A stretch of 64,000 nt of DNA, taken from an uncultured Pseudomonadota bacterium. GTDB taxonomy: Bacteria; Pseudomonadota; Gammaproteobacteria; Enterobacterales; Succinivibrionaceae. Every line of letters begins with the position of its first letter. Position 1 is the first letter of the stretch. The stretch covers positions 251 through 64,250 of the forward strand of contig ONIT01000001.1 of assembly GCA_900317945.1 (NCBI GenBank), in the 5' to 3' direction. The position numbers were made by a program, and so were the translations under genes. Shown one piece after another: positions 1-64,000 of this stretch. The notes under the pieces were generated by a model. It made no database searches. It had not been told where the DNA came from and saw nothing but the letters and a program-made list of their open reading frames with translations.

Positions 1-752
1 CTTATGCTCCGACCGCCGTGCCTCATTTTGAACTCTTCAGTAATGCCGTCTCTCAGCTCTTTGAGATGCTCAGGCCATGCTGAGTCATCGATGGGAGAGA
101 GCTCAGTTCCTGCTGCCGCCTCACGGGCTGCCTCAGCAAAGAAAACGCTTTGAGCTTTGGTGAGTCCAAGGGACAGCGCGTATCCTTCAGCGGAGTCCAT
201 CAGGCTCTGTCCGTATTTCCTCTCGGTGCTTTCAAGATGGTCGTCATGGGCAGCGCCCATCCTGAAAAGCTGCTGCATCAGGAACTTTCCTGCACCGTCA
301 GCTCCGGTGTATTCCTTTGATGAGAAAATATCGCTTTCTGACTGTCCTGCCCTGAAGGCAGTGATTCCCTTTTCAGTGAGCTCCTTCAGCCTCACTGCCT
401 CAGTTCCTGGAATAAGCTTCCTCAGCGCTGCCTCGATGTTTTCCGGCACGGCCTTGTCATGATCGCCGCGGCTCCTGATGATCTCGTCCCGGTATATGAC
501 CTGAGCAGGAGATGTCTGGTATTTCTTTTCCAGGACCTTACGCATCAGCATGTGCTCTTTTTCATAGAACACGTCAGGAAGGGAGCTGTTCAGCATGGCC
601 CTGTGCCTCGCCTCGGCCTTTTCAATGAAGCTGCTGCCGCTTTCTTCCATGAGGCCGGACTGGCTGTCAGACCAACTATCAAGGGCATCTGCCGATGACG
701 CCGCAGACGTCAGGATGAACAGGGCTGCCGCTATTCTTCCGTATATCATCAT
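1..752 (-). CDS. hypothetical exported protein (partial; 3' end lies outside the window)
   Basis: My own reverse-strand translation from the ATG at 752 stays open to position 1 (250 codons). It begins MMIYGRIAAALFILTSAASSADALDSW..., which looks like a signal peptide. The ATG overlaps the yggT stop (ATGA). It is absent from the ORF track because no stop lies in the window. Confidence 0.5.
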   Translation of the reverse strand, partial: MMIYGRIAAALFILTSAASSADALDSWSDSQSGLMEESGSSFIEKAEARHRAMLNSSLPDVFYEKEHMLMRKVLEKKYQTSPAQVIYRDEIIRSRGDHDKAVPENIEAALRKLIPGTEAVRLKELTEKGITAFRAGQSESDIFSSKEYTGADGAGKFLMQQLFRMGAAHDDHLESTERKYGQSLMDSAEGYALSLGLTKAQSVFFAEAAREAAAGTELSPIDDSAWPEHLKELRDGITEEFKMRHGGRSI

Positions 753-1345
753 ATGGGATTAATCATGTTGGGGGACCACAGGAAGTATCCGATGTCGCCG
801 AAGGCTGATATCACTCCATAGGAGATGAGCTCGTTTGCAAGGAACAGCAGGAACATGGCGGCCATGAAGGCAAGATCAAGCATGAATACCGGCGGTATGA
901 CTTTCCTGATTGGCCTGATGAAAGGATCCACCAGCTCATAGGTGAATCTTGCCGGAGCCTGGAAAGTCTGCGGCGAAAGAAGGACGAGCCAGCTCAGGAT
1001 CATCTGCACGATCATAAGCCAGAAGAGGGCTGCGGCGCACATCTGCGGGACAGCCAGTATGAATTTGAGCAGCCAGTAGCTGAATGGCAGCCCGACGTGA
1101 AACACGATGGCAAACACCAGGTACTTGAGGAAGAGCAGGATCAGCACTGCTGCCACGCCGGAAAGGCTAAGCCTCCCGTTCATGATCGTCTTCCTGCCAA
1201 GCATCCTTATCACAGGACCGGTGATTCTTCCCAAAATTTCCGCAAGTATGCTGTATCTTCCTGCATTGAAGAACTGCGCGAGGCACCTGGTGATGAAGAG
1301 GACAATAAAGAGATTGGAGAGTCCTATGATGAGATAGAACAGCAT
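749..1345 (-). CDS. yggT: YggT-family integral membrane protein
   Basis: ORF 749..1513, trimmed to the ATG at 1345 (MLFYLIIGLSNLF...). It is hydrophobic with two YGGT-like halves (ELVDPFIRPIRKVIPP). The start is uncertain; the ATG at 1399 is an alternative. Confidence 0.7.
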   Translation of the reverse strand: MLFYLIIGLSNLFIVLFITRCLAQFFNAGRYSILAEILGRITGPVIRMLGRKTIMNGRLSLSGVAAVLILLFLKYLVFAIVFHVGLPFSYWLLKFILAVPQMCAAALFWLMIVQMILSWLVLLSPQTFQAPARFTYELVDPFIRPIRKVIPPVFMLDLAFMAAMFLLFLANELISYGVISAFGDIGYFLWSPNMINPI

Positions 1346-1572
1346 GGCGCCTCCAGCGAACTGCGCGTTAGGTTTATCTGATGGAGCAGATTTTACCATG
1401 TAAATGGAGTATGGCAGCAAAGCCTCGCAATGGCTCCCGAATGTTCTCCGTTCCCTGTCGTTTCGTGGTTCTCTTGACTTGTGGTGATTTTTTCGTTTTT
1501 TTGACAGGAGCACCGCAAGCTTTTTCCGTTTGTTATTACAATACTCCGGTTAGTTGTCCGCTGGAGGGAACC

Positions 1573-3024
1573 ATGAGCCTTGAACAGGTAAGAAAGCGCA
1601 TTTTTTCACCGACTGACCTCGATCTTGAGAAAACAGCGTCATGTCTTGCCGGAGTCTTTTCCAATTCGGTGGACTATGCTGATGTGTATTTCCAGCACCG
1701 GACTTCAGAAGGGTGGCACCTGGAGGAAGGCATTGTCAAGAACGGCTCCTACAATATAGCGTCAGGCATGGGAGTGAGGACGGTATCCGGTGATAAGTCC
1801 TGCCTGGCGTATTCGGATGAGGTGTCAGTCAAGGCGCTGCAGCAGTCGGTCAGGGCGGCGAGAAGCATTGCCTCACGCGGGGGTAGCGGTGAGTTCAGGA
1901 CTCCTGTGCAGGTTAAGGCGAGACAGCTCTATCCGGCAATCAATCCGGTCCGCTCTATGGCAAGGGATAAGAAAATCGAGCTCATAACCGAGATGGATCA
2001 TTTCACCAGGGCGCTTGACTCCTGCGTAAAGCGTGTGACGATTTCCCTGAGCGCAGTCAGTGATGCTGTTCTCATCATGGCTACAGACGGCACTCTGGCA
2101 TCAGATGTGAGGCCGGTGGTCAACCTTACCGTGCATGTCGTTGTCGAAAAGTCCGGCAGAAGGGAAGAGGGCTATGCCGCAGCCGGCACGCGCGGACCTC
2201 TTTCATATTTCCTGGAGGACATCAATGGTGAGAGCAGGGCAATGAGGCTCTGCCGCGAGGCGGTAAGGACTGCGCTTATCAACCTTGAGGCTGTTCCGGC
2301 TCCGGCAGGGCAGATGACAGTGGTCCTCGGCCATGGCTGGCCTGCGGTGCTTCTCCATGAGGCTGTCGGCCACGGGCTGGAGGGCGATGCCATAAGAAAG
2401 AACGCCTCTGCCTTCGCTGGGCTTGTCGGTGAGCAGGTCATATCACCGCTCTGCACCGTGCTTGATGACGGAACGATAGACGGGAGGCGTGGCTCTCTTA
2501 CGGTTGACGATGAGGGAACACCCGGGCAGAAGACTGTACTTATTGAGAACGGCGTCCTCAAAAATTTCATGTATGACAAGCTCAACGCGCGCCTGATGAA
2601 GACGGCAAGCACCGGGAACGGCAGGCGGGAATCTTACTCCTGCATGCCGATCCCCCGCATGACCAACACCTACATGCTCCCCGGGAAGTCTGATCCTGAG
2701 GAAATCATCTCATCGGTCGATCACGGCATCTATGCCGTCAGCTTCCATGGCGGGCAGGTTGACACTGCCTCCGGAAAGTTTGTCTTTACATCTTCTGAGG
2801 CCTATCTCATCGAGAAGGGGAAAATCACCAAGCCTGTAAAGGATGCAACGCTTATCGGATCCGGCAGGGAGGTGATGAGCAAGGTGTCAATGGTCGGCAA
2901 TGATCTTATGCTCGATCCGGGATTTGGCAGCTGCGGCAAGGCGGGGCAGTGGGTGCCGGTCGGACTCGGGCAGCCTACGCTTAAGGTTGACAGCATAACA
3001 GTCGGCGGTACCAGGACCAGCTGA
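1573..3024 (+). CDS. tldD: metalloprotease TldD
   Basis: ORF 1381..3024, trimmed to the ATG at 1573, which follows GGAGGGAA. It carries the HEAVGHGLEGD motif and is TldD-like along its full length. Confidence 0.9.
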   Translation: MSLEQVRKRIFSPTDLDLEKTASCLAGVFSNSVDYADVYFQHRTSEGWHLEEGIVKNGSYNIASGMGVRTVSGDKSCLAYSDEVSVKALQQSVRAARSIASRGGSGEFRTPVQVKARQLYPAINPVRSMARDKKIELITEMDHFTRALDSCVKRVTISLSAVSDAVLIMATDGTLASDVRPVVNLTVHVVVEKSGRREEGYAAAGTRGPLSYFLEDINGESRAMRLCREAVRTALINLEAVPAPAGQMTVVLGHGWPAVLLHEAVGHGLEGDAIRKNASAFAGLVGEQVISPLCTVLDDGTIDGRRGSLTVDDEGTPGQKTVLIENGVLKNFMYDKLNARLMKTASTGNGRRESYSCMPIPRMTNTYMLPGKSDPEEIISSVDHGIYAVSFHGGQVDTASGKFVFTSSEAYLIEKGKITKPVKDATLIGSGREVMSKVSMVGNDLMLDPGFGSCGKAGQWVPVGLGQPTLKVDSITVGGTRTS

Positions 3025-3049
3025 GAGGCGCACTCGTCTGGCTGACTAC

Positions 3050-4486
3050 TCAGCCTTTCCAGAAAGAGGGGAACAGGAGAACAAGGGCAGTCAGGAACTC
3101 AAGGCGCCCCAGCATCATATCGGCAGACAGTATTATTCTGCCGGCATCCGGAATGCCTCCGTAGAATCCTGAGCCCAGGGAGCCGCCGAATCCCGGTCCG
3201 ACATTGGCGAGCGCTGACACCGTGCCGGTTATGCTCTCAGAGAGCGGCACTCCCATTACGCAGAGCGCCGCTGAGCTCAGGATCATCACTGCAATGAAGC
3301 TGAACTCGTAGGCAACAAGCGATCCCACAACTTCGCTGTCAATCGGCTTCCCGTTGTATTTCTGCGGTATCACCGACTTCGGATGAATAAGCGGCCTGCA
3401 CTCCATCCTGAAAATGGAATAGGCAAGCTGCAGGCGGAAAATCTTGATCCCGCCCGAAGATGATCCGGAGCAGGCGCCTATTGGCAGGATCAGCAGGATA
3501 ATCAGGATGGCGAACGGCCCGTATGACCACCAGTCTCCTGTGTAGTAGCCGGTAGTAGTTATTATCGACGCTACGGTGAGAGCTGATGTGCGGATGGAGT
3601 CGCTGACGCCAAGCCCGTTTCCGAGAATGAGCCAAAGTGCCAGCATCACTGATGCTGCGATAAATATCCGGAGAAAGGTCCTTACCTGGCTGTCATTGAG
3701 GAGCTCTGGGCTCATCGACTTGAAGCTTCTCACGTAAAGTATGAAGGGAAGACCGGAGAGCAGCATGAATACCACCGCAACCCACTGGGCGGCCGGGCCG
3801 AATGCGGTGATGGAGGCGTTCCTTGTCGAGAACCCTCCGGTCGCCACGGTGGTGAATGCATGGTTTATCGCGTCGAACACCGGCATGCCGGTAAGCCTGT
3901 AGGAGAGAACGCAGAGCAGCGTTATGGTCATGTAGGTCAGCACTATGTTCTTAGCGAGTGTCGAGGTCCTGGGCGTGTCCTTGGTCCTTTCCGAGAATTC
4001 AGTGCGGAAGAGCTTCATGCCTCCGACATTCATTGCGGGGAGTACGGCGATCGCGATGATGATGAATCCGATCCCTCCGATCCACTGCAGGATTGAGCGC
4101 CAGAGGAGTACTGATCTCGGCACTGACTCAACGTCCGGAATCACCGACGCACCCATCGTTGTTAGCCCTGACATGGTCTCGAAGACAGCTCCGGTGAAGT
4201 CAAGGCTTGTAAGGAGCCAGATGGGAAGCGCGCCGAACAGGCAGCCCAGGATCCAGACCGAGCTCGTCAGTATGAACATGTCCCTCATCGAAAGGGAGAA
4301 ATGCCTGGGCCTTGCCGAGTGCGTCAGGATGAATGCGACTGACTCTGTGATGACGAACGAGGCGAAGAACCTGGAGAGTCCTTCTGACGCGGTGAAGAAG
4401 CAGTAGATTATGGGGATCCACATGAACACCGCGAGCTTCGAGAGGATGAGGCCGAGCATCGTGACTATTGATCTGATGTTGAGCAT
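3050..4486 (-). CDS. trkH: Trk-system K+ uptake protein TrkH
   Basis: A 478-aa polytopic membrane protein with repeated TTxG / GGxS selectivity-filter-like motifs (MSGLTTMG, TVATGGFS, ITTTGY, SSSGGIK). It lies directly downstream of trkA. Confidence 0.88.
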   Translation of the reverse strand: MLNIRSIVTMLGLILSKLAVFMWIPIIYCFFTASEGLSRFFASFVITESVAFILTHSARPRHFSLSMRDMFILTSSVWILGCLFGALPIWLLTSLDFTGAVFETMSGLTTMGASVIPDVESVPRSVLLWRSILQWIGGIGFIIIAIAVLPAMNVGGMKLFRTEFSERTKDTPRTSTLAKNIVLTYMTITLLCVLSYRLTGMPVFDAINHAFTTVATGGFSTRNASITAFGPAAQWVAVVFMLLSGLPFILYVRSFKSMSPELLNDSQVRTFLRIFIAASVMLALWLILGNGLGVSDSIRTSALTVASIITTTGYYTGDWWSYGPFAILIILLILPIGACSGSSSGGIKIFRLQLAYSIFRMECRPLIHPKSVIPQKYNGKPIDSEVVGSLVAYEFSFIAVMILSSAALCVMGVPLSESITGTVSALANVGPGFGGSLGSGFYGGIPDAGRIILSADMMLGRLEFLTALVLLFPSFWKG

Positions 4487-4493
4487 GTCTGCC

Positions 4494-5867
4494 TCAGAAG
4501 AACGGGCTGGGCTGGAACAGCCTTTCGATTTCGCGGACCCTTGTCCTGTCGGTCAGGAAGATGATGATGTGGTCGCCGTCCTTGACGGTCATCTCATCAG
4601 CTATTATAAAGGACGCACCGTCACGGATTATTGCTGAGACCGATACTCCCTGCGGAAGATCAAGCTCCTTGACCTTTTTCCCGATGACGTTTGATGATTC
4701 CTTTGAGCCGTGCGCGACGATCTCCATTGCCTCTGAGTTGCCTGATCTCAGGGAATAGACATTCTTAACGTCGGCATGCCTGATGTTCGAGAGAAGGGCG
4801 GAGATGGTCACCTGCTGCGGCGACACAGCAATGTCAATGTTGGTCTCATCGATGAGGTCGAGGAAAATCTCGCGCTGCACCAGCGCTATCGACTTTTTCG
4901 CCCCCAGCTTCTTCGCAAGGGATGAGGCCATGATGTTTGACTCATCAGAGCTCGTTACGGCAATCACCAGATCAGTCTTGGAGATCCCCTCGTCATCCAG
5001 GAAATCCCGGTCTGTCGGATCTGCCTCGAAGACCATGGTCTTCTCGAGCTCCTCAGAGAGCCTCTCGGCCCTTTCCCTGTTTCCCTCGACAAGCTTGACC
5101 TGGCTCATGGTCTGCAGCTTCCTCGCAAGCCCCGCGCCGATGTTCCCGCCGCCTATGATGAGTATGCGCCGGTAGGGCGTCTCAATGCGCTCAAGCCCGG
5201 CGACGCACTGCCCGATGTAGGATGCCTGGGTGATGAAATAAACCTCGTCCCCGCCCTCTATGACAGTGCCGGGGCTCAGCCTGATGGCCTTCCCGTTCCT
5301 GATTATGGCGACTATATTGATTTTGCCGTCGAGCTCAGTGCTCTTCACCGCTGAGATGGTATTCCCTACGATGAATCCGCCGTAGCAGGCCTTCACCATG
5401 ACGATGGCAAGCTCACCGTTGGAGAACTCCATAACCTGGGATGTGCCGGGATGGAAGACGAGCTCCGCAATCTGCGATGTCACGAGCATTTCAGGAGAGA
5501 TGACCTTGTCGACGCTGAGACCGCCGGCTCCGAAGAGCTCTGTGCTTCTTTCGATGTACTCCCTTGAGCGGATCCTCGCTATCTTGTTCGGGACATGGAA
5601 AAGCGTATCAGCGATCTGGCAGGCAAGGATGTTCACCTCGTCGCTCTCTGAGACGGCTACAAGCATTTCAGCATCGGCAGCGCCGGCTGACGCCAGGATA
5701 TCTGGATGAGTGCCGAGCCCGCAGACGGTTCTGAGATCATACTTGTCGTTGAGTATTCCGAGAAGGCTTCTGTCAGTGTCTATGACCGTCAGATCGTTCT
5801 TTTCGGTAACCAGCTTCTCCGTAAGCGTGCTGCCAACCTGTCCGGCGCCGATGATTATTATCTTCAT
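4494..5867 (-). CDS. trkA: Trk-system K+ uptake protein TrkA (tandem NAD-binding domains)
   Basis: 457 aa, starting MKIIIIGAGQVGSTL, with a second Rossmann motif ILIIGGGNIGAGLA. It sits in the canonical position after rsmB. Confidence 0.93.
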   Translation of the reverse strand: MKIIIIGAGQVGSTLTEKLVTEKNDLTVIDTDRSLLGILNDKYDLRTVCGLGTHPDILASAGAADAEMLVAVSESDEVNILACQIADTLFHVPNKIARIRSREYIERSTELFGAGGLSVDKVISPEMLVTSQIAELVFHPGTSQVMEFSNGELAIVMVKACYGGFIVGNTISAVKSTELDGKINIVAIIRNGKAIRLSPGTVIEGGDEVYFITQASYIGQCVAGLERIETPYRRILIIGGGNIGAGLARKLQTMSQVKLVEGNRERAERLSEELEKTMVFEADPTDRDFLDDEGISKTDLVIAVTSSDESNIMASSLAKKLGAKKSIALVQREIFLDLIDETNIDIAVSPQQVTISALLSNIRHADVKNVYSLRSGNSEAMEIVAHGSKESSNVIGKKVKELDLPQGVSVSAIIRDGASFIIADEMTVKDGDHIIIFLTDRTRVREIERLFQPSPFF

Positions 5868-5877
5868 ATGGCGCCGC

Positions 5878-7164
5878 CTACTCAGGCTTCTTTATGAACC
5901 TGGCGTAGAAGAAGCCGTCGCCGTCATCCTCTCCCGGAAGGACCTGGTGACTGGACGGTCCTCCGCTCCAGAGCTCAGAGGCAGCCGCGTCAGGATGGCG
6001 CTTAAGGAAGCTCTCAGCCTGCAGCTCATTTTCCTTTTTCATGACGGAGCAGGTTGAGTAGAGTAGGGCTCCGCCGGGCTTAAGCACGCTCCAGGCGGTG
6101 TCCATAAGCTCTTTCTGCGAAACGGCCAGCTTGTCAATATCATCAGGCGTCCTGATGAACCTGATGTCGGGGTGGCGCCTTATAACGCCGGTTCCGGAGC
6201 AGGGGGCATCAAGGAGCACCCGGTCGAACGGTTTCCCGTCCCACCACTCATCAGTCCTCCTGGCGTCAGCCGCAAGGCAGGTGACAGATATGGAGAGCCT
6301 CCTGAGGTTCTCCTCGAGGCGCTTCACTCTTGACTTTGAGATGTCGAGCGCTGTTACTGATGCAGTGTTTCCGGTGAGCTCCAGGATTTCCGAGGTTTTG
6401 CCTCCGGGCGCGGCGCACATGTCAAGGATGCGCTCGCCATTCTCCGGAGCAAGATACCAGACTGACTTCTGAGCTGAGATGTCCTGCACGGTAACGAGCC
6501 CTTCCCTGAAGAAGGGCAGCCGCTCAACCGGAAGCGGCTTTGAGAGCAGGACTGCGGACGGGGCGATGAATGACTTCTCTCCGGAGCCGCATGACTCAAG
6601 CCCTTCCCTGAATTTCTCCCTGCTGAGCTTGCCCGCGTTGATTCTGACCCACATAGGCGGCTCGCGCTGGGCGTCATCGGCAAATGATGCCGCAGCCTCG
6701 GCGCCGTAGTCCTTTATGAGACTTTCCCTGAGCCAGCCAGGCAGCTCATCTTCTGCGGTGAATTCCAAAGCCTTTGCAGAGAGCTCCTTCTTCTCTCTCA
6801 GGATGTTGCGGAGGATGCCGTTGACCATGCCGGACATTTCCGGAAACTTCAGCTCCCTTGCCGACTCAACTGACTCGCTGACAGCCGCGTACTCCTCGGT
6901 GTTCATGAAGAGAAGCTCATGTATTCCCGAGAGAATGAGAAAATAGACAGCGGACCTCCTACCTGAGGGCCTCTTCCGCATGAGGCCCTCCGCTGCCTCA
7001 GAAATGAAGCTGAAGTGCCTCAGAGTGCCGGCTACTGCGGCCATCAGCCAGGGGTATGATCCCGGGCTGATTTTTTCGGAGTATTCGGGGAGAAGGAGGG
7101 AAAGAGGCTCCCTGTTTTCAAGGATCCTCTTAAGGATGAGAGCTGCGGCAGTCCTGATCCTCAT
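5878..7164 (-). CDS. rsmB: 16S rRNA m5C967 methyltransferase RsmB
   Basis: 428 aa with a NusB-like N-terminus, the SAM motif DMCAAPGGKT and the catalytic motif DAPCSGTG. Its start overlaps the fmt stop (ATGA). Confidence 0.9.
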   Translation of the reverse strand: MRIRTAAALILKRILENREPLSLLLPEYSEKISPGSYPWLMAAVAGTLRHFSFISEAAEGLMRKRPSGRRSAVYFLILSGIHELLFMNTEEYAAVSESVESARELKFPEMSGMVNGILRNILREKKELSAKALEFTAEDELPGWLRESLIKDYGAEAAASFADDAQREPPMWVRINAGKLSREKFREGLESCGSGEKSFIAPSAVLLSKPLPVERLPFFREGLVTVQDISAQKSVWYLAPENGERILDMCAAPGGKTSEILELTGNTASVTALDISKSRVKRLEENLRRLSISVTCLAADARRTDEWWDGKPFDRVLLDAPCSGTGVIRRHPDIRFIRTPDDIDKLAVSQKELMDTAWSVLKPGGALLYSTCSVMKKENELQAESFLKRHPDAAASELWSGGPSSHQVLPGEDDGDGFFYARFIKKPE

Positions 7165-8105
7165 TCTATGATCCGTCCCGGGCGGAACAGGTCACGGTGC
7201 CCGTTCAGAATGTCCCCTGCAGCCATGGCTTTTTTCCCGGGGAGCTGCAGTACGTCAAGGACAATGGTTCCGTCGGCCGTTTTGACGGCAATTCCGCCGG
7301 CGTCTGATCTCAGTATGGTGCCGGGTGCGCTCTCCGCAGTCTCTGTCATCTCAGTATCAAGATGGGAGGCGAGTACCTTAATCTTCTGCCCGTCCAGGGT
7401 GAACCAGGCGTCCGGCTCCGGATTGAAGGCACGCACCTGCCTCTCGATGTAGTCCGCGCTCCTGATGAATGCAATTCTGGCGTCGTCCTTTGTGATCTTG
7501 TTGGCGTAGACCGCGTCATCATCATTCTGCGGCTCGCCGGTAGTTATCCCTGCATCCAGGCGGTCAAGCGTCTCGTTCATGGCCCTGATGCCGATGGCCG
7601 TCAGCTTTTCAAAAAGCGAGCCGGCAGTCTCTTTCTCAGTGATTGGGCACATCCTTCTTGAGAGCATGACTCCGGTGTCAAGTCCCTTGTCCATCTGCAT
7701 CACAGTGATGCCTGAGTAGTCATCTCCCTCAAGAATCGCCCTCTGAACGGGGGCCGCTCCGCGCCAGCGCGGAAGGAGGGAGCCATGGATGTTGATGCAG
7801 CCGTAAAGAGGGATGTTGAGGATGTTCTCAGGGATAATGAGACCGTATGCCGCAACGACGAACACATCGGGCCTGAAGCCCTTGAACACGCTCTCAGCCT
7901 CAGGGCTTCTAAGGGAAACAGGCTGCTCGACAGGAAGCCCCGCTGCCTGGGCAGTGACTTTGACTGCGCTCGGCGCAAGCCTGTGGCCACGGCCGCTTGC
8001 CCGGTCAGGCTGAGTGTAGACGCCGACAACCTCGCGGCCGCCGTCAATCAGGGCCTGCAGGTGATCCGCCGCGAATTTCGGCGTCCCGGCAAAGAGTATC
8101 CTCAT
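7161..8105 (-). CDS. fmt: methionyl-tRNA formyltransferase
   Basis: 314 aa, with MRILFAGTP...NIHGSLLPRWRGAAPVQRAI. It follows def, as in the def-fmt operon. Confidence 0.95.
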   Translation of the reverse strand: MRILFAGTPKFAADHLQALIDGGREVVGVYTQPDRASGRGHRLAPSAVKVTAQAAGLPVEQPVSLRSPEAESVFKGFRPDVFVVAAYGLIIPENILNIPLYGCINIHGSLLPRWRGAAPVQRAILEGDDYSGITVMQMDKGLDTGVMLSRRMCPITEKETAGSLFEKLTAIGIRAMNETLDRLDAGITTGEPQNDDDAVYANKITKDDARIAFIRSADYIERQVRAFNPEPDAWFTLDGQKIKVLASHLDTEMTETAESAPGTILRSDAGGIAVKTADGTIVLDVLQLPGKKAMAAGDILNGHRDLFRPGRIIE

Positions 8106-8182
8106 TTGTTTTCTCCTCTGGCGCTTGCATCCAGGCGGGTCATCATTCCTTTTTATAAGGACATGAGCCCGTCAGACGATGT

Positions 8183-8701
8183 TCAGCGCTTTCCCTCTTC
8201 CTTTTCTTCCTTCTCGATCTTTTTCATGAGCTTCAGCGCGCGGTCTTTCTTGAACTGCGGCAGGTAGTCGATGAAGAGCTTTCCCTCAAGGTGATCAAGC
8301 TCGTGCTGGATGCAGATGGCGAGAAGTCCGTCAGCATCCATCTCAAATTCCTTCCCATACCTGTCCTGGGCCCTGACATGGACCTTCTCTGCCCTTTTTA
8401 CCTTGGCGCGGAACTCCGGGATCGAGAGGCAGCCCTCATCAATTGATGCGGTTCCTGTTTTTGAGACTATGACCGGATTGGCGAGGACCAGCTGGGCTGA
8501 CCTGTCCTCGCTGCAGTCAATTACGACGAAGCGCCGGTGGATGTTGACCTGAGGAGCGGCAAGACCTACTCCCTCATTTTTATACATAGTCTCGAACATG
8601 TCGTCTGCAGTTTTCCTGAACTCATCGTCGAATTCGGTGACCGGTACGCATTCAGTTCTGAGGCGTTCATCCGGATATCTGAGTACCTTGTAAATTGCCA
8701 T
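8183..8701 (-). CDS. def: peptide deformylase
   Basis: ORF 8183..8770, trimmed to the ATG at 8701 (MAIYKVLRYPDERLR). It has the GVGLAAPQ, EGCLS and HELDH motifs. Confidence 0.95.
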   Translation of the reverse strand: MAIYKVLRYPDERLRTECVPVTEFDDEFRKTADDMFETMYKNEGVGLAAPQVNIHRRFVVIDCSEDRSAQLVLANPVIVSKTGTASIDEGCLSIPEFRAKVKRAEKVHVRAQDRYGKEFEMDADGLLAICIQHELDHLEGKLFIDYLPQFKKDRALKLMKKIEKEEKEEGKR

Positions 8702-8876
8702 AAATTTAACGCATTTAACAGATTGAACAAAGAATTGCCCTGCCGCGGGTGCTTTTCGCCGTTTTATCATTATAATGTATAATGTTTGAACCGAAAACGG
8801 AATTTTCTAAAGAGCTGACGCAGCTTCGGATGTGAGAATCTGACTCTGACTGATCGGCATGCGTAGGGATTTGATT

Positions 8877-9932
8877 ATGAAACTGAGAAAGTTAGGCCTT
8901 CTGGTAGCCGGCTGCATTTTCGCGACTTTCGCGGCTGCTGACAATTTAGAGGTTAGAGAAGACGCCCCTGATACTTACACTGTCAAGAAAGGCGACACTC
9001 TGTGGGATATTTCCGGACATTTCCTCAAGAAGCCCTGGTACTGGCCCAAGATTTGGAACGTCAACCCGCAGATCAAGGATCCTCACTGGATTTATCCTGG
9101 CGATGTGCTGAAGCTCGTGTATATCGATGGCAAGCCGGTACTGACCAAGCAGAACAGGGTCGTACGCCAGGGCGAGCCTATTCCGGCAATTGACGGTGCT
9201 GAAATCGAGCCGTTCCTTCTGAAGGATCTCTTCTTTGACAGACCTGAAGGCTTTGAGGATCTTCCCTATGTAATGGGCGATCCTGATAATGACGTGACAA
9301 TGACAGATGACATTGATGTCTTTGTCCGCGGACACCTGACCGAGGGCGAGCAGTACGCAGTCTACAGCAACCCGAAGAAGATCGTAAGGCCCGGCGAGTA
9401 TGTGCCTGTAACCTACAGGGCACATCTCAACGCAATGGTTGTAGCTGGCAAGTACTACGAGGAAAATGACCAGACAATGGTCCATGTCGTAAGAGGCGTA
9501 CGCGAGATCAGGCAGGGCGACAAGCTCGTTCCTGCAAGCGAGGTTCCGGGCGTAGATGCTCTGTATATCATACAGCCCTCCAGGATCGGCAGCGCAATGA
9601 TTGTTGATACTGACGAGAACAGCTCAGTCAATGTTGGCACCCGCGAGGTTGCGGTAATTGACAAGGGCTCCAACCAGGGCGCAGCTGCCGGCCAGGTCGT
9701 AAGGGTCATGAAGCCGGGCCTCAAGGTTACAGGCAGCAAGGACGACCTCAAGTATGAGGTATACAGCAACATGGGCGAGAAGCTCCTGACCTTCAGGGAC
9801 AGCGCAAGGCTTCCTGACTACAATATCGGCGAGGCGATGATCGTCAGGGCATACAAGAATGTGTCCCTGGTATATATCCTCAACGCCAAGGATTTTGTGA
9901 AGGCAGGACAGTACGTTACTGATCCTGAATAA
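8877..9932 (+). CDS. LysM-domain exported protein
   Basis: ORF 8859..9932, with the ATG at 8877 preferred ([21 protein letters not shown] reads as a signal peptide). The LysM core is [27 protein letters not shown]. It is divergent from def, as in many gammaproteobacteria. Confidence 0.8.
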
Positions 9933-9977
9933 AGCCTTCCAGCCGCCAGTGTGTTAAGGCGGCTTCGGAAAGATGAA

Positions 9978-10003
9978 AGCCGGGCACAGTCCCGGCTTTT
10001 TTT
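9978..10003 (+). terminator. rho-independent terminator after the LysM gene
   Basis: AGCCGGG-cacagt-CCCGGCT gives a 7-bp GC-rich stem, followed by TTTTTTT. Confidence 0.75.
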
Positions 10004-10057
10004 GTCACTGTGATACTGTGATAAAATTCCGCGCAGGTTATTTGGGGTCAGATTTTT

Positions 10058-11065
10058 ATGAAACGCGAACTCGCAATTGAATTTTCCTCTGTTACTGAAG
10101 CTGCTGCACTTGCCGGACATAAATGGCTTGGGCGCGGCAACAAGAACCTTGCAGACGATGCCGCAGTGAAGGCCATGCGCCTTGTCCTCGGCCAGACCGC
10201 CATCGACGGTGAGATCGTCATCGGCGAGGGAGAGATCGACGAGGCTCCGATGCTCTACATCGGAGAGAAGGTCGGCTGCGGCGGCGACTCCGTTGACATC
10301 GCGGTTGACCCGATCGACGGCACGAGGATGACCGCCATGGGCCAGGCGAACGCGGTTGCAGTGCTTGCAGCTGCCGACAGGGGCGGGTTCCTAAAGGCTC
10401 CTGACATGTATATGGAGAAGATGATTGTGGGAAGCGGCGCGAAGGGAGTAATCGATCTCAGCCGCTCGCTCGAGAAGAACATCATCGCGGTTGCCACCTC
10501 CCTTGGAAAGCCTGTACGCGATCTGACCGTTGTTACCCTCGCGAAGCCCCGCCACGAGGAGGCCATCCAGAGAATGTACGATCTGGGAGTCAGGGTCTTT
10601 GCCATCCCTGATGGCGATGTCGCCGCCTCAGTCCTTACCTGCATGCCGGAGAACTCGATTGACATGCTCTACTGCATCGGCGGCGCGCCTGAGGGCGTGA
10701 TTTCCGCGGCTGTCGCCAGGGCGCTTGACGGAGACATGCAGGGCAGGCTCCTCCCCAGGTACAAGGTCAAGGGCGACACCGAGGAGAACAGGAAGATCGG
10801 CGAGGAGGAAATCGCCCGCTGCGAGAAGATGGGCATTGAGCCTGAGGTCGTCATTCCGCTTGACAGGATGGCAATGACCGATGAGCTCTGCGTCTCTGTA
10901 ACAGGAATCACCAAAGGGGACCTCGTTGACGGCGTCACTATTAACGGCAATCTCGCCCATACCGAGACTCTCCTGATCCGCGGCCACAGCAGGACCATCA
11001 GAAGAATTGACTCCACCCATTTCCTGAACCGCCGCAGCCCCGAGCTGCAGCAGCTGGTTCTCTGA
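10058..11065 (+). CDS. glpX: class II fructose-1,6-bisphosphatase GlpX
   Basis: 335 aa. MKRELAIEF..VTEAAALAGHKWLGRGNKN..AD.AAV.AMR and DPIDGT are typical GlpX motifs. Confidence 0.92.
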   Translation: MKRELAIEFSSVTEAAALAGHKWLGRGNKNLADDAAVKAMRLVLGQTAIDGEIVIGEGEIDEAPMLYIGEKVGCGGDSVDIAVDPIDGTRMTAMGQANAVAVLAAADRGGFLKAPDMYMEKMIVGSGAKGVIDLSRSLEKNIIAVATSLGKPVRDLTVVTLAKPRHEEAIQRMYDLGVRVFAIPDGDVAASVLTCMPENSIDMLYCIGGAPEGVISAAVARALDGDMQGRLLPRYKVKGDTEENRKIGEEEIARCEKMGIEPEVVIPLDRMAMTDELCVSVTGITKGDLVDGVTINGNLAHTETLLIRGHSRTIRRIDSTHFLNRRSPELQQLVL

Positions 11066-11066
11066 G

Positions 11067-11540
11067 TTGGGCAGGGGAGCTGGCCAGGAGGAGCCTGGCA
11101 GGAAGGCCGTAAGGCTCGACGTCTGGCTCTGGGCCGCCAGGTTCTACCGGACGCGCAGCATAGCGCAGCACATGATCAACGGCGGCAAGGTCAGGTACAA
11201 CGGCGACCGGCCTAAGCCCGGACGCCAGGTCGAGCCCGGCGCGATTATAGAGGTCAGGCAGAGCTATGAGGTCCGGCAGGTCCTGGTGAAGGGGCTTTCA
11301 GAAACCCGCGGCAGGGCCGCCGATGCGGCCCTCCTCTACGAGGAGACTCCTGAAAGCATTCAGAGGCGGGAGAAGCTTAAGGAGTACAGGCGGCTTGGCT
11401 GCCTCGCGTCACCGAGCCCCAAAGAGAAGCCTGACAAGAAGCAGAGGCGCGAGCTCCTGTCGCTCAAGCACGGCTTTGCCGAGGCTGAGCAGGATTTTTA
11501 CGAAGAGGATGATGAGGAATATGAGTACGACGGAAGCTGA
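11067..11540 (+). CDS. hslR: ribosome-associated heat-shock protein Hsp15 (S4 domain)
   Basis: VRLDVWLWAARFYRTRSIAQHMINGGKVRYNG...LLYEETPESIQRREK closely parallels E. coli HslR. The start is a TTG at 11067 and is uncertain. Confidence 0.85.
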   Translation: MGRGAGQEEPGRKAVRLDVWLWAARFYRTRSIAQHMINGGKVRYNGDRPKPGRQVEPGAIIEVRQSYEVRQVLVKGLSETRGRAADAALLYEETPESIQRREKLKEYRRLGCLASPSPKEKPDKKQRRELLSLKHGFAEAEQDFYEEDDEEYEYDGS

Positions 11541-12387
11541 TCGCATCTATCGTTTCATTTTTGAGCATGCTGAGGTAAGCGGGGCGGAGATACACATCTC
11601 GAATGTCCTTAAGGGCATGACCGAGTTCAAGAAGTATCCCTATGCAGTCGCGAGGCTGCTTTCAGAGTGCACGGTCGCAGTGGCGCTTCTTGCTGACTAC
11701 ATGAAGACAAAGGGGTCGATCTCGCTCAGCATCCAGTCCGGCACGCTCATACAGCAGCTCAATGTGGCCTGCCGCAACTCACTGGAGGTCAAGGCTGTCG
11801 CTGTCCACTCAGTGACCGACAATGAGCCGCATGCCTTTGGGGAGCTTATCGGAAAGAATGCCGTTATGACAATTACAGCAATCCCGGATGAAGGCGACCG
11901 CTATCAGGGAACGGTTCCTGTCGTCGGAAACGGCATTGCCGACTGCATGACCGAGTACTTCCAGCAGTCAGAGCAGCTGGCCGCAAAATTCATGATCTTT
12001 GCCGATCCGAATGCGCCTGAGGGCCCGGAGGCAGGCGGCGTCATGCTGCGCGTAATGCCCTCTGACAACCCCGCAAAGAGGAAGGAGGACTTCTCCGGAT
12101 TCTGCATGCTGCTTGACACCTTAAAGCCCGAGGAGGTCTACACTCTCCCGGGCGAGAAGGTGATCACGAGGCTTTTCGGCGCCGAAGGCGTAACAGTCTA
12201 TAAACCGCATGACATCGTGTTCCGCTGCGACTGCTCGAGGGAGCGCTGTCTCGGGGCGCTGAAGGCGCTCGGCCGCGATGATGCAGAGAAGGTAATCGCG
12301 CAGAACGGCGGCAGGGTCTCCGTCAGGTGCGAGTGCTGCGGCAGAAACTACTCGTTCGGCGCTGACGAGATCAGGGCACTGTTCTGA
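11521..12387 (+). CDS. hslO: redox-regulated chaperone Hsp33
   Basis: ORF 11323..12387, trimmed to the ATG at 11521 (MSTTEADRIYRF). The C-terminal zinc centre is CDCS...CECCG. It overlaps the end of hslR, as in the hslR-hslO operon. Confidence 0.9.
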   Translation: MSTTEADRIYRFIFEHAEVSGAEIHISNVLKGMTEFKKYPYAVARLLSECTVAVALLADYMKTKGSISLSIQSGTLIQQLNVACRNSLEVKAVAVHSVTDNEPHAFGELIGKNAVMTITAIPDEGDRYQGTVPVVGNGIADCMTEYFQQSEQLAAKFMIFADPNAPEGPEAGGVMLRVMPSDNPAKRKEDFSGFCMLLDTLKPEEVYTLPGEKVITRLFGAEGVTVYKPHDIVFRCDCSRERCLGALKALGRDDAEKVIAQNGGRVSVRCECCGRNYSFGADEIRALF

Positions 12388-12487
12388 TCCTGCCGTCTAC
12401 TGTAATCTTCATCGCAAAAAAGAAACTGCGCCGGCGGCAGTACTTGATTGACGGCAGTTTTTCAAACATAATTCAATGATCTGTTTT

Positions 12488-12524
12488 CATCCCGCTTAAG
12501 CTGATGTTTCAGCGGGATGTTTCT
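12488..12524 (+). terminator. long hairpin after hslO (candidate terminator)
   Basis: CATCCCGCTTAAGCTGATGTTTCAGCGGGATG folds into a stem of about 14 bp with one mismatch, followed by a weak TTTCT tract. Confidence 0.45.
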
Positions 12525-12598
12525 GCGAGGGCGATCCCCGGAACCTGAACTTATGGAGGCGGCGGCTGATTTGCTTTGATCATCGCCGGAGATGGATT

Positions 12599-14536
12599 AT
12601 GAAAAAGCTTTTGATCTCCGTCATGACGTCGGCAGCGCTGGCATTCTCCTGCGTTGCCTCAGCAGCCCAGTTCTCCGCGAGCTTCAAGGGCGTTGACATC
12701 AACGAGTTCGTCAACACTGTAGCGCGGAACCTCAACAAGACCATCATTGTGGCGCCCAGGGTGCAGGGCAAGATCAACGTCAGGAGCTATGACGTGCTGG
12801 ACGAGGGGCAGTACTACCAGTTCTTCCTCAGCGTGCTTGACGTCTACGGCTACTCGGTCGTGCCCCTCGACAACGGCATCCTCAAGATCGTGAAGTCCAA
12901 CAAGGCCAAGACCTCGGGACTTCCGGTGGTTGACGACCGCAACCCCGGGCTCGGCGATGAGATGATCACAAGAGTTGTCTCGGTCAAGAACGTCTCGGTG
13001 CGCGACCTCTCCACTCTCCTCAGGCAGCTCAATGATGTCGCAGAGGGCGGCAACGTTGCCCACTACGAGCCCTCGAACGTCCTCATCATCACCGGACGCG
13101 CCAACGTGGTCAACAGGCTCGTAGAGATAGTGAGGCGCGTCGACACGGCAGGCGATCAGGATGTCGAGTCGGTAAGCCTTAAGTACGCGTCGGCAACAGA
13201 GGTCGCGAGGATAATAAATTCCCTGATGAAGGAGAGCTCGAACAGCAAGAGCGTCTCGGTGCTCCTCGTTCCGACTGTGGCCGCCGATGAGAGAACGAAT
13301 TCAGTCATTATCTCGGGAGATCCCAAGGCCCGCGCCAGGGTGCGCAAGATTATCGAGAAGCTTGACCGCGATCAGGCCTATACCGGCAACACCAGGGTCA
13401 TCTACCTGAAGTACGCCAAGGCGAAGAACGTCCTTGAGGTGCTCTCCGGAGTCGGAAAGGAGGTCGCCGCAGAGAAGAGCGGAGAGTCCTCCTCCTCATC
13501 CTCGAGCTCCTCGAACAGCAAGTTCAGCATCTACGCCGATGAGGACACCAATGCGGTCATCATCAGCGCGCAGCCTGACGTGATGAAGGAGATGGAGGAC
13601 ATCATCGCGAAGCTCGACATCAGGCGCGCTCAGGTCTATGTCGAGGCGATAATCGCGGAGATCAGCACCGGCAACACCGCCCAGCTCGGCATACAGTGGG
13701 GCAACATCGAGGGCGGCGCGGTAATGTTTGCGGGCGACACCGTGCAGACCTCGGCTGCCAGCCTCATCTCGAACGGCTTCAACGGCCTGGCCGGCACGCA
13801 GGGAGGCATGGTCGGGTTCTTCCGCGGCAACTGGTTCGGCCTCATGACTGCGCTCGGCACCGACTCCAAGTCAGATGTGCTCTCGACTCCGAGCGTTGTT
13901 ACACTCGACAATCAGGAGGCGGAGTTTGATGTCGGACAGGAGGTTCCTGTCCTGACAGGCACGCAGCAGAACCTTGCGTCCTCGTCGAGCGACACCGTCT
14001 ATCAGACAATTGAGAGAAAGGAAGTAGGAACAAAGCTCAAGTTCACCCCGCAGATCAATGAGGGCGACTCCGTGCGCCTTGACATCGAGCAGGAGGTCTC
14101 AAGCGTTGACTCCGCCACCTCCTCAAGCACGCTCGGCCCTACCTTCAACAAGCGCACCATCAAGAACTCCGTGATGGTCAGGAGCGGTGACACTGTGGTC
14201 ATCGGCGGACTGATGAACCACAATACATCAGAGCTCGTATACAAGGTGCCGCTTCTTGGCGACATCCCGGTATTCGGCGAGCTCTTCAAGTCGACCCACA
14301 CCAGCTATGAGAAGCGCAACCTGGTGGTGTTCATCAGGCCGATTATCCTCCGCGACAGCGAATCCTACAAGGAAATGTCCGCGCCCAAGTACACCAGGCT
14401 CCGCGCCGAGCAGATCAAGAGGAACGAGGACGGCCTGAGGCTCCTCCCGAGCGAGCTCAGCTCGCCTGTCGTTCCGAAGTACGGCTCGGAGAACGGCTTC
14501 CTCTTCGGAGATGAGTATGATTCATCGGAAGAGTAA
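12599..14536 (+). CDS. gspD: type II secretion secretin GspD
   Basis: 645 aa with a signal peptide, N0-N3-like repeats and a secretin core (VVIGGL...[15 protein letters not shown]...[10 protein letters not shown]). Confidence 0.93.
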
Positions 14537-16904
14537 CGGGGACGACGGGACCTGGGCTGAGGGAGCGGCAGCATCCTCAGGCATAGAGGACGGCGAGCGC
14601 TTTGCCGGGCCGGATCCTGAGCCCGAGTCGGTCGAATATGACAGTCCCGAGAATGTTGAGCCGGTATCAGACCGTGCAGAGCCAGATGATATTGCCGGCA
14701 GCAACCTCGCGCATGTGATCCTGAGAAAGAGCCGGGCGCTTGATGAGGGCGCACGCGCGCGGGACATCATGGATCCGTACCGGAGAGGCAAGGCAGCGCT
14801 TGAGAAGGCTGGAAGCAGCAAAGAAGAAGGTTCTGCGGTCGAGGCTGAGGCAAAGCCCCAGCGTACGAGGCGCCGGAGAACAGCCCAGAAGAGCGGAGCG
14901 GAGAGCGCTGCCTCCGGCGTAAGCCCGAAGGTCCTCGATGAGCTGCTCTCTGGCAGCAGGGCAACGGATGATGACGCGGCAACGGCAGAATCAGCCGGGT
15001 GGGCTGAACCCGGCGCTGCATCTGATGAGCCTGCTGCTCCTGAGGCTGAAGTGCGAGAGGCGGCAGCTGCAGATGAGGGTGTTTCAGAAAGGGCTCCGGA
15101 CAGAGAGGCTGACCGTGATGTCTCTGCTGAATCAGGCAAAGCTGCAGCAGGTTCGGATGATGCCCTTCAGACAGAGGCTGTGCCAGAATCTTCCGGGCGT
15201 CCGGCAGCGGATGAGGCAGTGGAGCCAGAGGCGCAGCCGGCAGATGTCGATGCGCTCTCATCAGATTCAGGTGAAGGCACTGCATCCTTGGATGAAGGCC
15301 AGGACGGTGCCGGCTTGCCCGCGGATGACGCGGCAGAAAAACCCGGCGCTGACGAGCCATTCAAAGGCCCCGCCAAGCCCAGCGGCATCACCGTCCTTCA
15401 CCCTTACGGGAAGGGGGAGCCGGAGTTCAGCTTCTCCTATGCGAAGGAGCACTCGATTGTAATCTCGCGCGATGAGAGCGGGGCGCTGGTTCTCTATGCC
15501 GGCAAAATCCCGGTTCCCGCAGAGCTTACCGAGGCCCGCCGCATCGCAGGCGGTCCGTTCAGGATCGAGCATGTCAAGGCGCAGGATTTCCCAAATGTCC
15601 TGAGCCGCGCCTATCAGAGAAACACCAGCGAGGCGCAGCAGCTCATGAATGATCTGGGCACCGGAGAGGAGCAGAAGGAAGGAGACTTCTTCGCCCTCGC
15701 GGATGACATATCCGAGAGCCAGGATCTGCTTGACTCCGAGGATGACGCCCCGATCATCAGGCTCATCAACGCCATGTTCAGCGAGGCCATCAAGGAAGGC
15801 GCCTCAGATATCCATGTTGAGACCTATGAGAAGTACCTGGTGGTGCGCTTCAGAATCGACGGCATACTCAAGGAGATCGTGAGGAAGCCCAAGAGCCTCG
15901 CGAGCCCGCTCATCTCGAGAATCAAGGTCATGTCAAGGCTCGACATCGCGGAGAAGCGCCTGCCGCAGGACGGAAGAATCTCCCTTACCCTGGGCGGACG
16001 CGCGGTCGATGTCCGTGTGTCGACTCTCCCCTCCAGCCATGGCGAGCGCGTGGTAATGCGAATCCTCGACAAGAACACCAATACGCTCAACCTGCAGGAT
16101 CTCGGCATGACCGAGAGCATCAGGGAGCGCCTCTGCTCCCTCATCAGGATGCCGCACGGGATAATCCTGGTTACCGGACCTACCGGATCAGGAAAGAGTA
16201 CGACCCTTTACGCGTCGCTCGCGAACATCAACTCGCGCGATCTCAACATCATGACCGTCGAGGACCCTGTCGAGTACGATCTTGACGGAATCAGCCAGAC
16301 GCAGGTGAACGCCAAGGCAGGAATGACCTTCGCCAAAGGATTACGCGCCATCCTCCGTCAGGACCCTGACGTCGTGATGATCGGAGAAATCCGTGATTTT
16401 GAGACCGCGGACATCGCGGTGCAGGCTTCGATGACCGGACACCTCGTGCTCTCAACCCTCCACACCAACACCGCGATAGGCGCGATAACCCGTCTTCACG
16501 ATATGGGCGTGGAGCCGTTCCTGCTCTCGACCTCCCTTATCGGAGTCCTCGCGCAGAGACTGGTAAGGACGCTCTGTCCTGAGTGCCGGGTGCCCTGCGA
16601 GCCCAATGAGTCAGAGCGCGAGATGCTGGGGCTCAAACCCGGCGAGAGCGCCGTGATTTACCGGCCGAAGCCCGGCGGATGCCCGCACTGCGGAGGGACA
16701 GGATTCAAGGGCAGAACCGGCATACATGAGCTGGTTACTGTTGACGAGAACGTGAGAAGGGCCATACATGACAACCTGTCAGAGCAGGAAATCGAGAAAA
16801 TTGTCCGCCCGACCATGCCGGACATCATGTCTGACGGCATGAAGAAGGTGCTTCTCGGCAAGACCTCGATTGAGGAAGTGCTCAGAGTGGCAAGGGAGGA
16901 ATAA
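14511..16904 (+). CDS. gspE: type II secretion ATPase GspE, annotated with a ~290-aa acidic N-terminal extension (start uncertain)
   Basis: The C-terminal ~500 aa align to Vibrio EpsE from memory: [23 protein letters not shown], Walker [10 protein letters not shown], and the CPEC...CPHC tetracysteine. The frame is open back to the ATGs at 14511 and 14517. An in-frame TTG at 15315 would give a protein of normal length. Confidence 0.88.
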
Positions 16905-16907
16905 GGT

Positions 16908-18131
16908 ATGGCTTCCTTTTCATATGTGGCGCTTACTCCCGAGGGCAGGCGGAAAAAGGGCATAATCGAGGCCGACAGCGAGAAGCAGGTCAGGCAGAAG
17001 CTCCGCAAGCAGTCTCTGGTCCCGGTTGAGGTTAAAAGCGCCGCCGGGCAGCTGAAGGGCGACACCGGAAAGGGCAGCCGCTTCACGCTGATGAGAACCA
17101 GCATGAACAGCGCCGCGCTCTGCCTTGCCACCAGGCAGCTCGCGACGCTCGTGGAGGCGACCATCCCGGTTGAGGAGGCGCTCTCCACCGTTGCCGAGCA
17201 GTGCGAGAAGCCAGGGCAGAAGGCGCTTCTCTCTGAGGTCAGGAGCCAGGTCCTTGAGGGAAAGTCGCTTGCTGAGGCGCTGAGCCGCTTCCCCAGGGTG
17301 TTCTCCCGCCTCTACCGCTCGATGGTCGCGGCCGGAGAGAAGTCAGGGCATCTTGACACCGTACTCGAGAGGCTCGCTGACTACACGGAGAACCAGCAGA
17401 AGATCAAGGGCAAGATCATCCAGGCGATGATTTACCCGACGGTCCTGACGCTTGTAGCGGTCGGCGTCATCGTCGTGCTCCTCACGAGCGTCGTGCCGAA
17501 GGTCGTATCGCAGTTCGCCCACATGAAGAGGGCGCTTCCGACCTCGACCAACATCCTTATAGGCATAAGCGATTTCCTGAGGGACTACGGCCTTTATATC
17601 GGCATAGTCCTGATTGTTCTCTTCTTTGTCGTCGGCGCGCTTTTAAGGAGGCCCGCCATATCGATGAAGTGGGATACGCTGATACTCAGAATGCCTGTAA
17701 TCGGGAAGGTCGCGAAGGGCCTCAACACGGCAAGGTTCGCGAGGACGCTCGCCATCCTGAACTCCAGCGCGGTGCCGCTTCTTGACGGCATGAAGATAAG
17801 CGGCGAGGTCCTCAGCAACGCTAAGGCCAGGGAGCTCCTGCAGAATGCCGCCTCCGAGATCAGGGAAGGCCGCAGCCTGCATGACGCGCTGACCGCAACC
17901 GGGCTCTTCCCGCCCATGATGCTGCACATGGTCGCGGCCGGCGAGAAGTCCGGAGAGCTTGACAGCATGCTCAAGAGGGCGGCTGACAGCCAGGACAGTG
18001 AGTTCGAGCGCCTTGTCAGCATGGCGCTCAGCATTTTCGAGCCGATGCTCATCGTATCGATGGCAGGAGTGGTTCTTTTTATTGTTATGTCAATTCTGCA
18101 GCCGATTCTGCAGATGAACAGCATGGTCTGA
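16908..18131 (+). CDS. gspF: type II secretion inner-membrane platform protein GspF
   Basis: 407 aa with duplicated GspF domains (AGEKSGHLD / AGEKSGELD) and three hydrophobic segments. Confidence 0.93.
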   Translation: MASFSYVALTPEGRRKKGIIEADSEKQVRQKLRKQSLVPVEVKSAAGQLKGDTGKGSRFTLMRTSMNSAALCLATRQLATLVEATIPVEEALSTVAEQCEKPGQKALLSEVRSQVLEGKSLAEALSRFPRVFSRLYRSMVAAGEKSGHLDTVLERLADYTENQQKIKGKIIQAMIYPTVLTLVAVGVIVVLLTSVVPKVVSQFAHMKRALPTSTNILIGISDFLRDYGLYIGIVLIVLFFVVGALLRRPAISMKWDTLILRMPVIGKVAKGLNTARFARTLAILNSSAVPLLDGMKISGEVLSNAKARELLQNAASEIREGRSLHDALTATGLFPPMMLHMVAAGEKSGELDSMLKRAADSQDSEFERLVSMALSIFEPMLIVSMAGVVLFIVMSILQPILQMNSMV

Positions 18132-18139
18132 CAGGAGGA

Positions 18140-18580
18140 ATGATGCGCGCTCGTCGTATGCAGCAGGGCTTTACCCTGCTTGAAATAATGGTTGTCGTTG
18201 TGATACTCGGGCTTCTCGCCAGTATGGTGAGCGTGAGCGTCATGGGCAACAAGGACAAGGCTGAGATCCAGAAGGCCTGCTCCGATCTCTCGACTCTCGA
18301 GGAGGCAATGGATCTGTTCAATCTCGGCAACCACTTCTATCCGACAACGGATCAGGGCCTTGACGCGCTTGTCCATAAGCCCTCAGTCGGCCGTGAGGCT
18401 AAGAACTACAGCCCTGACGGATACATCAAGCGCCTGCCGAAGGATCCCTGGGGCGGCGACTACCAGCTGCAGAGCCCGGGCGAGCACGGCAAGTATGACA
18501 TCTGGTCAAACGGCCCTGACGGAGAGGCAGGCACCGAGGACGATGTCGACAACTGGTCCCAGGGCAAGTGCGGCAGATAA
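18140..18580 (+). CDS. gspG: major pseudopilin GspG
   Basis: It has the prepilin leader QQGFTLLEIMVVVVILG and the motif LPKDPWGGDYQLQSPGEHGKYDIWSNGPDG. AGGAGG lies upstream. Confidence 0.93.
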   Translation: MMRARRMQQGFTLLEIMVVVVILGLLASMVSVSVMGNKDKAEIQKACSDLSTLEEAMDLFNLGNHFYPTTDQGLDALVHKPSVGREAKNYSPDGYIKRLPKDPWGGDYQLQSPGEHGKYDIWSNGPDGEAGTEDDVDNWSQGKCGR

Positions 18581-19218
18581 AATCCCTGCCCGGCGGATTC
18601 ACGCTGCTTGAGCTGATGATGGTGCTGCTCCTTGTCGGGCTCTGCGTCTCATCCATAAGCCTCTCGGTGAATCCGCACAGCAAGTCTGTCTCGGGCATGG
18701 CCCTGGAGCAGGCGCAGAATACGGCGGATCTCATGAGGGAGATCAGCGACGAGACGACCTATACCGGCAAGACCGTGGGGCTTTTCGTGGCGGAGAAGTC
18801 GATGCAGTTTGTCGAGCGCGTTCCGCCTCAGGCCGAGACCTCGTCATTCAGCGATCTCCACAGCAGGATTATTGCCCGCATCACTGCGTACGACCGCATG
18901 AAGTGGGCAGTCCTGCAGAGGCCTGGGCGCGGCGAGAGCATGATTTCAGTGCCTGACGGGACAGAGATATCGCTGCAGGTAGGCGGCCTTGAGCTTGACA
19001 CCTCGTCAGACCGCTCGTCACTGGAGAAGTTCAACCTGGACGGGATGGAGTCTGACGAGATAAAGCCGCAGATCCGCTTCTACCCGACCGGCGAGATGAC
19101 TCCGTTTGTCATTGACCTCAAGGTTACTGACGGCGGCGAGACCCATTATGCGAGGATCAGCGCTGACGGGACAGGACAGATTAAAGCGGAGGAGCTCAGC
19201 AATGCGTCTCAGAGATGA
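18568..19218 (+). CDS. gspH: minor pseudopilin GspH
   Basis: It starts at a GTG and has the prepilin motif GGFTLLELMMVLLLVG. The assignment uses its position after gspG. Confidence 0.75.
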   Translation: MRQIKSLPGGFTLLELMMVLLLVGLCVSSISLSVNPHSKSVSGMALEQAQNTADLMREISDETTYTGKTVGLFVAEKSMQFVERVPPQAETSSFSDLHSRIIARITAYDRMKWAVLQRPGRGESMISVPDGTEISLQVGGLELDTSSDRSSLEKFNLDGMESDEIKPQIRFYPTGEMTPFVIDLKVTDGGETHYARISADGTGQIKAEELSNASQR

Positions 19219-19570
19219 GGGCGGCTTCACCCTTCTTGAGATCCTGGTCGCCATGGCGGTTTTCGCGCTCTCGAGCACGGCGCTCGTCGCGTCGATAAGC
19301 GGCGAGATAAACGGCACGGCAAGGATTGATGAGATGTTTGCCGCGTCTGTTGTTGCCGATAACGAGCTTGCCGAGTTCTCTCTCAAGGGGATCTGGCCGT
19401 CGGAGAGCTGGACAAGCGGCGAGGAGACGTTCATGGGCCGCACCTGGTACTGGCGCTACCATGCCGTTAAGACCGGAGATCCGAGCCTTGTCGCAGTGGA
19501 CATTGAGGTACATGCCGACAAGGACTACAAATCTAGCATCGCGGGGCTTCGAACATATGTCTCGCGCTGA
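19202..19570 (+). CDS. gspI: minor pseudopilin GspI
   Basis: ORF 19106..19570, trimmed to the ATG at 19202 (MRLRDEGGFTLLEILVAMAVFAL). About 123 aa. Confidence 0.8.
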   Translation: MRLRDEGGFTLLEILVAMAVFALSSTALVASISGEINGTARIDEMFAASVVADNELAEFSLKGIWPSESWTSGEETFMGRTWYWRYHAVKTGDPSLVAVDIEVHADKDYKSSIAGLRTYVSR

Positions 19571-20162
19571 GCACGGCTTTACCCTGATTGAGCTCCTGAT
19601 CTGCATATTCATCATGTCGATCATGGGAGTCTCCATCGCCCTGAGCATCAACCAGGTGATCAGATCATCCGAGGTGTCAGGGCAGCGGCTGCAGGAGATC
19701 CGCGATGCCCAGCACCTGGTGAGGGTGCTTGACATGGATTTCGGCAACATCACCGAGCGCTTCTCCTCCGTAAACGGGCAGCGGATCATGCTGCTCGCGA
19801 ACAAGGGGCTCTTCCACTCTGAGTCATTCGGCGCGGTGTTCGTGAGATCCGGCTACCTCAATCCGGGCGGCGAGCTCGCAAGGAGCGATCTGCAGAAGGT
19901 CGCCTGGCGCCTCAGGGGCGGGAAGCTCGAGAGGCACACCTACCTCCTCACGGAGTCCACGGGAAGCGACGCGAGCGATCCGAAGTTCTCGCCGGTAGCC
20001 GAGGATGTGAAGGATTTCAGACTGAGGTTCTTCTCGAGCTCCGGCTGGCAGGAAAGCTGGACGCAGTACTCGGTTCTCCCTCCGGGGATTGAGGTGAGCA
20101 TTGAGTTCAAGAGCGGCGAGATCCTGCGCAGGGTCTATGTCATCAGGAAACGCGGAGTCTAG
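19557..20162 (+). CDS. gspJ: minor pseudopilin GspJ
   Basis: ORF 19326..20162, trimmed to the ATG at 19557 (MSRAEHGFTLIELLICIFIMS). About 201 aa. Confidence 0.8.
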   Translation: MSRAEHGFTLIELLICIFIMSIMGVSIALSINQVIRSSEVSGQRLQEIRDAQHLVRVLDMDFGNITERFSSVNGQRIMLLANKGLFHSESFGAVFVRSGYLNPGGELARSDLQKVAWRLRGGKLERHTYLLTESTGSDASDPKFSPVAEDVKDFRLRFFSSSGWQESWTQYSVLPPGIEVSIEFKSGEILRRVYVIRKRGV

Positions 20163-20163
20163 A

Positions 20164-21168
20164 ATGAGAAAATGCCGTGGCATGGCGCTCCTGATGGTGC
20201 TGGTGGCACTTGCCGTGATGATGTCAGTCGCGGCGGGGCTCTCCGTCCGCTACCACACACTGATGAACGAGACCTCGCAGCTCCTGGACTCGTTCCAGGC
20301 AAGGTGGTATGTGAAGGCATCAGATGTCATGGCTGTCAAGATCATCAAGCAGGACATCAGCGACAGCGGCGGATCGGTGAACCTCGCGCAGTACTGGGCG
20401 CAGGAGGGAAGGACCTTCCCCGTGGAGGGCGGCACCATCGGCGGCTTCGTGAGCGACAGCCAGACCTGCTTCAACGTGAATGCCATAAACACCAAGATCT
20501 CAGGCGAGGACAACTTCAGGAACGGCAAGGAGGACTATGTGCCGTACCTCAGGCAGGTGTTCCATGATCTGCTGATAAGGCTCGAGATCCCGGAGAATGA
20601 CGCGGACATCATCACTGACTCGCTCGCTGACTTCATTGATCCGAACCAGGACCTCGTATCCTCGAACGGCGCGGAGAACCCCTGGTACGCAGGGCAGAAA
20701 TACCCCTACCGGATCCCGGACGGCCCGATTTACGACATCAGCGAGATAAGGCTCGTCCGCGGCATGACGCCTGAGTTCTACCGAAGGATAAGGCCCTTTG
20801 TCTGCGCGCTGCCGGACAGCAGGTTCGTAATAAACATAAATACGATGAGGCAGCTCAACATGCCGCTCCTCGCCGCCCTGTTCCTTGACAGTTCGGTGAG
20901 CGAGGATGAGGCCTGGAACATGCTCGCCGAGCGTCCGGCTGACGGCTATCCCGCCGGGGCTGACTTTGTCTATTCGGATCAGGCGATGAGCAGGGAGTCT
21001 GACTACACCAAGGTGATGCTCAAGGAAATCATCGGCGTCACCTCATCGTACTTTGATGTTCATTCAGTTATCACCTATGGCAACGTAACATCAAGGTATT
21101 CCACAAAAATTCAGAAGGTTAATGGTAAGATGGTAGCCGTCAGCTCGGCACCGGAGGAGGAACAATGA
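20164..21168 (+). CDS. gspK: minor pseudopilin GspK
   Basis: ORF 20101..21168, trimmed to the ATG at 20164 (MRKCRGMALLMVLVALAVMM). About 334 aa, with GspK-like size and position. Confidence 0.8.
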   Translation: MRKCRGMALLMVLVALAVMMSVAAGLSVRYHTLMNETSQLLDSFQARWYVKASDVMAVKIIKQDISDSGGSVNLAQYWAQEGRTFPVEGGTIGGFVSDSQTCFNVNAINTKISGEDNFRNGKEDYVPYLRQVFHDLLIRLEIPENDADIITDSLADFIDPNQDLVSSNGAENPWYAGQKYPYRIPDGPIYDISEIRLVRGMTPEFYRRIRPFVCALPDSRFVININTMRQLNMPLLAALFLDSSVSEDEAWNMLAERPADGYPAGADFVYSDQAMSRESDYTKVMLKEIIGVTSSYFDVHSVITYGNVTSRYSTKIQKVNGKMVAVSSAPEEEQ

Positions 21169-22388
21169 GTGAAAGCCTGTTTGTAAGGCCTGACAGTACC
21201 GGTTCCTTCTTTGAGTGGGCAGTATGGTCCGACTCGCAGCGCAGGGTCACCGAGGCAGGCATGCAGAGCCTCACGGAGCCCGCCGGCGAGATCGCGCTGA
21301 AGGTGTCAGGGAGGAGGCACACCATCATCCTCCCTGCGTCATTCTATTCCTTCCAGCATGTCAGCTATCCGAAGAAGGTCAGGAGAATAAGCCCTGACGT
21401 CCTTGCCCTTTTCTGTGAGGGCAGGGTCGCCTCTGACATTGAGTCTTTCCGCGTATCGCTGCTCTCTGCCAAGGGCCGTGAGGCGGATCTCGCCATGATC
21501 GGGAAGGAGTTCCTGAAGAATATTTTCGCGAGGCTTGCCGACTTCGGCATCAATCCTGACCGTGTCCTCATAGACGCGCTCCTCCTGCCGCTTCCAGACG
21601 ATCCGGGGCCGGAGAGCATGTCAGTGGTGCGCGACTTCTCGGGGTTCCTCGTAAGGAGCGGCAGGTTCAGCGGCACCTACATCGACGACAGCTGGGCATC
21701 GGCCTTTTTCTCGGGGCTCAGCGACAAGATGCATGTCACCGTGCTGGGTGAGGACGAGCTCCCGGATTTCCGCGGCAAGGTGCAGAGGAAGCCGGGGCTC
21801 GGGAGGCTCATCGAGTATTTTCCGGGAGCATCGGAGAAGAAGAAGGGCATTTACCAGGAGGCGCCTTCAGGGAAGAAGAGATCCAGCATCCTGAAGAACC
21901 CGATGTTCATCGAATGGATCCCGGCCATAGTCATGCTCCTTATCTTCATGACGGCAGGAGTCGTCTCCGGCATAACCGGCGCGGTGAGGTTTGACCGGGA
22001 AAACCAGTTCCTGAAGAGCGACATTGCCAAAAGGGCGAAAATCCTGTTCCCGAACATGCCGTCATCTGCTGATCCGATGAGCTATCTCAGGGGACAGCTC
22101 AAGCACCGTCCGGTCATGTCATCCTCAGGCTTCCTCCTTTCCATGGCGGAGATTTCCGGGATATTCAGGGGATTCCCTGACGTGAAGGTGCAGAGCATCT
22201 CCTTCGATGAGACCCGCGGGTTTGTAATACATGTCTCAGCCCCTGACTACGCCTCAATCGAGCGCCTCGGCAACTCAATGCCCGGCAGCTACCAGGTCTC
22301 GTTCGGAGACGTGAAGAAGGGAGACAAGGAGACCGAGACGGATATCATCCTCAGGAGAGAGGTTCAGAAAGAGGGAGGCCGCAGATGA
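21165..22388 (+). CDS. gspL: type II secretion assembly protein GspL
   Basis: 407 aa with a cytoplasmic actin-like N-terminal domain, one central transmembrane segment (IPAIVMLLIFMTAGVVSGI) and a periplasmic C-terminus. It overlaps gspK and gspM. Confidence 0.75.
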   Translation: MSESLFVRPDSTGSFFEWAVWSDSQRRVTEAGMQSLTEPAGEIALKVSGRRHTIILPASFYSFQHVSYPKKVRRISPDVLALFCEGRVASDIESFRVSLLSAKGREADLAMIGKEFLKNIFARLADFGINPDRVLIDALLLPLPDDPGPESMSVVRDFSGFLVRSGRFSGTYIDDSWASAFFSGLSDKMHVTVLGEDELPDFRGKVQRKPGLGRLIEYFPGASEKKKGIYQEAPSGKKRSSILKNPMFIEWIPAIVMLLIFMTAGVVSGITGAVRFDRENQFLKSDIAKRAKILFPNMPSSADPMSYLRGQLKHRPVMSSSGFLLSMAEISGIFRGFPDVKVQSISFDETRGFVIHVSAPDYASIERLGNSMPGSYQVSFGDVKKGDKETETDIILRREVQKEGGRR

Positions 22389-22879
22389 AGGATCAGTTCC
22401 TTAAATGGTGGAACAGCCAGACTCCCCATGACAGAAAGCTGTGGCTTGCCATCGCCGGCTGCGTTTTCTTCGGCATATTCTATTTCGGCGTGTATCATCC
22501 GCTTGTCAGCTGGCAGGATCGGAACTCCACGAAAAACGCGAAGCTGAAGTCCGACATCAAGTGGATTTCAACCAACTACCAGGCCCTGGAGAAGATTTCC
22601 TCCGCGGCGAAGAAGAACAGCGCCGCCGGAGGAACCTCAATTCAGAGCGCCGTGGAGAAGACCGTCAAGAAATATCTCATAACCGTTACCAGGATGCAGA
22701 ACTCAGGAGCGTCCCAGGTGTCTGTTTCGCTGGGGGACGTTGAGTTCCCGAGCCTCATGAAGTGGGCTGCGGATCTGGAGCAGAACTGGCATATCAGGGT
22801 GTCATCGATTGATATTGTCGGCATGGGACAGGGTGTGGTAAAGGTAAACCGTATAGTGCTGGAGAAAAATGAGAACTAA
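22385..22879 (+). CDS. gspM: type II secretion protein GspM
   Basis: 164 aa with a single N-terminal transmembrane segment (LWLAIAGCVFFGIFYFGVY). The assignment uses its position after gspL. Confidence 0.7.
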   Translation: MKDQFLKWWNSQTPHDRKLWLAIAGCVFFGIFYFGVYHPLVSWQDRNSTKNAKLKSDIKWISTNYQALEKISSAAKKNSAAGGTSIQSAVEKTVKKYLITVTRMQNSGASQVSVSLGDVEFPSLMKWAADLEQNWHIRVSSIDIVGMGQGVVKVNRIVLEKNEN

Positions 22880-23633
22880 GCTGCTGATCATCGCGCTCTG
22901 CCTTTCGGCGTTCTTCCTTTTTGTGATATTCGGGGCGATCTCCTCGCTGCCTGCCGATATCGCAGTCTCCCATATGTCGCTGCCCAAGTCCGTTAAGATA
23001 ACCGGCGCTACCGGAACGGTTCAGAACGGCTTTGCAGAGAGGGTCAGAAGCGGTGCCTTCTCTGTCTCCAATGTGTCATGGTCATCCGGCGGGCTGATTG
23101 ACCTTCTGAGGGGGCGCGCCCACATCAGCGTCGATGATCCGAAGCTTATCTCAGCCTCGGCCGATCTAACCGCCGCGCCAAACCTCCTGGTCCTCGAGCA
23201 TCTTACCGGGACCGGGACGGTGGACCGCATTGTCAAGTACATCGGCCTCGCCAAGATGCCGGTCCAGTTCACCGGAAACGTCGATCTAAAGTTCCCCTAT
23301 GTTGCCTTTCAGAACGGAAAGTGCGACCGCGTGGCAGGCAGGATTATGCTGAGCGAGCTCACCGGCAAGGTCCAGGGCCAGGTATTTGACCTTGGAGCCG
23401 GCGAGTTCAAGTTTGAGTGCCGCAAGGGCAACATCGAGGCCAAGGTCCTTATAAGCTCCGAGATGTACACCATCAACGGAAACTTCACCGTAACCTCCAA
23501 GGGCGCGACGCTGTTCCGCGGCTCGCTCACTCCGAACCAGGAGCTTGAGCCGGAGCTGAGGATGGGACTGTCGCTCTTTGGCAAGGAGAACAAGGACGGC
23601 TCGTACTCCTTTACCGTAAGGGATCACTTCTGA
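22869..23633 (+). CDS. gspN: type II secretion protein GspN
   Basis: 254 aa with an N-terminal transmembrane segment followed by LPADIAVSHM...GATGTVQNG...GKCDRVAGRI. The pattern resembles Vibrio EpsN as I recall it. It is the last gene of the operon. Confidence 0.6.
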   Translation: MRTKLLIIALCLSAFFLFVIFGAISSLPADIAVSHMSLPKSVKITGATGTVQNGFAERVRSGAFSVSNVSWSSGGLIDLLRGRAHISVDDPKLISASADLTAAPNLLVLEHLTGTGTVDRIVKYIGLAKMPVQFTGNVDLKFPYVAFQNGKCDRVAGRIMLSELTGKVQGQVFDLGAGEFKFECRKGNIEAKVLISSEMYTINGNFTVTSKGATLFRGSLTPNQELEPELRMGLSLFGKENKDGSYSFTVRDHF

Positions 23634-23709
23634 CGCTTTCCTGACATACCAGGCGGTATGATATGCCGCAGCCGGCGCCCCTGAGGCCCGGCATTGCTGT
23701 TTGGCGGAC

Positions 23710-25665
23710 ATGATCAAAATGAAATTTCTCTCTGGGCTTAGCTCCCTGGCAAAACCGTTTATTCAGGCGTGCTGCGCGTTCCTGCTCCTGACTTTCCTCT
23801 CAAGGGCAGTGCTCTCAGCCTGCTGGTGGGAAAACTTTCACGGGCTCTCTGACGTGCTGTCGGTATTCGTCTCAGGCGTGAGGTCAGATCTCTCTGCCAT
23901 CGGCTGGCTCGTATCGCCGTGCTTCCTTGTCTGGTTCCTTCTGGGAGGAACCAGGCTCCATGCGCCGGCTTCCGTTTTTACGCGGATTCTTCTTTTTGCC
24001 GTCCTTTCGGCAGCGGTCATTCTCGAGGTTACGACAGGTCCTTTCCTTGAGGAGTACGGCGTGAGGCCCAACAGGCTCTATGTCGAGTACCTGATTTACC
24101 CGAAGGAGGTCATCTCGATGATTGTCTCCGGGCATATCTGGGCTCTGGTCATCTGCGTGCCCGCTGCTGCAGCACTCATCTTTCTTGTCTGGAAATTTCT
24201 CAGGAGAATATTACCCGCAGGCATTGAGAGCCCCGGCATCACGGCAAGGTGCATCTGCTTCATTGTTTTTGCGGTGCTCTCGTTTGGACTTGCGAGGGGA
24301 ACTCTCGGCCACCGGCCGCTCAATCCGGCCTATCTCGCATTCAGCTCAGACTCGGTGCTGAACTCTCTCGGCATCAACTCGCCATACTCCCTGGGCTACG
24401 CGCTCTACAGCATGGCAGGAGAGAAAACGAAGAATATCTATGAGAGCATCGGAGATGACGAGATAATAAGGCGCCTCAGAAAGGATCTGGGGCTCGACGG
24501 CAGTGTCCTGAAGGATGCTCCTACTCTCCACAGTGAGGAAAGCTCATTTCCGGGAAGGAATCTCAATATTGTGATCCTGCTGCAGGAGAGCCTCGGCGCC
24601 GGCTATGTTGGAGCGCTGACGGGCGGGAACCTGACGCCCAATGTTGATGAAATTTACAGGGAAGGCTGGGGATTCTACAACCTGTATGCCACAGGCACCA
24701 GGAGCGTCAGGGGCATAGAGGCCGTGACGACAGGCTTTACCCCGACCTACAACTCGGCAGTGGTGAAGCTCCCCTGCGGCGAGAGCGATTTCTTCAGCAT
24801 CGCCTCGGTCCTTAAGGACAGGGGATATGACACATCATTCATCTATGGCGGCGAGAGCCATTTTGACAACATGAAGTCGTTCTTCCTCCGGAACGGCTAT
24901 CAGAGGATCATCGATCAGAATAGCTACGTGAGCCCGTCATTCACTGCGACATGGGGCGTCTCGGACGAGGATCTCTACAGCCGCGCGGACGAGGAGTTCG
25001 CGAGGCTTGAAGACGAGGGGAAGAGCTTCTACTCGCTGGTGTTCACCTCGAGCAACCATGATCCCTTCGAGATCCCGGAGGGGAAGACCGAGCCTGTCGA
25101 AAGCCCGCTTTTCACCAGGAACAATGCGGTGAAGTACTCTGACTGGGCCTTCGGCAGGTTCATGGAGAAGGCGAGGAAGTCCTCGTACTGGAAAAATACG
25201 GTTTTTCTCCTCATCGCGGATCACGACGCGAGGACCTATGCGGCGGCTGATTTCCCGGTAAGGCATTTCCATATTCCGGCGGTTATATTCGGCGGCCCGG
25301 TCGAAAAGAAGTCTGACATGAGGCTGGTGAGCCAGATTGACATGGTGCCGACGCTCCTCTCCCTTGCCGGCGTTTCGGCTGATATCCCGGTGCCTGGATA
25401 CGACCTTACGAAAAATGCTGAAATCAGCGAGCGGGCGGTAATGCAGTACCAGAACAACGATTTCGCCATGCTGAGGAAGAACGGAGATCTCGTAATACTG
25501 AAGCCGGAGAAGGATCCTGTATTCAGAAAATACGATTTTGCATCCGGGAAAATCGGCGGAGAGATCCCGACAGACAGAGATCTCTACCGCACGGCGCTCT
25601 CCTACGCGGTATTCGGCCTCTCGTCCTGCAGGAACGGCTGGTACAGCTACAGCAGGACAAAGTAA
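23710..25665 (+). CDS. LtaS/sulfatase-family membrane phosphotransferase (MdoB/LtaS-like)
   Basis: The N-terminus has 5 hydrophobic helices and the C-terminus is a sulfatase-type domain (VILLQESLG...TGTRSVRG...FTSSNHDPF...LIADHD). The track ORF starts at a TTG at 23701; the ATG at 23710 is preferred. Confidence 0.8.
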   Translation: MIKMKFLSGLSSLAKPFIQACCAFLLLTFLSRAVLSACWWENFHGLSDVLSVFVSGVRSDLSAIGWLVSPCFLVWFLLGGTRLHAPASVFTRILLFAVLSAAVILEVTTGPFLEEYGVRPNRLYVEYLIYPKEVISMIVSGHIWALVICVPAAAALIFLVWKFLRRILPAGIESPGITARCICFIVFAVLSFGLARGTLGHRPLNPAYLAFSSDSVLNSLGINSPYSLGYALYSMAGEKTKNIYESIGDDEIIRRLRKDLGLDGSVLKDAPTLHSEESSFPGRNLNIVILLQESLGAGYVGALTGGNLTPNVDEIYREGWGFYNLYATGTRSVRGIEAVTTGFTPTYNSAVVKLPCGESDFFSIASVLKDRGYDTSFIYGGESHFDNMKSFFLRNGYQRIIDQNSYVSPSFTATWGVSDEDLYSRADEEFARLEDEGKSFYSLVFTSSNHDPFEIPEGKTEPVESPLFTRNNAVKYSDWAFGRFMEKARKSSYWKNTVFLLIADHDARTYAAADFPVRHFHIPAVIFGGPVEKKSDMRLVSQIDMVPTLLSLAGVSADIPVPGYDLTKNAEISERAVMQYQNNDFAMLRKNGDLVILKPEKDPVFRKYDFASGKIGGEIPTDRDLYRTALSYAVFGLSSCRNGWYSYSRTK

Positions 25666-25746
25666 AAGCAGAAGTAAGGCAGCCCTTTTTAATAGCTTTT
25701 CTGCAGCATGCCCGGCTGCGCCGGATTCTGCACATTAAAATTTGCT

Positions 25747-25774
25747 TTGCTTGCATGGCAAATGCTGGTATAAT
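25747..25774 (+). promoter_or_regulatory. candidate sigma70 promoter of the S10 operon
   Basis: TTGCTT, a 16-nt spacer, then TGgTATAAT (an extended -10), about 175 nt upstream of rpsJ. Confidence 0.55.
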
Positions 25775-25879
25775 GTGCACCACTTTGCATGTCTCTGAAA
25801 CAAAGGCAGCGCAAATGGCGTGGTTTCACGCCTGGTGAAAATCCTCCCGATATGGGAGGTACAGATGTAAGATGAACCG

Positions 25880-25913
25880 CCCGATTTTGAGAAATAAATC
25901 AGGACCGGTTTTT
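25880..25913 (+). promoter_or_regulatory. S10-leader hairpin plus U-tract (candidate L4-type attenuator)
   Basis: CCGATTT-loop-AAATC(A)GG forms a bulged stem, and CCGGTTTTTCTTG lies about 35 nt before rpsJ. By analogy it resembles the E. coli S10 leader attenuator, but the sequences are not homologous by eye. Confidence 0.3.
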
Positions 25914-25948
25914 CTTGTTCTTTAATCCATTTGGAGCTCTGGTATTAA

Positions 25949-26260
<312 letters not shown>

Positions 26261-26277
26261 AGGAGAGGTAGACAACA

Positions 26278-26919
26278 ATGTCAATCGGTATGGTTGGTCG
26301 CAAGATTGGTATGACCCGTGTTTTCACTGAAAACGGCGCATCAATCCCTGTGACTGTTATACAGGTAGAAGCTAACCGTGTAACCCAGGTTAAGAACACC
26401 GAGAAGGACGGCTACACCGCCATTCAGGTTACTACCGGCACGGTAAAGCAGAATCGTCTCAACAAGCCTGAGAAGGGCCTTTTCGCCAAGACCGGCGTTG
26501 AGGCAGGCCGCGGACTCTGGGAGTTCAGAATCGATGAGAAAGACATCGGTTCCTACAAGGTCGGCGACGAAGTCAAGGCTGAGACTGTCTTCAAGGATGT
26601 AAAGAGAGTTGATGTCACTGGCACCAGCAAGGGTAAGGGCACACAGGGAACTGTGAAGCGCTACAACTTCGGCACCCAGGACTGGACTCACGGCAACTCC
26701 CGTTCCTACAGAGTTGTTGGTTCAACCGGTCAGAACCAGACCCCGGGACGCGTCCGCAAGGGCAAGAAGATGTTCGGCCACCTCGGCTCAGTCCGCGTAA
26801 CCGTTCAGCGTCTCGAAGTAGTTCGCGTTGATGCAGCACGCAGCGTCCTCCTCGTAAAGGGAGCTGTTCCTGGCGCAATCAACGGCGACGTTATTGTTAA
26901 ACCAACCGTTAAGGCCTAA
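26278..26919 (+). CDS. rplC: 50S ribosomal protein L3
   Basis: [33 protein letters not shown] and the C-terminal [10 protein letters not shown] match L3. Confidence 0.98.
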
Positions 26920-26933
26920 TCCGGGAGACTGTC

Positions 26934-27542
26934 ATGGAATTAACAATGAAGGACACCAACAGTGCCCTTACCGTTAAAGAGACTACTTTCGGACGTGAGT
27001 TCAATGAGGCTCTCATCCATCAGGTAGTCGTAGCCTATGCTAACGGCGGCCGTCAGGGCAGCGTTAAGCAGAAGAACCGTCCTGAGGTATCAGGCGGCGG
27101 CAAGAAGCCTTGGCGTCAGAAGGGCACCGGCCACGCACGTGCCGGCTCGATCCGCTCTCCGCTTTGGCGTCACGGCGCAGTAACCTTTGCTGCAAGGCCT
27201 CAGGATTACTCCGAGAAGGTCAACAGAAAGATGTACAGCACCGCAATCAAGAGCATTCTTTCTGAGCTCGTCCGCCAGAACCGCCTCGTTGTAGTAAATG
27301 AGTTCAGCGTTGATACTCCCAAGACCAAGGCCCTTCTTGAGAAGCTCAAGTCCCTTGATCTCCAGAACGTATTCATCGTTGATCAGGAAGTAACCGAGAA
27401 TCTTTATCTCGCTTCCCGCAACCTGGGCAAGAGTGTTCGTGTCAGCGACGTGCTGGCAATGGATCCGGTCAGCCTCATCCGCCACGACAAGGTGCTGATG
27501 ACTTCCGGAGCTGTCAGGAAAGTTGAGGAGCTTTGGGGATGA
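26934..27542 (+). CDS. rplD: 50S ribosomal protein L4
   Basis: [26 protein letters not shown]...[16 protein letters not shown] matches L4. Confidence 0.98.
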
Positions 27543-27838
27543 TTCGCGATCAGTACATCAGCAGTGTAGTCAAGTCCGTAATAGTCTCTGAAAAGAGTGC
27601 TGGGCTCAGGGACAATGGTTCCACCATCGTCCTCAGAGTACTTCGCGACGCTACCAAGAAAGATATCAAGGAAGCTGTAGAGAAGCTTTTCGGATTCAAG
27701 GTTGAGTCGGTCAACACCATCAACTACGCCGGCAAGTTTAACCGCAGCCGCAATTCTGCCCGTCAGGACTGGAAAAAGGCCTATGTTACCCTCGAGAAGG
27801 GGCAGAACCTTGAGCAGTTCGACGGCGCTGCCGAGTAA
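27539..27838 (+). CDS. rplW: 50S ribosomal protein L23
   Basis: ORF 27533, trimmed to the ATG at 27539, which overlaps the rplD stop (ATGA). [15 protein letters not shown] is an L23 motif. Confidence 0.95.
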
Positions 27839-27848
27839 GGGGTGAAAA

Positions 27849-28670
27849 ATGGCAGTAGTTAAATGCAAACCTACGTCTGCAGGCCGCAGACATGCAGTCA
27901 AGGTAAGAACTGCAGACCTGTACAAGGGCCGTCCGCTTAAGTCGCTCGTCGTTGAGAAGCGCGGCACCGGCGGACGCAACTCCTTCGGCCGCATCACCAC
28001 ACGTCAGATCGGCGGCGGCCACAAGCAGAATTACCGTCTTGTTGACTTCAAGCGTGACAAGGACGGAATCCCGGCAAAGATTGTTCGTCTCGAGTACGAT
28101 CCTAACCGTTCCGCCAACATCGCTCTCTGCCTGTACGCAGACGGTGCTTACCGCTATATCCTTGCTCCCAAGGGACTCAAGGTCGGCGACAAGATCGAAA
28201 GCGGCAACTCTGTAGAGATCAAGACCGGCAATGCGCTTCCCATGCACAACATCCCGGTAGGCACCACCGTTCACGCGGTTGAGCTCTATCCCGGAAAGGG
28301 CGCGCAGCTGGCACGTTCCGCAGGCTCCTATGCCCAGATCCTTGCCCGTGAGGGATCCTATGTAACTCTCCGCCTCCGTTCAGGCGAGATGAGAAAGGTC
28401 CTGGCAGACGGAAAGGCCGTCATCGGTGAGGTCGGCAACGGCGAGCACATGCTTGAGCAGCTCGGCAAGGCCGGTGCAAAGCGCTGGCGCGGAATCCGTC
28501 CTACCGTCCGCGGTATGTCAATGAACCCTATCGACCATCCGCACGGCGGTGGCGAGGGACGCAACAAGGGCATTCAGCCTGTTACTCCCTGGGGTCAGAA
28601 GTGCAAGGGCTACAAGACCCGCAAGAACAAACGTACTGACAGATTTATCGTACGCCGTCGTGAGAAGTAA
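27849..28670 (+). CDS. rplB: 50S ribosomal protein L2
   Basis: [15 protein letters not shown]...[14 protein letters not shown]...[12 protein letters not shown] matches L2. Confidence 0.98.
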
Positions 28671-28690
28671 TTTAATTAAGGGGAATAACC

Positions 28691-28999
28691 ATGCCACGTT
28701 CTCTCAAGAAAGGTCCTTTTATTGACCATCACTTGTTGCAGAAGGTAGAGAAAGCGGTGGAAAGCGGTGACAAGAAGCCTATCAAGACCTGGTCCCGTCG
28801 CTCAATGATCATACCTACTATGATTGGATTGACCATCGCCGTTCATAATGGTCGTCAGCATGTGCCTGTTTACATCACTGATGACATGGTTGGACATAAG
28901 CTCGGTGAGTTCGCTCCTACCCGTACGTTCAAGGGCCACACTCCTTCTGACAAGAAGGCTGCGGCCGGCGCACCGGCAGCAGCACCGGCAGCAAAGTGA
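28691..28999 (+). CDS. rpsS: 30S ribosomal protein S19 (with Ala/Pro-rich C-terminal tail)
   Basis: [38 protein letters not shown] is nearly identical to E. coli S19. It carries an extra tail, [15 protein letters not shown]. Confidence 0.98.
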
Positions 29000-29016
29000 G
29001 CTAAGGAGAAATAAAG

Positions 29017-29352
29017 ATGCAAGCTATAGCAATTCATCGTTATGCTAAGTCCTCGGCTCAGAAGGCACGTCTGGTCGCTGACCAGATCCGCGGACTTCCT
29101 GTTGAACAGGCAACCAACCTGCTGACCTTCAGCAAGCGCAAGGCTGCCGGACTCATCAAGAAGGTCCTGCTTTCCGCTGTTGCCAATGCTGAGAACAACC
29201 TCAACCTCGACTCCGCTGACCTCAAGGTCGCTGAGATCCGTGTGGATGAGGGGCCTTCCATGAAGCGCATGTTCGCTCGTGCGAAGGGCCGCGGTGACCG
29301 TATCGTCAAGCGCAGCTCTCACATTACCGTTGTAGTGTCGGACGACAAGTAG
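29017..29352 (+). CDS. rplV: 50S ribosomal protein L22
   Basis: [18 protein letters not shown]...L.FS.KKAA and [25 protein letters not shown] match L22. Confidence 0.97.
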
Positions 29353-29362
29353 GGGTATATAA

Positions 29363-30085
29363 ATGGGTCAAAAAGTTAATCCGAACGGAATCCGTCTTGG
29401 TATTACCAAGCCTTTCAGTTCGACTTGGTACGCAGGAACCAAGCAGTTCCCTTCGTACCTGCAGGGTGACTTCGCCGTCCGCAATTATCTGACTGCGAAG
29501 CTGAAGGACGCTTCCGTTTCCAAGATCATCATCGACCGTCCTGCCAAGAGCATCAAGGTTACCATCCGTACTGCTCGTCCCGGCATCGTAGTCGGCAAGA
29601 GCGGCGCCAACATCGAGCCTCTCCGTCTTGAGGTTGAGAAGCTGGCCGGCGTTCCTGCCCAGATCAAGGTCGTCGAGATCCATCACGGCAAGGAAGAGAT
29701 CGAGGCCCAGCTGGTTGCAAACAGCATTGCTGACCAGCTCGAGCACCGTGTCATGTTCCGCCGTGCGATCAAGAAGGCAGTTCAGAATGCTCTGCGCACC
29801 GGAGCCAAGGGTATTAAGGTTCAGGTAAGCGGACGTCTCGGCGGCGCCGAGATCTCCCGCAGCGAGTGGATCCGTGAGGGACGCGTTCCTCTGCATACAC
29901 TCCGTGCCGATATCGACTATGCTCTTGCTGAGGCACAGACTACCTACGGTGTCATCGGCATCAAGGTATGGATCTTCAAGGGCGAAATCCTCGGCAAAAT
30001 GCCTCTTAACGCTCTCGAAGAGGATGATTCTAAGTCTGAACCGAAGAAGCCCCGCCGTCAGCGCGAGCCTCGTTCAGCCAGATAA
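29363..30085 (+). CDS. rpsC: 30S ribosomal protein S3
   Basis: [14 protein letters not shown]...[29 protein letters not shown] matches S3. Confidence 0.98.
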
Positions 30086-30098
30086 GGAGAACCGTTAA

Positions 30099-30512
30099 AT
30101 GTTACAGCCAAGACGTACTAAGTACCGCAAGGTACAGAAGGGACGTAATCGCGGTCTTGCTTATGCAGGCAACAAGGTCGAGCAGGGACAGTTCGGTCTT
30201 AAGGCTATTGATCGCGGCGCTCTGACCTCCCGTGAGATTGAGGCAGCCCGCCGTGCGATCTCCCGCTGCATGAACCGCCAGGGCGATCTCTTCATCAGAG
30301 TATTCCCTGACAAGCCTATTACCCAGAAGGCACTCGGTGTCCGTCAGGGTAAGGGTAAGGGAAATGTTGAATACTGGGTAGCTCCTATTCAGCCGGGCAA
30401 GATCATCTTTGAGATCGGCGGCGTTGCCACTGACATCGCAAAGCATGCCTTTGAGCTCGCTTCCGCCAAGCTGTCTGTCAAAACCAGCATCGTAGAGAGG
30501 ACTATACTGTAA
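30099..30512 (+). CDS. rplP: 50S ribosomal protein L16
   Basis: [21 protein letters not shown]...VFPDKPIT.K matches L16. Confidence 0.98.
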
Positions 30513-30709
30513 TGAAAGCTGAAGAACTTCGCGCAAAGTCCATTGAAGAACTCCAGACTTTTGTCAGTGAGACTTCCAAGGCACTGTTTGCACAGCGTAT
30601 GAAGAATCAGGCCGGCAAGCTTGATGACACCAACTCCATTAGCTCTCTTCGCCACGACATTGCCCGTGCGAAGACCATTATTGCTGAGAAGCAGAAGGGT
30701 ACCAAGTAA
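30512..30709 (+). CDS. rpmC: 50S ribosomal protein L29
   Basis: [14 protein letters not shown], 65 aa, positioned between rplP and rpsQ. Confidence 0.95.
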   Translation: MKAEELRAKSIEELQTFVSETSKALFAQRMKNQAGKLDDTNSISSLRHDIARAKTIIAEKQKGTK

Positions 30710-30963
30710 TGACTGAAAAATCAGCTCGTACCTTAATCGGTACTGTTGTCAGCGACAAGATGCAGAACGCTGCGGTCGTTCTCGTAGAGCGCCGCGTCAA
30801 GCATCCTGTATACGGCAAGATCATGACTGTCTCCAAGAAGTATCATGTATCTGATCCCAACAATGAGGCTCATACCGGCGATACCGTTCAGATTGCCGAG
30901 TGCAGGCCTGTTTCCAAGACAATCTCCTGGAAGGTTGTTGCCGTAACCAAGAAGGCAGAGTAA
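30709..30963 (+). CDS. rpsQ: 30S ribosomal protein S17
   Basis: RTLIGTVVSDKMQNAAVVLVERRVKHPVYGK...YHVSDPNNEAHTGD matches S17. Confidence 0.97.
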   Translation: MTEKSARTLIGTVVSDKMQNAAVVLVERRVKHPVYGKIMTVSKKYHVSDPNNEAHTGDTVQIAECRPVSKTISWKVVAVTKKAE

Positions 30964-30989
30964 TTTCTGTTTTCCGATGACCAAGCAAG

Positions 30990-31012
30990 GGGCGCTGAGG
31001 CGCCCTTTTTTA
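30990..31012 (+). terminator. rho-independent terminator after rpsQ (end of the S10 operon)
   Basis: GGGCGC-tgag-GCGCCC followed by TTTTTTATT. Confidence 0.75.
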
Positions 31013-31186
31013 TTGTGTCATTCTCCGTGAATTGAAAGCATCCATTCAAGTCCATGCACTGCGGCATGGCTTGATCATTACATTTCATCCCTTCTTTGCC
31101 CGTATTTTACCTGCTGCCGCAGGAATGCCTGAATGCGTCAGAAAATAGTGACCGCCTGCACGAATTTCTATCATTTTTAAAATGTT

Positions 31187-31195
31187 TGTGATAAT
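31187..31195 (+). promoter_or_regulatory. candidate extended -10 promoter for the spc operon
   Basis: TGtGATAAT, 72 nt upstream of rplN. The -35 (TTCTAT, spacing about 18) is weak. Confidence 0.35.
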
Positions 31196-31229
31196 ATAGA
31201 GCGCCTGTTGTAAACAGGAAAGGCAGTCT

Positions 31230-31251
31230 GTCCCCTGAGGGGACTTTTTTT
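31230..31251 (+). terminator. terminator-like hairpin in the rplN leader
   Basis: GTCCCC-tga-GGGGAC followed by TTTTTTT, ending 15 nt before the rplN ATG and just before the GGAG ribosome-binding site. Confidence 0.55.
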
Positions 31252-31266
31252 ATTCGGAGAAAACTA

Positions 31267-31635
31267 ATGATCCAGATGCAGAGTTGTCTCGATGTAGCCG
31301 ATAATTCCGGCGCCCGTCGAGTAATGTGCATTAAGGTTCTTGGTGGATCTCACCGCCGCTATGCCGGTATCGGCGACGTCATCAAGTGCTCTGTCCAGGA
31401 AGCAATTCCCCGCGGCAAGGTCAACAAGGGTGATGTTGTGAATGCGGTTGTAGTCCGTACCAAGAGAGGTGTTAGACGTGCTGACGGTTCTCTGATCCGT
31501 TTTGACAGCAACGCAGCTGTTCTTCTTGACGGTCAGCTTGAGCCTATCGGAACCCGTATTTTCGGACCGGTAACCCGTGAGCTCCGTACTGACAAGTTCA
31601 TGAAGATTGTGTCACTGGCACCTGAAGTACTGTAA
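31267..31635 (+). CDS. rplN: 50S ribosomal protein L14
   Basis: [28 protein letters not shown]...IRFD.NA.VL matches L14. Confidence 0.98.
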
Positions 31636-31645
31636 GGAGACTGAG

Positions 31646-31969
31646 ATGGCACAGAAGATTCGTTTGGGCGATGAGGTTATCGTTATCAGCGGTAACGGAG
31701 CCAGCTCCAAGGTCCGCGGCAAGGTAACCAAGGTCTTCAAGAGCGAGCACAAGGTAATTGTAGAAGGATACAACAAGGTCAAGCGCGCAGTTAAGCCTAA
31801 TCCCAACCTCGGTCAGGAAGGCGGAATTGTTGAGCGTGAGGCTCCTGTAGATGTATCTAATGTAGCGATTTTCAACCCTGAGACCCAGAAGGCTGATCGC
31901 GTTGGATTCAAGATTGAAGACGGCAAGAAAGTCCGTGTCTTCAAGTCCACTGGAAAAGAAATCAAGTAA
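31646..31969 (+). CDS. rplX: 50S ribosomal protein L24
   Basis: ORF 31607, trimmed to the ATG at 31646 ([16 protein letters not shown]). It has a KOW motif. Confidence 0.96.
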
Positions 31970-31981
31970 TTGGAGTAAGCG

Positions 31982-32521
31982 ATGGCGAAACTGCATGATC
32001 TGTATAAGCAGGAAGTAATCAAGAAGCTTATGGATCAGTTTCATTATAAGACTGTCATGCAAGTCCCTCGACTGGTAAAGATCACCCTTAACATGGGTGT
32101 CGGCGAGGCCCTGACTGACAAGAAGATTCTGGAAAACGCTGCTGCTGATATGGCGGCAATCTCCGGACAGAAACCCCTGATCACTAAGGCTCGCAAGTCT
32201 ATAGCTGACTTTAAGATTCGTGAAGGCTATCCTATCGGCTGCAAGGTAACCCTTCGCGGAGAGAGAATGTGGGAATTCCTCGAGCGTCTCATCTGCATCG
32301 CAATGCCGCGTATCCGCGACTTCCGCGGTGTAAGCCCGAAGTCCTTTGACGGAAAGGGAAACTACTCCATGGGTGTCCGTGAGCAGATCATTTTCCCTGA
32401 GATCGACTTCGACAAGGTCGACGCTGTACGTGGTATGGATATCACCTTCACCACTACCGCAAAGACTGACGATGAGGGCCGCGCTCTTCTGGCTGCCTTT
32501 AATTTCCCGTTCCGCGCTTAA
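31982..32521 (+). CDS. rplE: 50S ribosomal protein L5
   Basis: [12 protein letters not shown]...[16 protein letters not shown]...[10 protein letters not shown] matches L5. Confidence 0.98.
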
Positions 32522-32530
32522 GGTAAAGCA

Positions 32531-32836
32531 ATGGCAAAATTATCAATGAAGCGTCGTGAAGTTCACCGCGATGCACTTATCAAGAAGTACCACGAGAAGC
32601 GTGAGGCACTCAAGGCCACTATCTCCAGCACCACTGCAAGTGAAGAGGAGAAGTGGGATGCCGTTATCGCACTGCAGAAACTTCCCCGTGATTCCAGCCC
32701 CTGCCGTCATCGCAATCGCTGCGCAATCACCGGCCGTCCTCATGGATTCCTCCGCAAGTTCGGTCTGAGCCGCATCAAGGTACGCGAGCTCATGATGAAG
32801 GGCGAGATTCCTGGTCTTAAGAAAGCAAGCTGGTAA
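32531..32836 (+). CDS. rpsN: 30S ribosomal protein S14
   Basis: [13 protein letters not shown]...[24 protein letters not shown]...[11 protein letters not shown] matches S14. Confidence 0.97.
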
Positions 32837-32850
32837 TAAGGAGACTGACA

Positions 32851-33243
32851 ATGAGTATGCAAGATCCTATCGCTGACATGCTGACCAGAATCCGCAACGG
32901 TCAGAATGCAGGCAAGATTGACGTTTCTATGCCTTCCTCCAAGCAGAAGGTAGCTATTGCTGATCTTCTCAAGAACGAAGGTTACATCACTGATTACGAA
33001 GTAAGCGGCGATGTCAAGAAGAACCTCAAGATCACCCTCAAGTACTATCAGGGCACCCCGGTTATCGAGATGCTCCGCAGGGTATCCCGTCCGGGACTTC
33101 GCGTATACCGCAAGAGCACTGAGCTTCCGAGAATCATGAACGGACTCGGAATCGCAGTAGTCTCAACTTCCCAGGGAATCAAGTCCGACCGCGCTGCCCG
33201 CAAGGCAAAGCTCGGCGGAGAGATTATCTGCTACGTTGCGTAA
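32851..33243 (+). CDS. rpsH: 30S ribosomal protein S8
   Basis: [20 protein letters not shown]...GGEIICYVA is nearly identical to E. coli S8. Confidence 0.98.
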
Positions 33244-33255
33244 GGAGTAATAACA

Positions 33256-33789
33256 ATGTCACGTATTGCTAAAGAAGCAGTTGTCATTCCTGCCGGCGTA
33301 GAGGCCAAGCTTAATGGTCAGGAAGTTTCCGTAAAGGGAAAGAACGGCTCTCTGACCAGAACCGTAAGCTCCCTGGTCAAGGTTACCTTTGATGACGGCA
33401 AGTTCCATTTTGCTCCCGCTGATGACTCTGCAGCTGCAAATGATCAGTCCGGCACCGAGAGGGCACTGGTCCATTCAATGGTTACCGGCGTTCATGACGG
33501 CTATACCCGCAAGCTGACTCTTATCGGCGTCGGCTACCGTGCAGCAGTTAAGGGAGACGGCATCGACCTTCAGCTCGGCTTCTCCCATCCGCTTGTTCAC
33601 AAGCTTCCTGCCGGTGTCAAGGCACAGACCCCGTCTCCTACCGAGATCGTTCTGACCAGCGCTGACAAGGCGCTGCTCGGCCAGGTAGCAGCAGACATCC
33701 GTGCTCATCGTCCTCCTGAGCCTTACAAGGGCAAGGGAATCCGTTATGCCGATGAAGTTGTAATCATCAAGGAAACCAAGAAGAAGTAA
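33256..33789 (+). CDS. rplF: 50S ribosomal protein L6
   Basis: [16 protein letters not shown]...[16 protein letters not shown] matches L6. Confidence 0.98.
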
Positions 33790-33799
33790 GGTTGCAGTT

Positions 33800-34150
33800 A
33801 TGATCGATAAGAAATCAGCTCGTCTCCGTCGCGCCACCAAGGCGCGCGCAAAAATGGAAGAGCTTGGTGCAACGCGCCTTGTTGTCTTCCGTACTCCGCG
33901 TCATATCTACGCGCAGATTATTGCCGGCGGCCAGGTCCTCGCTGCTGCGTCAACTCTTGAGAAGGATCTCAAGTCCCAGTGCAAGTACACCGGAAACGTT
34001 GATGCTGCCAAGGTTGTAGGCAAGGCAATCGCTGAGCGTGCTCTCGCCAAGGATGTCAAGCGCGTTGCGTTTGACCGTTCCGGATTCCTCTATCACGGCC
34101 GTATCAAGGCTCTTGCCGATGCAGCCCGTGAAGCAGGATTACAGTTCTAA
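33800..34150 (+). CDS. rplR: 50S ribosomal protein L18
   Basis: [36 protein letters not shown]...[26 protein letters not shown] matches L18. Confidence 0.98.
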
Positions 34151-34164
34151 AGGTGGGAAAGATT

Positions 34165-34674
34165 ATGGCTAGAAATAACAATGCAGATGCACAGAACGGC
34201 GAGCTCCAGGAAAAGCTGGTCCACGTCAACCGTGTAGCGAAGGTCGTCAAGGGCGGCCGCATCATGTCTTTTTCCGCTCTTACTGTTGTAGGTGACGGCA
34301 ATGGCAGATTCGGTTTCGGCTATGGCAAGGCACGTGAGGTTCCGGCAGCCATTCAGAAGGCTATGGAGCAGGCACGCAGGAACCTGGTAACCGTTTCCCT
34401 GAAGGACGGCACCCTGTTCCACGAGATCAGCGGCGAGCACGCCGGATCAAAGGTTGTCCTTTTCCCGGCCTCTGAAGGTACCGGTATCATTGCAGGCGGC
34501 GCTATGCGTGCTGTCCTCGAGGTTGCCGGCGTCAGGAACGTTCTCGCAAAGGCCTATGGTTCAACCAACCCGGTCAACGTTGTACGTTCAACCGTCAACG
34601 CGCTGAGATCCATGAAGACCCCTGAGCAGGTAGCCGCAAAGCGCGGTCTTACCGTTGATCAGATTCTGGAGTAA
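34165..34674 (+). CDS. rpsE: 30S ribosomal protein S5
   Basis: The track ORF starts at a GTG at 34153; the ATG at 34165 is preferred. [20 protein letters not shown]...[19 protein letters not shown] matches S5. Confidence 0.97.
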
Positions 34675-34677
34675 AAA

Positions 34678-34863
34678 ATGGCTGACAAGAAGACTATCAA
34701 AATCACTCAGACCAAGAGTGCCATCGGACGTGAGCCCAAGCACATCAGGACTCTCCACGGACTCGGCCTCCGCCGTATCCGCCAGACCGTAGAGCTTGAG
34801 GATACTCCTGCAGTCCGCGGCATGGTCAATCAGGTCAGCTACATGGTAAAGGTTGAGGAGTAA
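34678..34863 (+). CDS. rpmD: 50S ribosomal protein L30
   Basis: [27 protein letters not shown] matches L30. Confidence 0.96.
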
Positions 34864-34865
34864 TA

Positions 34866-35336
34866 ATGAGCTTAACACTTAATTCTCTGAAGCCGGCTGA
34901 AGGCTCCAGAATCAAGAAGGTCCGCGTAGGACGCGGAATCGGCTCCGGCCTCGGCAAGACCTGCGGCCGCGGTGTCAAGGGTCAGGGCGCAAGAAAGAGC
35001 GGCAATGTACGTCCCGGATTCGAGGGCGGCCAGATGCCTCTCAAGATCCGTGTGCCCAAGTTTGGATTCACCTCCAAGCTCAAGGCTACCACCGGTGAGG
35101 TTGGCCTGAAGCAGGCTGCAGCCGTAGAGTGCGAGGTTCTTGACCTTGCCGCTCTCAAGAATGCGGACCTTATTCCCAACTACATCACCCGTGTGAAGAT
35201 TGTGAACTCCCGCGATTACAAGCTTGAGAAGTCGCTTAAGATTAAGGGCCTTGCAGTCACCAAGTCCGTCCTCGAGGCCGTCAAGGCAGCAGGCGGAAGC
35301 GTAGAAGACCCTGCAGAGGCAGCTTCAGCTCAGTAA
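34866..35336 (+). CDS. rplO: 50S ribosomal protein L15
   Basis: LNSLKPAEGS...RVGRGIGSGLGKT.GRG.KGQ matches L15. Confidence 0.97.
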   Translation: MSLTLNSLKPAEGSRIKKVRVGRGIGSGLGKTCGRGVKGQGARKSGNVRPGFEGGQMPLKIRVPKFGFTSKLKATTGEVGLKQAAAVECEVLDLAALKNADLIPNYITRVKIVNSRDYKLEKSLKIKGLAVTKSVLEAVKAAGGSVEDPAEAASAQ

Positions 35337-35350
35337 TCTAGAGGTTCAGC

Positions 35351-36682
35351 ATGGCAAAGTCTTTGGGAATGGATAGTCAGAAGCCGGGCGTAAGCACCGA
35401 GCTCAGGGACAGACTGCTCTTTGTCGTCCTTGCGCTCCTTGTGTACCGCATCGGTTCCCATATTCCTGTTCCAGGGATCAACACTGTCAGGCTCGACCAG
35501 CTTATGGAGCAGCAGAAGGACACCGTCATTGGACTGTTCAACATGTTCAGCGGCGGTGCCCTGGCGAGGGCTTCTCTGTTTGCTCTTGGCATTATGCCTT
35601 ACATTTCCTCCGCAATTATCGTTCAGCTTCTTGCCGTTATGATTCCGTCATGGGCTGAGCTTAAGAAGGAAGGAGAGTCCGGGAAGCAGAAGCTTCAGAA
35701 ATATACGCGTCTCGGAACTCTTATCCTCGGAGGTCTTCAGGCTTTCGGTATGGCCGTCGGCCTGCCGAACATGATCCAGGGGCTGGTGGTCGATCCGGGT
35801 GTTCCCTTCTACATCACCACAACCGTGACGCTTCTTACCGGTACCATGTACCTGATGTGGCTCGGTGAGCAGATGACTGAGAGAGGTGTCGGAAACGGCA
35901 TTTCCCTTATCATCTTTGCGGGCATTGTTGCCGGGCTCCCCAACGCGCTGGGCTCGATGATCGACAAGTTCAAGACTGAGGGCGGCTCATACTTCCTCGT
36001 CTTCATGCTGATCATTGCCATCGTAGTGGGCGTCACCGTATTCGTTGTCTTCATCGAGAGAGCTCTCAGGAAGATCAAAGTGAACTATGCGAAGCGCCAG
36101 GTCGGAAACATGCTTTATTCCGCCCCTGCGCAGCATCTGCCGCTCAAGATCAACCAGTCAGGCGTTATTCCGGCGATTTTTGCCTCGAGCATTATCATGT
36201 TCCCTGGCACGCTTGCCTCCTGGTTCGGCCAGGGCGACGGAAAGTTCTCGTCTTTCATACGCCATATTTCCGAAATCCTGCAGCCTGGACAGCCTCTTTA
36301 TGAGTTCATCTATGCTGCTGCGATTATCTTCTTCTGCTTCTTCTACACCTCGCTCGTGTTCAACCCGAGGGAGATAAGCGAGAACCTGAAGAAGAGCGGA
36401 GCGTACATTGACGGCATCCGTCCTGGTGAGGCTACTGCGAAGCATATTGACAAGGTTATGGCAAGGCTTACCTTCATCGGCTCGATGTACATGGTATTTG
36501 TCTGCCTGGTACCCCAGTTCATGATGTCCTTCTTCAATGTGCAGTTCTACTTCGGCGGAACATCTCTCCTGATTGTTGTTGTCGTTGTGATGGACTTTGC
36601 GGCTCAGCTCGCTACCTATAAGATGCAGAATCAGTACGGCAGCATTCTGCAGAAAGCCCATCTTGGAAACTATGGGCGTTAA
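35351..36682 (+). CDS. secY: preprotein translocase subunit SecY
   Basis: A 443-aa protein with 10 transmembrane segments. [27 protein letters not shown]...[15 protein letters not shown] matches SecY. Confidence 0.98.
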
Positions 36683-36696
36683 TTTTGGAGTAAAAA

Positions 36697-36810
36697 ATGA
36701 AAGTCGGTGCTTCTGTTAAGAAAATCTGCAGCAAGTGCAAGATCGTCCGCCGCCATGGCGTTGTTCGCGTAATCTGCAGCAATCCCAAGCACAAGCAGCG
36801 TCAGGGCTAA
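36697..36810 (+). CDS. rpmJ: 50S ribosomal protein L36
   Basis: My own translation gives [37 protein letters not shown] (37 aa; too short for the ORF track). Confidence 0.95.
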
Positions 36811-36840
36811 TCTGCTCTGAAGTTCTGTTGTGTTTGAACG

Positions 36841-36874
36841 GCAGGTCGGCTATAATGGCTGACCTGCTTTTTTT
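36841..36874 (+). terminator. rho-independent terminator after rpmJ
   Basis: GCAGGTCGGC-tataatg-GCTGACCTGC gives a 10-bp stem with one G-U pair, followed by TTTTTTTAT. Confidence 0.75.
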
Positions 36875-36916
36875 ATGTCAGACTCCCCTTTTGCTGTGGC
36901 GAAAAGTGTGACAGTC

Positions 36917-36925
36917 TGCTATAAT
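36917..36925 (+). promoter_or_regulatory. candidate extended -10 promoter for the alpha operon
   Basis: TGcTATAAT lies about 250 nt upstream of the rpsM GTG. I saw no convincing -35. Confidence 0.4.
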
Positions 36926-37174
36926 TTCAATTTATGCGGACGGTTGCCGGTCACATCGTGATCCGGTTGCTGTCTTTGCCTTTTTAAGGCAGAGGCTCTG
37001 TCTGCAGTGCCAGAACCAGCATCACTGACTGTTTACCGGACAACGGTGATCTTTCGCCTCATGTCCCGGCGGTGTCTGTTTCTGGATGAAATGTCAAAGT
37101 AGTGCACTAGTTCCGCCGTGTATCCTGAACGGGCTTTACGGCGGTGTATTTTAATTTTTGTTAGGAGTGTCATA

Positions 37175-37531
37175 GTGGCCCGTATAGCTGGCATTAACGT
37201 TCCTGATCAGAAGCATGCCGTAATTGCGCTTACCAGTATCTATGGTATCGGCCGCAATCGCGCATCCGACATCCTTAAGGCTGCCGGTCTTACTGACGAC
37301 GTTAAGTTTGCTGATCTCGCAGAGGATCAGATTGATAAGGTTCGCGCTGAAGTTGCCAAGTACACAGTCGAAGGCGATCTCAGGCGTGAAGTCTCCATGA
37401 ATATCAAGAGTCTTGTTGATCTCGGCTGCTACCGCGGTGTTCGTCATCGCCGCGGTCTTCCTGTACGCGGACAGCGTACCAAGACCAACGCGCGCACCCG
37501 CAAGGGACCGCGCAAGCCCATCAAGAAGTAA
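37175..37531 (+). CDS. rpsM: 30S ribosomal protein S13
   Basis: ORF 37118, trimmed to the GTG at 37175, which follows AGGAG. (M)[25 protein letters not shown] matches S13. Confidence 0.96.
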
Positions 37532-37546
37532 GGCGGAGAGATAATC

Positions 37547-38008
37547 ATGGCAGAAAATACCAACGCTGCTGCTGAGCAGACTGCTGCTGCAACCGCAGCT
37601 CCTGCAGCTGATGCTGCTACCGCTACTGCGGCTCGTTCCCGCAGCAAGCGCGGCAAGAGACAGGTAAGTGAGGGAATTGCCCACATCCATGCCTCTTTCA
37701 ACAATACTATTGTCACCATCACTGACCGTCAGGGCAATACCCTGTCCTGGGCTACCTCCGGTGGTTCAGGATTCCGCGGCTCCCGCAAGTCAACTCCCTA
37801 TGCAGCACAGGTTGCAGCAGAGAGAGCAGGCGAGGTTGCCAAGGAAAGCGGAGTCAGGAATCTTGAGGTGCTGGTAAAGGGACCCGGTCCCGGACGTGAG
37901 TCCTCCATAAGAGCGCTCAACGGCGTCGGATTCCACATTACCAACATCACCGATGTTACCCCTATCCCTCATAACGGATGCCGCCCGCCTAAGAAGCGTC
38001 GTGTCTGA
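37547..38008 (+). CDS. rpsK: 30S ribosomal protein S11 (with Ala/Thr-rich N-terminal extension)
   Basis: The core [22 protein letters not shown]...[11 protein letters not shown] matches S11. It is preceded by about 30 aa of low-complexity sequence, [24 protein letters not shown]. Confidence 0.96.
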
Positions 38009-38043
38009 TTTGGGTTTCAAGATTTATTTGCTGGAGACAATAA

Positions 38044-38664
38044 ATGGCAAGATATATCGGACCTAAGCTTAAGCTTAGCCGTCGTGAGGGCACAGACCTC
38101 TTCCTGAAGTCTGCTGTCAAGGCCATCGACAAGAAGTGTCACATCGACACCATTCCTGGTCAGCATGGCGAGCGCAAGGCACGTTCAACCGAATACGGCG
38201 AGCAGCTTCGTGAGAAGCAGAAGGCGCGCCGCATGTACGGCATCCTTGAGCGTCAGTTCCACAACTACTATGTCAAGGCTTCCAAGATGAAGGGCAATAC
38301 CGGTGACAACCTCATCCGCCTCCTCGAGTCCCGTCTTGACAACGTAATCTACCGTATGGGCTTCGGCTGCACCCGCGCAGAGTGCCGTCAGCTCGTAAGC
38401 CACAAGGCTATTCTTGTAAACGATCACGTAGTTAACATCCCTTCATTCCAGGTTTCTCCCAACGACAAGATTGCCGTTCGCGAGAAGGCTAAGAAGCAGG
38501 CAAGAATCCAGAGCGCTCTTGATCTTGCAGGCTCACGCGCCTACAACTGGATTGAGGTAGATCAGAAGGCTATGACCGGCACCTATAAGAGCTATCCTGA
38601 GCGCGGAGAAGTTCCGGGCGACATCAACGAGGCACTTATTGTCGAGTTCTACTCAAGATCGTAG
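38044..38664 (+). CDS. rpsD: 30S ribosomal protein S4
   Basis: [23 protein letters not shown]...[14 protein letters not shown] matches S4. Confidence 0.98.
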
Positions 38665-38680
38665 TTTTTAGGAGATTCAA

Positions 38681-39697
38681 ATGGCAGCCACATCGGTTAA
38701 CGGTTTTCTCGTTCCAAGCAGCACCATCGACGTAAAGCTTGAGAACCCGTTCTGCGCCAAGATCACGCTCCAGCCCATGGAGCGCGGTTTCGGCCAGACT
38801 CTCGGTAACGCGCTTCGCCGCGTGCTGCTTTCCTCGATGCCTGGTTACGCGATCACGGAAGTACAGATTGACGGCGTTCAGCATGAGTACAGCACCAAGG
38901 AGGGTGTAAAGGAGGACATTCTCGAAGTCCTTCTGAACCTCAAGGGTGTTGCAGTCAAGCTCATGGACGGACGCGACTCGGCTGATGTTACCCTGACCAA
39001 GTCAGGAATCGGCCCTGTTGTGGCCGGCGATATTGAGCGCAACGAAAACGTATATATCGCCAATCCTGACCACCTCATCTGCACCCTTGGCTCAAAGAAC
39101 ACCAATCTGGTAATGCACCTGCATATCCAGAAGGGCCGCGGCTATGTACCGGCCTCTGCTCCTGAGCGCAACAGTGAAGAGCGTACCATTGGCCATCTTC
39201 TGATAGATGCTATTTACAGCCCTATCGTCCGTATCGCCTATGACGTTGAATCCGCCCGTGAAGGCTCCAGGACCGATCTCGACAAGCTCGTGATCACCAT
39301 GGAGACCAACGGAACGATTGATCCTGACGAGGCAATCAAAGATGCGGCTACGATTCTCCACTATCAGCTTGAGCCGTTCATAAAGGTTGGATCTGAGGTC
39401 GGTGTTCAGCCCGAGGTCAGATCAGCCAAGCCTGATATTCCTGAGATTCTCAAGCGCCCTGTTGAGGACCTTGAGCTCACAGTCCGTTCGGCCAACTGCC
39501 TTAAGGCTGAGAATATCAAGTACATTGGCGATCTTGTCCAGCGCACCGAAGTTGAGCTGCTCAGAACTCCAAATCTCGGAAAGAAGTCACTTACCGAGAT
39601 CAAGGATGTGCTTGCTCAGCGTCAGCTCTCTCTTGGACTGCGTGTTGAGGGATGGCCTCCTGCAGATCTTGAGAAAGACAAGTCCAACCAGTTTTAA
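38681..39697 (+). CDS. rpoA: DNA-directed RNA polymerase alpha subunit
   Basis: [20 protein letters not shown]...[41 protein letters not shown] matches RpoA. Confidence 0.98.
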
Positions 39698-39719
39698 AGA
39701 TTTTATTGAGGTATTTTAA

Positions 39720-40166
39720 ATGCGTCATCGTTTAAGCGGCCGTCAGCTTGGCCGTGACGGTTCTGCCCGCAAGGCGCTCTTCCGTTCGCTGACCTGTGCT
39801 CTCGTTCGTGAGGAGCAGATTAAGACTACTCTCCCCAAGGCCAAGGAGCTGAGACGCTTCGTTGAGCGCCTTATTACCATTGCCAAGGTTGACTCTACCG
39901 CTCACCGCCGTCTTGTATTCTCAAGAGTTGCGGATGCCAAGTGCGTAGACAAGCTCTTCACCGTTATCGGACCCCGCTTTGCCAAGACCCAGCGTCCCGG
40001 CGGATACACCCGCATCCTCAAGTGCGGATTCCGTCCCAGCGATGCTGCTCCCATGGCTTATGTCCTTTTCAGCGACACTGCTGATCTCGAGAAGATCGCT
40101 GACAAGAAGGATGAGGGTGCAGAGACCGTAGAGGCACAGCCTGCAGCTGAGGCTAAGGCCGAGTAA
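39720..40166 (+). CDS. rplQ: 50S ribosomal protein L17 (acidic C-terminal tail)
   Basis: [24 protein letters not shown]...[19 protein letters not shown] matches L17. It has an extra tail, [21 protein letters not shown]. Confidence 0.97.
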
Positions 40167-40192
40167 CCGGCAGTTTCCGGAAACTCTTATGC

Positions 40193-40232
40193 GAGGGGGG
40201 CAGAAATGCTCCCCTTTTTTTGTTTTTTTACT
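40193..40232 (+). terminator. terminator after rplQ
   Basis: GGGGGGC-agaaat-GCTCCCC is an imperfect GC stem, followed by TTTTTTTGTTTTTTT. Confidence 0.65.
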
Positions 40233-40281
40233 GTCTATATATCATTCTGACAATGCCGTTTTATTAATTGCCTGCCTACTG

Positions 40282-40290
40282 TGCTAGAAT
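40282..40290 (+). promoter_or_regulatory. candidate extended -10 promoter for the Zn-ribbon repeat-protein gene
   Basis: TGcTAGAAT lies 25 nt upstream of the ATG at 40315, with an AGGT ribosome-binding site between them. Confidence 0.4.
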
Positions 40291-40314
40291 TTGACCAAAT
40301 TTATAGGTAAGAAA

Positions 40315-42210
40315 ATGGCAACTTCAACTAAATCTTCTCTTAATCTTATATGTCCCTGCTGCGGCCAGAAAATGAGGCGCAGAAGATGGGATTACGTCTG
40401 TTCAGATGAGAAGTGCGGTTTTGTGGTGAAGCGCACTTATCATGGCCATGACTTCACCGATGACGAGCTTGGGAGCCTCGTCAATGACGGCATGCAGCTC
40501 GAGCTGACTGACTGCACGGACAAGAACGGCCTGGCAATGCCGGTCAAGGTGTCTGTTGACAGGAACCGCAAGTCAAAGGACGGCTGGGCTGCCGAGTTCT
40601 ATCCTCATGTCCGTGTCGCCTGTTGCCTATGCGGACAGGAGCAGTTTTACGAGTATCCTGACTATTTCCAGTGCCGCTGCTGCGGTCTCAAGATTGTAAA
40701 GACCCTGATGAAGAAGAGCTTCTCGCCGGCTGAGCGCCTTCAGCTGATGGAGAAGGGCTATCTGCCAAAGGCCGGGGACTTTTACCGTAACAACGGCACC
40801 GAGCTGCAGACTGCAGTTAAGGTTGACCCTGTAAACAAGATCCTGATGCTTGATCCTGGTGAGACCGGTGCTGAGGAGTGCCGCCGCAGGGAGGCTGCAA
40901 GGCTTGAGCAGCTGACTCAGTCATCAGCGCCTGAGGCTCCTGCTGCAGTTTCCGAGGAAAAAGAGAACAGGCCTCCGGTGCAGAGCGCACCAGATGTTGA
41001 GCCAGTCTCTGAAGCTCAGCCTGCTCCGTCACTCAATACGTCAGGCGCATCCGGAAGCAGTGAAAAGACAGTCGATCTGGGCTCATCAGGAGAGTATGGC
41101 AGCCGCGACTTCAACTCCGGGATCATCCATCACAAGGAAGAGGCAGAGCCTGAGAAGAAGGAGAAGGTTGTAGATCTTTCGTCCTCCAGTGAATACGGGA
41201 ACCGTGACTTCAATTCAGGCATCATCCATCACAAGGAAGAGGCAGAGCCTGAGAAAAAGGAGAAGGTTGTAGATCTTTCCTCCTCCAGCGAATACGGGAA
41301 CCGTGACTTCAATTCAGGCATCATCCATCACAAGGAAGAGGCAGAGCCTGAGAAGAAGGAAAAGGTCGTCGATCTGGCGACATCGAATGATGCTGGCAGC
41401 CGTGACTTCAATTCAGGCATCATCCACCATAAGGAAGAGGCAGAGCCTGAGAAGAAGGAGAAGGTTGTAGATCTTTCATCCTCCAGCGAATACGGGAACC
41501 GTAACTTCAACTCAGGCATCGTCCACCACAGGGAAGAGGCAGAGCCTGAGAAGAAGGAGAAGGTTGTTCTGACATCATCGAACGATGCGGGAAGCCGTGA
41601 CTTCAACTCCGGAATTGTCCGTCATAAGGCGGATGCGGGTGCTGAAAAAGCCTCAGCAGAGGCTGAGCCAGCTGCTGTCTCATCAGGCCCCAAAGATGTT
41701 GAGTTCGCTGCCTCATCAGCAGGCAGGGGCTCGTTCCTCTCTGGAATCAGCCATAAGTCTTCAGGTGGCCAGCCTAAGCGCCGTGTCGTAAGCCTCACCT
41801 CGTCAGGCTTCACCGCATCCGGCAGCGCCGAAGTCGCCGAAGGCTCAGAGGAGAGCGCTGCAGCTGGGCATGACTCACAGCCCAAGTTCCAGGCCTCTGC
41901 AAAGGCAAGCTTCGCGAGCGGTATCAAGCGTCTTGACAGCGATTCCACGCTTTCAGAGAGAAGCACGTCGAAGAGCAGCACCGAAAGTGCAGCTGAGGCT
42001 CCTGTGCAGCCGGTGTTTGGCACTGGCTCGCAGGAATCCGCACAGGCTGCTGACGGTGCCGCAGCTCCGCAGCCTGAGCCTGCTGCATCAGAGGAGGCTT
42101 CTTCTGAGGCAGAGTCAAAGCGCGGGCTTAAGGAAGTCGGAAAGGGGCTGCTTGAGAAAGGAAAGGGGCTCTTCGGGCGCTTTATCCATAAGGGCAGGAA
42201 CAATGGCTGA
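40315..42210 (+). CDS. hypothetical protein: 2x Zn-ribbon / topoisomerase-C-repeat-like modules, 6x 33-aa tandem repeats, Ser/Ala/Glu-rich region and a C-terminal amphipathic helix
   Basis: ORF 40291 (TTG), trimmed to the ATG at 40315. The two Zn-ribbon modules are CPCCG-x12-C-x4-CGF..K....G..FTDDELGSLV and CCLCG-x13-CRCCGLKIVK....KSFSPAERLQLM. The repeats are VVDLSSSSEYGNRDFNSGIIHHKEEAEPEKKEK. The tail is GLKEVGKGLLEKGKGLFGRFIHKG. Confidence 0.75.
   Translation: MATSTKSSLNLICPCCGQKMRRRRWDYVCSDEKCGFVVKRTYHGHDFTDDELGSLVNDGMQLELTDCTDKNGLAMPVKVSVDRNRKSKDGWAAEFYPHVRVACCLCGQEQFYEYPDYFQCRCCGLKIVKTLMKKSFSPAERLQLMEKGYLPKAGDFYRNNGTELQTAVKVDPVNKILMLDPGETGAEECRRREAARLEQLTQSSAPEAPAAVSEEKENRPPVQSAPDVEPVSEAQPAPSLNTSGASGSSEKTVDLGSSGEYGSRDFNSGIIHHKEEAEPEKKEKVVDLSSSSEYGNRDFNSGIIHHKEEAEPEKKEKVVDLSSSSEYGNRDFNSGIIHHKEEAEPEKKEKVVDLATSNDAGSRDFNSGIIHHKEEAEPEKKEKVVDLSSSSEYGNRNFNSGIVHHREEAEPEKKEKVVLTSSNDAGSRDFNSGIVRHKADAGAEKASAEAEPAAVSSGPKDVEFAASSAGRGSFLSGISHKSSGGQPKRRVVSLTSSGFTASGSAEVAEGSEESAAAGHDSQPKFQASAKASFASGIKRLDSDSTLSERSTSKSSTESAAEAPVQPVFGTGSQESAQAADGAAAPQPEPAASEEASSEAESKRGLKEVGKGLLEKGKGLFGRFIHKGRNNG
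41068..41658 (+). repeat. in-frame 99-bp tandem repeat, six copies
   Basis: Copies start at 41068, 41167, 41266, 41365, 41464 and 41563, an exact 99-nt period. Copies 2 and 3 differ at only a few bases. The last copy is 96 nt and then diverges. Confidence 0.95.
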
Positions 42211-42526
42211 TGATCTTGACAGCGTAGAGAGCATCTTCAACGAGCTGGCCTCAGACAATCTGCCCGAGGCTGTCATGGCTGAGTACCGAAAGGCATTCGA
42301 GGCAGGATCTGTCACCATAGCCGAAGTGGATCCTGACTACGGCTCGTGGGAGGACAATTCTGATCTCGATGCCTCTGAGCTTGAGTCAAAAGGCTTTTCA
42401 GAGTTTGCCGTATTCGATGAGAATGACAGCGAGGGCAGGATGTTCGCAAGGGTGCTGCTCGATCCGTCATCCCATGAGGCCTTTCTCCGCTGGAATACGG
42501 AATATACGGCCGGGGACGGCTGGTAA
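42203..42526 (+). CDS. small highly acidic hypothetical protein (107 aa)
   Basis: ORF 41870..42526, trimmed to the ATG at 42203, which overlaps the upstream stop by 8 nt. MADDLDSVESIFNELASDNLPEAV...DPDYGSWEDNSDLDASELE is very rich in Asp and Glu. Confidence 0.6.
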   Translation: MADDLDSVESIFNELASDNLPEAVMAEYRKAFEAGSVTIAEVDPDYGSWEDNSDLDASELESKGFSEFAVFDENDSEGRMFARVLLDPSSHEAFLRWNTEYTAGDGW

Positions 42527-42603
42527 TACGCTATACTGATAATTCAGTTTTACACTGGCCCGTCAGTGCGGATTGCTCCGCCATGGCGGGCTTCCTTTTT
42601 CTC

Positions 42604-42933
42604 CTACTCCTCGATATGCTCGAGCCCCTGGCTGATTATGGTCTTTACATGATCATCAGCGAGGGCATACTCGATATTGCGTCCTGATCGGCAGCCTTTC
42701 ACCAGCTTGCTCTGCCTCAGTATTCTGAGCTGGTGCGATACGGCGCTCTGAGTCAGGGAAAGCTCGTCTGAGATCGCCGAGACGCACTTCTGACCCTTTG
42801 CGAGGAGGGTAAGTATTCTGAGCCTGGTCGAGTCTCCGAAAATCTTGAAGAGATCCGCGAGCTCATACATCTTCTCCTCATCTGACTCATCCCCTGCCTC
42901 CTCGTACAGCTCATCCTGTTTATCCTCTGCCAT
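42604..42933 (-). CDS. ArsR/SmtB-family transcriptional regulator
   Basis: LFKIFGDSTRLRILTLLAKGQKCVSAISDELSLTQSAVSHQLRILRQSKLVKGCRSGRNIEYAL is a classic ArsR winged helix-turn-helix. The N-terminal tail is acidic. Confidence 0.9.
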   Translation of the reverse strand: MAEDKQDELYEEAGDESDEEKMYELADLFKIFGDSTRLRILTLLAKGQKCVSAISDELSLTQSAVSHQLRILRQSKLVKGCRSGRNIEYALADDHVKTIISQGLEHIEE

Positions 42934-42947
42934 TTCCTCTGTTCCCT

Positions 42948-42967
42948 CTCATTTGCTGATGCATGAG
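42948..42967 (-). promoter_or_regulatory. candidate ArsR operator (inverted repeat in the arsR-family leader)
   Basis: CTCAT-N10-ATGAG lies between a minus-strand TAAAAT -10 (42972..42977) and the start codon at 42933. Confidence 0.25.
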
Positions 42968-43163
42968 TCCAATTTTAAGCGGATTGCGGCTGATTGTGCA
43001 TCGCATGTCTGATTTTCACACTGTCAGAATCTGCCGGCTATTCCGTTTTGCTAAAATGAATGAGGACTGCCGCCTGAGATGCTGCCAGCGGATGATTGCA
43101 TATCAGCCTCCTTCAGGACGCAGCCGGCCATAACGAAACTCAGATAATGGTGGAGCAGATTGC

Positions 43164-44414
43164 ATGGAGGATGAAACCGCGTCCGTCCTTTTCGCGGAGA
43201 TCGTGAAATTCCTTGAGAACCTCCCTGACGGGGTAGGGCAGACAAGACTTTGCTCCCTTCTCTCGCGAAGCGATCTCGCGGATCTGATCCGCCTGAGGAA
43301 GGCTGCCGGTATTGTCCAGGGGCGCGATATCCGGAATTTCGTGAGGCTGGTCATTCAGAAGAGAACAGCCGGAAGGGGCGCGAACGTGATTCCTTTCCTT
43401 CGCTTCGTCATCCCTTTCCTGACTGATGAGCTCTCCTGCCATTCACCAAGAAGCCGGAAGCTTCTGGATTTATTCCGGGAGTCAACCCGGAACCTTCCGG
43501 GGATCCGCTCATGGACAGAGCACGGCCCGAGCAGCAGCCTGCTGGGGGCCAGTGCCGTCTCGGCTGATTTTTTCTCCGGAGCTGAAAGATCAGGCGATAT
43601 AGCAGGGCCTCAGGAACAGGCAGTAGACACCAAAGCGCTCCTTCCTCTCCTTCGGGCCTCCGTGCTTCCCTCTGGCGAGAGAATAGCTATGGACGAGCCG
43701 GGTGATCTGCATGTCTCGTCATTGCCTGAGGATCTTGATGGCGCATTCCAGAAGCGGGAGGACTCCGGTGTCAGGGATGTCTCAAGGCGGCTCTCCTTCT
43801 GGTATGGCTCCTTTTCCGGAGGGAAGATCCTCTCCTTCGGATCAATGCCTGTAAGGTTCTGCAGCTCGGAGTTCTCGCAGATGCAGTCTGTGGTGCAGGC
43901 CGCAGGCGATACGGCTGATCTGCTTATAGCCTCGGGGATCCTCTCTGAGATATGCCATCATGCAGGTGGTGAAACAGTCTATGTAACTGGCTACGGGCCA
44001 TACGGCACTATCGCGGCGTTTGCGGCCTCGTCCATCCCCGGCGGCTCAGCCCGCGGCGGGCTCAGGGCTGCGGTATTCAATGCGCCGGGACTTTCCGGAT
44101 CAATGATTTCTCTTCTGAGCTGGAAGGCAATATGCGCGGCAGCCGCTTCTACTGAGAATGTCCATTCCTCTCTTGACTGCTATCAGGATACAGGGCTTCA
44201 GATTGGGCACCGGCTGCTGCTTGGAAGGTGCATGGCGGGACAGCGCTCTCCCGCTGAAATGTATGGCTCACTGCAGGAGCTTGCCTCAGGCAGCAGGAAC
44301 GCCGGCACTGCGAGGTCTGCTGCTGAGTCGCTTCTCCGGGAGTCGCTCGGCATGAAGGCAGATGCCATTGCCGGCGGGAGCCTTCCGGAGCAGAGGATCC
44401 CGCGCGCGCCCTGA
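43164..44414 (+). CDS. hypothetical protein (416 aa orphan; degenerate lipase-like elbow motif)
   Basis: A long ORF whose codon usage resembles its neighbours by eye. It is divergent from the ArsR-family gene. I recognise no family. The segment ETVYVTGYGPYGTIAAFAASS resembles hhhTGHSLGG but has no Ser. Confidence 0.5.
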   Translation: MEDETASVLFAEIVKFLENLPDGVGQTRLCSLLSRSDLADLIRLRKAAGIVQGRDIRNFVRLVIQKRTAGRGANVIPFLRFVIPFLTDELSCHSPRSRKLLDLFRESTRNLPGIRSWTEHGPSSSLLGASAVSADFFSGAERSGDIAGPQEQAVDTKALLPLLRASVLPSGERIAMDEPGDLHVSSLPEDLDGAFQKREDSGVRDVSRRLSFWYGSFSGGKILSFGSMPVRFCSSEFSQMQSVVQAAGDTADLLIASGILSEICHHAGGETVYVTGYGPYGTIAAFAASSIPGGSARGGLRAAVFNAPGLSGSMISLLSWKAICAAAASTENVHSSLDCYQDTGLQIGHRLLLGRCMAGQRSPAEMYGSLQELASGSRNAGTARSAAESLLRESLGMKADAIAGGSLPEQRIPRAP

Positions 44415-44428
44415 CGGAGGGCATTGTT

Positions 44429-44977
44429 TCAGATGAAGCCTGCCTTTCCGGCGGACTTCACGTAGGCATCAAGCCTGCTGAGCAGCGTGTCGTCAGCTGA
44501 CGTCCCCATCGCCGAGACCCTGAGGTACTTGCCGTCAAGCGGTGCTACCGTAACCCTGAACGTGCTGTTCCCGACACTGATCTCCGCTGAGGCTGCCTCA
44601 TGCCCGAGAAGCGTGCCTCCCTCGCATTCCTGGGTATCCTTGACTGACAGGTGCTGCAGCTCTTCCCCAAGGATAGCCTCTGCTGACTCCTCGCCATTCT
44701 GGATTTCCCTCAGGGCGACGTTGATCCAGACATAGTTCTGTTTCTTTACCAGGAAGTATTCGGTTATGGTATGTGCCTCTGCAGGATTCGAGATCTTGTA
44801 TACGGAGAACCCCTTGAAGTTCCCGGGCAGGTGCCCGGTCTCATGGTAGAGCTGCTGCCTTCCTGATGGTGACGCTGCCGCAGAGCCGGAGCCGCTCTTC
44901 CTGAGGGCAAAGCGGATGACCGCAATGCAGCAGACCATAACCGCCAGTACAGTAATCAGGCTTAGTGTAGCGCTCAT
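44429..44977 (-). CDS. membrane-anchored hypothetical protein
   Basis: ORF 44429..45007, trimmed to the ATG at 44977 (MSATLSLITVLAVMVCCIAVIRF is an N-terminal transmembrane segment). It starts one nucleotide after the rhodanese stop. Confidence 0.55.
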   Translation of the reverse strand: MSATLSLITVLAVMVCCIAVIRFALRKSGSGSAAASPSGRQQLYHETGHLPGNFKGFSVYKISNPAEAHTITEYFLVKKQNYVWINVALREIQNGEESAEAILGEELQHLSVKDTQECEGGTLLGHEAASAEISVGNSTFRVTVAPLDGKYLRVSAMGTSADDTLLSRLDAYVKSAGKAGFI

Positions 44978-44978
44978 A

Positions 44979-45308
44979 TTACTTTTCCACCGGCATGGTC
45001 TCGGCAAGCTTTTCGAATCCGCCGAGGTTCTCGACGTTCCTGAAGCCTGCGTTCCTCAGAGTCTCGAGGGCAATGCCGGCGCGGTGACCGGATCTGCAGT
45101 AAACCCTGATGGTATCAGTTTCCCTGCTGATATTGAGAGCCTCCGCCCCGTTCAGGATGTTCTGGTACTCGATGTTGAGCGCGCCCTTCAGATGCCCCTC
45201 GCTGAATTCTGCAGGAGTCCTCACGTCGATGAGGTAGTCTGCTGAGAACGCAGAGAATGAGGCGAGCAGCGCAAGTCCGCCTGCAGCCATTGATAAGAGT
45301 TTCTTCAT
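44979..45308 (-). CDS. periplasmic single-domain rhodanese (PspE-like sulfurtransferase)
   Basis: It has a signal peptide (MKKLLSMAAGGLALLASFSAFSA), the motif IDVRTPAEFSEGHLKGALNI, and the active-site loop YCRSGHRAG. Confidence 0.85.
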   Translation of the reverse strand: MKKLLSMAAGGLALLASFSAFSADYLIDVRTPAEFSEGHLKGALNIEYQNILNGAEALNISRETDTIRVYCRSGHRAGIALETLRNAGFRNVENLGGFEKLAETMPVEK

Positions 45309-45350
45309 TTTTTCTGCCTTTGAATTATCCCGTTTGCTGATAAATTCCTG

Positions 45351-45968
45351 TTACTCTTCAGTTGAGGCGCTTTCCTCTTCAGCATCCTCATCAGCAGCAG
45401 TGAAGACTGAAGACTTTTCCTCTGCGCCTGCCTCGCGGTAGTTGTCCCTGATATAGCGGAACAGCTCCCTTGACGCTGCGGGAGGCCTGCCCTGCTCCTC
45501 CTCCGCGTGCGCCTTCTTGATTAGGGCCCTTATCTTGCTCCGGTCGAGGGAAGGGCATTTGCCCATGATGTCATTGAGAGCCGCACTGCCGTCAGGGCCG
45601 ATGAGATCCTCCCTGATTTTCTCAATCCTGTGCAGCTCGGCGGAGCCTGAGGTGCGCCTGCCCTGGATTATCCTGAGCTCCTTCTCAAGCTCGCTGATGT
45701 CGCAGGTCATGAGAAGCCTGCCTACATGCATCATCTGCCTGCGGAAAGACTCGTACTGCCCCCTGAGCCTCCTGCCGGTCAGCATCTCGGATCTGAGCTC
45801 GTCATTGTCCCCGAAGTCAAGCTTCTCGAAGTCCTGGTCACCAAGCATGACAAGATCGCGCCCGAGCTGCTCATAGCGCTTTGCCTCGCGCTTCCTGGCG
45901 CTCTTGCTCTCCCTGGTGTATTCAGTCTCTTCATCTGAGGTGCGTTTTTTTTGTCGTACTGCTGTCAT
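45351..45968 (-). CDS. darP: ribosome-associated protein YjgA/DarP (DUF615)
   Basis: ORF 45351..46064, trimmed to the ATG at 45968. SKSARKREAKRYEQLGRDL...FRRQMMHVGRLL...SRELFRYIRD parallels E. coli YjgA. It is divergent from pmbA, as in E. coli. Confidence 0.8.
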   Translation of the reverse strand: MTAVRQKKRTSDEETEYTRESKSARKREAKRYEQLGRDLVMLGDQDFEKLDFGDNDELRSEMLTGRRLRGQYESFRRQMMHVGRLLMTCDISELEKELRIIQGRRTSGSAELHRIEKIREDLIGPDGSAALNDIMGKCPSLDRSKIRALIKKAHAEEEQGRPPAASRELFRYIRDNYREAGAEEKSSVFTAADEDAEEESASTEE

Positions 45969-46164
45969 CTGTTCTTTCCTGTATTCAGATCCGGGCAATG
46001 CATCCGGTATCCGGCGGCGTTGTTCTGCTGAGGGTGATTTTAGCAGAACGCTCACCAGTGTCATTGCATGATTCAGATAAAATGCGCGCTCATCTCCAGA
46101 TCTGCTTTCATCTTCTTGAGAAATGCGCCGGATTTATTTACATTATTGCGCCGGAGGGGCTGTC

Positions 46165-47517
46165 ATGGAAATCAGAGAACGTCTTAAGAACGAACAGAAA
46201 AAGCTTGAGGAGATCGTCTGCCGCGGTCTGGAGTATGCGAAAAAGAGCGGGGTTACCGAGGCATACATGAACATCGGGCAGAGCACCGGCCTCAGCGTCA
46301 GCACGCTTAACGGCGATGTCGAGAACATTGAGTTCAACAAGTCGCGCGGCATGTCCGTTACAGTGTACAGCGACGGCAGGCGCGGCCGCTCCTCTACAAG
46401 CGATCTCTCGAAGGAGGCTGTGGAGAGCGCTGTTGACGCAGCATACTCGATAGCCAGGCACACCAGCCGCGATCCTGATGCTGTGCTTCCTGACGACGAT
46501 CTGCTGGTTCCCGCCTCTGAAATCAGGGATCTCGATCTCTGCCATCCCTCGGAGGCCGATTCCGAGTCGGCAATTGCCCTTCTCTCTAAAACCGAGAAGC
46601 TGGCGCTGGCGATGGATCCAAGGCTCAAGCGGTCACATGGCGCTGACTACGGCTACAGCTACGGAGTCGGGGTGATGGGCAATACCCACGGCTTCTGCAG
46701 CGGCTATCCCACGTCGTCATATTCCATCTCACTTGGGCTTATAGGAGAGAAGGACGGCGCGGTCGAGACCAGCGGATCCTTTACCCACTCACGCTATCCT
46801 GACCGCCTGATGTCAGCTGAGGAGCTGGCGCGCGAGGCGGCTGACCGGACGCTCAGGAAGCTGGGCCCCAGAAAGGTGCAGACCATGAGGGTGCCCATCA
46901 TACTTGAGAACCACCTTGCCGCAGGCCTGTTCGGAGTGCTTGCCAGCGCCATCAGCGGAAGGCACCAGTACCAGCACACCACTTTTCTGGACGGAAAGCT
47001 CGGAGAGAAGGTGCTCCCCGACTGGGTAACGGTTCACGAGAACCCGTTCATCAGGGGCGCCTACGGCAGCAGCCCGTTTGACGATGAGGGCGTCAGGGTC
47101 AGCGTCTCAGACATCGTAAGCTGCGGAAAGCTCAGCCAGTATCTTCTCTCCACCTATACCGCGAGAAAGCTCGGGATGAGGAGCAACGGCCACTGCGGCG
47201 GAATCTACAACTGGTTCGTGACGAACAACACCTTTGACGGGCTCAGCTCTCTCCTCAAGATGATGGGGAAGGGAATATTTGTTACAAGCCTTATGGGTGA
47301 GGGCGCCAGCGTCATAGACGGCAATTTCTCCCGCGGGGCATTCGGCTTCTGGGTTGAGGACGGTGAAATCAGGTACCCGGTGCATGAGTTCACTGTTGCC
47401 GGCAATATGAAGGATGTTTTCAGCAATATGGTGGCGATGGCCAACGACTATGATCCGAGGCTTGGCATACAGTCAGGATCCGTTCTGATTGATGACATTG
47501 CGGTTGCCGGAATCTGA
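46165..47517 (+). CDS. pmbA: metalloprotease PmbA (TldE)
   Basis: ORF 46123, trimmed to the ATG at 46165, which follows GGAGGGG. It is about 450 aa and PmbA-like along its full length (GMSVTVY..GR.G.SSTSDLS; the C-terminus ends IAVAG). Confidence 0.9.
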   Translation: MEIRERLKNEQKKLEEIVCRGLEYAKKSGVTEAYMNIGQSTGLSVSTLNGDVENIEFNKSRGMSVTVYSDGRRGRSSTSDLSKEAVESAVDAAYSIARHTSRDPDAVLPDDDLLVPASEIRDLDLCHPSEADSESAIALLSKTEKLALAMDPRLKRSHGADYGYSYGVGVMGNTHGFCSGYPTSSYSISLGLIGEKDGAVETSGSFTHSRYPDRLMSAEELAREAADRTLRKLGPRKVQTMRVPIILENHLAAGLFGVLASAISGRHQYQHTTFLDGKLGEKVLPDWVTVHENPFIRGAYGSSPFDDEGVRVSVSDIVSCGKLSQYLLSTYTARKLGMRSNGHCGGIYNWFVTNNTFDGLSSLLKMMGKGIFVTSLMGEGASVIDGNFSRGAFGFWVEDGEIRYPVHEFTVAGNMKDVFSNMVAMANDYDPRLGIQSGSVLIDDIAVAGI

Positions 47518-47539
47518 CGCGGACTGGAAATTGTGCATC

Positions 47540-47558
47540 ATGCCGCCGGAGGCGGCAT
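47540..47558. other. GC-rich hairpin between convergent pmbA and the GT2 gene
   Basis: ATGCCGCC-gga-GGCGGCAT gives an 8-bp stem. There is no T-tract on either strand, so its terminator function is uncertain. Confidence 0.4.
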
Positions 47559-47575
47559 TCCTCGCCGGGAAATGA

Positions 47576-48478
47576 TCAGATCCTGAATTGCTTTGAGTAT
47601 TTCTTCTCGCCCCTCTTAAGGCTCTTCTGGCAGCGGAATATCGGCAGGAAGCCGAAGAGCAGCACGACTGTCCTTGATACGTACTGCCTGATTTTCAGAA
47701 CCGGAATGCCGAACAGGGTGATCTTCCACTGCTTGACGCCGAAGGCATAGGCGTCAGCTGCGACATCAGGCCTTTTCAGCGCAAGGTAGGCGCGGAGCCT
47801 GTCGGTCTCAAGCAGCAGCTCGCGCATATGCGTCTCGCTGGTGTTGTCTCCGTGATGCCTGTAGAGGACAAGAGTCTCAGGGATATTGTGGATCTTCTCG
47901 TGGATGGCGATTTTTATGAAAAGCCCAAAGTCCTCGCAGGGGAAGTACTGCTCCTCATACCTGATGCCGTGCTTCTTCAGCATGCTCTTCCTGAGCATTG
48001 CCGTGGTGTGCCCCATCGGTGACCTGTAGAAGCACTCCCTCAGGATGACAGAGTCATCCTCGGGGAACTTCTCGACCCTTGGGCATCCGCCGATGTTCTT
48101 CATCCAGGTGCCTACAGCCGCGGTGTCGGGGTGGGCGTCAAGGTAGTCAGCCTCCTTCTTGAGCCTGTTCGGCAGCGATATGTCATCGTGATCCTGCACC
48201 GCTATGTACTCGGCCCGGCACATGTCCATGAGCTTGTTGCGCGTTTCGGAAATGCCCAGGTTGGTGCTGTTGCGCTGGTAGATTATCCTGGAGTCCTTCT
48301 CCATGTACCCGCGTATGATTTTCTCGGCAACCGTGTCCTCAGGACAGTCGTCGAGAATGACAATCTCAAAATTAGTCTCGGTCTGTGCGAGAAGGCCGTC
48401 CAGGCAGTCGCGCAGGTACTTTTCCCTGGTGCGGTAGACCGGCAGCGCTACTGAAACTCTTGGAACACTGGTATCCAT
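47576..48478 (-). CDS. family 2 glycosyltransferase
   Basis: VSVALPVYRTREKYLRDCLDGLLAQT..NFEIVILDDCPED and the DHDD motif match GT2. The C-terminal segment is hydrophobic. Confidence 0.85.
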   Translation of the reverse strand: MDTSVPRVSVALPVYRTREKYLRDCLDGLLAQTETNFEIVILDDCPEDTVAEKIIRGYMEKDSRIIYQRNSTNLGISETRNKLMDMCRAEYIAVQDHDDISLPNRLKKEADYLDAHPDTAAVGTWMKNIGGCPRVEKFPEDDSVILRECFYRSPMGHTTAMLRKSMLKKHGIRYEEQYFPCEDFGLFIKIAIHEKIHNIPETLVLYRHHGDNTSETHMRELLLETDRLRAYLALKRPDVAADAYAFGVKQWKITLFGIPVLKIRQYVSRTVVLLFGFLPIFRCQKSLKRGEKKYSKQFRI

Positions 48479-48572
48479 TGAAACCTCTTATGCGTTGACG
48501 TTATTTTGCTTGTTTTCAGCGCTTTTTGCAACACGCCGCAGGAATAAGATGGGAATGCCGCCGCATGGCGGG

Positions 48573-48603
48573 AAAACGAAAAAGGGCTCCCTTGCGGGAA
48601 CCC
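48573..48603 (-). terminator. rho-independent terminator after amtB
   Basis: On the minus strand, GGGTTCCC-gcaa-GGGAGCCC is followed by TTTTTCGTTTT. Confidence 0.7.
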
Positions 48604-48648
48604 TTCTGAGATGCAGCTCCATTGCCTGGCCTGAGGCCAGTGCGTATT

Positions 48649-49962
48649 TTAGTAGTTGTATCCGCGCTCGCCGTGGCTTGCGAGGTCCAGACCTTCTCTT
48701 TCCTCATCAGCGCTGACCCTGATGCCGACAAGCTTGTCTGCGACATAGTAGCCGATGAAGGAGACAATTCCGGTCCAGCCGATGGTTACGACTACGGAAA
48801 TCAGCTGAGCGGTGAACTGGGTGATGATGGAGTCATTGCTTTCCTTGAAGCCGGTTCCGCCAAGCTCAGGAGCGCAGAAGATACCGGTAAGGAGCGCGCC
48901 GACGATACCGCCGACACCGTGAACTCCGAATACATCGAGGGAATCATCAACCTTGAGGAGCTTCTTGAGGCCGTGAACACCCCAGAGGCAGATGAAGCCG
49001 GCTGCGAGACCGATTACGATGGCACCGCCGAATCCTACGAAGCCGCAGGCAGGGGTGATGGCAACCAGGCCGGCAACTGCACCGGAGCATGCACCGAGGC
49101 AGGAGGGCTTGCCGTTCATAACCCACTCGCCGGCACTCCATGCGATAACTGCGCAGGCAGGTGCAATGCAGGTGGTCATGAATGCGAGGGCAGCGGTTCC
49201 GTCAGGGGTAAGCTCAGAGCCTGCGTTGAATCCGAACCAGCCCACCCAGAGGAGTGCGGCGCCGATCATGCAGAGAGGAAGGCTGTGAGGAGCCATTCTT
49301 TCCTTGCCGTAGCCGATTCTGGCCTTGACATAGTATGCACCTACGAGAGCGCACACAGCTGCGTCGATATGGACGACCGTGCCGCCTGCGAAGTCCCATA
49401 CATGGAACGCGCTGTCAAGCCAGCCGCCGCCCCAGACCATGTGCCAGGAAGGTACATAGGCGAAGGTGAACCAGATTACCAGCATGATGAGGAAGCCGCT
49501 GAACTTGATTCTTCCGGCGAAGGAGCCGAGGATCAGGCCTGCGGTGATGGCGGCGAATGCGCCCTGGAAGCAGAAGTAGGTAAGCTCCGAAAGGCCGCTG
49601 TCGAGAACGGTGTCAGGAGTTATGCCTGAAAGGAAGAACTTGCTGAAGTCTCCCATGAAGAGGGTATGCCATGCGGATCCTTCCGCAACCGGGCCGGTGA
49701 ACGCGAGGGAGTATCCGTAGATTCCCCAGAGAACGTACATCAGCGAGAATACAGCAAGTGACTGCACCAGAATGGACAGCACGTTTTTGGTCCTGACGAG
49801 TCCGCCGTAGAAAAGTGCAATTCCCGGTAGGGTCATCAGTATAACCAAAACCGCGCAGATCATGGTAAAGCCGTTCGCGGTCGGGTCCAGCTCAGCTGCG
49901 TGGGCGGGCAGCACGGCCAGCAGGCCAGCCGCCGCAGCCGCACCCTTCGAAATAAGTTTCAT
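48649..49962 (-). CDS. amtB: ammonium transporter AmtB
   Basis: 437 aa with a signal peptide. PGIALFYGGLVR..N, the DFAGG.VVH-type motif FAGGTVVHI and GVHGVGGIVGALLTG match Amt. Confidence 0.95.
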   Translation of the reverse strand: MKLISKGAAAAAGLLAVLPAHAAELDPTANGFTMICAVLVILMTLPGIALFYGGLVRTKNVLSILVQSLAVFSLMYVLWGIYGYSLAFTGPVAEGSAWHTLFMGDFSKFFLSGITPDTVLDSGLSELTYFCFQGAFAAITAGLILGSFAGRIKFSGFLIMLVIWFTFAYVPSWHMVWGGGWLDSAFHVWDFAGGTVVHIDAAVCALVGAYYVKARIGYGKERMAPHSLPLCMIGAALLWVGWFGFNAGSELTPDGTAALAFMTTCIAPACAVIAWSAGEWVMNGKPSCLGACSGAVAGLVAITPACGFVGFGGAIVIGLAAGFICLWGVHGLKKLLKVDDSLDVFGVHGVGGIVGALLTGIFCAPELGGTGFKESNDSIITQFTAQLISVVVTIGWTGIVSFIGYYVADKLVGIRVSADEEREGLDLASHGERGYNY

Positions 49963-50005
49963 GGTATAGCCTCCGTTTTCGGATATATGAATATGCCGGG
50001 GCTAC

Positions 50006-50021
50006 TGCATGAAATCTGCCA
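50006..50021 (-). promoter_or_regulatory. sigma54 (-24/-12) promoter of amtB
   Basis: The minus strand reads TGGCAGATTTCATGCA. The GG and GC are spaced exactly as in the TGGCAC-N5-TTGCA consensus. The element lies about 44 nt upstream of the amtB ATG. Confidence 0.65.
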
Positions 50022-50127
50022 TGTGTTAAAAAATCTGTAACATACTGTTTCAGGCTGATTATTTTTGATGTGCTGAAATTATGAGATATAAGTCTCATTA
50101 TTCGGCCATGATCCTGCAGGGAGCATG

Positions 50128-50144
50128 TGCACCTATTCAGTGCA
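50128..50144. promoter_or_regulatory. candidate NtrC binding site upstream of the amtB promoter
   Basis: TGCACCTATTCAGTGCA compared with the consensus TGCACCA-N3-TGGTGCA matches 11 of 14 positions. An additional GGTGCA half-site lies at 50156. The site is about 110-140 bp upstream of the sigma54 element. Confidence 0.45.
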
Positions 50145-50295
50145 TTCTCCTTTACGGTGCATGCCTGTTTTTAACCAGGCTGCATTTCCTTATAAAAGGC
50201 GGTATTTTTGATGATGAGCCGCGTGACTATGATAAAATCCGCCAGTCTAATATTGTTTGCTCCGGCCAGCTTGCCGGTTCTTCAGGGTATCTATC

Positions 50296-51345
50296 ATGTT
50301 TAGTAAGCTCTTCGGCATGTTCTCAAACGATTTTTCCATAGATCTTGGAACAGCCAATACCATCATCTACGCGCGCGGCAGAGGCATAGTTCTCAATGAG
50401 CCTTCTGTAGTCGCAATCAGGACCGAGCCGAACAGTGCCCAGCGGACTGTGCAGGCTGTGGGCCTCGAGGCAAAGAGAATGCTCGGCAAGACCCCCGGCA
50501 ACCTGCAGGCCATCCGCCCGATGAAGAACGGCGTCATCTCAGACTTTGACAATACCGGCCGCATGCTGCAGGAGTTCATTGCCAAGGTCAGGGTCAGCAG
50601 CTTCTTCAAGCCGAAGCCCAGAGTCCTGGTCTGCGTCCCGTGCGGATCGACCCAGGTGGAGAGGAAGTCCATCGTTGAGGTGGCAAAGGGCGCGGGCGCG
50701 TCAAAGGTCATCCTCCTCGAGGAGCCGATGGCTGCCGCAATCGGCGCCGGGCTCCCCGTGGCAGAGGCGACCGGAAGCATGATCATTGACATCGGCGGCG
50801 GAACGACCGAGGTTGCGATCATCTCCCTCAACGGAATTGTCGAGAGGAAGTCAATTGACGTAGGCGGCGACAAGTTCGACGAGGCGATCATCAACTATAT
50901 AGGGCGCAAGGGCAAGGCCATCGGCGAGGCTACCGCTGAGAGGATCAAGATGGAGATCGGCTCCGCAAGCCCTCTTGAGGAGGAGCTTGAGATGGAGGTC
51001 CGCGGCCTGGACAAGATGGACGGCACCCCGTGCTCCTTCAAGGTCAACTCAACCGAGATCCTGGACGCGCTTCAGGAACCGCTCAACAACATCGTCAACG
51101 CAGTGAAGGATGCCCTTGAGCACTGCAAGCCTGAGCTCAGCGCCGATATCGCCCAGTCAGGCATGTGCATTTCCGGAGGCGGCGCGCTCCTGCGCAACAT
51201 TGACGCTCTTATAAGGGAGAGGACCTCAGTTCCCACCTTCATCGCCGAGGAGCCGCTCACCTGCGTTGCCCGCGGCGGCGGCAAGGCCCTCGAGCTCCTT
51301 GACGCGCATCCCAACCAGTACGATATCTTCATTTACGATAAATAG
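50296..51345 (+). CDS. mreB: rod-shape determining actin homologue MreB
   Basis: ORF 50257, trimmed to the ATG at 50296. [17 protein letters not shown]...[13 protein letters not shown]...[10 protein letters not shown] matches MreB. Confidence 0.97.
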
Positions 51346-51377
51346 GCCTCAGGGCGGCTCCGGCCGCCTTTATACCC

Positions 51378-52367
51378 ATGTACGGTTCATTCAATCAGTT
51401 CGGCGGCCTGGCTCTTTCAATGCGGCTCTTCCTTGCCGCAGTGGTGTCGGTTACTGTAATGGTGGCCGACGCCCGCTTTGATCTGTTCAAGGACTGGCGC
51501 AACTGGTTTATGGACGCGAGCACGCCCTTCATCTACTCGGCAGAGTCACCGTCGATTTTCCTCAGCTCCGCCGCAAACAGCTTCACCACCAAGGGCGCCT
51601 ATGCGCGGGAAATCAGATCCCTGAGGAATGACATTGCCGGAACGGGGCTTGACGGCGAGGCCGGCTCCTTCGATGAGGAGCTGAAGGCCCTGAAGATTGA
51701 CATAACGAGCCTTCGCTCCGACATCCTGCGCTATCAGGCGCTCAAGAGGGAGAACGAGCACCTGAGGGCGCTCCTGGAGTCCCCGGTCCGGTTTGACTCC
51801 CGGAAGAAGGTTGCCGAGATTCTCGAGGTTGACACCGATCCCTCTGTTAGGCAGGTAATAATCAACGCAGGCACCAGGGATCACGTCTATGAGGGGCAGC
51901 CTGTCGTCAGCGACGAGGGAATAGTGGGCCAGGTGATGTCAGCCGGGTACACGATTTCGAGGGTTATCCTGATCACCGACTCAATGCACCAGATCCCGGT
52001 CTCAATAGCAGGCAGGGATCTCCGCGCCATTGCGACGGGCACCGGAGGCTATGACGAGCTCTACCTTGACAATTTCTCGCAGCAGTCTGAGCTCAGTGAC
52101 GGCGATCTCGTGCTTACCTCCGGGCTAGGCGGAAAGTTCCCTGAGGGATATCCGGTCGGCAGGATACATGTCAAGGGCGGCGCGCAGGGCGGCTCCCGCG
52201 ACTATATGGTGAAGCCGATTGTTGACTTCTCGTCGCTGCGTTATGTTCTGCTCCTCTGGAACGGTGAGTCCGGGAAGCGCAGCGAGAAGCTCACTCCTGA
52301 GGACTACCGGATCCTCGGGCTTGACGAGGATGGCCGGCCGCTCGATGCAGAGGACAGGAAGAAATGA
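51378..52367 (+). CDS. mreC: rod-shape determining protein MreC
   Basis: 329 aa with an N-terminal transmembrane segment, a coiled coil (LKRENEHLRALL) and a beta-barrel region (VVSDEGIVGQV...TSGLGGKFPEGYPVG). Confidence 0.9.
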   Translation: MYGSFNQFGGLALSMRLFLAAVVSVTVMVADARFDLFKDWRNWFMDASTPFIYSAESPSIFLSSAANSFTTKGAYAREIRSLRNDIAGTGLDGEAGSFDEELKALKIDITSLRSDILRYQALKRENEHLRALLESPVRFDSRKKVAEILEVDTDPSVRQVIINAGTRDHVYEGQPVVSDEGIVGQVMSAGYTISRVILITDSMHQIPVSIAGRDLRAIATGTGGYDELYLDNFSQQSELSDGDLVLTSGLGGKFPEGYPVGRIHVKGGAQGGSRDYMVKPIVDFSSLRYVLLLWNGESGKRSEKLTPEDYRILGLDEDGRPLDAEDRKK

Positions 52368-52855
52368 AATGGCGCTGCTTTTTCCTGACTATGGTTACAG
52401 TCCTGGTCGGGATTATCCTCAACCTTTCGCCGGCTCCTGGCTTTATAGGCAGCTTCAGGCCGGACGTGCTCGCGATGATGGTCGTTTTCTGGTGCATGAA
52501 GACTCCCGGCTTCTTCAACATCGGCACGTCCTTCCTTCTCGGAATATTCATGGACATCATGCTGGGATCCGTTCTCGGCTGCCGCGCGCTTGAGTACTCC
52601 GCCGTCGCATACATCATGGTCAGGTACTCGAAAAGCCTCAACGACAGCTCGGTCTTCTTCCAGAGCCTTGCGGTGTTCTCCGTCGTCCTCCTTTCACAGG
52701 CTGCGTCGCTTTGGTCGCTCCATATCTTCGGCGGCCGGGTTACTGACTATCATATCCTCCTTGGCTCTGTCTCATGTGCCGTGCTCTGGCCGTTCTTCCA
52801 CATGATCATGTCAGCGCTCGTCAGGTACTCAGGCCTCGGGAGAATACTCCTGTGA
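52364..52855 (+). CDS. mreD: rod-shape determining protein MreD
   Basis: A 163-aa polytopic membrane protein. It overlaps the mreC stop and is assigned by its position in mreBCD. Confidence 0.85.
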   Translation: MKWRCFFLTMVTVLVGIILNLSPAPGFIGSFRPDVLAMMVVFWCMKTPGFFNIGTSFLLGIFMDIMLGSVLGCRALEYSAVAYIMVRYSKSLNDSSVFFQSLAVFSVVLLSQAASLWSLHIFGGRVTDYHILLGSVSCAVLWPFFHMIMSALVRYSGLGRILL

Positions 52856-53427
52856 CAGACTCGCTAATCCTTGCCTCATCCTCTCCGAGGAGAAAGGAGC
52901 TTCTTGCCAGGATTGTCCCTGAGTTCACCTCTTACTCCCCTGACATTGACGAGACCCCGCGCGCAGGCGAGAACCCCTTCAGGCTCTCCATGCGGCTCGC
53001 GAGGGAGAAGGCCGTCTCCGCCGCGTCCCATTTCCCGGAATGCTTTGTCCTGGGATCTGACACCTCGGCTGCGCTTGACGGAAGGACGCTAGGGAAGCCG
53101 CATGGCTTTGAGGATTTCATGGAGTTCTTCCCTAAGCTCTCCGGCAGGGTGCATACGGTAGTCACTGCTGTTGCGCTTGTGAGGCCGGACGGCACGGTAA
53201 CTGAGAGGATCTGCTCCGCGGAGGTCGAGATGACTGCGTTCTCCGAGGCTGACGCGGCCTGGTACTGGCGCACCGGAGAGCCGCAGGACAAGGCGGGCGG
53301 CTATGCGGTGCAGGGGATTGGCGCAAGGTTCATCAGGAGAATAGCCGGAAGCCCCACCGGGCTTGTCGGGCTTCCGCTCCCCGAGACCGCGGAGCTTCTC
53401 GCTGAGGCAGGTTTCCATCAGGCATGA
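52852..53427 (+). CDS. maf: Maf-family nucleotide pyrophosphatase
   Basis: ORF 52774, trimmed to the GTG at 52852, which overlaps the mreD stop (GTGA). LILASSSPRRKELL...GSDT...GKP...DKAGGYAVQG matches Maf. Confidence 0.88.
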   Translation: MTDSLILASSSPRRKELLARIVPEFTSYSPDIDETPRAGENPFRLSMRLAREKAVSAASHFPECFVLGSDTSAALDGRTLGKPHGFEDFMEFFPKLSGRVHTVVTAVALVRPDGTVTERICSAEVEMTAFSEADAAWYWRTGEPQDKAGGYAVQGIGARFIRRIAGSPTGLVGLPLPETAELLAEAGFHQA

Positions 53428-53471
53428 CAGGCGGCATGTCCTTGCCTGCCTGATTAAAGAGGTTCAGATCA

Positions 53472-54941
53472 ATGTCAGCAGTTCTTCTTGTCAACGTGAC
53501 CCAGTCCGAGACCAGGATCGCCCTTGTTGAGCACGGTATGCTCCAGGAAGTCCATATCGAGAGGCAGAATAAGCTGGGCATTGTCGGAAACATCTACAAG
53601 GGCAGGATAAGCAGGGTGCTTCCCGGCATGCAGGCGGCCTTTGTCGACATCGGGCTTGACAAGGCCGCGTTCCTTCATGCCTCTGACATAGTGCCGCACA
53701 CCGAATGCGTTACTCCCCAGGAGAAGCAGCATTTCCAGGCTGCCGACATCAGCTCACTGGTCAGCCAGGGACAGTACATCATGGTGCAGATCGTGAAGGA
53801 CCCGATCGGAACCAAGGGCGCCCGTCTGACTACCGACATAACTCTTCCATCCAGGTACCTTGTCTTCATGCCGGGGAGCTCGCATGTCGGCGTGTCGCAG
53901 AGGATTGAGAGCCCCGAGGAGCGCGAGCGCCTCAAGAACGTGGCCGAGAAGTACGTCGACGAGAGCGGCGGGTTCATTGTCAGGACTGCCGCTGAGGGAG
54001 CAGGGGAGAATGAGCTGGGGCAGGACGCGCGGTTCCTCAAGTACCTCTGGCAGAAGATCCAGAAGAAGCGCAGGGAGGCCAAGAAGTGCGTCTGCCTCTA
54101 TGAGGATCTGCCCCTTGCCTTCAGGGTGCTAAGGGACTTTGTTGACGCCTCCCTTGACCGGATCATGGTCGATCAGAAGTTTGCCTACGAGGAGATGAAG
54201 AGCTTCTGCCATGACTTCATCCCGTCAGTGGTGGACAAGATAGAGCTCTATGAGGGAGACTCCCCTCTCTTTGACATGTTCGATGTCGAGAATGAGATCC
54301 AGAAGGCGCTTGACCGTAAGGTGCAGCTCAAGTCAGGAGGCACGCTGGTAATCGACCAGACCGAGGCCATGACGACCATCGACGTCAACACCGGCGCGTT
54401 TGTCGGGCACCGGAGCCTGGAGGAGACGATCTTCAACACCAATATCGAGGCCACCTCGGCCATTGCGAGGCAGCTGCGCCTCAGGAACCTGGGCGGCATC
54501 ATCATCATCGACTTCATTGACATGGCGAGCGAGGATCACCGCAAGAGGGTGCTGAAGAGCCTGGAGCTCTCGCTCTCCAAGGACCGGGCGAAGACTTCGG
54601 TCAACCCGTTCTCGCACCTGGGTCTTGTGGAGATGACCAGGAAGCGGACGAGGGAGAGCCTCGAGCACCTCATCTGCAGCGAGTGCCCCACCTGCGGCGG
54701 CAGGGGAATGGTGAAGTCGGTCGAGTCGGTCTGCTGCGAGATCCTGAGGGAGATAATCAGGGTCAACAAGGCGTATCAGGCAGAGAAGTACATGGTCTAT
54801 GCCTCGGTGCCGGTCGCCAATGTCCTGAAGGCTGATGAGTTCCACAATGTCGCCGAGCTTGAGCTCTCGCTCGGGAAGGCCGTGCAGATCCAGGCCGAGC
54901 CGCTCTATACCCAGGAGCAGTTCGACGTCGTGATGATCTGA
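53472..54941 (+). CDS. rng: ribonuclease G
   Basis: 489 aa with an S1 domain (GNIYKGRISRVLPGMQAAFVDIG) and the catalytic region (IDQTEAMTTIDVNTG...GGIIIIDFIDM). It follows maf. Confidence 0.95.
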   Translation: MSAVLLVNVTQSETRIALVEHGMLQEVHIERQNKLGIVGNIYKGRISRVLPGMQAAFVDIGLDKAAFLHASDIVPHTECVTPQEKQHFQAADISSLVSQGQYIMVQIVKDPIGTKGARLTTDITLPSRYLVFMPGSSHVGVSQRIESPEERERLKNVAEKYVDESGGFIVRTAAEGAGENELGQDARFLKYLWQKIQKKRREAKKCVCLYEDLPLAFRVLRDFVDASLDRIMVDQKFAYEEMKSFCHDFIPSVVDKIELYEGDSPLFDMFDVENEIQKALDRKVQLKSGGTLVIDQTEAMTTIDVNTGAFVGHRSLEETIFNTNIEATSAIARQLRLRNLGGIIIIDFIDMASEDHRKRVLKSLELSLSKDRAKTSVNPFSHLGLVEMTRKRTRESLEHLICSECPTCGGRGMVKSVESVCCEILREIIRVNKAYQAEKYMVYASVPVANVLKADEFHNVAELELSLGKAVQIQAEPLYTQEQFDVVMI

Positions 54942-54972
54942 TCCAGAAACCCTTTTCCCGTGCTGTTTCTGC

Positions 54973-55001
54973 TTGAAAAAAGGCCCCTGTGCCTGTATAA
55001 T
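54973..55001 (+). promoter_or_regulatory. sigma70 promoter of rplM-rpsI
   Basis: TTGAAA, a 17-nt spacer, then TATAAT, about 130 nt upstream of rplM. The leader contains the hairpins GCCGCC..GGCGG and GTGCC-tttc-GGCAC. Confidence 0.65.
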
Positions 55002-55131
55002 CTGCGCACCCACTGAAATGCGCCGCCATGTTAGAGGCGGTATGGCCAGCGAGGAAAGCTCGAAGGGGCTTCTGACCGGGCCGCAAGCGTGCCTTTCGGC
55101 ACAGAACAGTAACACCTTATTGGGTAAATAA

Positions 55132-55560
55132 ATGAAATCTTACATCGCAAAACCGGCCGACATCAAGCGTGACTGGTACGTTGTAGACGTTGCCGGCAAG
55201 ACCGTCGGCCGTGTTGCAACTGAGATTGCTTCCCGCCTGCGCGGCAAGAACAAGCCTGAGTACACTCCGTTTGTTGACGTAGGTGACTATATCATCGTCA
55301 TCAACGCAGCAAAGGTTACCCTTACCGGCAACAAGGCCGAGAAGAAGGTATACCATCATCATACCGGCTTCCCCGGCGGAATTGTTGATCAGACCTTCAA
55401 TGAGCTCATCCAGAGACATCCTGAGATGATCATTGAGTCTGCTGTCAAGGGCATGCTGCCGAAGGGACCCCTCGGACGCGCTATGTTCCGCAAGCTTAAG
55501 GTCTATGCCGGAGCTGAGCACAATCATGCTGCCCAGCAGCCCAAGGTACTTGATATTTAA
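55132..55560 (+). CDS. rplM: 50S ribosomal protein L13
   Basis: [43 protein letters not shown] matches L13. Confidence 0.98.
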
Positions 55561-55571
55561 CGGAGACAATC

Positions 55572-55964
55572 ATGGCTGACAATCAGTTTTATGGCACCGG
55601 CCGCCGCAAGAGCTCTTCCGCTCGTGTCTTCGCGACAGTAGGTACCGGCAAGTTCGAAATCAACGGCAGGACTCTTGAGGAGTATTTCGGCCGCGAGACC
55701 TCCCGCATGGTAGTAAGGCAGCCTCTTGAGCTCCTTGCCATGACCGACAAGTTTGACTTCAAGGTCACCGTCAAGGGCGGCGGAATCACCGGCCAGGCCG
55801 GCGCGATCCGCCTGGGAATCACCCGTGCTCTCATGCAGTACGATGAGACCCTCAAGACACAGCTCCGCAAGGCTGGCTTCGTAACCCGCGATGCACGTGC
55901 TGTAGAGCGCAAGAAGGTCGGTCTCCACAAGGCCCGCAAGCGTCCTCAGTACTCAAAGCGTTAA
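55572..55964 (+). CDS. rpsI: 30S ribosomal protein S9
   Basis: [14 protein letters not shown]...[19 protein letters not shown]...[18 protein letters not shown] matches S9. Confidence 0.98.
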
Positions 55965-55992
55965 TCTGCAGCATTCTGCGGAATATCGAGAG

Positions 55993-56017
55993 AAACCCGG
56001 CTCTGCCGGGTTTTTTT
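55993..56017 (+). terminator. rho-independent terminator after rpsI
   Basis: AAACCCGG-ctctg-CCGGGTTT continuing into TTTTTTT. Confidence 0.8.
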
Positions 56018-56290
56018 ATGTCCGGACGCAGGAGCGTGCCATAGGCCATCCCGGCCGCCTGCAGAATGTCTGAAAACGCTCATGATTCGCCTAAACAGGC
56101 ACAATAAGTCTGTCAATGACTTTATATGACATAATTTCTATTATTATAATTTGATCAATTCCTGTCAGCACATTATCATTCAGAATGTTCGGTGAGCATG
56201 CGGCGCTGCCGCGGGAACCGGGCCGGAGATGCTGGCATTCAGGCTCCCCGCCGGAGCTTGCAGCGGAAAAACATATAAGAGGTAAATGAC

Positions 56291-56818
56291 ATGAACAGCA
56301 CTATTCCAATCAGGCCGTATGTGTTCAGGGCCTACTACGACTGGCTTGTCGACAGCGGCTTTACTCCCTACCTGAGGGTTGACTCATATGTGCCGAAGAC
56401 CGAGGTTCCTGAGGAGTACGTCGATCAGGACGGAGGGATAGTCCTCAACATCTCGGCTGCCGCCACGGGGAATTTCTCGGCTGACCGCCAGCATATCGAG
56501 TTCCTTGCAAGGTTCGGCGGCAAGGCGCGGCACATCGACATCCCCTTTGCCGCGGTACAGGCGCTCTTTGCCAAGGAGAACCCGTCCCTTGCCTTTATCT
56601 TCGCCGATGAGCAGTACTACCTTGACTGGATCATGGCAAATGCGGAGGACGCCGGCGATGAGGGCTCAGACGCGCCTGCGGCGATTTCGGTTGAGTCCGA
56701 CGGCGATGCGGGAGACGGGAACAGGTCATCAGGCAGCGGCGCAGAGCCTGCTGAGTCAGGGAGAGAAAATGAAGCAGGGGACAAACCTTCAAGACCCGCG
56801 TTTACAGTCGTTGAATGA
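56291..56818 (+). CDS. sspB: ClpXP adaptor / stringent starvation protein B
   Basis: RPYVFRAYYDWLVDSGFTPYLRVD....V.VP.EYV.DG.IVLNIS..A matches SspB. The linker is acidic and the tail is short and hydrophobic (AFTVVE). Confidence 0.88.
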   Translation: MNSTIPIRPYVFRAYYDWLVDSGFTPYLRVDSYVPKTEVPEEYVDQDGGIVLNISAAATGNFSADRQHIEFLARFGGKARHIDIPFAAVQALFAKENPSLAFIFADEQYYLDWIMANAEDAGDEGSDAPAAISVESDGDAGDGNRSSGSGAEPAESGRENEAGDKPSRPAFTVVE

Positions 56819-57332
56819 GCAGGCTTATGAGCTGATCATGAAGCTTGCGGCAAGGGCCGACAGCTATTCGAGGGAGCACGAGGGGCTTCCGAGATATGAC
56901 CGGTTCTCCTACATTCCGGATATTACCTTTGATCTCCATGGGAAGACCGGCGGTCAGTTCATCTGCCTTCCTGGGAGCTCAAAGCTTCGGATCAGGGTAA
57001 ACGCAGAGCTCGCCGCAGCCCACGGGCAGGCGTTCATTGACGAGATTGTGCCGCATGAGTTCGGGCACCTGGTTGCCCACCTCTTCTACGGCGATCAGAT
57101 CAGGCCCCATGGCAGTGAATGGAAGTTTGTCATGTCAACGGTCCTTGGCATCAGGGTTTTCCATACGGTCCACAGCTTCGCTGTTCCGAGGCGCAGTGAG
57201 CCAGGGGCAAGGTTCTGCTGCGGCTGCCCGGGAAAGGTCCATGAGCTTTCGGCAATAAGGCTCAGAAGGTACCAGCAGGGCACAAGGTATGTCTGCCGCG
57301 TCTGCGGCAGGGTGCTCCGCCCGCTTGGCTGA
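56769..57332 (+). CDS. sprT: SprT-family zinc metalloprotease
   Basis: ORF 56505, trimmed to the ATG at 56769; the ATG at 56838 is an alternative. It has the HEFGH motif, PHGSEWKFVM, and a C-terminal Zn ribbon, CGC...CRVCG. Confidence 0.8.
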   Translation: MKQGTNLQDPRLQSLNEQAYELIMKLAARADSYSREHEGLPRYDRFSYIPDITFDLHGKTGGQFICLPGSSKLRIRVNAELAAAHGQAFIDEIVPHEFGHLVAHLFYGDQIRPHGSEWKFVMSTVLGIRVFHTVHSFAVPRRSEPGARFCCGCPGKVHELSAIRLRRYQQGTRYVCRVCGRVLRPLG

Positions 57333-57351
57333 CGGCCCGGAGCGGCCTTAA

Positions 57352-58005
57352 CTAAGGCTTGATGATGATCGGGGTTCCGGGTTCCACCATATTGTAGAAC
57401 TCGTCCATGTCGCTGTTAATCAGCGCTATGCAGCCATTGGTCCAGTTCATGGGCTGCACGAATTTCTCGATGCTGTCGTTTCCTGCTGTCCTGCCGATGC
57501 TGTTGGGCTGTCCGTGGATCATGATCATGCTCCCCGGATCCACTCCGGCAGCCTTGGCGCGCCTCAGATCGTCCTGGTTGGGGTAGGAGATGTGGACGGA
57601 CTTGTAGAAGTTCGAGTCGCTGTTCTTGAAGTCAAGGATGTACTTTCCCTCTGGGGTCTTCTGGTCTCCCCTCATGAGCTTCCTGCCGCGCGGGCTGTGG
57701 CCGAGCGCGATCCAGTACTTTTTGAAGACCTTGCCGTTCTTGATGAGCTCCATCTTGTGGCTGGACTTCTGCACCACGACCAGATCAATGGTTCTGCCCG
57801 AGCGGATGGCAAGCCCGGTTTCATGCTCGGCCGCGTCCCTCATGTACCTGATGATCGCGGAGCTCTCGAAGAGCGACTCGGCGGTGTTCTCTATGAGCCC
57901 GCTGTCGCTGATCCTGGTCGGGAGCTCCTCATGGATAAGGGCTGCTCCTGACTGGGATGAGAGCATGGCGGCCGAGGCCGCGATGAGTAGTTTGAAGAGA
58001 GTCAT
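57352..58005 (-). CDS. L,D-transpeptidase (YkuD domain)
   Basis: ORF 57352..58143, trimmed to the ATG at 58005 (AGGAA ribosome-binding site; signal peptide MTLFKLLIAASAAML). The catalytic motif is IMIHG...TNGCIAL. Confidence 0.85.
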   Translation of the reverse strand: MTLFKLLIAASAAMLSSQSGAALIHEELPTRISDSGLIENTAESLFESSAIIRYMRDAAEHETGLAIRSGRTIDLVVVQKSSHKMELIKNGKVFKKYWIALGHSPRGRKLMRGDQKTPEGKYILDFKNSDSNFYKSVHISYPNQDDLRRAKAAGVDPGSMIMIHGQPNSIGRTAGNDSIEKFVQPMNWTNGCIALINSDMDEFYNMVEPGTPIIIKP

Positions 58006-58254
58006 TTCCTGCCTGATCCTTGTCCGAACCATGTGCGTGCCGGCAGGCTTGCTGAATGTCCTCCGGCTGAGGCGGATTTTAGCCGAATTCTCCGTGAAGA
58101 TCCTGCATGCGCCTCTGCGGCTGGGAAGCCGAAATGCTGTCATCCGGCGGCATTCCCGGGAATCCGGATATTCCCCTAAACGGGGAAAAGATCTCAGAAA
58201 CCAGAGCGCCGATCATTTAAAATCATCCTGCTTATACTTTGGGATGCGATCGCT

Positions 58255-60426
58255 ATGAAACTTAATCTTCTCGCTGCTCTTACCGCGGCAGCAATATTCT
58301 CAGCCGGAGCCGCCGAGCTTCCTGCTGATTTCGGGATTGTTGTGGACGGCGCTGCCGTCGACGGAGCCTCATTCACGAGGACTGCTCCTGACAGCGACAA
58401 GTATACCGTCGATATTGAGCTGAAAAAGGGCAAGCATCAGGTGGTGTTCGGCTCCAAGTCGGGCAAGGTCGGATCATCGGGCGCCGAGTTCTCCTTCGGC
58501 GAGCCCGTGGCGCTCAAGGCCGGATCTGATACTCCGCTTGAGCTGAATATATTCCTGCCCGGCACCTATACTTTCACCTTCAACAACAGGAATGCCGACG
58601 CACCCACTGTAAGCGTTCTCAGGGCAACCAAGAAGTCCGAATTCAAGAGGCCTCTTCCGGTCGTCGACTGCGAGTCATGGGACGGCGGCCCGGTCGAGGT
58701 TGACGTCAGCTCATCGTGGAAGGACGGCACTGTCGTCCGCGACGCGTACACCGGCGCCGAGGCAGAGGTGAAGAACGGCAAGGTCACCATGCAGCCCTCT
58801 CCTGACTCCGAGGGCATCCTGATGCTCGAGGCAAAGGGTGACGAGAACAAGGCCCGCCCGTTCGACTGGGACAATGCGATTGTCTACTTCATCATGACCG
58901 ACCGCTTCTACAACGGCAATCCGTCAAACGACAACTCCTTCGGGCGCCACAAGGACGGCAAGGACGAGATCGGCACCTGGCACGGCGGAGACTTCAAGGG
59001 AATCACCGAGAAGCTTGACTACATCAAGAGCCTTGGCGTCAACGCCATCTGGATTACCCCGATTGTCGAGCAGACCCACGGCTTCATCGGCGGCGGCGAT
59101 GTGAACAACCCGGATCCGAACAGCGGCAGCACTCCTGAGGCAAAGACCTGGCCGTTCTACGGCTACCATGGCTACTGGGCATCTGACTTCACCAAGCTTG
59201 ATCCGAACCTCGGCACCGAGGACGAGTTCAGGGAGATGATTGACGAGGCGCACAAGCGCGGCATCAGGATCCTTGTTGACACCGTCATGAACCATCCCGG
59301 GCACATCTCACTTGCCGACATCCAGGACTACGGCCTCAAGGGGCTTGTTACTGAGCAGGTCCAGAAGTCGCTTCCCGAGAAGTGGATTGACTGGAAGCCG
59401 TCAGGGCTTTACGGCAGCTGGCAGTCAGTCTCCGACAACATTGACTGGCAGAGCGAGGGCTGGAAGAGCTGGTGGGGCGGAGACTGGGTAAGGGCCGGCT
59501 TCCCCGGATACCCCGCAGGCGGCACGGATGATCAGACCATGCAGGTCGGAGGGCTTCCTGATTTCCTCACAGAGTCCCAGAAGAAGGTTGATCTGCCTGA
59601 GTTCCTCAAGAACAAGAAGGACACCAGGGCCAAGCCCCTCAAGGACGCTACCGTCGTTGACTACCTCGTAAGCTGGCAGAGCGACTGGGTAAGGCGCTTC
59701 GGCGTTGACGGCTTCCGCTGCGACACCGTCAAGCACATCGAGCCTGAGGCCTGGGCAAAGCTCAAGGACGCCTCGTCAAAGGCATTCGAGGAGTGGAAGA
59801 AGAACAATCCTGACAAGGTCCTCGATGACAACAAGTTCTTCACGGTAGGCGAGATCTGGGACAGCGGCGTCACGAATCCCAAGGACGTGTGGTACGCCAA
59901 GGGACACTTCGACTCGCTCATCAACTTCGACTACGCGAAGAATGACGCGCTCAACGGCGCGCTCTGCATGAGCTCGGCAGAGGGCACCTATGAGTCCTTC
60001 GCGAAGAATGTCGCCGCAGTTCCCGGCTTCAATGTCCTCTCCTACATCTCGTCGCATGACGTGAAGCTCTTTTGGGGAGACTACAAGAACATCGCGCTGC
60101 AGAAGAGGGTCGCCAACAGCTTCCTCATGCTGCCCGGACAGGTTCAGATCTACTATGGCGACGAGTCGGGGCGCGGCCTGATGAAGGACGGCGGCTATCC
60201 TGACCAGGCTCTCCGCTCCGACATGAACTGGAAGGAGATCGAGTCAGGCCCCAAGTCAGACCTCGTCAAGCACTGGAGCAGGGTCCTCAACTTCAGGAAC
60301 CGCCATCCTGCCATCGCCGAGGGCACCCACAGGCAGCTCAGCCAGAAGCCCTATGCCTTCGAGAGGGCGAAGGGCGACGACAAGGTTGTCATAGTGTTCG
60401 CAGGCAACAGGCCTGACGCCAAATAA
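58255..60426 (+). CDS. secreted GH13 alpha-amylase with an N-terminal accessory domain
   Basis: It has a signal peptide (MKLNLLAALTAAAIFSAGAAE). The GH13 regions are IMTDRFYNGN, GVNAIWITP, VDGFRCDTVKHI, GEIWD and YISSHD. Confidence 0.9.
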   Translation: MKLNLLAALTAAAIFSAGAAELPADFGIVVDGAAVDGASFTRTAPDSDKYTVDIELKKGKHQVVFGSKSGKVGSSGAEFSFGEPVALKAGSDTPLELNIFLPGTYTFTFNNRNADAPTVSVLRATKKSEFKRPLPVVDCESWDGGPVEVDVSSSWKDGTVVRDAYTGAEAEVKNGKVTMQPSPDSEGILMLEAKGDENKARPFDWDNAIVYFIMTDRFYNGNPSNDNSFGRHKDGKDEIGTWHGGDFKGITEKLDYIKSLGVNAIWITPIVEQTHGFIGGGDVNNPDPNSGSTPEAKTWPFYGYHGYWASDFTKLDPNLGTEDEFREMIDEAHKRGIRILVDTVMNHPGHISLADIQDYGLKGLVTEQVQKSLPEKWIDWKPSGLYGSWQSVSDNIDWQSEGWKSWWGGDWVRAGFPGYPAGGTDDQTMQVGGLPDFLTESQKKVDLPEFLKNKKDTRAKPLKDATVVDYLVSWQSDWVRRFGVDGFRCDTVKHIEPEAWAKLKDASSKAFEEWKKNNPDKVLDDNKFFTVGEIWDSGVTNPKDVWYAKGHFDSLINFDYAKNDALNGALCMSSAEGTYESFAKNVAAVPGFNVLSYISSHDVKLFWGDYKNIALQKRVANSFLMLPGQVQIYYGDESGRGLMKDGGYPDQALRSDMNWKEIESGPKSDLVKHWSRVLNFRNRHPAIAEGTHRQLSQKPYAFERAKGDDKVVIVFAGNRPDAK

Positions 60427-60462
60427 CATCTGATCCGGCACTGCCGGAACCTAATGAGCATA

Positions 60463-60492
60463 AGCCGGCCGGGACTCCCTGGCCGGCTTTTC
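60463..60492 (+). terminator. rho-independent terminator after the amylase gene
   Basis: AGCCGGCC-gggactccct-GGCCGGCT followed by TTTTCCATTTTT. Confidence 0.7.
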
Positions 60493-60567
60493 CATTTTTG
60501 TGACACATTTCAAGCCTGCCCCCGGCGTGTTAGAATATCAGTAATTTTTTTGATTCAGATACAGCAA

Positions 60568-62310
60568 ATGAAACAGTATATCCAGTCTCTAATTCTTCAG
60601 GGCATTGACGCTCTCAAGGCTTCAGGAGCCATTCCTGCCGACTTCGTTCCGAAGGTCATGGTCGAGGCCTCAAAGGACAAGACTCACGGCGACTATGCCT
60701 CGAACATCGCCATGCTTCTGAGAAAGCCCATGGGACTTGCGCCTCGTGAGGCTGCGGAGAAGCTTGTAGCAGCGCTCCCTGAGAGTGACAGAATCGCGAA
60801 AGTAGAGATTGCCGGACCCGGCTTCATCAACTTCTATGCCAATGCCGGCTATCTTGAAAGCCGTATCGAGTCAATGCTTTCAGACGGCGGCAGGTTCGGC
60901 GTGGCGAAGGCCGCGTCACCCGTGACTGTCGTCTGCGACTACTCATCGCCGAATGTCGCCAAGGAGATGGCCGTTCACCACATCAGATCAACTGTCATCG
61001 GCGACGCCTGCGCCAGGATGCTCGAGTTCCTCGGCAACAATGTGGTGAGGGCTAACCATATCGGCGACTGGGGAACCCAGTTCGGCATGCTCATCGCCTA
61101 TCTCGAGAAGATGGAGAACGAGAGCGGGTCCGATCTTGATCTCAGCGACTTCGAGGCCTTCTACCGTGCCGCCAAGAAGGAGTACGACGAGGATCCGGCA
61201 TTTGCCGAGAAGGCGAGGGGATACGTCGTGCGCCTGCAGGGGGGCGACGAGTACTGCCGCAGGATGTGGAAGAAGCTCGTTGACATGACCATGGCGCAGA
61301 ACCAGCGGATCTACGACAGGATGAACGTGAGCCTGAAGCCGTCCGATGTCATGGGCGAGAGCATGTACAACCCCATGCTGCCGGGAGTCGTTGAGGATCT
61401 GCAGAAGAAGGGCCTTGCGGTCAAGAGCGAGGGCGCTGACGTGGTGTTCCTCAAGGACTGGGAGGGCAAGGACGGCAATCCCATGGCCGTCATCATCAGG
61501 AAGAGCGATGGCGGCTACCTCTACACGACTACCGACATTGCCTGCGCGAAGTACCGCGTCGAGCATTTCGGGGCGAAGAAGGTCCTCTATTTCGTTGATT
61601 CCCGCCAGCACCAGCACCTTCTCCAGGCCTGGGAGATTGCCAGGATGGCAGGCTACATCCCTGACGGCGTGGTTTTCGAGCATGAGTCGTTCGGCATGAT
61701 GCTCGGCAAGGACGGCAGGCCGTTCAAGACCAGATCAGGCGGCACGGTCAAGCTCTCTGCTCTCCTTGATGAGGCTGAGAGCAGGGCGGCGCAGCTCCTG
61801 GAGTCTAGGTCCTCGGATCTCTCTGATGAGGAGAAGAAGAAGGTCATCCACGAGGTTGCCGTAGGTGCTGTCAAGTACGCGGACCTTTCAAAGAACAGGA
61901 CGACCGACTACGTATTCGACTGGGACAACATGCTCTCCTTTGACGGAAACACCGCTCCCTATCTCCAGTATGCCTACACCAGGATCAGATCGATTTTCCG
62001 CAACGCGGCAGGCGCTGCTCCGGGGAAGGTGATCCTCCGCGAGGAGATTGAGAAGGAGCTCGCGCAGAAGCTCACGCTGTTCTCCGATGCTGTTGTCTCG
62101 GCCGCCGACAGGGCCATGCCCAATATCCTCTGCTCCTATCTCTATGAGCTGAGCGGCATGTTCATGTCATTCTATGAGAAGTGCCCGGTCAACAAGGACG
62201 GAGTGCCTGATGAGGTGAGGGCAAGCAGGCTTTCCCTCTGCGAGGCAGTTGCCGGAGTGCTGAAGCTCGGGCTTTCCCTCCTCGGCATCAATGTTCTTGA
62301 GCGGATGTAG
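60568..62310 (+). CDS. argS: arginine--tRNA ligase
   Basis: ORF 60454, trimmed to the ATG at 60568. It has a HIGH-type motif (SPNVAKEMAVHHIRS), and the anticodon-binding C-terminus ends in the ArgS-typical M. Confidence 0.95.
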   Translation: MKQYIQSLILQGIDALKASGAIPADFVPKVMVEASKDKTHGDYASNIAMLLRKPMGLAPREAAEKLVAALPESDRIAKVEIAGPGFINFYANAGYLESRIESMLSDGGRFGVAKAASPVTVVCDYSSPNVAKEMAVHHIRSTVIGDACARMLEFLGNNVVRANHIGDWGTQFGMLIAYLEKMENESGSDLDLSDFEAFYRAAKKEYDEDPAFAEKARGYVVRLQGGDEYCRRMWKKLVDMTMAQNQRIYDRMNVSLKPSDVMGESMYNPMLPGVVEDLQKKGLAVKSEGADVVFLKDWEGKDGNPMAVIIRKSDGGYLYTTTDIACAKYRVEHFGAKKVLYFVDSRQHQHLLQAWEIARMAGYIPDGVVFEHESFGMMLGKDGRPFKTRSGGTVKLSALLDEAESRAAQLLESRSSDLSDEEKKKVIHEVAVGAVKYADLSKNRTTDYVFDWDNMLSFDGNTAPYLQYAYTRIRSIFRNAAGAAPGKVILREEIEKELAQKLTLFSDAVVSAADRAMPNILCSYLYELSGMFMSFYEKCPVNKDGVPDEVRASRLSLCEAVAGVLKLGLSLLGINVLERM

Positions 62311-62312
62311 AA

Positions 62313-63515
62313 ATGCCAAGAGACTACGTTAACGATTTCGGCAGGCCTGATCCCAAGAACAGATCGAGAAGGCGCGGCGGCAGGCCCTCGGGAGGCGGTG
62401 GCGGGAAGAGCAACGCCATAACGTTCCTCGCCATAGTCGTGCTCATACTCCTGTGCGCAGTCTTTTTCTTTGCCAGCAGGAGCGGCCTCTTCAAGGGCGG
62501 CCAGGACGCGAAGACCGAGCCTCAGCCGCAGAAGACTGAGAAGCCGAAGCAGGAGGCCAGGACTCCGGAGCGCCCGAAAGAGAAGTACGACTATATGCAG
62601 CTTCTTGAGAGCAATGAGGTCGTGGGCGAGACCCATGATCCGAAAAAGGCTGACAAGACGCAGAAGCCGCACAGCGCCGAGATTATGGACAGGCCTGCCA
62701 GCACTGTTGACGTAAGGCGGGAGAACAAGCAGGAGGAGGCGAAGAGGGCTCAGGAGATCCTGAACGGCTCGCTCAACACGCGTGACGAGTCAGTATCAGT
62801 GCTCAATGACACGCCTTCCTCGCCAAGCGCTCCGTCAGGAAGCAGCCTGCGCTCCGAGACAGTGACTGTCGAGCGCCCGCCGAAGATGCAAGACAGCGAG
62901 GCGGCCCTTGCCGAGTCAAGGAAGGCTGATGCCGAGCGCCAGAGGCGCCAGCTTGAGGAGCAGAAAAAGGCAGAGGAGCAGAAGCGTATCGCAGCGCAGC
63001 GCCAGGCTGAGGAGAAGCGAATTGCCGAGCAGAAGGCAGCAGAGCAGAGGAAGGCCGATGCTGACCGCCGTGCTGCCGAGCAGAAGCTTGCCGCGCAGAA
63101 GAAGGCGGAGGCTGAGCGCCGCGCTGCCGAGCAGAAGCTTGCAGATCAGAAGAAGGCCGATGCTGAGCGCCGTGCCGCTGAGCAGAAGAAAGCTGATGAG
63201 CAGAGGCTGGCCGCTCAGAAGGCCGCTGAGGAGAAAAAGGCCGCAGCCCAGAAACAGTCAGCTGCCGGCGGATCAGACAGCGACGGCAGGGTATTCCTGC
63301 AGTGCGCTGCCTTCAAGACTGCGCAGCAGGCTGATGCCCTCAAGTCAAAGCTCAGGGCCGGCGGATTCCCGGCGTTTGTCCAGCAGGCGAACGTCGGAGG
63401 CTCTGTCTGGTACAGGGTGAAGCTCGGTCCCTACCGCTCCGCGGCAACGGCGTCAAAGAGCAGCTCGGCTGTTGTCTCATCGGGAATTGCAGGAGCATGT
63501 GCAATATCGAGGTAG
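62313..63515 (+). CDS. ftsN: SPOR-domain cell-division protein, FtsN-like
   Basis: It has an N-terminal RDYV motif, a basic patch and one transmembrane segment. A long Lys/Ala/Glu/Gln-rich repetitive linker follows. The C-terminal SPOR fold is VFLQCAAFKT.QQADALK.KL...GF.A.V......WYRVKLGPY. The argS-ftsN adjacency is known from Pseudomonas. Confidence 0.75.
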   Translation: MPRDYVNDFGRPDPKNRSRRRGGRPSGGGGGKSNAITFLAIVVLILLCAVFFFASRSGLFKGGQDAKTEPQPQKTEKPKQEARTPERPKEKYDYMQLLESNEVVGETHDPKKADKTQKPHSAEIMDRPASTVDVRRENKQEEAKRAQEILNGSLNTRDESVSVLNDTPSSPSAPSGSSLRSETVTVERPPKMQDSEAALAESRKADAERQRRQLEEQKKAEEQKRIAAQRQAEEKRIAEQKAAEQRKADADRRAAEQKLAAQKKAEAERRAAEQKLADQKKADAERRAAEQKKADEQRLAAQKAAEEKKAAAQKQSAAGGSDSDGRVFLQCAAFKTAQQADALKSKLRAGGFPAFVQQANVGGSVWYRVKLGPYRSAATASKSSSAVVSSGIAGACAISR

Positions 63516-63517
63516 CT

Positions 63518-64000
63518 ATGGTTAACCGCAGTGCTGAGATTTGGGAGAGGATCAGGAAAGAGGGAGCTGATATGGCTGCCAGGGAGCCGATGCTTGCCAG
63601 TTTCCTGCACGCTACCATACTGAATCACTCAGATCTTGGCTCTGCCCTCGTGTTTGTCCTTGCGAACAAGCTGGGCGGCCCGGTAATCTCCCCGATGAAC
63701 CTCAGGGACATCTTTGAGTTTGCCTACCAGGGAAGCAATGAGCTTGTCGATGCTGCCTGCATGGACATCGAGGCGGTGGTTTCGCGCGATCCTGCCATAC
63801 AGCTCTACAGCACCCCTCTCCTTTATCTCAAGGGCTTTCATGCGATTGAAGCCTACCGTGTCGCGCACCGCCTCTGGCAGCTTGACCGGAGGGAGCTGGC
63901 GCTGTTCCTCCAGAGCCAGATCTCAGAGGTATTCAACGTTGATATCCATCCCGCAGCAGTCCTGGGGCATGGACTGATGTTCGATCATGCGTCTGGCATT
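63518..64000 (+). CDS. cysE: serine O-acetyltransferase (partial; 3' end lies outside the window)
   Basis: My own translation from the ATG at 63518 is open to the window end (161 codons). EPMLASFLHATILNHSDLGSALVFVLANKL...RDPAIQLYSTPLLYLKGFHAIEAYRVAHRLW...DIHPAA closely parallels E. coli CysE. Confidence 0.92.
   Translation, partial: MVNRSAEIWERIRKEGADMAAREPMLASFLHATILNHSDLGSALVFVLANKLGGPVISPMNLRDIFEFAYQGSNELVDAACMDIEAVVSRDPAIQLYSTPLLYLKGFHAIEAYRVAHRLWQLDRRELALFLQSQISEVFNVDIHPAAVLGHGLMFDHASGI

Follow-up and report, generated by a model that had tools for sequence, protein, structure and literature searches.

A conserved two-gene operon in uncultured gut Succinivibrionaceae pairs a topoisomerase-tail-like zinc-ribbon protein with a YciU/HI1450-like acidic protein

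What do two overlapping genes that follow the ribosomal protein gene rplQ encode, and does the product of one act on the product of the other? The question arises in a 64-kb window (the whole stretch of DNA that was analysed) from an uncultured gut Succinivibrionaceae bacterium. The long upstream gene (gene A) and the short downstream gene (gene B) form a conserved, translationally coupled two-gene operon on the core chromosome of this lineage. Neither gene is as unknown as first thought; the sequence matches place gene B, with high probability, in DUF440 and relate the amino terminus of gene A to a topoisomerase tail.

Layout and conservation of the operon

The features of the locus are collected in Table 1. 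The sequence-only reading had described a 631-aa ORF behind the rplQ terminator and a TGcTAGAAT element, with two 4-Cys ribbons at its amino terminus, six 33-aa repeats followed by two degenerate echoes, an amphipathic carboxyl-terminal segment, and an 8-nt overlap of its stop with the ATG of an acidic 107-aa ORF, and each of these was located. The terminator-like hairpin that closes the alpha operon is also present in a locus from a sister species (L091). The TGcTAGAAT element is identical there within intergenic sequence that is about 90% conserved. A two-hexamer promoter scan made no call at 40282..40290, and the element is treated as a promoter-like candidate. The overlap of the gene A stop and the gene B start is ATGGCTGA (42203-42210), and it is kept in L091, where the flanking coding sequence has a dS of 0.5-0.8. 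The weak hairpin 3' of gene B lies in the convergent gap before an ArsR-family gene, and its sequence is not conserved in L091.

Table 1. Coordinates of the features of the A-B locus within the window
Feature	Position	Strand	Description
rplQ	39720-40166		Last gene of the alpha operon, upstream of gene A
Terminator-like hairpin and T-run	40193..40216	+	Closes the alpha operon; stem of 10 pairs, 6 of them GC
Extended -10-like element TGcTAGAAT	40282..40290	+	TAGAAT at 40285-40290; read from the sequence
Shine-Dalgarno AGGT	40305-40308	+	Upstream of the gene A ATG; conserved in L091
Gene A	40315..42210	+	631 aa from the ATG at 40315; ORF open from 40291
Unit 1	40345..40605	+	aa 11-97; Cys4 zinc ribbon, then Toprim_Crpt-like segment
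Unit 2	40612..40860	+	aa 100-182; Cys4 zinc ribbon, then Toprim_Crpt-like segment
Acidic Ser/Ala/Glu-rich region	40912..42114	+	aa 200-600; net charge about -26; by composition
Six tandem 33-aa repeats	41068..41661	+	aa 252-449
Echo motif 1, GSFLSGISHK	41728..41757	+	aa 472-481; GSFLAGVSRK in L091
Echo motif 2, KASFASGIKRLDSDSTLS	41902..41955	+	aa 530-547; conserved island that includes the degenerate echo at aa 530-540
Basic amphipathic tail	42118..42207	+	aa 602-631; core G-[LF]-F-G-R-F-I-H-K-G
Gene B	42203..42526	+	107 aa; start overlaps the gene A stop by 8 nt
Weak terminator-like hairpin	42577..42590	+	5-pair stem, 3' of gene B

Comparison with L091 gave a dN/dS of 0.055 for the gene A amino terminus, 0.14 for the repeats, 0.19 for gene A as a whole and 0.077 for gene B. 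All segments of gene A fall between 0.055 and 0.40 at a dS of 0.5-1.6. These low ratios confirm purifying selection on both genes and thus that both are real. The exact gene A protein occurs on 14 gut-metagenome contigs, the exact A and B proteins recur on many such contigs, and the reading frame is unbroken in more than 200 cluster members from two species. The distribution is narrow. The pair turned up in just two sister species, both uncultured gut Succinivibrionaceae, a metagenome scan with the gene B alignment returned the single locus L091, and word-indexed protein searches with gene B and the gene A amino terminus returned matches from the same species only. No A- or B-like gene was present at the 80 rplQ loci listed from GTDB for other Gammaproteobacteria (L17 53-67% identical), and the 64-kb window holds no paralogue of either gene.

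The narrow distribution bears on whether the long ORF of gene A is spurious or in decay, a functionless repeat-rich frame. The earlier reading had proposed to regard the pair as an artefact if homologues were confined to very close relatives and the genes were not expressed. Homologues of the whole protein were indeed found in the two sister species alone, and the public annotation of gene A is 'hypothetical protein', but the purifying selection in every segment (dN/dS 0.055-0.40), the intact frame in more than 200 cluster members of two species, and the conservation of the Shine-Dalgarno sequence, the promoter-like element and the overlap all speak for a functional gene. The artefact or decay explanation is refuted for practical purposes. 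A horizontal-transfer island or mobile-element context was rejected, as the neighbors are core genes (among them SecY, the alpha operon, DarP, PmbA and MreB) and the GC content along the locus is uniform at 0.50-0.60. Defence-system and phage readings were dropped; PADLOC and PHROGs gave no meaningful matches.

Domain structure of the gene A protein

The amino terminus of gene A consists of two tandem units. The probable zinc ligands are C13, C16, C29 and C34 in unit 1 and C103, C106, C120 and C123 in unit 2. C122 is replaced by Ser in L091 and is therefore not a ligand. The four ribbon cysteines align across the 7 units compared. The sequence-only reading had likened this arrangement to the carboxyl-terminal repeats of type IA topoisomerases and had named PF13342 and PF01396 as the profiles to look for. 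PF13342 is the top Pfam match for each unit alone (unit 1, E 0.01, 16.2 bits; unit 2, E 0.051, 14.0 bits) and matches the whole protein with E 1.1e-4 and 22.5 bits, all below the gathering score of 32, and PF01396 (zf-C4_Topoisom) is not listed for gene A even at E <= 1. The likeness is borne out for the first profile and not for the second. An NCBIfam Topo III model matches residues 7-94. BLASTP aligned residues 13-161 collinearly with residues 642-794 of a Yersinia plasmid topoisomerase (E 2e-13, 29% identity over 155 aa), a region that itself contains two Toprim_Crpt repeats (79.6 bits). Unit 1 aligns with Yersinia residues 642-725, and the second topoisomerase repeat matches unit 2 collinearly by BLASTP and tblastn. 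A tblastn search of 7.3 Gb of plasmid sequence with the gene A amino terminus returned 133 records (best E 2e-6), and all 25 of the matches listed from these records are genes for topoisomerases or carboxyl-terminal-repeat proteins. These alignments show that residues ~1-190 of gene A are homologous to the carboxyl-terminal tail of plasmid and ICE type IA (Topo III-like) topoisomerases.

Gene A is not itself a type IA topoisomerase. The catalytic domains Toprim (PF01751) and Topoisom_bac (PF01131), both present in the Yersinia homolog, have no match in gene A, and this candidate was rejected. The tails of plasmid and ICE topoisomerases carry PF13342 units as gene A does at residues 11-182, in two tandem copies with aligned cysteines, and standalone carboxyl-terminal repeat-containing proteins (for example, WP_011199163.1 of Bacteroides pBFY46) have the same PF13342 repeat type. 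The plasmid and ICE topoisomerases have catalytic domains and are mobile, whereas gene A lacks these domains and is chromosomal in a ribosomal-protein neighborhood. The repeat region (440 aa) and the amphipathic tail of gene A are lacking in the PF13342 homologs examined. YrdD of E. coli is a small chromosomal protein made purely of topoisomerase-tail zinc ribbons (three zf-C4_Topoisom domains, PF01396), and its gene lies within ~8 kb of rplQ, as gene A likewise lies near rplQ. YrdD differs in belonging to another Pfam family (PF01396, 180 bits) and in having no repeat region or tail. With a best BLASTP E of 0.14 and no PF01396 in gene A, orthology with YrdD was rejected.

A PDB sequence search with gene A returned generic zinc ribbons alone, and searches with a standalone Crpt protein and with a 7-unit profile recovered no solved structure from the PDB. 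The AF2 single-sequence model of residues 1-200 has a pLDDT of 41.5. The amino terminus is weakly basic with a net charge of +1.7. DNA binding by Toprim_Crpt units is assumed from their position in topoisomerases.

The acidic region that follows, about 410 aa between the paired units and the tail (aa 200-600 in Table 1), matched no Pfam family and is presumed to be disordered. It evolves fast, with 55-64% amino-acid identity and a dN/dS of 0.14-0.40 relative to L091. Tandem Repeats Finder reported a 99-nt period, 4.7 copies and 87% matches for the repeats. Every 33-aa repeat contains F-x-S-G-[IV]-[IV]-H-H-K followed by EAEPEKKEK and has a net charge of -3. Within the species the array has 6 or 5 copies; the sister species has 4, and the motif is retained there. 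Eight F-x-SG-[IV] short motifs are conserved in gene A, and the second echo, KASFASGIKRLDSDSTLS, is identical at 18 of 18 residues in L091, between flanks that are ~55% identical.

The carboxyl-terminal tail has the highest hydrophobic moment in gene A (0.59 for an 18-mer and 0.81 for an 11-mer) and a net charge of +6. The core G[LF]FGRFIHKG is kept in L091, and the part preceding it is shortened. MinD and FtsA have carboxyl-terminal amphipathic membrane-targeting sequences, and Noc of Bacillus subtilis, a DNA-binding ParB-type protein, has an amino-terminal amphipathic membrane helix. The tail has the features of a MinD/FtsA-type membrane-targeting sequence in being short, basic, predicted to be amphipathic, carboxyl-terminal and conserved. 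GLFGRFIHKG has a pattern resembling that of KGFLKRLFGG in MinD and a moment on a par with that of the FtsA tail. By analogy, gene A may follow the same logic as Noc, MinD and FtsA, in which a terminal basic amphipathic helix brings a DNA-binding protein or complex to the membrane. The tail has no sequence homology to these three proteins, and the helix is carboxyl-terminal in gene A and amino-terminal in Noc.

Gene B and the YciU/HI1450 family

The acidic partner was described in the sequence-only reading as an uncharacterised protein and a possible DNA mimic. The first description did not hold, as NCBI and IMG records already name gene B a DUF440 family protein or YciU, and the second agrees with the DUF440/HI1450 family to which it very probably belongs. 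The gene B product contains 27 Asp+Glu and 6 Lys+Arg (pI 4.05, net charge -21), compared with 30 and 7 in YciU. PF04269 (DUF440) matches residues 6-97 of 107 with E 1.7e-5 and 25.5 bits against a cut-off of 27, and NF003469 (HI1450 family dsDNA-mimic) matches with E 4.5e-5 and 23.7 bits against an equivalog cut-off of 103. The hhalign comparison gave a probability of 54% (E 1.3e-4), and BLASTP against E. coli YciU gave 31% identity (E 7e-5). An exhaustive phmmer search of 1.8 billion representatives recovered, besides members of the gene B cluster, long proteins of biased composition and no canonical DUF440 sequence, and gene B is therefore very divergent. A PDB sequence search and a tblastn search of plasmids returned no match for gene B. 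In an alignment of 35 sequences, the invariant columns are I11, F12, L15, A16, N19, A23, F32, A40, E41, W49, D54, E67 and F81.

A structure for the HI1450/YciU family has been available since 2004. The AF2 model of gene B (pLDDT 74.7, pTM 0.67) has 1NNV as its top PDB match in Foldseek (probability 0.91, full-length TM 0.53, E 0.13), a match that is partly circular because a DUF440 alignment was the input to the model. Gene B shares with YciU/HI1450 (PF04269, NF003469, 1NNV) the length of 107 aa, the acidity, the motifs IF-x-ELA-x-DNL and FAR-[VI]-L, a conserved Trp, and the predicted helix-helix-strand-helix-three-strand order. It differs from Enterobacterales YciU in being just ~30% identical, in an insertion near residue 35, and in a carboxyl terminus that reads WNTEYTAGDGW rather than CHILWKE. 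By its profile and motif matches, gene B in all likelihood belongs, as a divergent protein, to YciU/HI1450 (DUF440), a family of putative dsDNA mimics.

The family is widespread in Enterobacterales, with 335 relatives found. The order clsA-yciU is seen in E. coli and on a Sodalis-like contig, and in Salmonella the 'whole clsA operon' is clsA-yciU. Gene B is not 3' of clsA; its partner is gene A. The combination of a PF13342-tail protein with a YciU-type partner differs from the Enterobacterales clsA-yciU arrangement, a genuine difference even though gene neighborhood does not define the family. HI1450 binds HU-alpha as a DNA mimic with a Kd of ~3 uM (Parsons et al. 2005, as cited in PMC3643605), and HU, which is not a zinc-ribbon protein, is the sole partner of the family known from experiment. 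According to the same paper, from 2013, nobody had yet proposed a biological function for HI1450 (PMC3643605), and yciU is still among the uncharacterised genes in a 2026 screen.

A possible mechanism and its alternatives

The mechanism favored here, to which we give a probability of roughly 0.4 as a whole, is that gene A encodes a nucleic-acid-binding, membrane-tethered protein that is gated by the DNA mimic gene B. The topoisomerase-type units would hold nucleic acid, the repeat region would act as a flexible multivalent spacer, and the carboxyl-terminal amphipathic helix would sit on the membrane like those of MinD and FtsA, or the tail may instead bind a partner. The gene B protein, translated from the same mRNA, would fill, as a DNA mimic, a basic surface with which A (or HU) binds nucleic acid, and its occupancy of A would gate DNA binding by A. 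Conserved translational coupling is the sole ground on which we infer a physical A-B interaction. As a binding target for a protein of net charge -21, the A amino terminus with its charge of +1.7 is modest, and any A-B partnership would be lineage-specific, since yciU is linked to clsA elsewhere. The more specific reading, that A tethers the nucleoid or DNA to the membrane and that its zinc-ribbon module is switched off by a co-translated YciU-type mimic, is doubtful.

The pair offers a concrete binary interaction to examine for HI1450/YciU, a family without a known role, and gene A is a conserved coupled partner that bears a recognizable putative nucleic-acid-binding module. It also appears to be a case in which the Toprim_Crpt tail of mobile-element topoisomerases was recruited into a non-catalytic core-chromosome protein, which bears on the role of the repeat. 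If gene A is a tether switched off in this way, it would give the HI1450/YciU family its first dedicated target and would suggest that the family generally serves to gate DNA-binding proteins at membranes, which the clsA linkage fits. The reach of these points is limited by the occurrence of the pair in two sister species alone and by functional steps that are inferred.

Gene B could instead act on HU or another general DNA-binding protein and be merely co-expressed, without contact, with an independent DNA-binding or scaffold protein A. Translational coupling by overlap tends to favor stoichiometric partners. That trend favors an A-B partnership over action on HU, as do the retention of ATGGCTGA between species despite the flanking dS of 0.5-0.8 and the absence of an HU gene from the 64-kb window. 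On the other side, the nearly neutral A amino terminus fits a gene B that acts elsewhere, the position of yciU behind the unrelated clsA in Enterobacterales indicates that operon partners of this family need not touch, and HU-alpha is the family's sole demonstrated partner (PMC3643605). Action on HU is possible but not probable.

The zinc ribbons of E. coli Topo I bind RNA polymerase, and gene A could likewise be a protein-recruiting hub whose ribbons bind protein and whose eight F-x-SG-[IV] motifs dock one client, possibly gene B. Invariant short motifs within fast-evolving sequence (for example, KASFASGIKRLDSDSTLS, 18/18) and a copy number of 4 to 6, typical of multivalent docking arrays, suit such a hub, and DNA binding by Toprim_Crpt is itself assumed from topoisomerase position. 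The client is hypothetical, however, the repeats at -3 each are unlikely to take the acidic gene B as ligand, and all listed homologs carry the units in DNA topoisomerases or conjugation-locus proteins, so that a hub is unlikely compared with the nucleic-acid-binding mechanism. Far less likely is that gene A is a zinc buffering or storage protein beside a zinc-sensor-like ArsR/SmtB regulator. The ribbons contain eight to eleven Cys, with extra Cys beside the ligands, and there are six or seven His-His pairs, present in every repeat, in an acidic matrix. The adjoining ArsR-family gene encodes D-x-H-x10-H-x2-E, which we take to be the SmtB alpha5 site motif. The gene for this regulator converges on A-B and diverges from another gene, which makes control of A-B by it improbable. 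Ser takes the place of the extra Cys C122 in the sister species, and the homology of gene A is to topoisomerase tails, not to metallothioneins.

Topoisomerase-type units in the gene A product

Gene A encodes a protein with two Cys4 ribbons, six 33-aa repeats and two degenerate echoes of the F-x-SGI core; of all its segments, the basic one at the C-terminus has the highest amphipathic moment. Its reading frame overlaps that of its acidic partner, gene B, by 8 nt (ATGGCTGA). All of these features had been described in the sequence-only reading and are present.

The best Pfam match of the whole gene A protein is Toprim_Crpt (PF13342; E 1.1e-4, 22.5 bits, below the cut-off of 32). The same model ranks top for each unit taken alone (E 0.01 for unit 1, E 0.051 for unit 2), and the NCBIfam Topo III model aligns to residues 7-94. 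A tblastn search of a plasmid collection with residues 1-190 returned 133 records (best E 2e-6). The 25 listed all lie within genes for type IA topoisomerases or a 'topoisomerase C-terminal repeat-containing protein', and many plasmid matches cover both units. Pairwise BLASTP against an 815-aa Yersinia plasmid topoisomerase, composed of Toprim, Topoisom_bac and two Toprim_Crpt domains (79.6 bits), gave a collinear match to its residues 642-794 (E 2e-13, 29% identity, 155 aa), and unit-level alignment with the Yersinia and Bacteroides units places all four Cys in register. These plasmid matches are the decisive evidence that the N-terminus consists of topoisomerase C-terminal repeat units, as the earlier reading had guessed. 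Its suggestion of PF01396 did not hold: gene A has no match to that model and bears no relationship to YrdD of E. coli.

A Pfam search detected neither Toprim nor Topoisom_bac in gene A, which is therefore not a topoisomerase, and no family matched the remaining 440 aa. The protein is a new architecture around a known but uncharacterised repeat. PDB searches found no solved structure covering a Crpt unit, so nucleic-acid binding by gene A is deduced from the place of the unit in topoisomerases. An AF2 model of residues 1-200 from single-sequence input had a pLDDT of 41.5.

Gene B and the YciU/HI1450 family

The gene B product has 27 Asp+Glu against 6 Lys+Arg (pI 4.05). Gene callers report it as 107, 124 or 179 aa because its frame is open upstream of the ATG. 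Since L091, the sister-species metagenome locus, does not conserve the extension, and the ATG has an AGGA Shine-Dalgarno sequence in front of it, the product is taken as 107 aa.

Residues 6-97 match DUF440 (PF04269; E 1.7e-5, 25.5 bits, below the cut-off of 27), and the NCBIfam 'HI1450 family dsDNA-mimic protein' model covers the same span (E 4.5e-5), in line with the earlier guess of a DNA mimic. BLASTP against E. coli YciU gave 31% identity over 85 aa (E 7e-5), and profile-profile comparison with 33 family members gave E 1.3e-4 (probability 54%). Across a 35-sequence alignment, no variation occurs in the hydrophobic core or in the motifs IF-x-ELA-x-DNL and FAR-x-L. The AF2 model built from that alignment (pLDDT 74.7) has 1NNV (HI1450) as its best PDB match (probability 0.91, full-length TM 0.53), which is corroboration and not independent proof because family members were in the modelling alignment. 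Searches with phmmer gave no link to canonical family members among 1.8 billion representatives and missed 1NNV in the PDB. Gene B is best read as a new and divergent addition to the known DUF440/YciU/HI1450 family, in which it is an outlier. To call it 'uncharacterised' was an overstatement, since NCBI and IMG already name it 'DUF440 family protein' or 'YciU (UPF0263)'.

In E. coli (L090 4822-6646) and a Sodalis-like contig (L094 2489-4327), yciU lies 34-51 bp 3' of clsA, the cardiolipin synthase gene, on the same strand. Enterobacterales yciU sits directly 3' of clsA in one operon, handled as such in Salmonella (PMC9241728), whereas gene B follows gene A. A putative DNA mimic is there linked to anionic-lipid synthesis. 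The A-B pairing was not found at these two yciU loci, at the 80 listed rplQ-linked loci of other Gammaproteobacteria or in the limited literature covered.

Conservation and chromosomal setting

Fourteen gut-metagenome contigs encode exactly the 631-aa protein. In its 90%-identity cluster (n = 90), all length differences come from the start codon chosen or from one 33-aa repeat that some members lack. Names in public records assign the organism to uncultured Succinivibrionaceae. A metagenome scan yielded one diverged locus, L091, with the same gene order (rpsD-rpoA-rplQ, A', B', an ArsR-family gene and the 416-aa gene), the identical 8-nt overlap and a 544-aa gene A orthologue with four repeats. 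Sister-species clusters hold 140 (A) and 20 (B) members, and the exact sister B protein is on record for 578 contigs. Nei-Gojobori dN/dS between the two species was 0.055 for gene A residues 1-190 (94% amino-acid identity), 0.14 for the repeats, 0.25 for residues 446-600, 0.077 for gene B and 0.014 for the rpoA control; dS of the A and B segments was 0.5 to 1.6. The rplQ-A intergenic region is ~90% identical, with the promoter-like element TGTGCTAGAAT and the Shine-Dalgarno sequence unchanged. Both genes are under purifying selection and their translational coupling is conserved across the two species. The many contigs, synteny, dN/dS and conserved intergenic signals exclude an annotation artefact, leaving an artefactual long ORF a negligible prospect.

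The 440-aa remainder evolves fast, yet retains short invariant islands: F-x-SG-[IV]-[IV]-HHK-x-EAEPEKKEK in every repeat, GSFL[SA]G[IV]S[HR]K, the 18-residue block KASFASGIKRLDSDSTLS and the tail core G[LF]FGRFIHKG. The repeats vary in number: the species has variants with 6 or 5 copies that are otherwise >99% identical, and its sister species has 4. Many contigs from metagenomes end within the repeats (L001, L002, L089), which means that collapsed assemblies may account for some of the length variants.

The operon is part of the core chromosome. Upstream lie SecY and the alpha operon with its Alpha_RBS, the S4 autoregulatory element expected there; on the downstream side follow an ArsR-family regulator, two family-less genes, a rhodanese, DarP, PmbA, a glycosyltransferase, Amt and MreB. 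GC is uniform over the region, PADLOC and PHROGs revealed no defence-system or phage signatures there, and the 64-kb window holds no A or B paralogue and no HU gene.

Features of the gene A-gene B region
Feature	Position	Strand	Detail
Rfam Alpha_RBS (RF00140)	37105-37207	+	79 bits; ahead of rpsM
10-pair hairpin with T-run	40193-40216	+	3' of rplQ stop
TG-c-TAGAAT element	40282-40290	+	upstream of gene A
Gene A ORF	40291 (TTG) or 40315 (ATG) to 42210	+	631 aa counted from ATG
AGGT Shine-Dalgarno sequence	40305-40308	+	5' of gene A ATG
Six 33-aa repeats	41068-41661		Tandem Repeats Finder: 99-nt period, 4.7 copies, 87% matches
Open frame of gene B	41870-42526	+	open 111 codons 5' of its ATG, within gene A
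Gene B ORF	42203 (ATG) to 42526	+	107 aa
ArsR/SmtB-family regulator	42604-42933	-	HTH_5, 58 bits; ends in ...ADDHVKTIISQGLEHIEE
416-aa gene	43164-44414	+	no Pfam, PADLOC or meaningful PHROG match
192-aa gene	44429-45007	-	no Pfam, PADLOC or meaningful PHROG match

A possible mechanism and its rivals

A tentative mechanism, to which we give a probability of about 0.4, would have the two Zn-ribbon/Crpt units hold nucleic acid while the basic amphipathic tail attaches to the membrane or a partner and the acidic repeat region acts as a flexible multivalent spacer. Gene B, a putative DNA mimic from the same mRNA, would occupy a basic DNA-binding surface and so gate gene A. Weak points of this mechanism are the almost neutral charge of the gene A N-terminus and that the module is known from just two sister species.

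The main rival, unlikely though worth keeping in view, is that HU is the target of gene B, as it is of HI1450, and that gene B is merely co-expressed with gene A. HI1450 binds HU-alpha with a Kd of about 3 uM, and HU is the sole known partner of the family (PMC3643605). According to this 2013 paper, no biological function had been put forward for HI1450, and E. coli cells that lack yciU are normal in shape; yciU was still among the uncharacterised genes in a 2026 E. coli screen (PMC12924614). A rather improbable alternative makes gene A a hub for proteins, with its short motifs as docking sites for a client. A metal-buffering role draws on its Cys and His-His content and a zinc-sensor-like neighbour, and seems very improbable.

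The Bacteroides fragilis plasmid pBFY46 (L093) encodes a standalone 267-aa protein of three Zn-ribbon/Toprim_Crpt units in a conjugation locus (2986-3789), with an HU-family gene (4144-4416) two genes downstream. Given the HU partnership of HI1450, this co-location may or may not be coincidence.

The end of the ArsR/SmtB-family regulator fits D-x-H-x10-H-x2-E, the motif of the zinc-sensing alpha5 site in SmtB/CzrA. The regulator faces gene B tail to tail and is transcribed away from the 416-aa gene, which is therefore its more likely target. The 192-aa product has a hydrophobic N-terminal segment, and synteny of the 416-aa and 192-aa genes is kept in L091 and all metagenome contigs examined.
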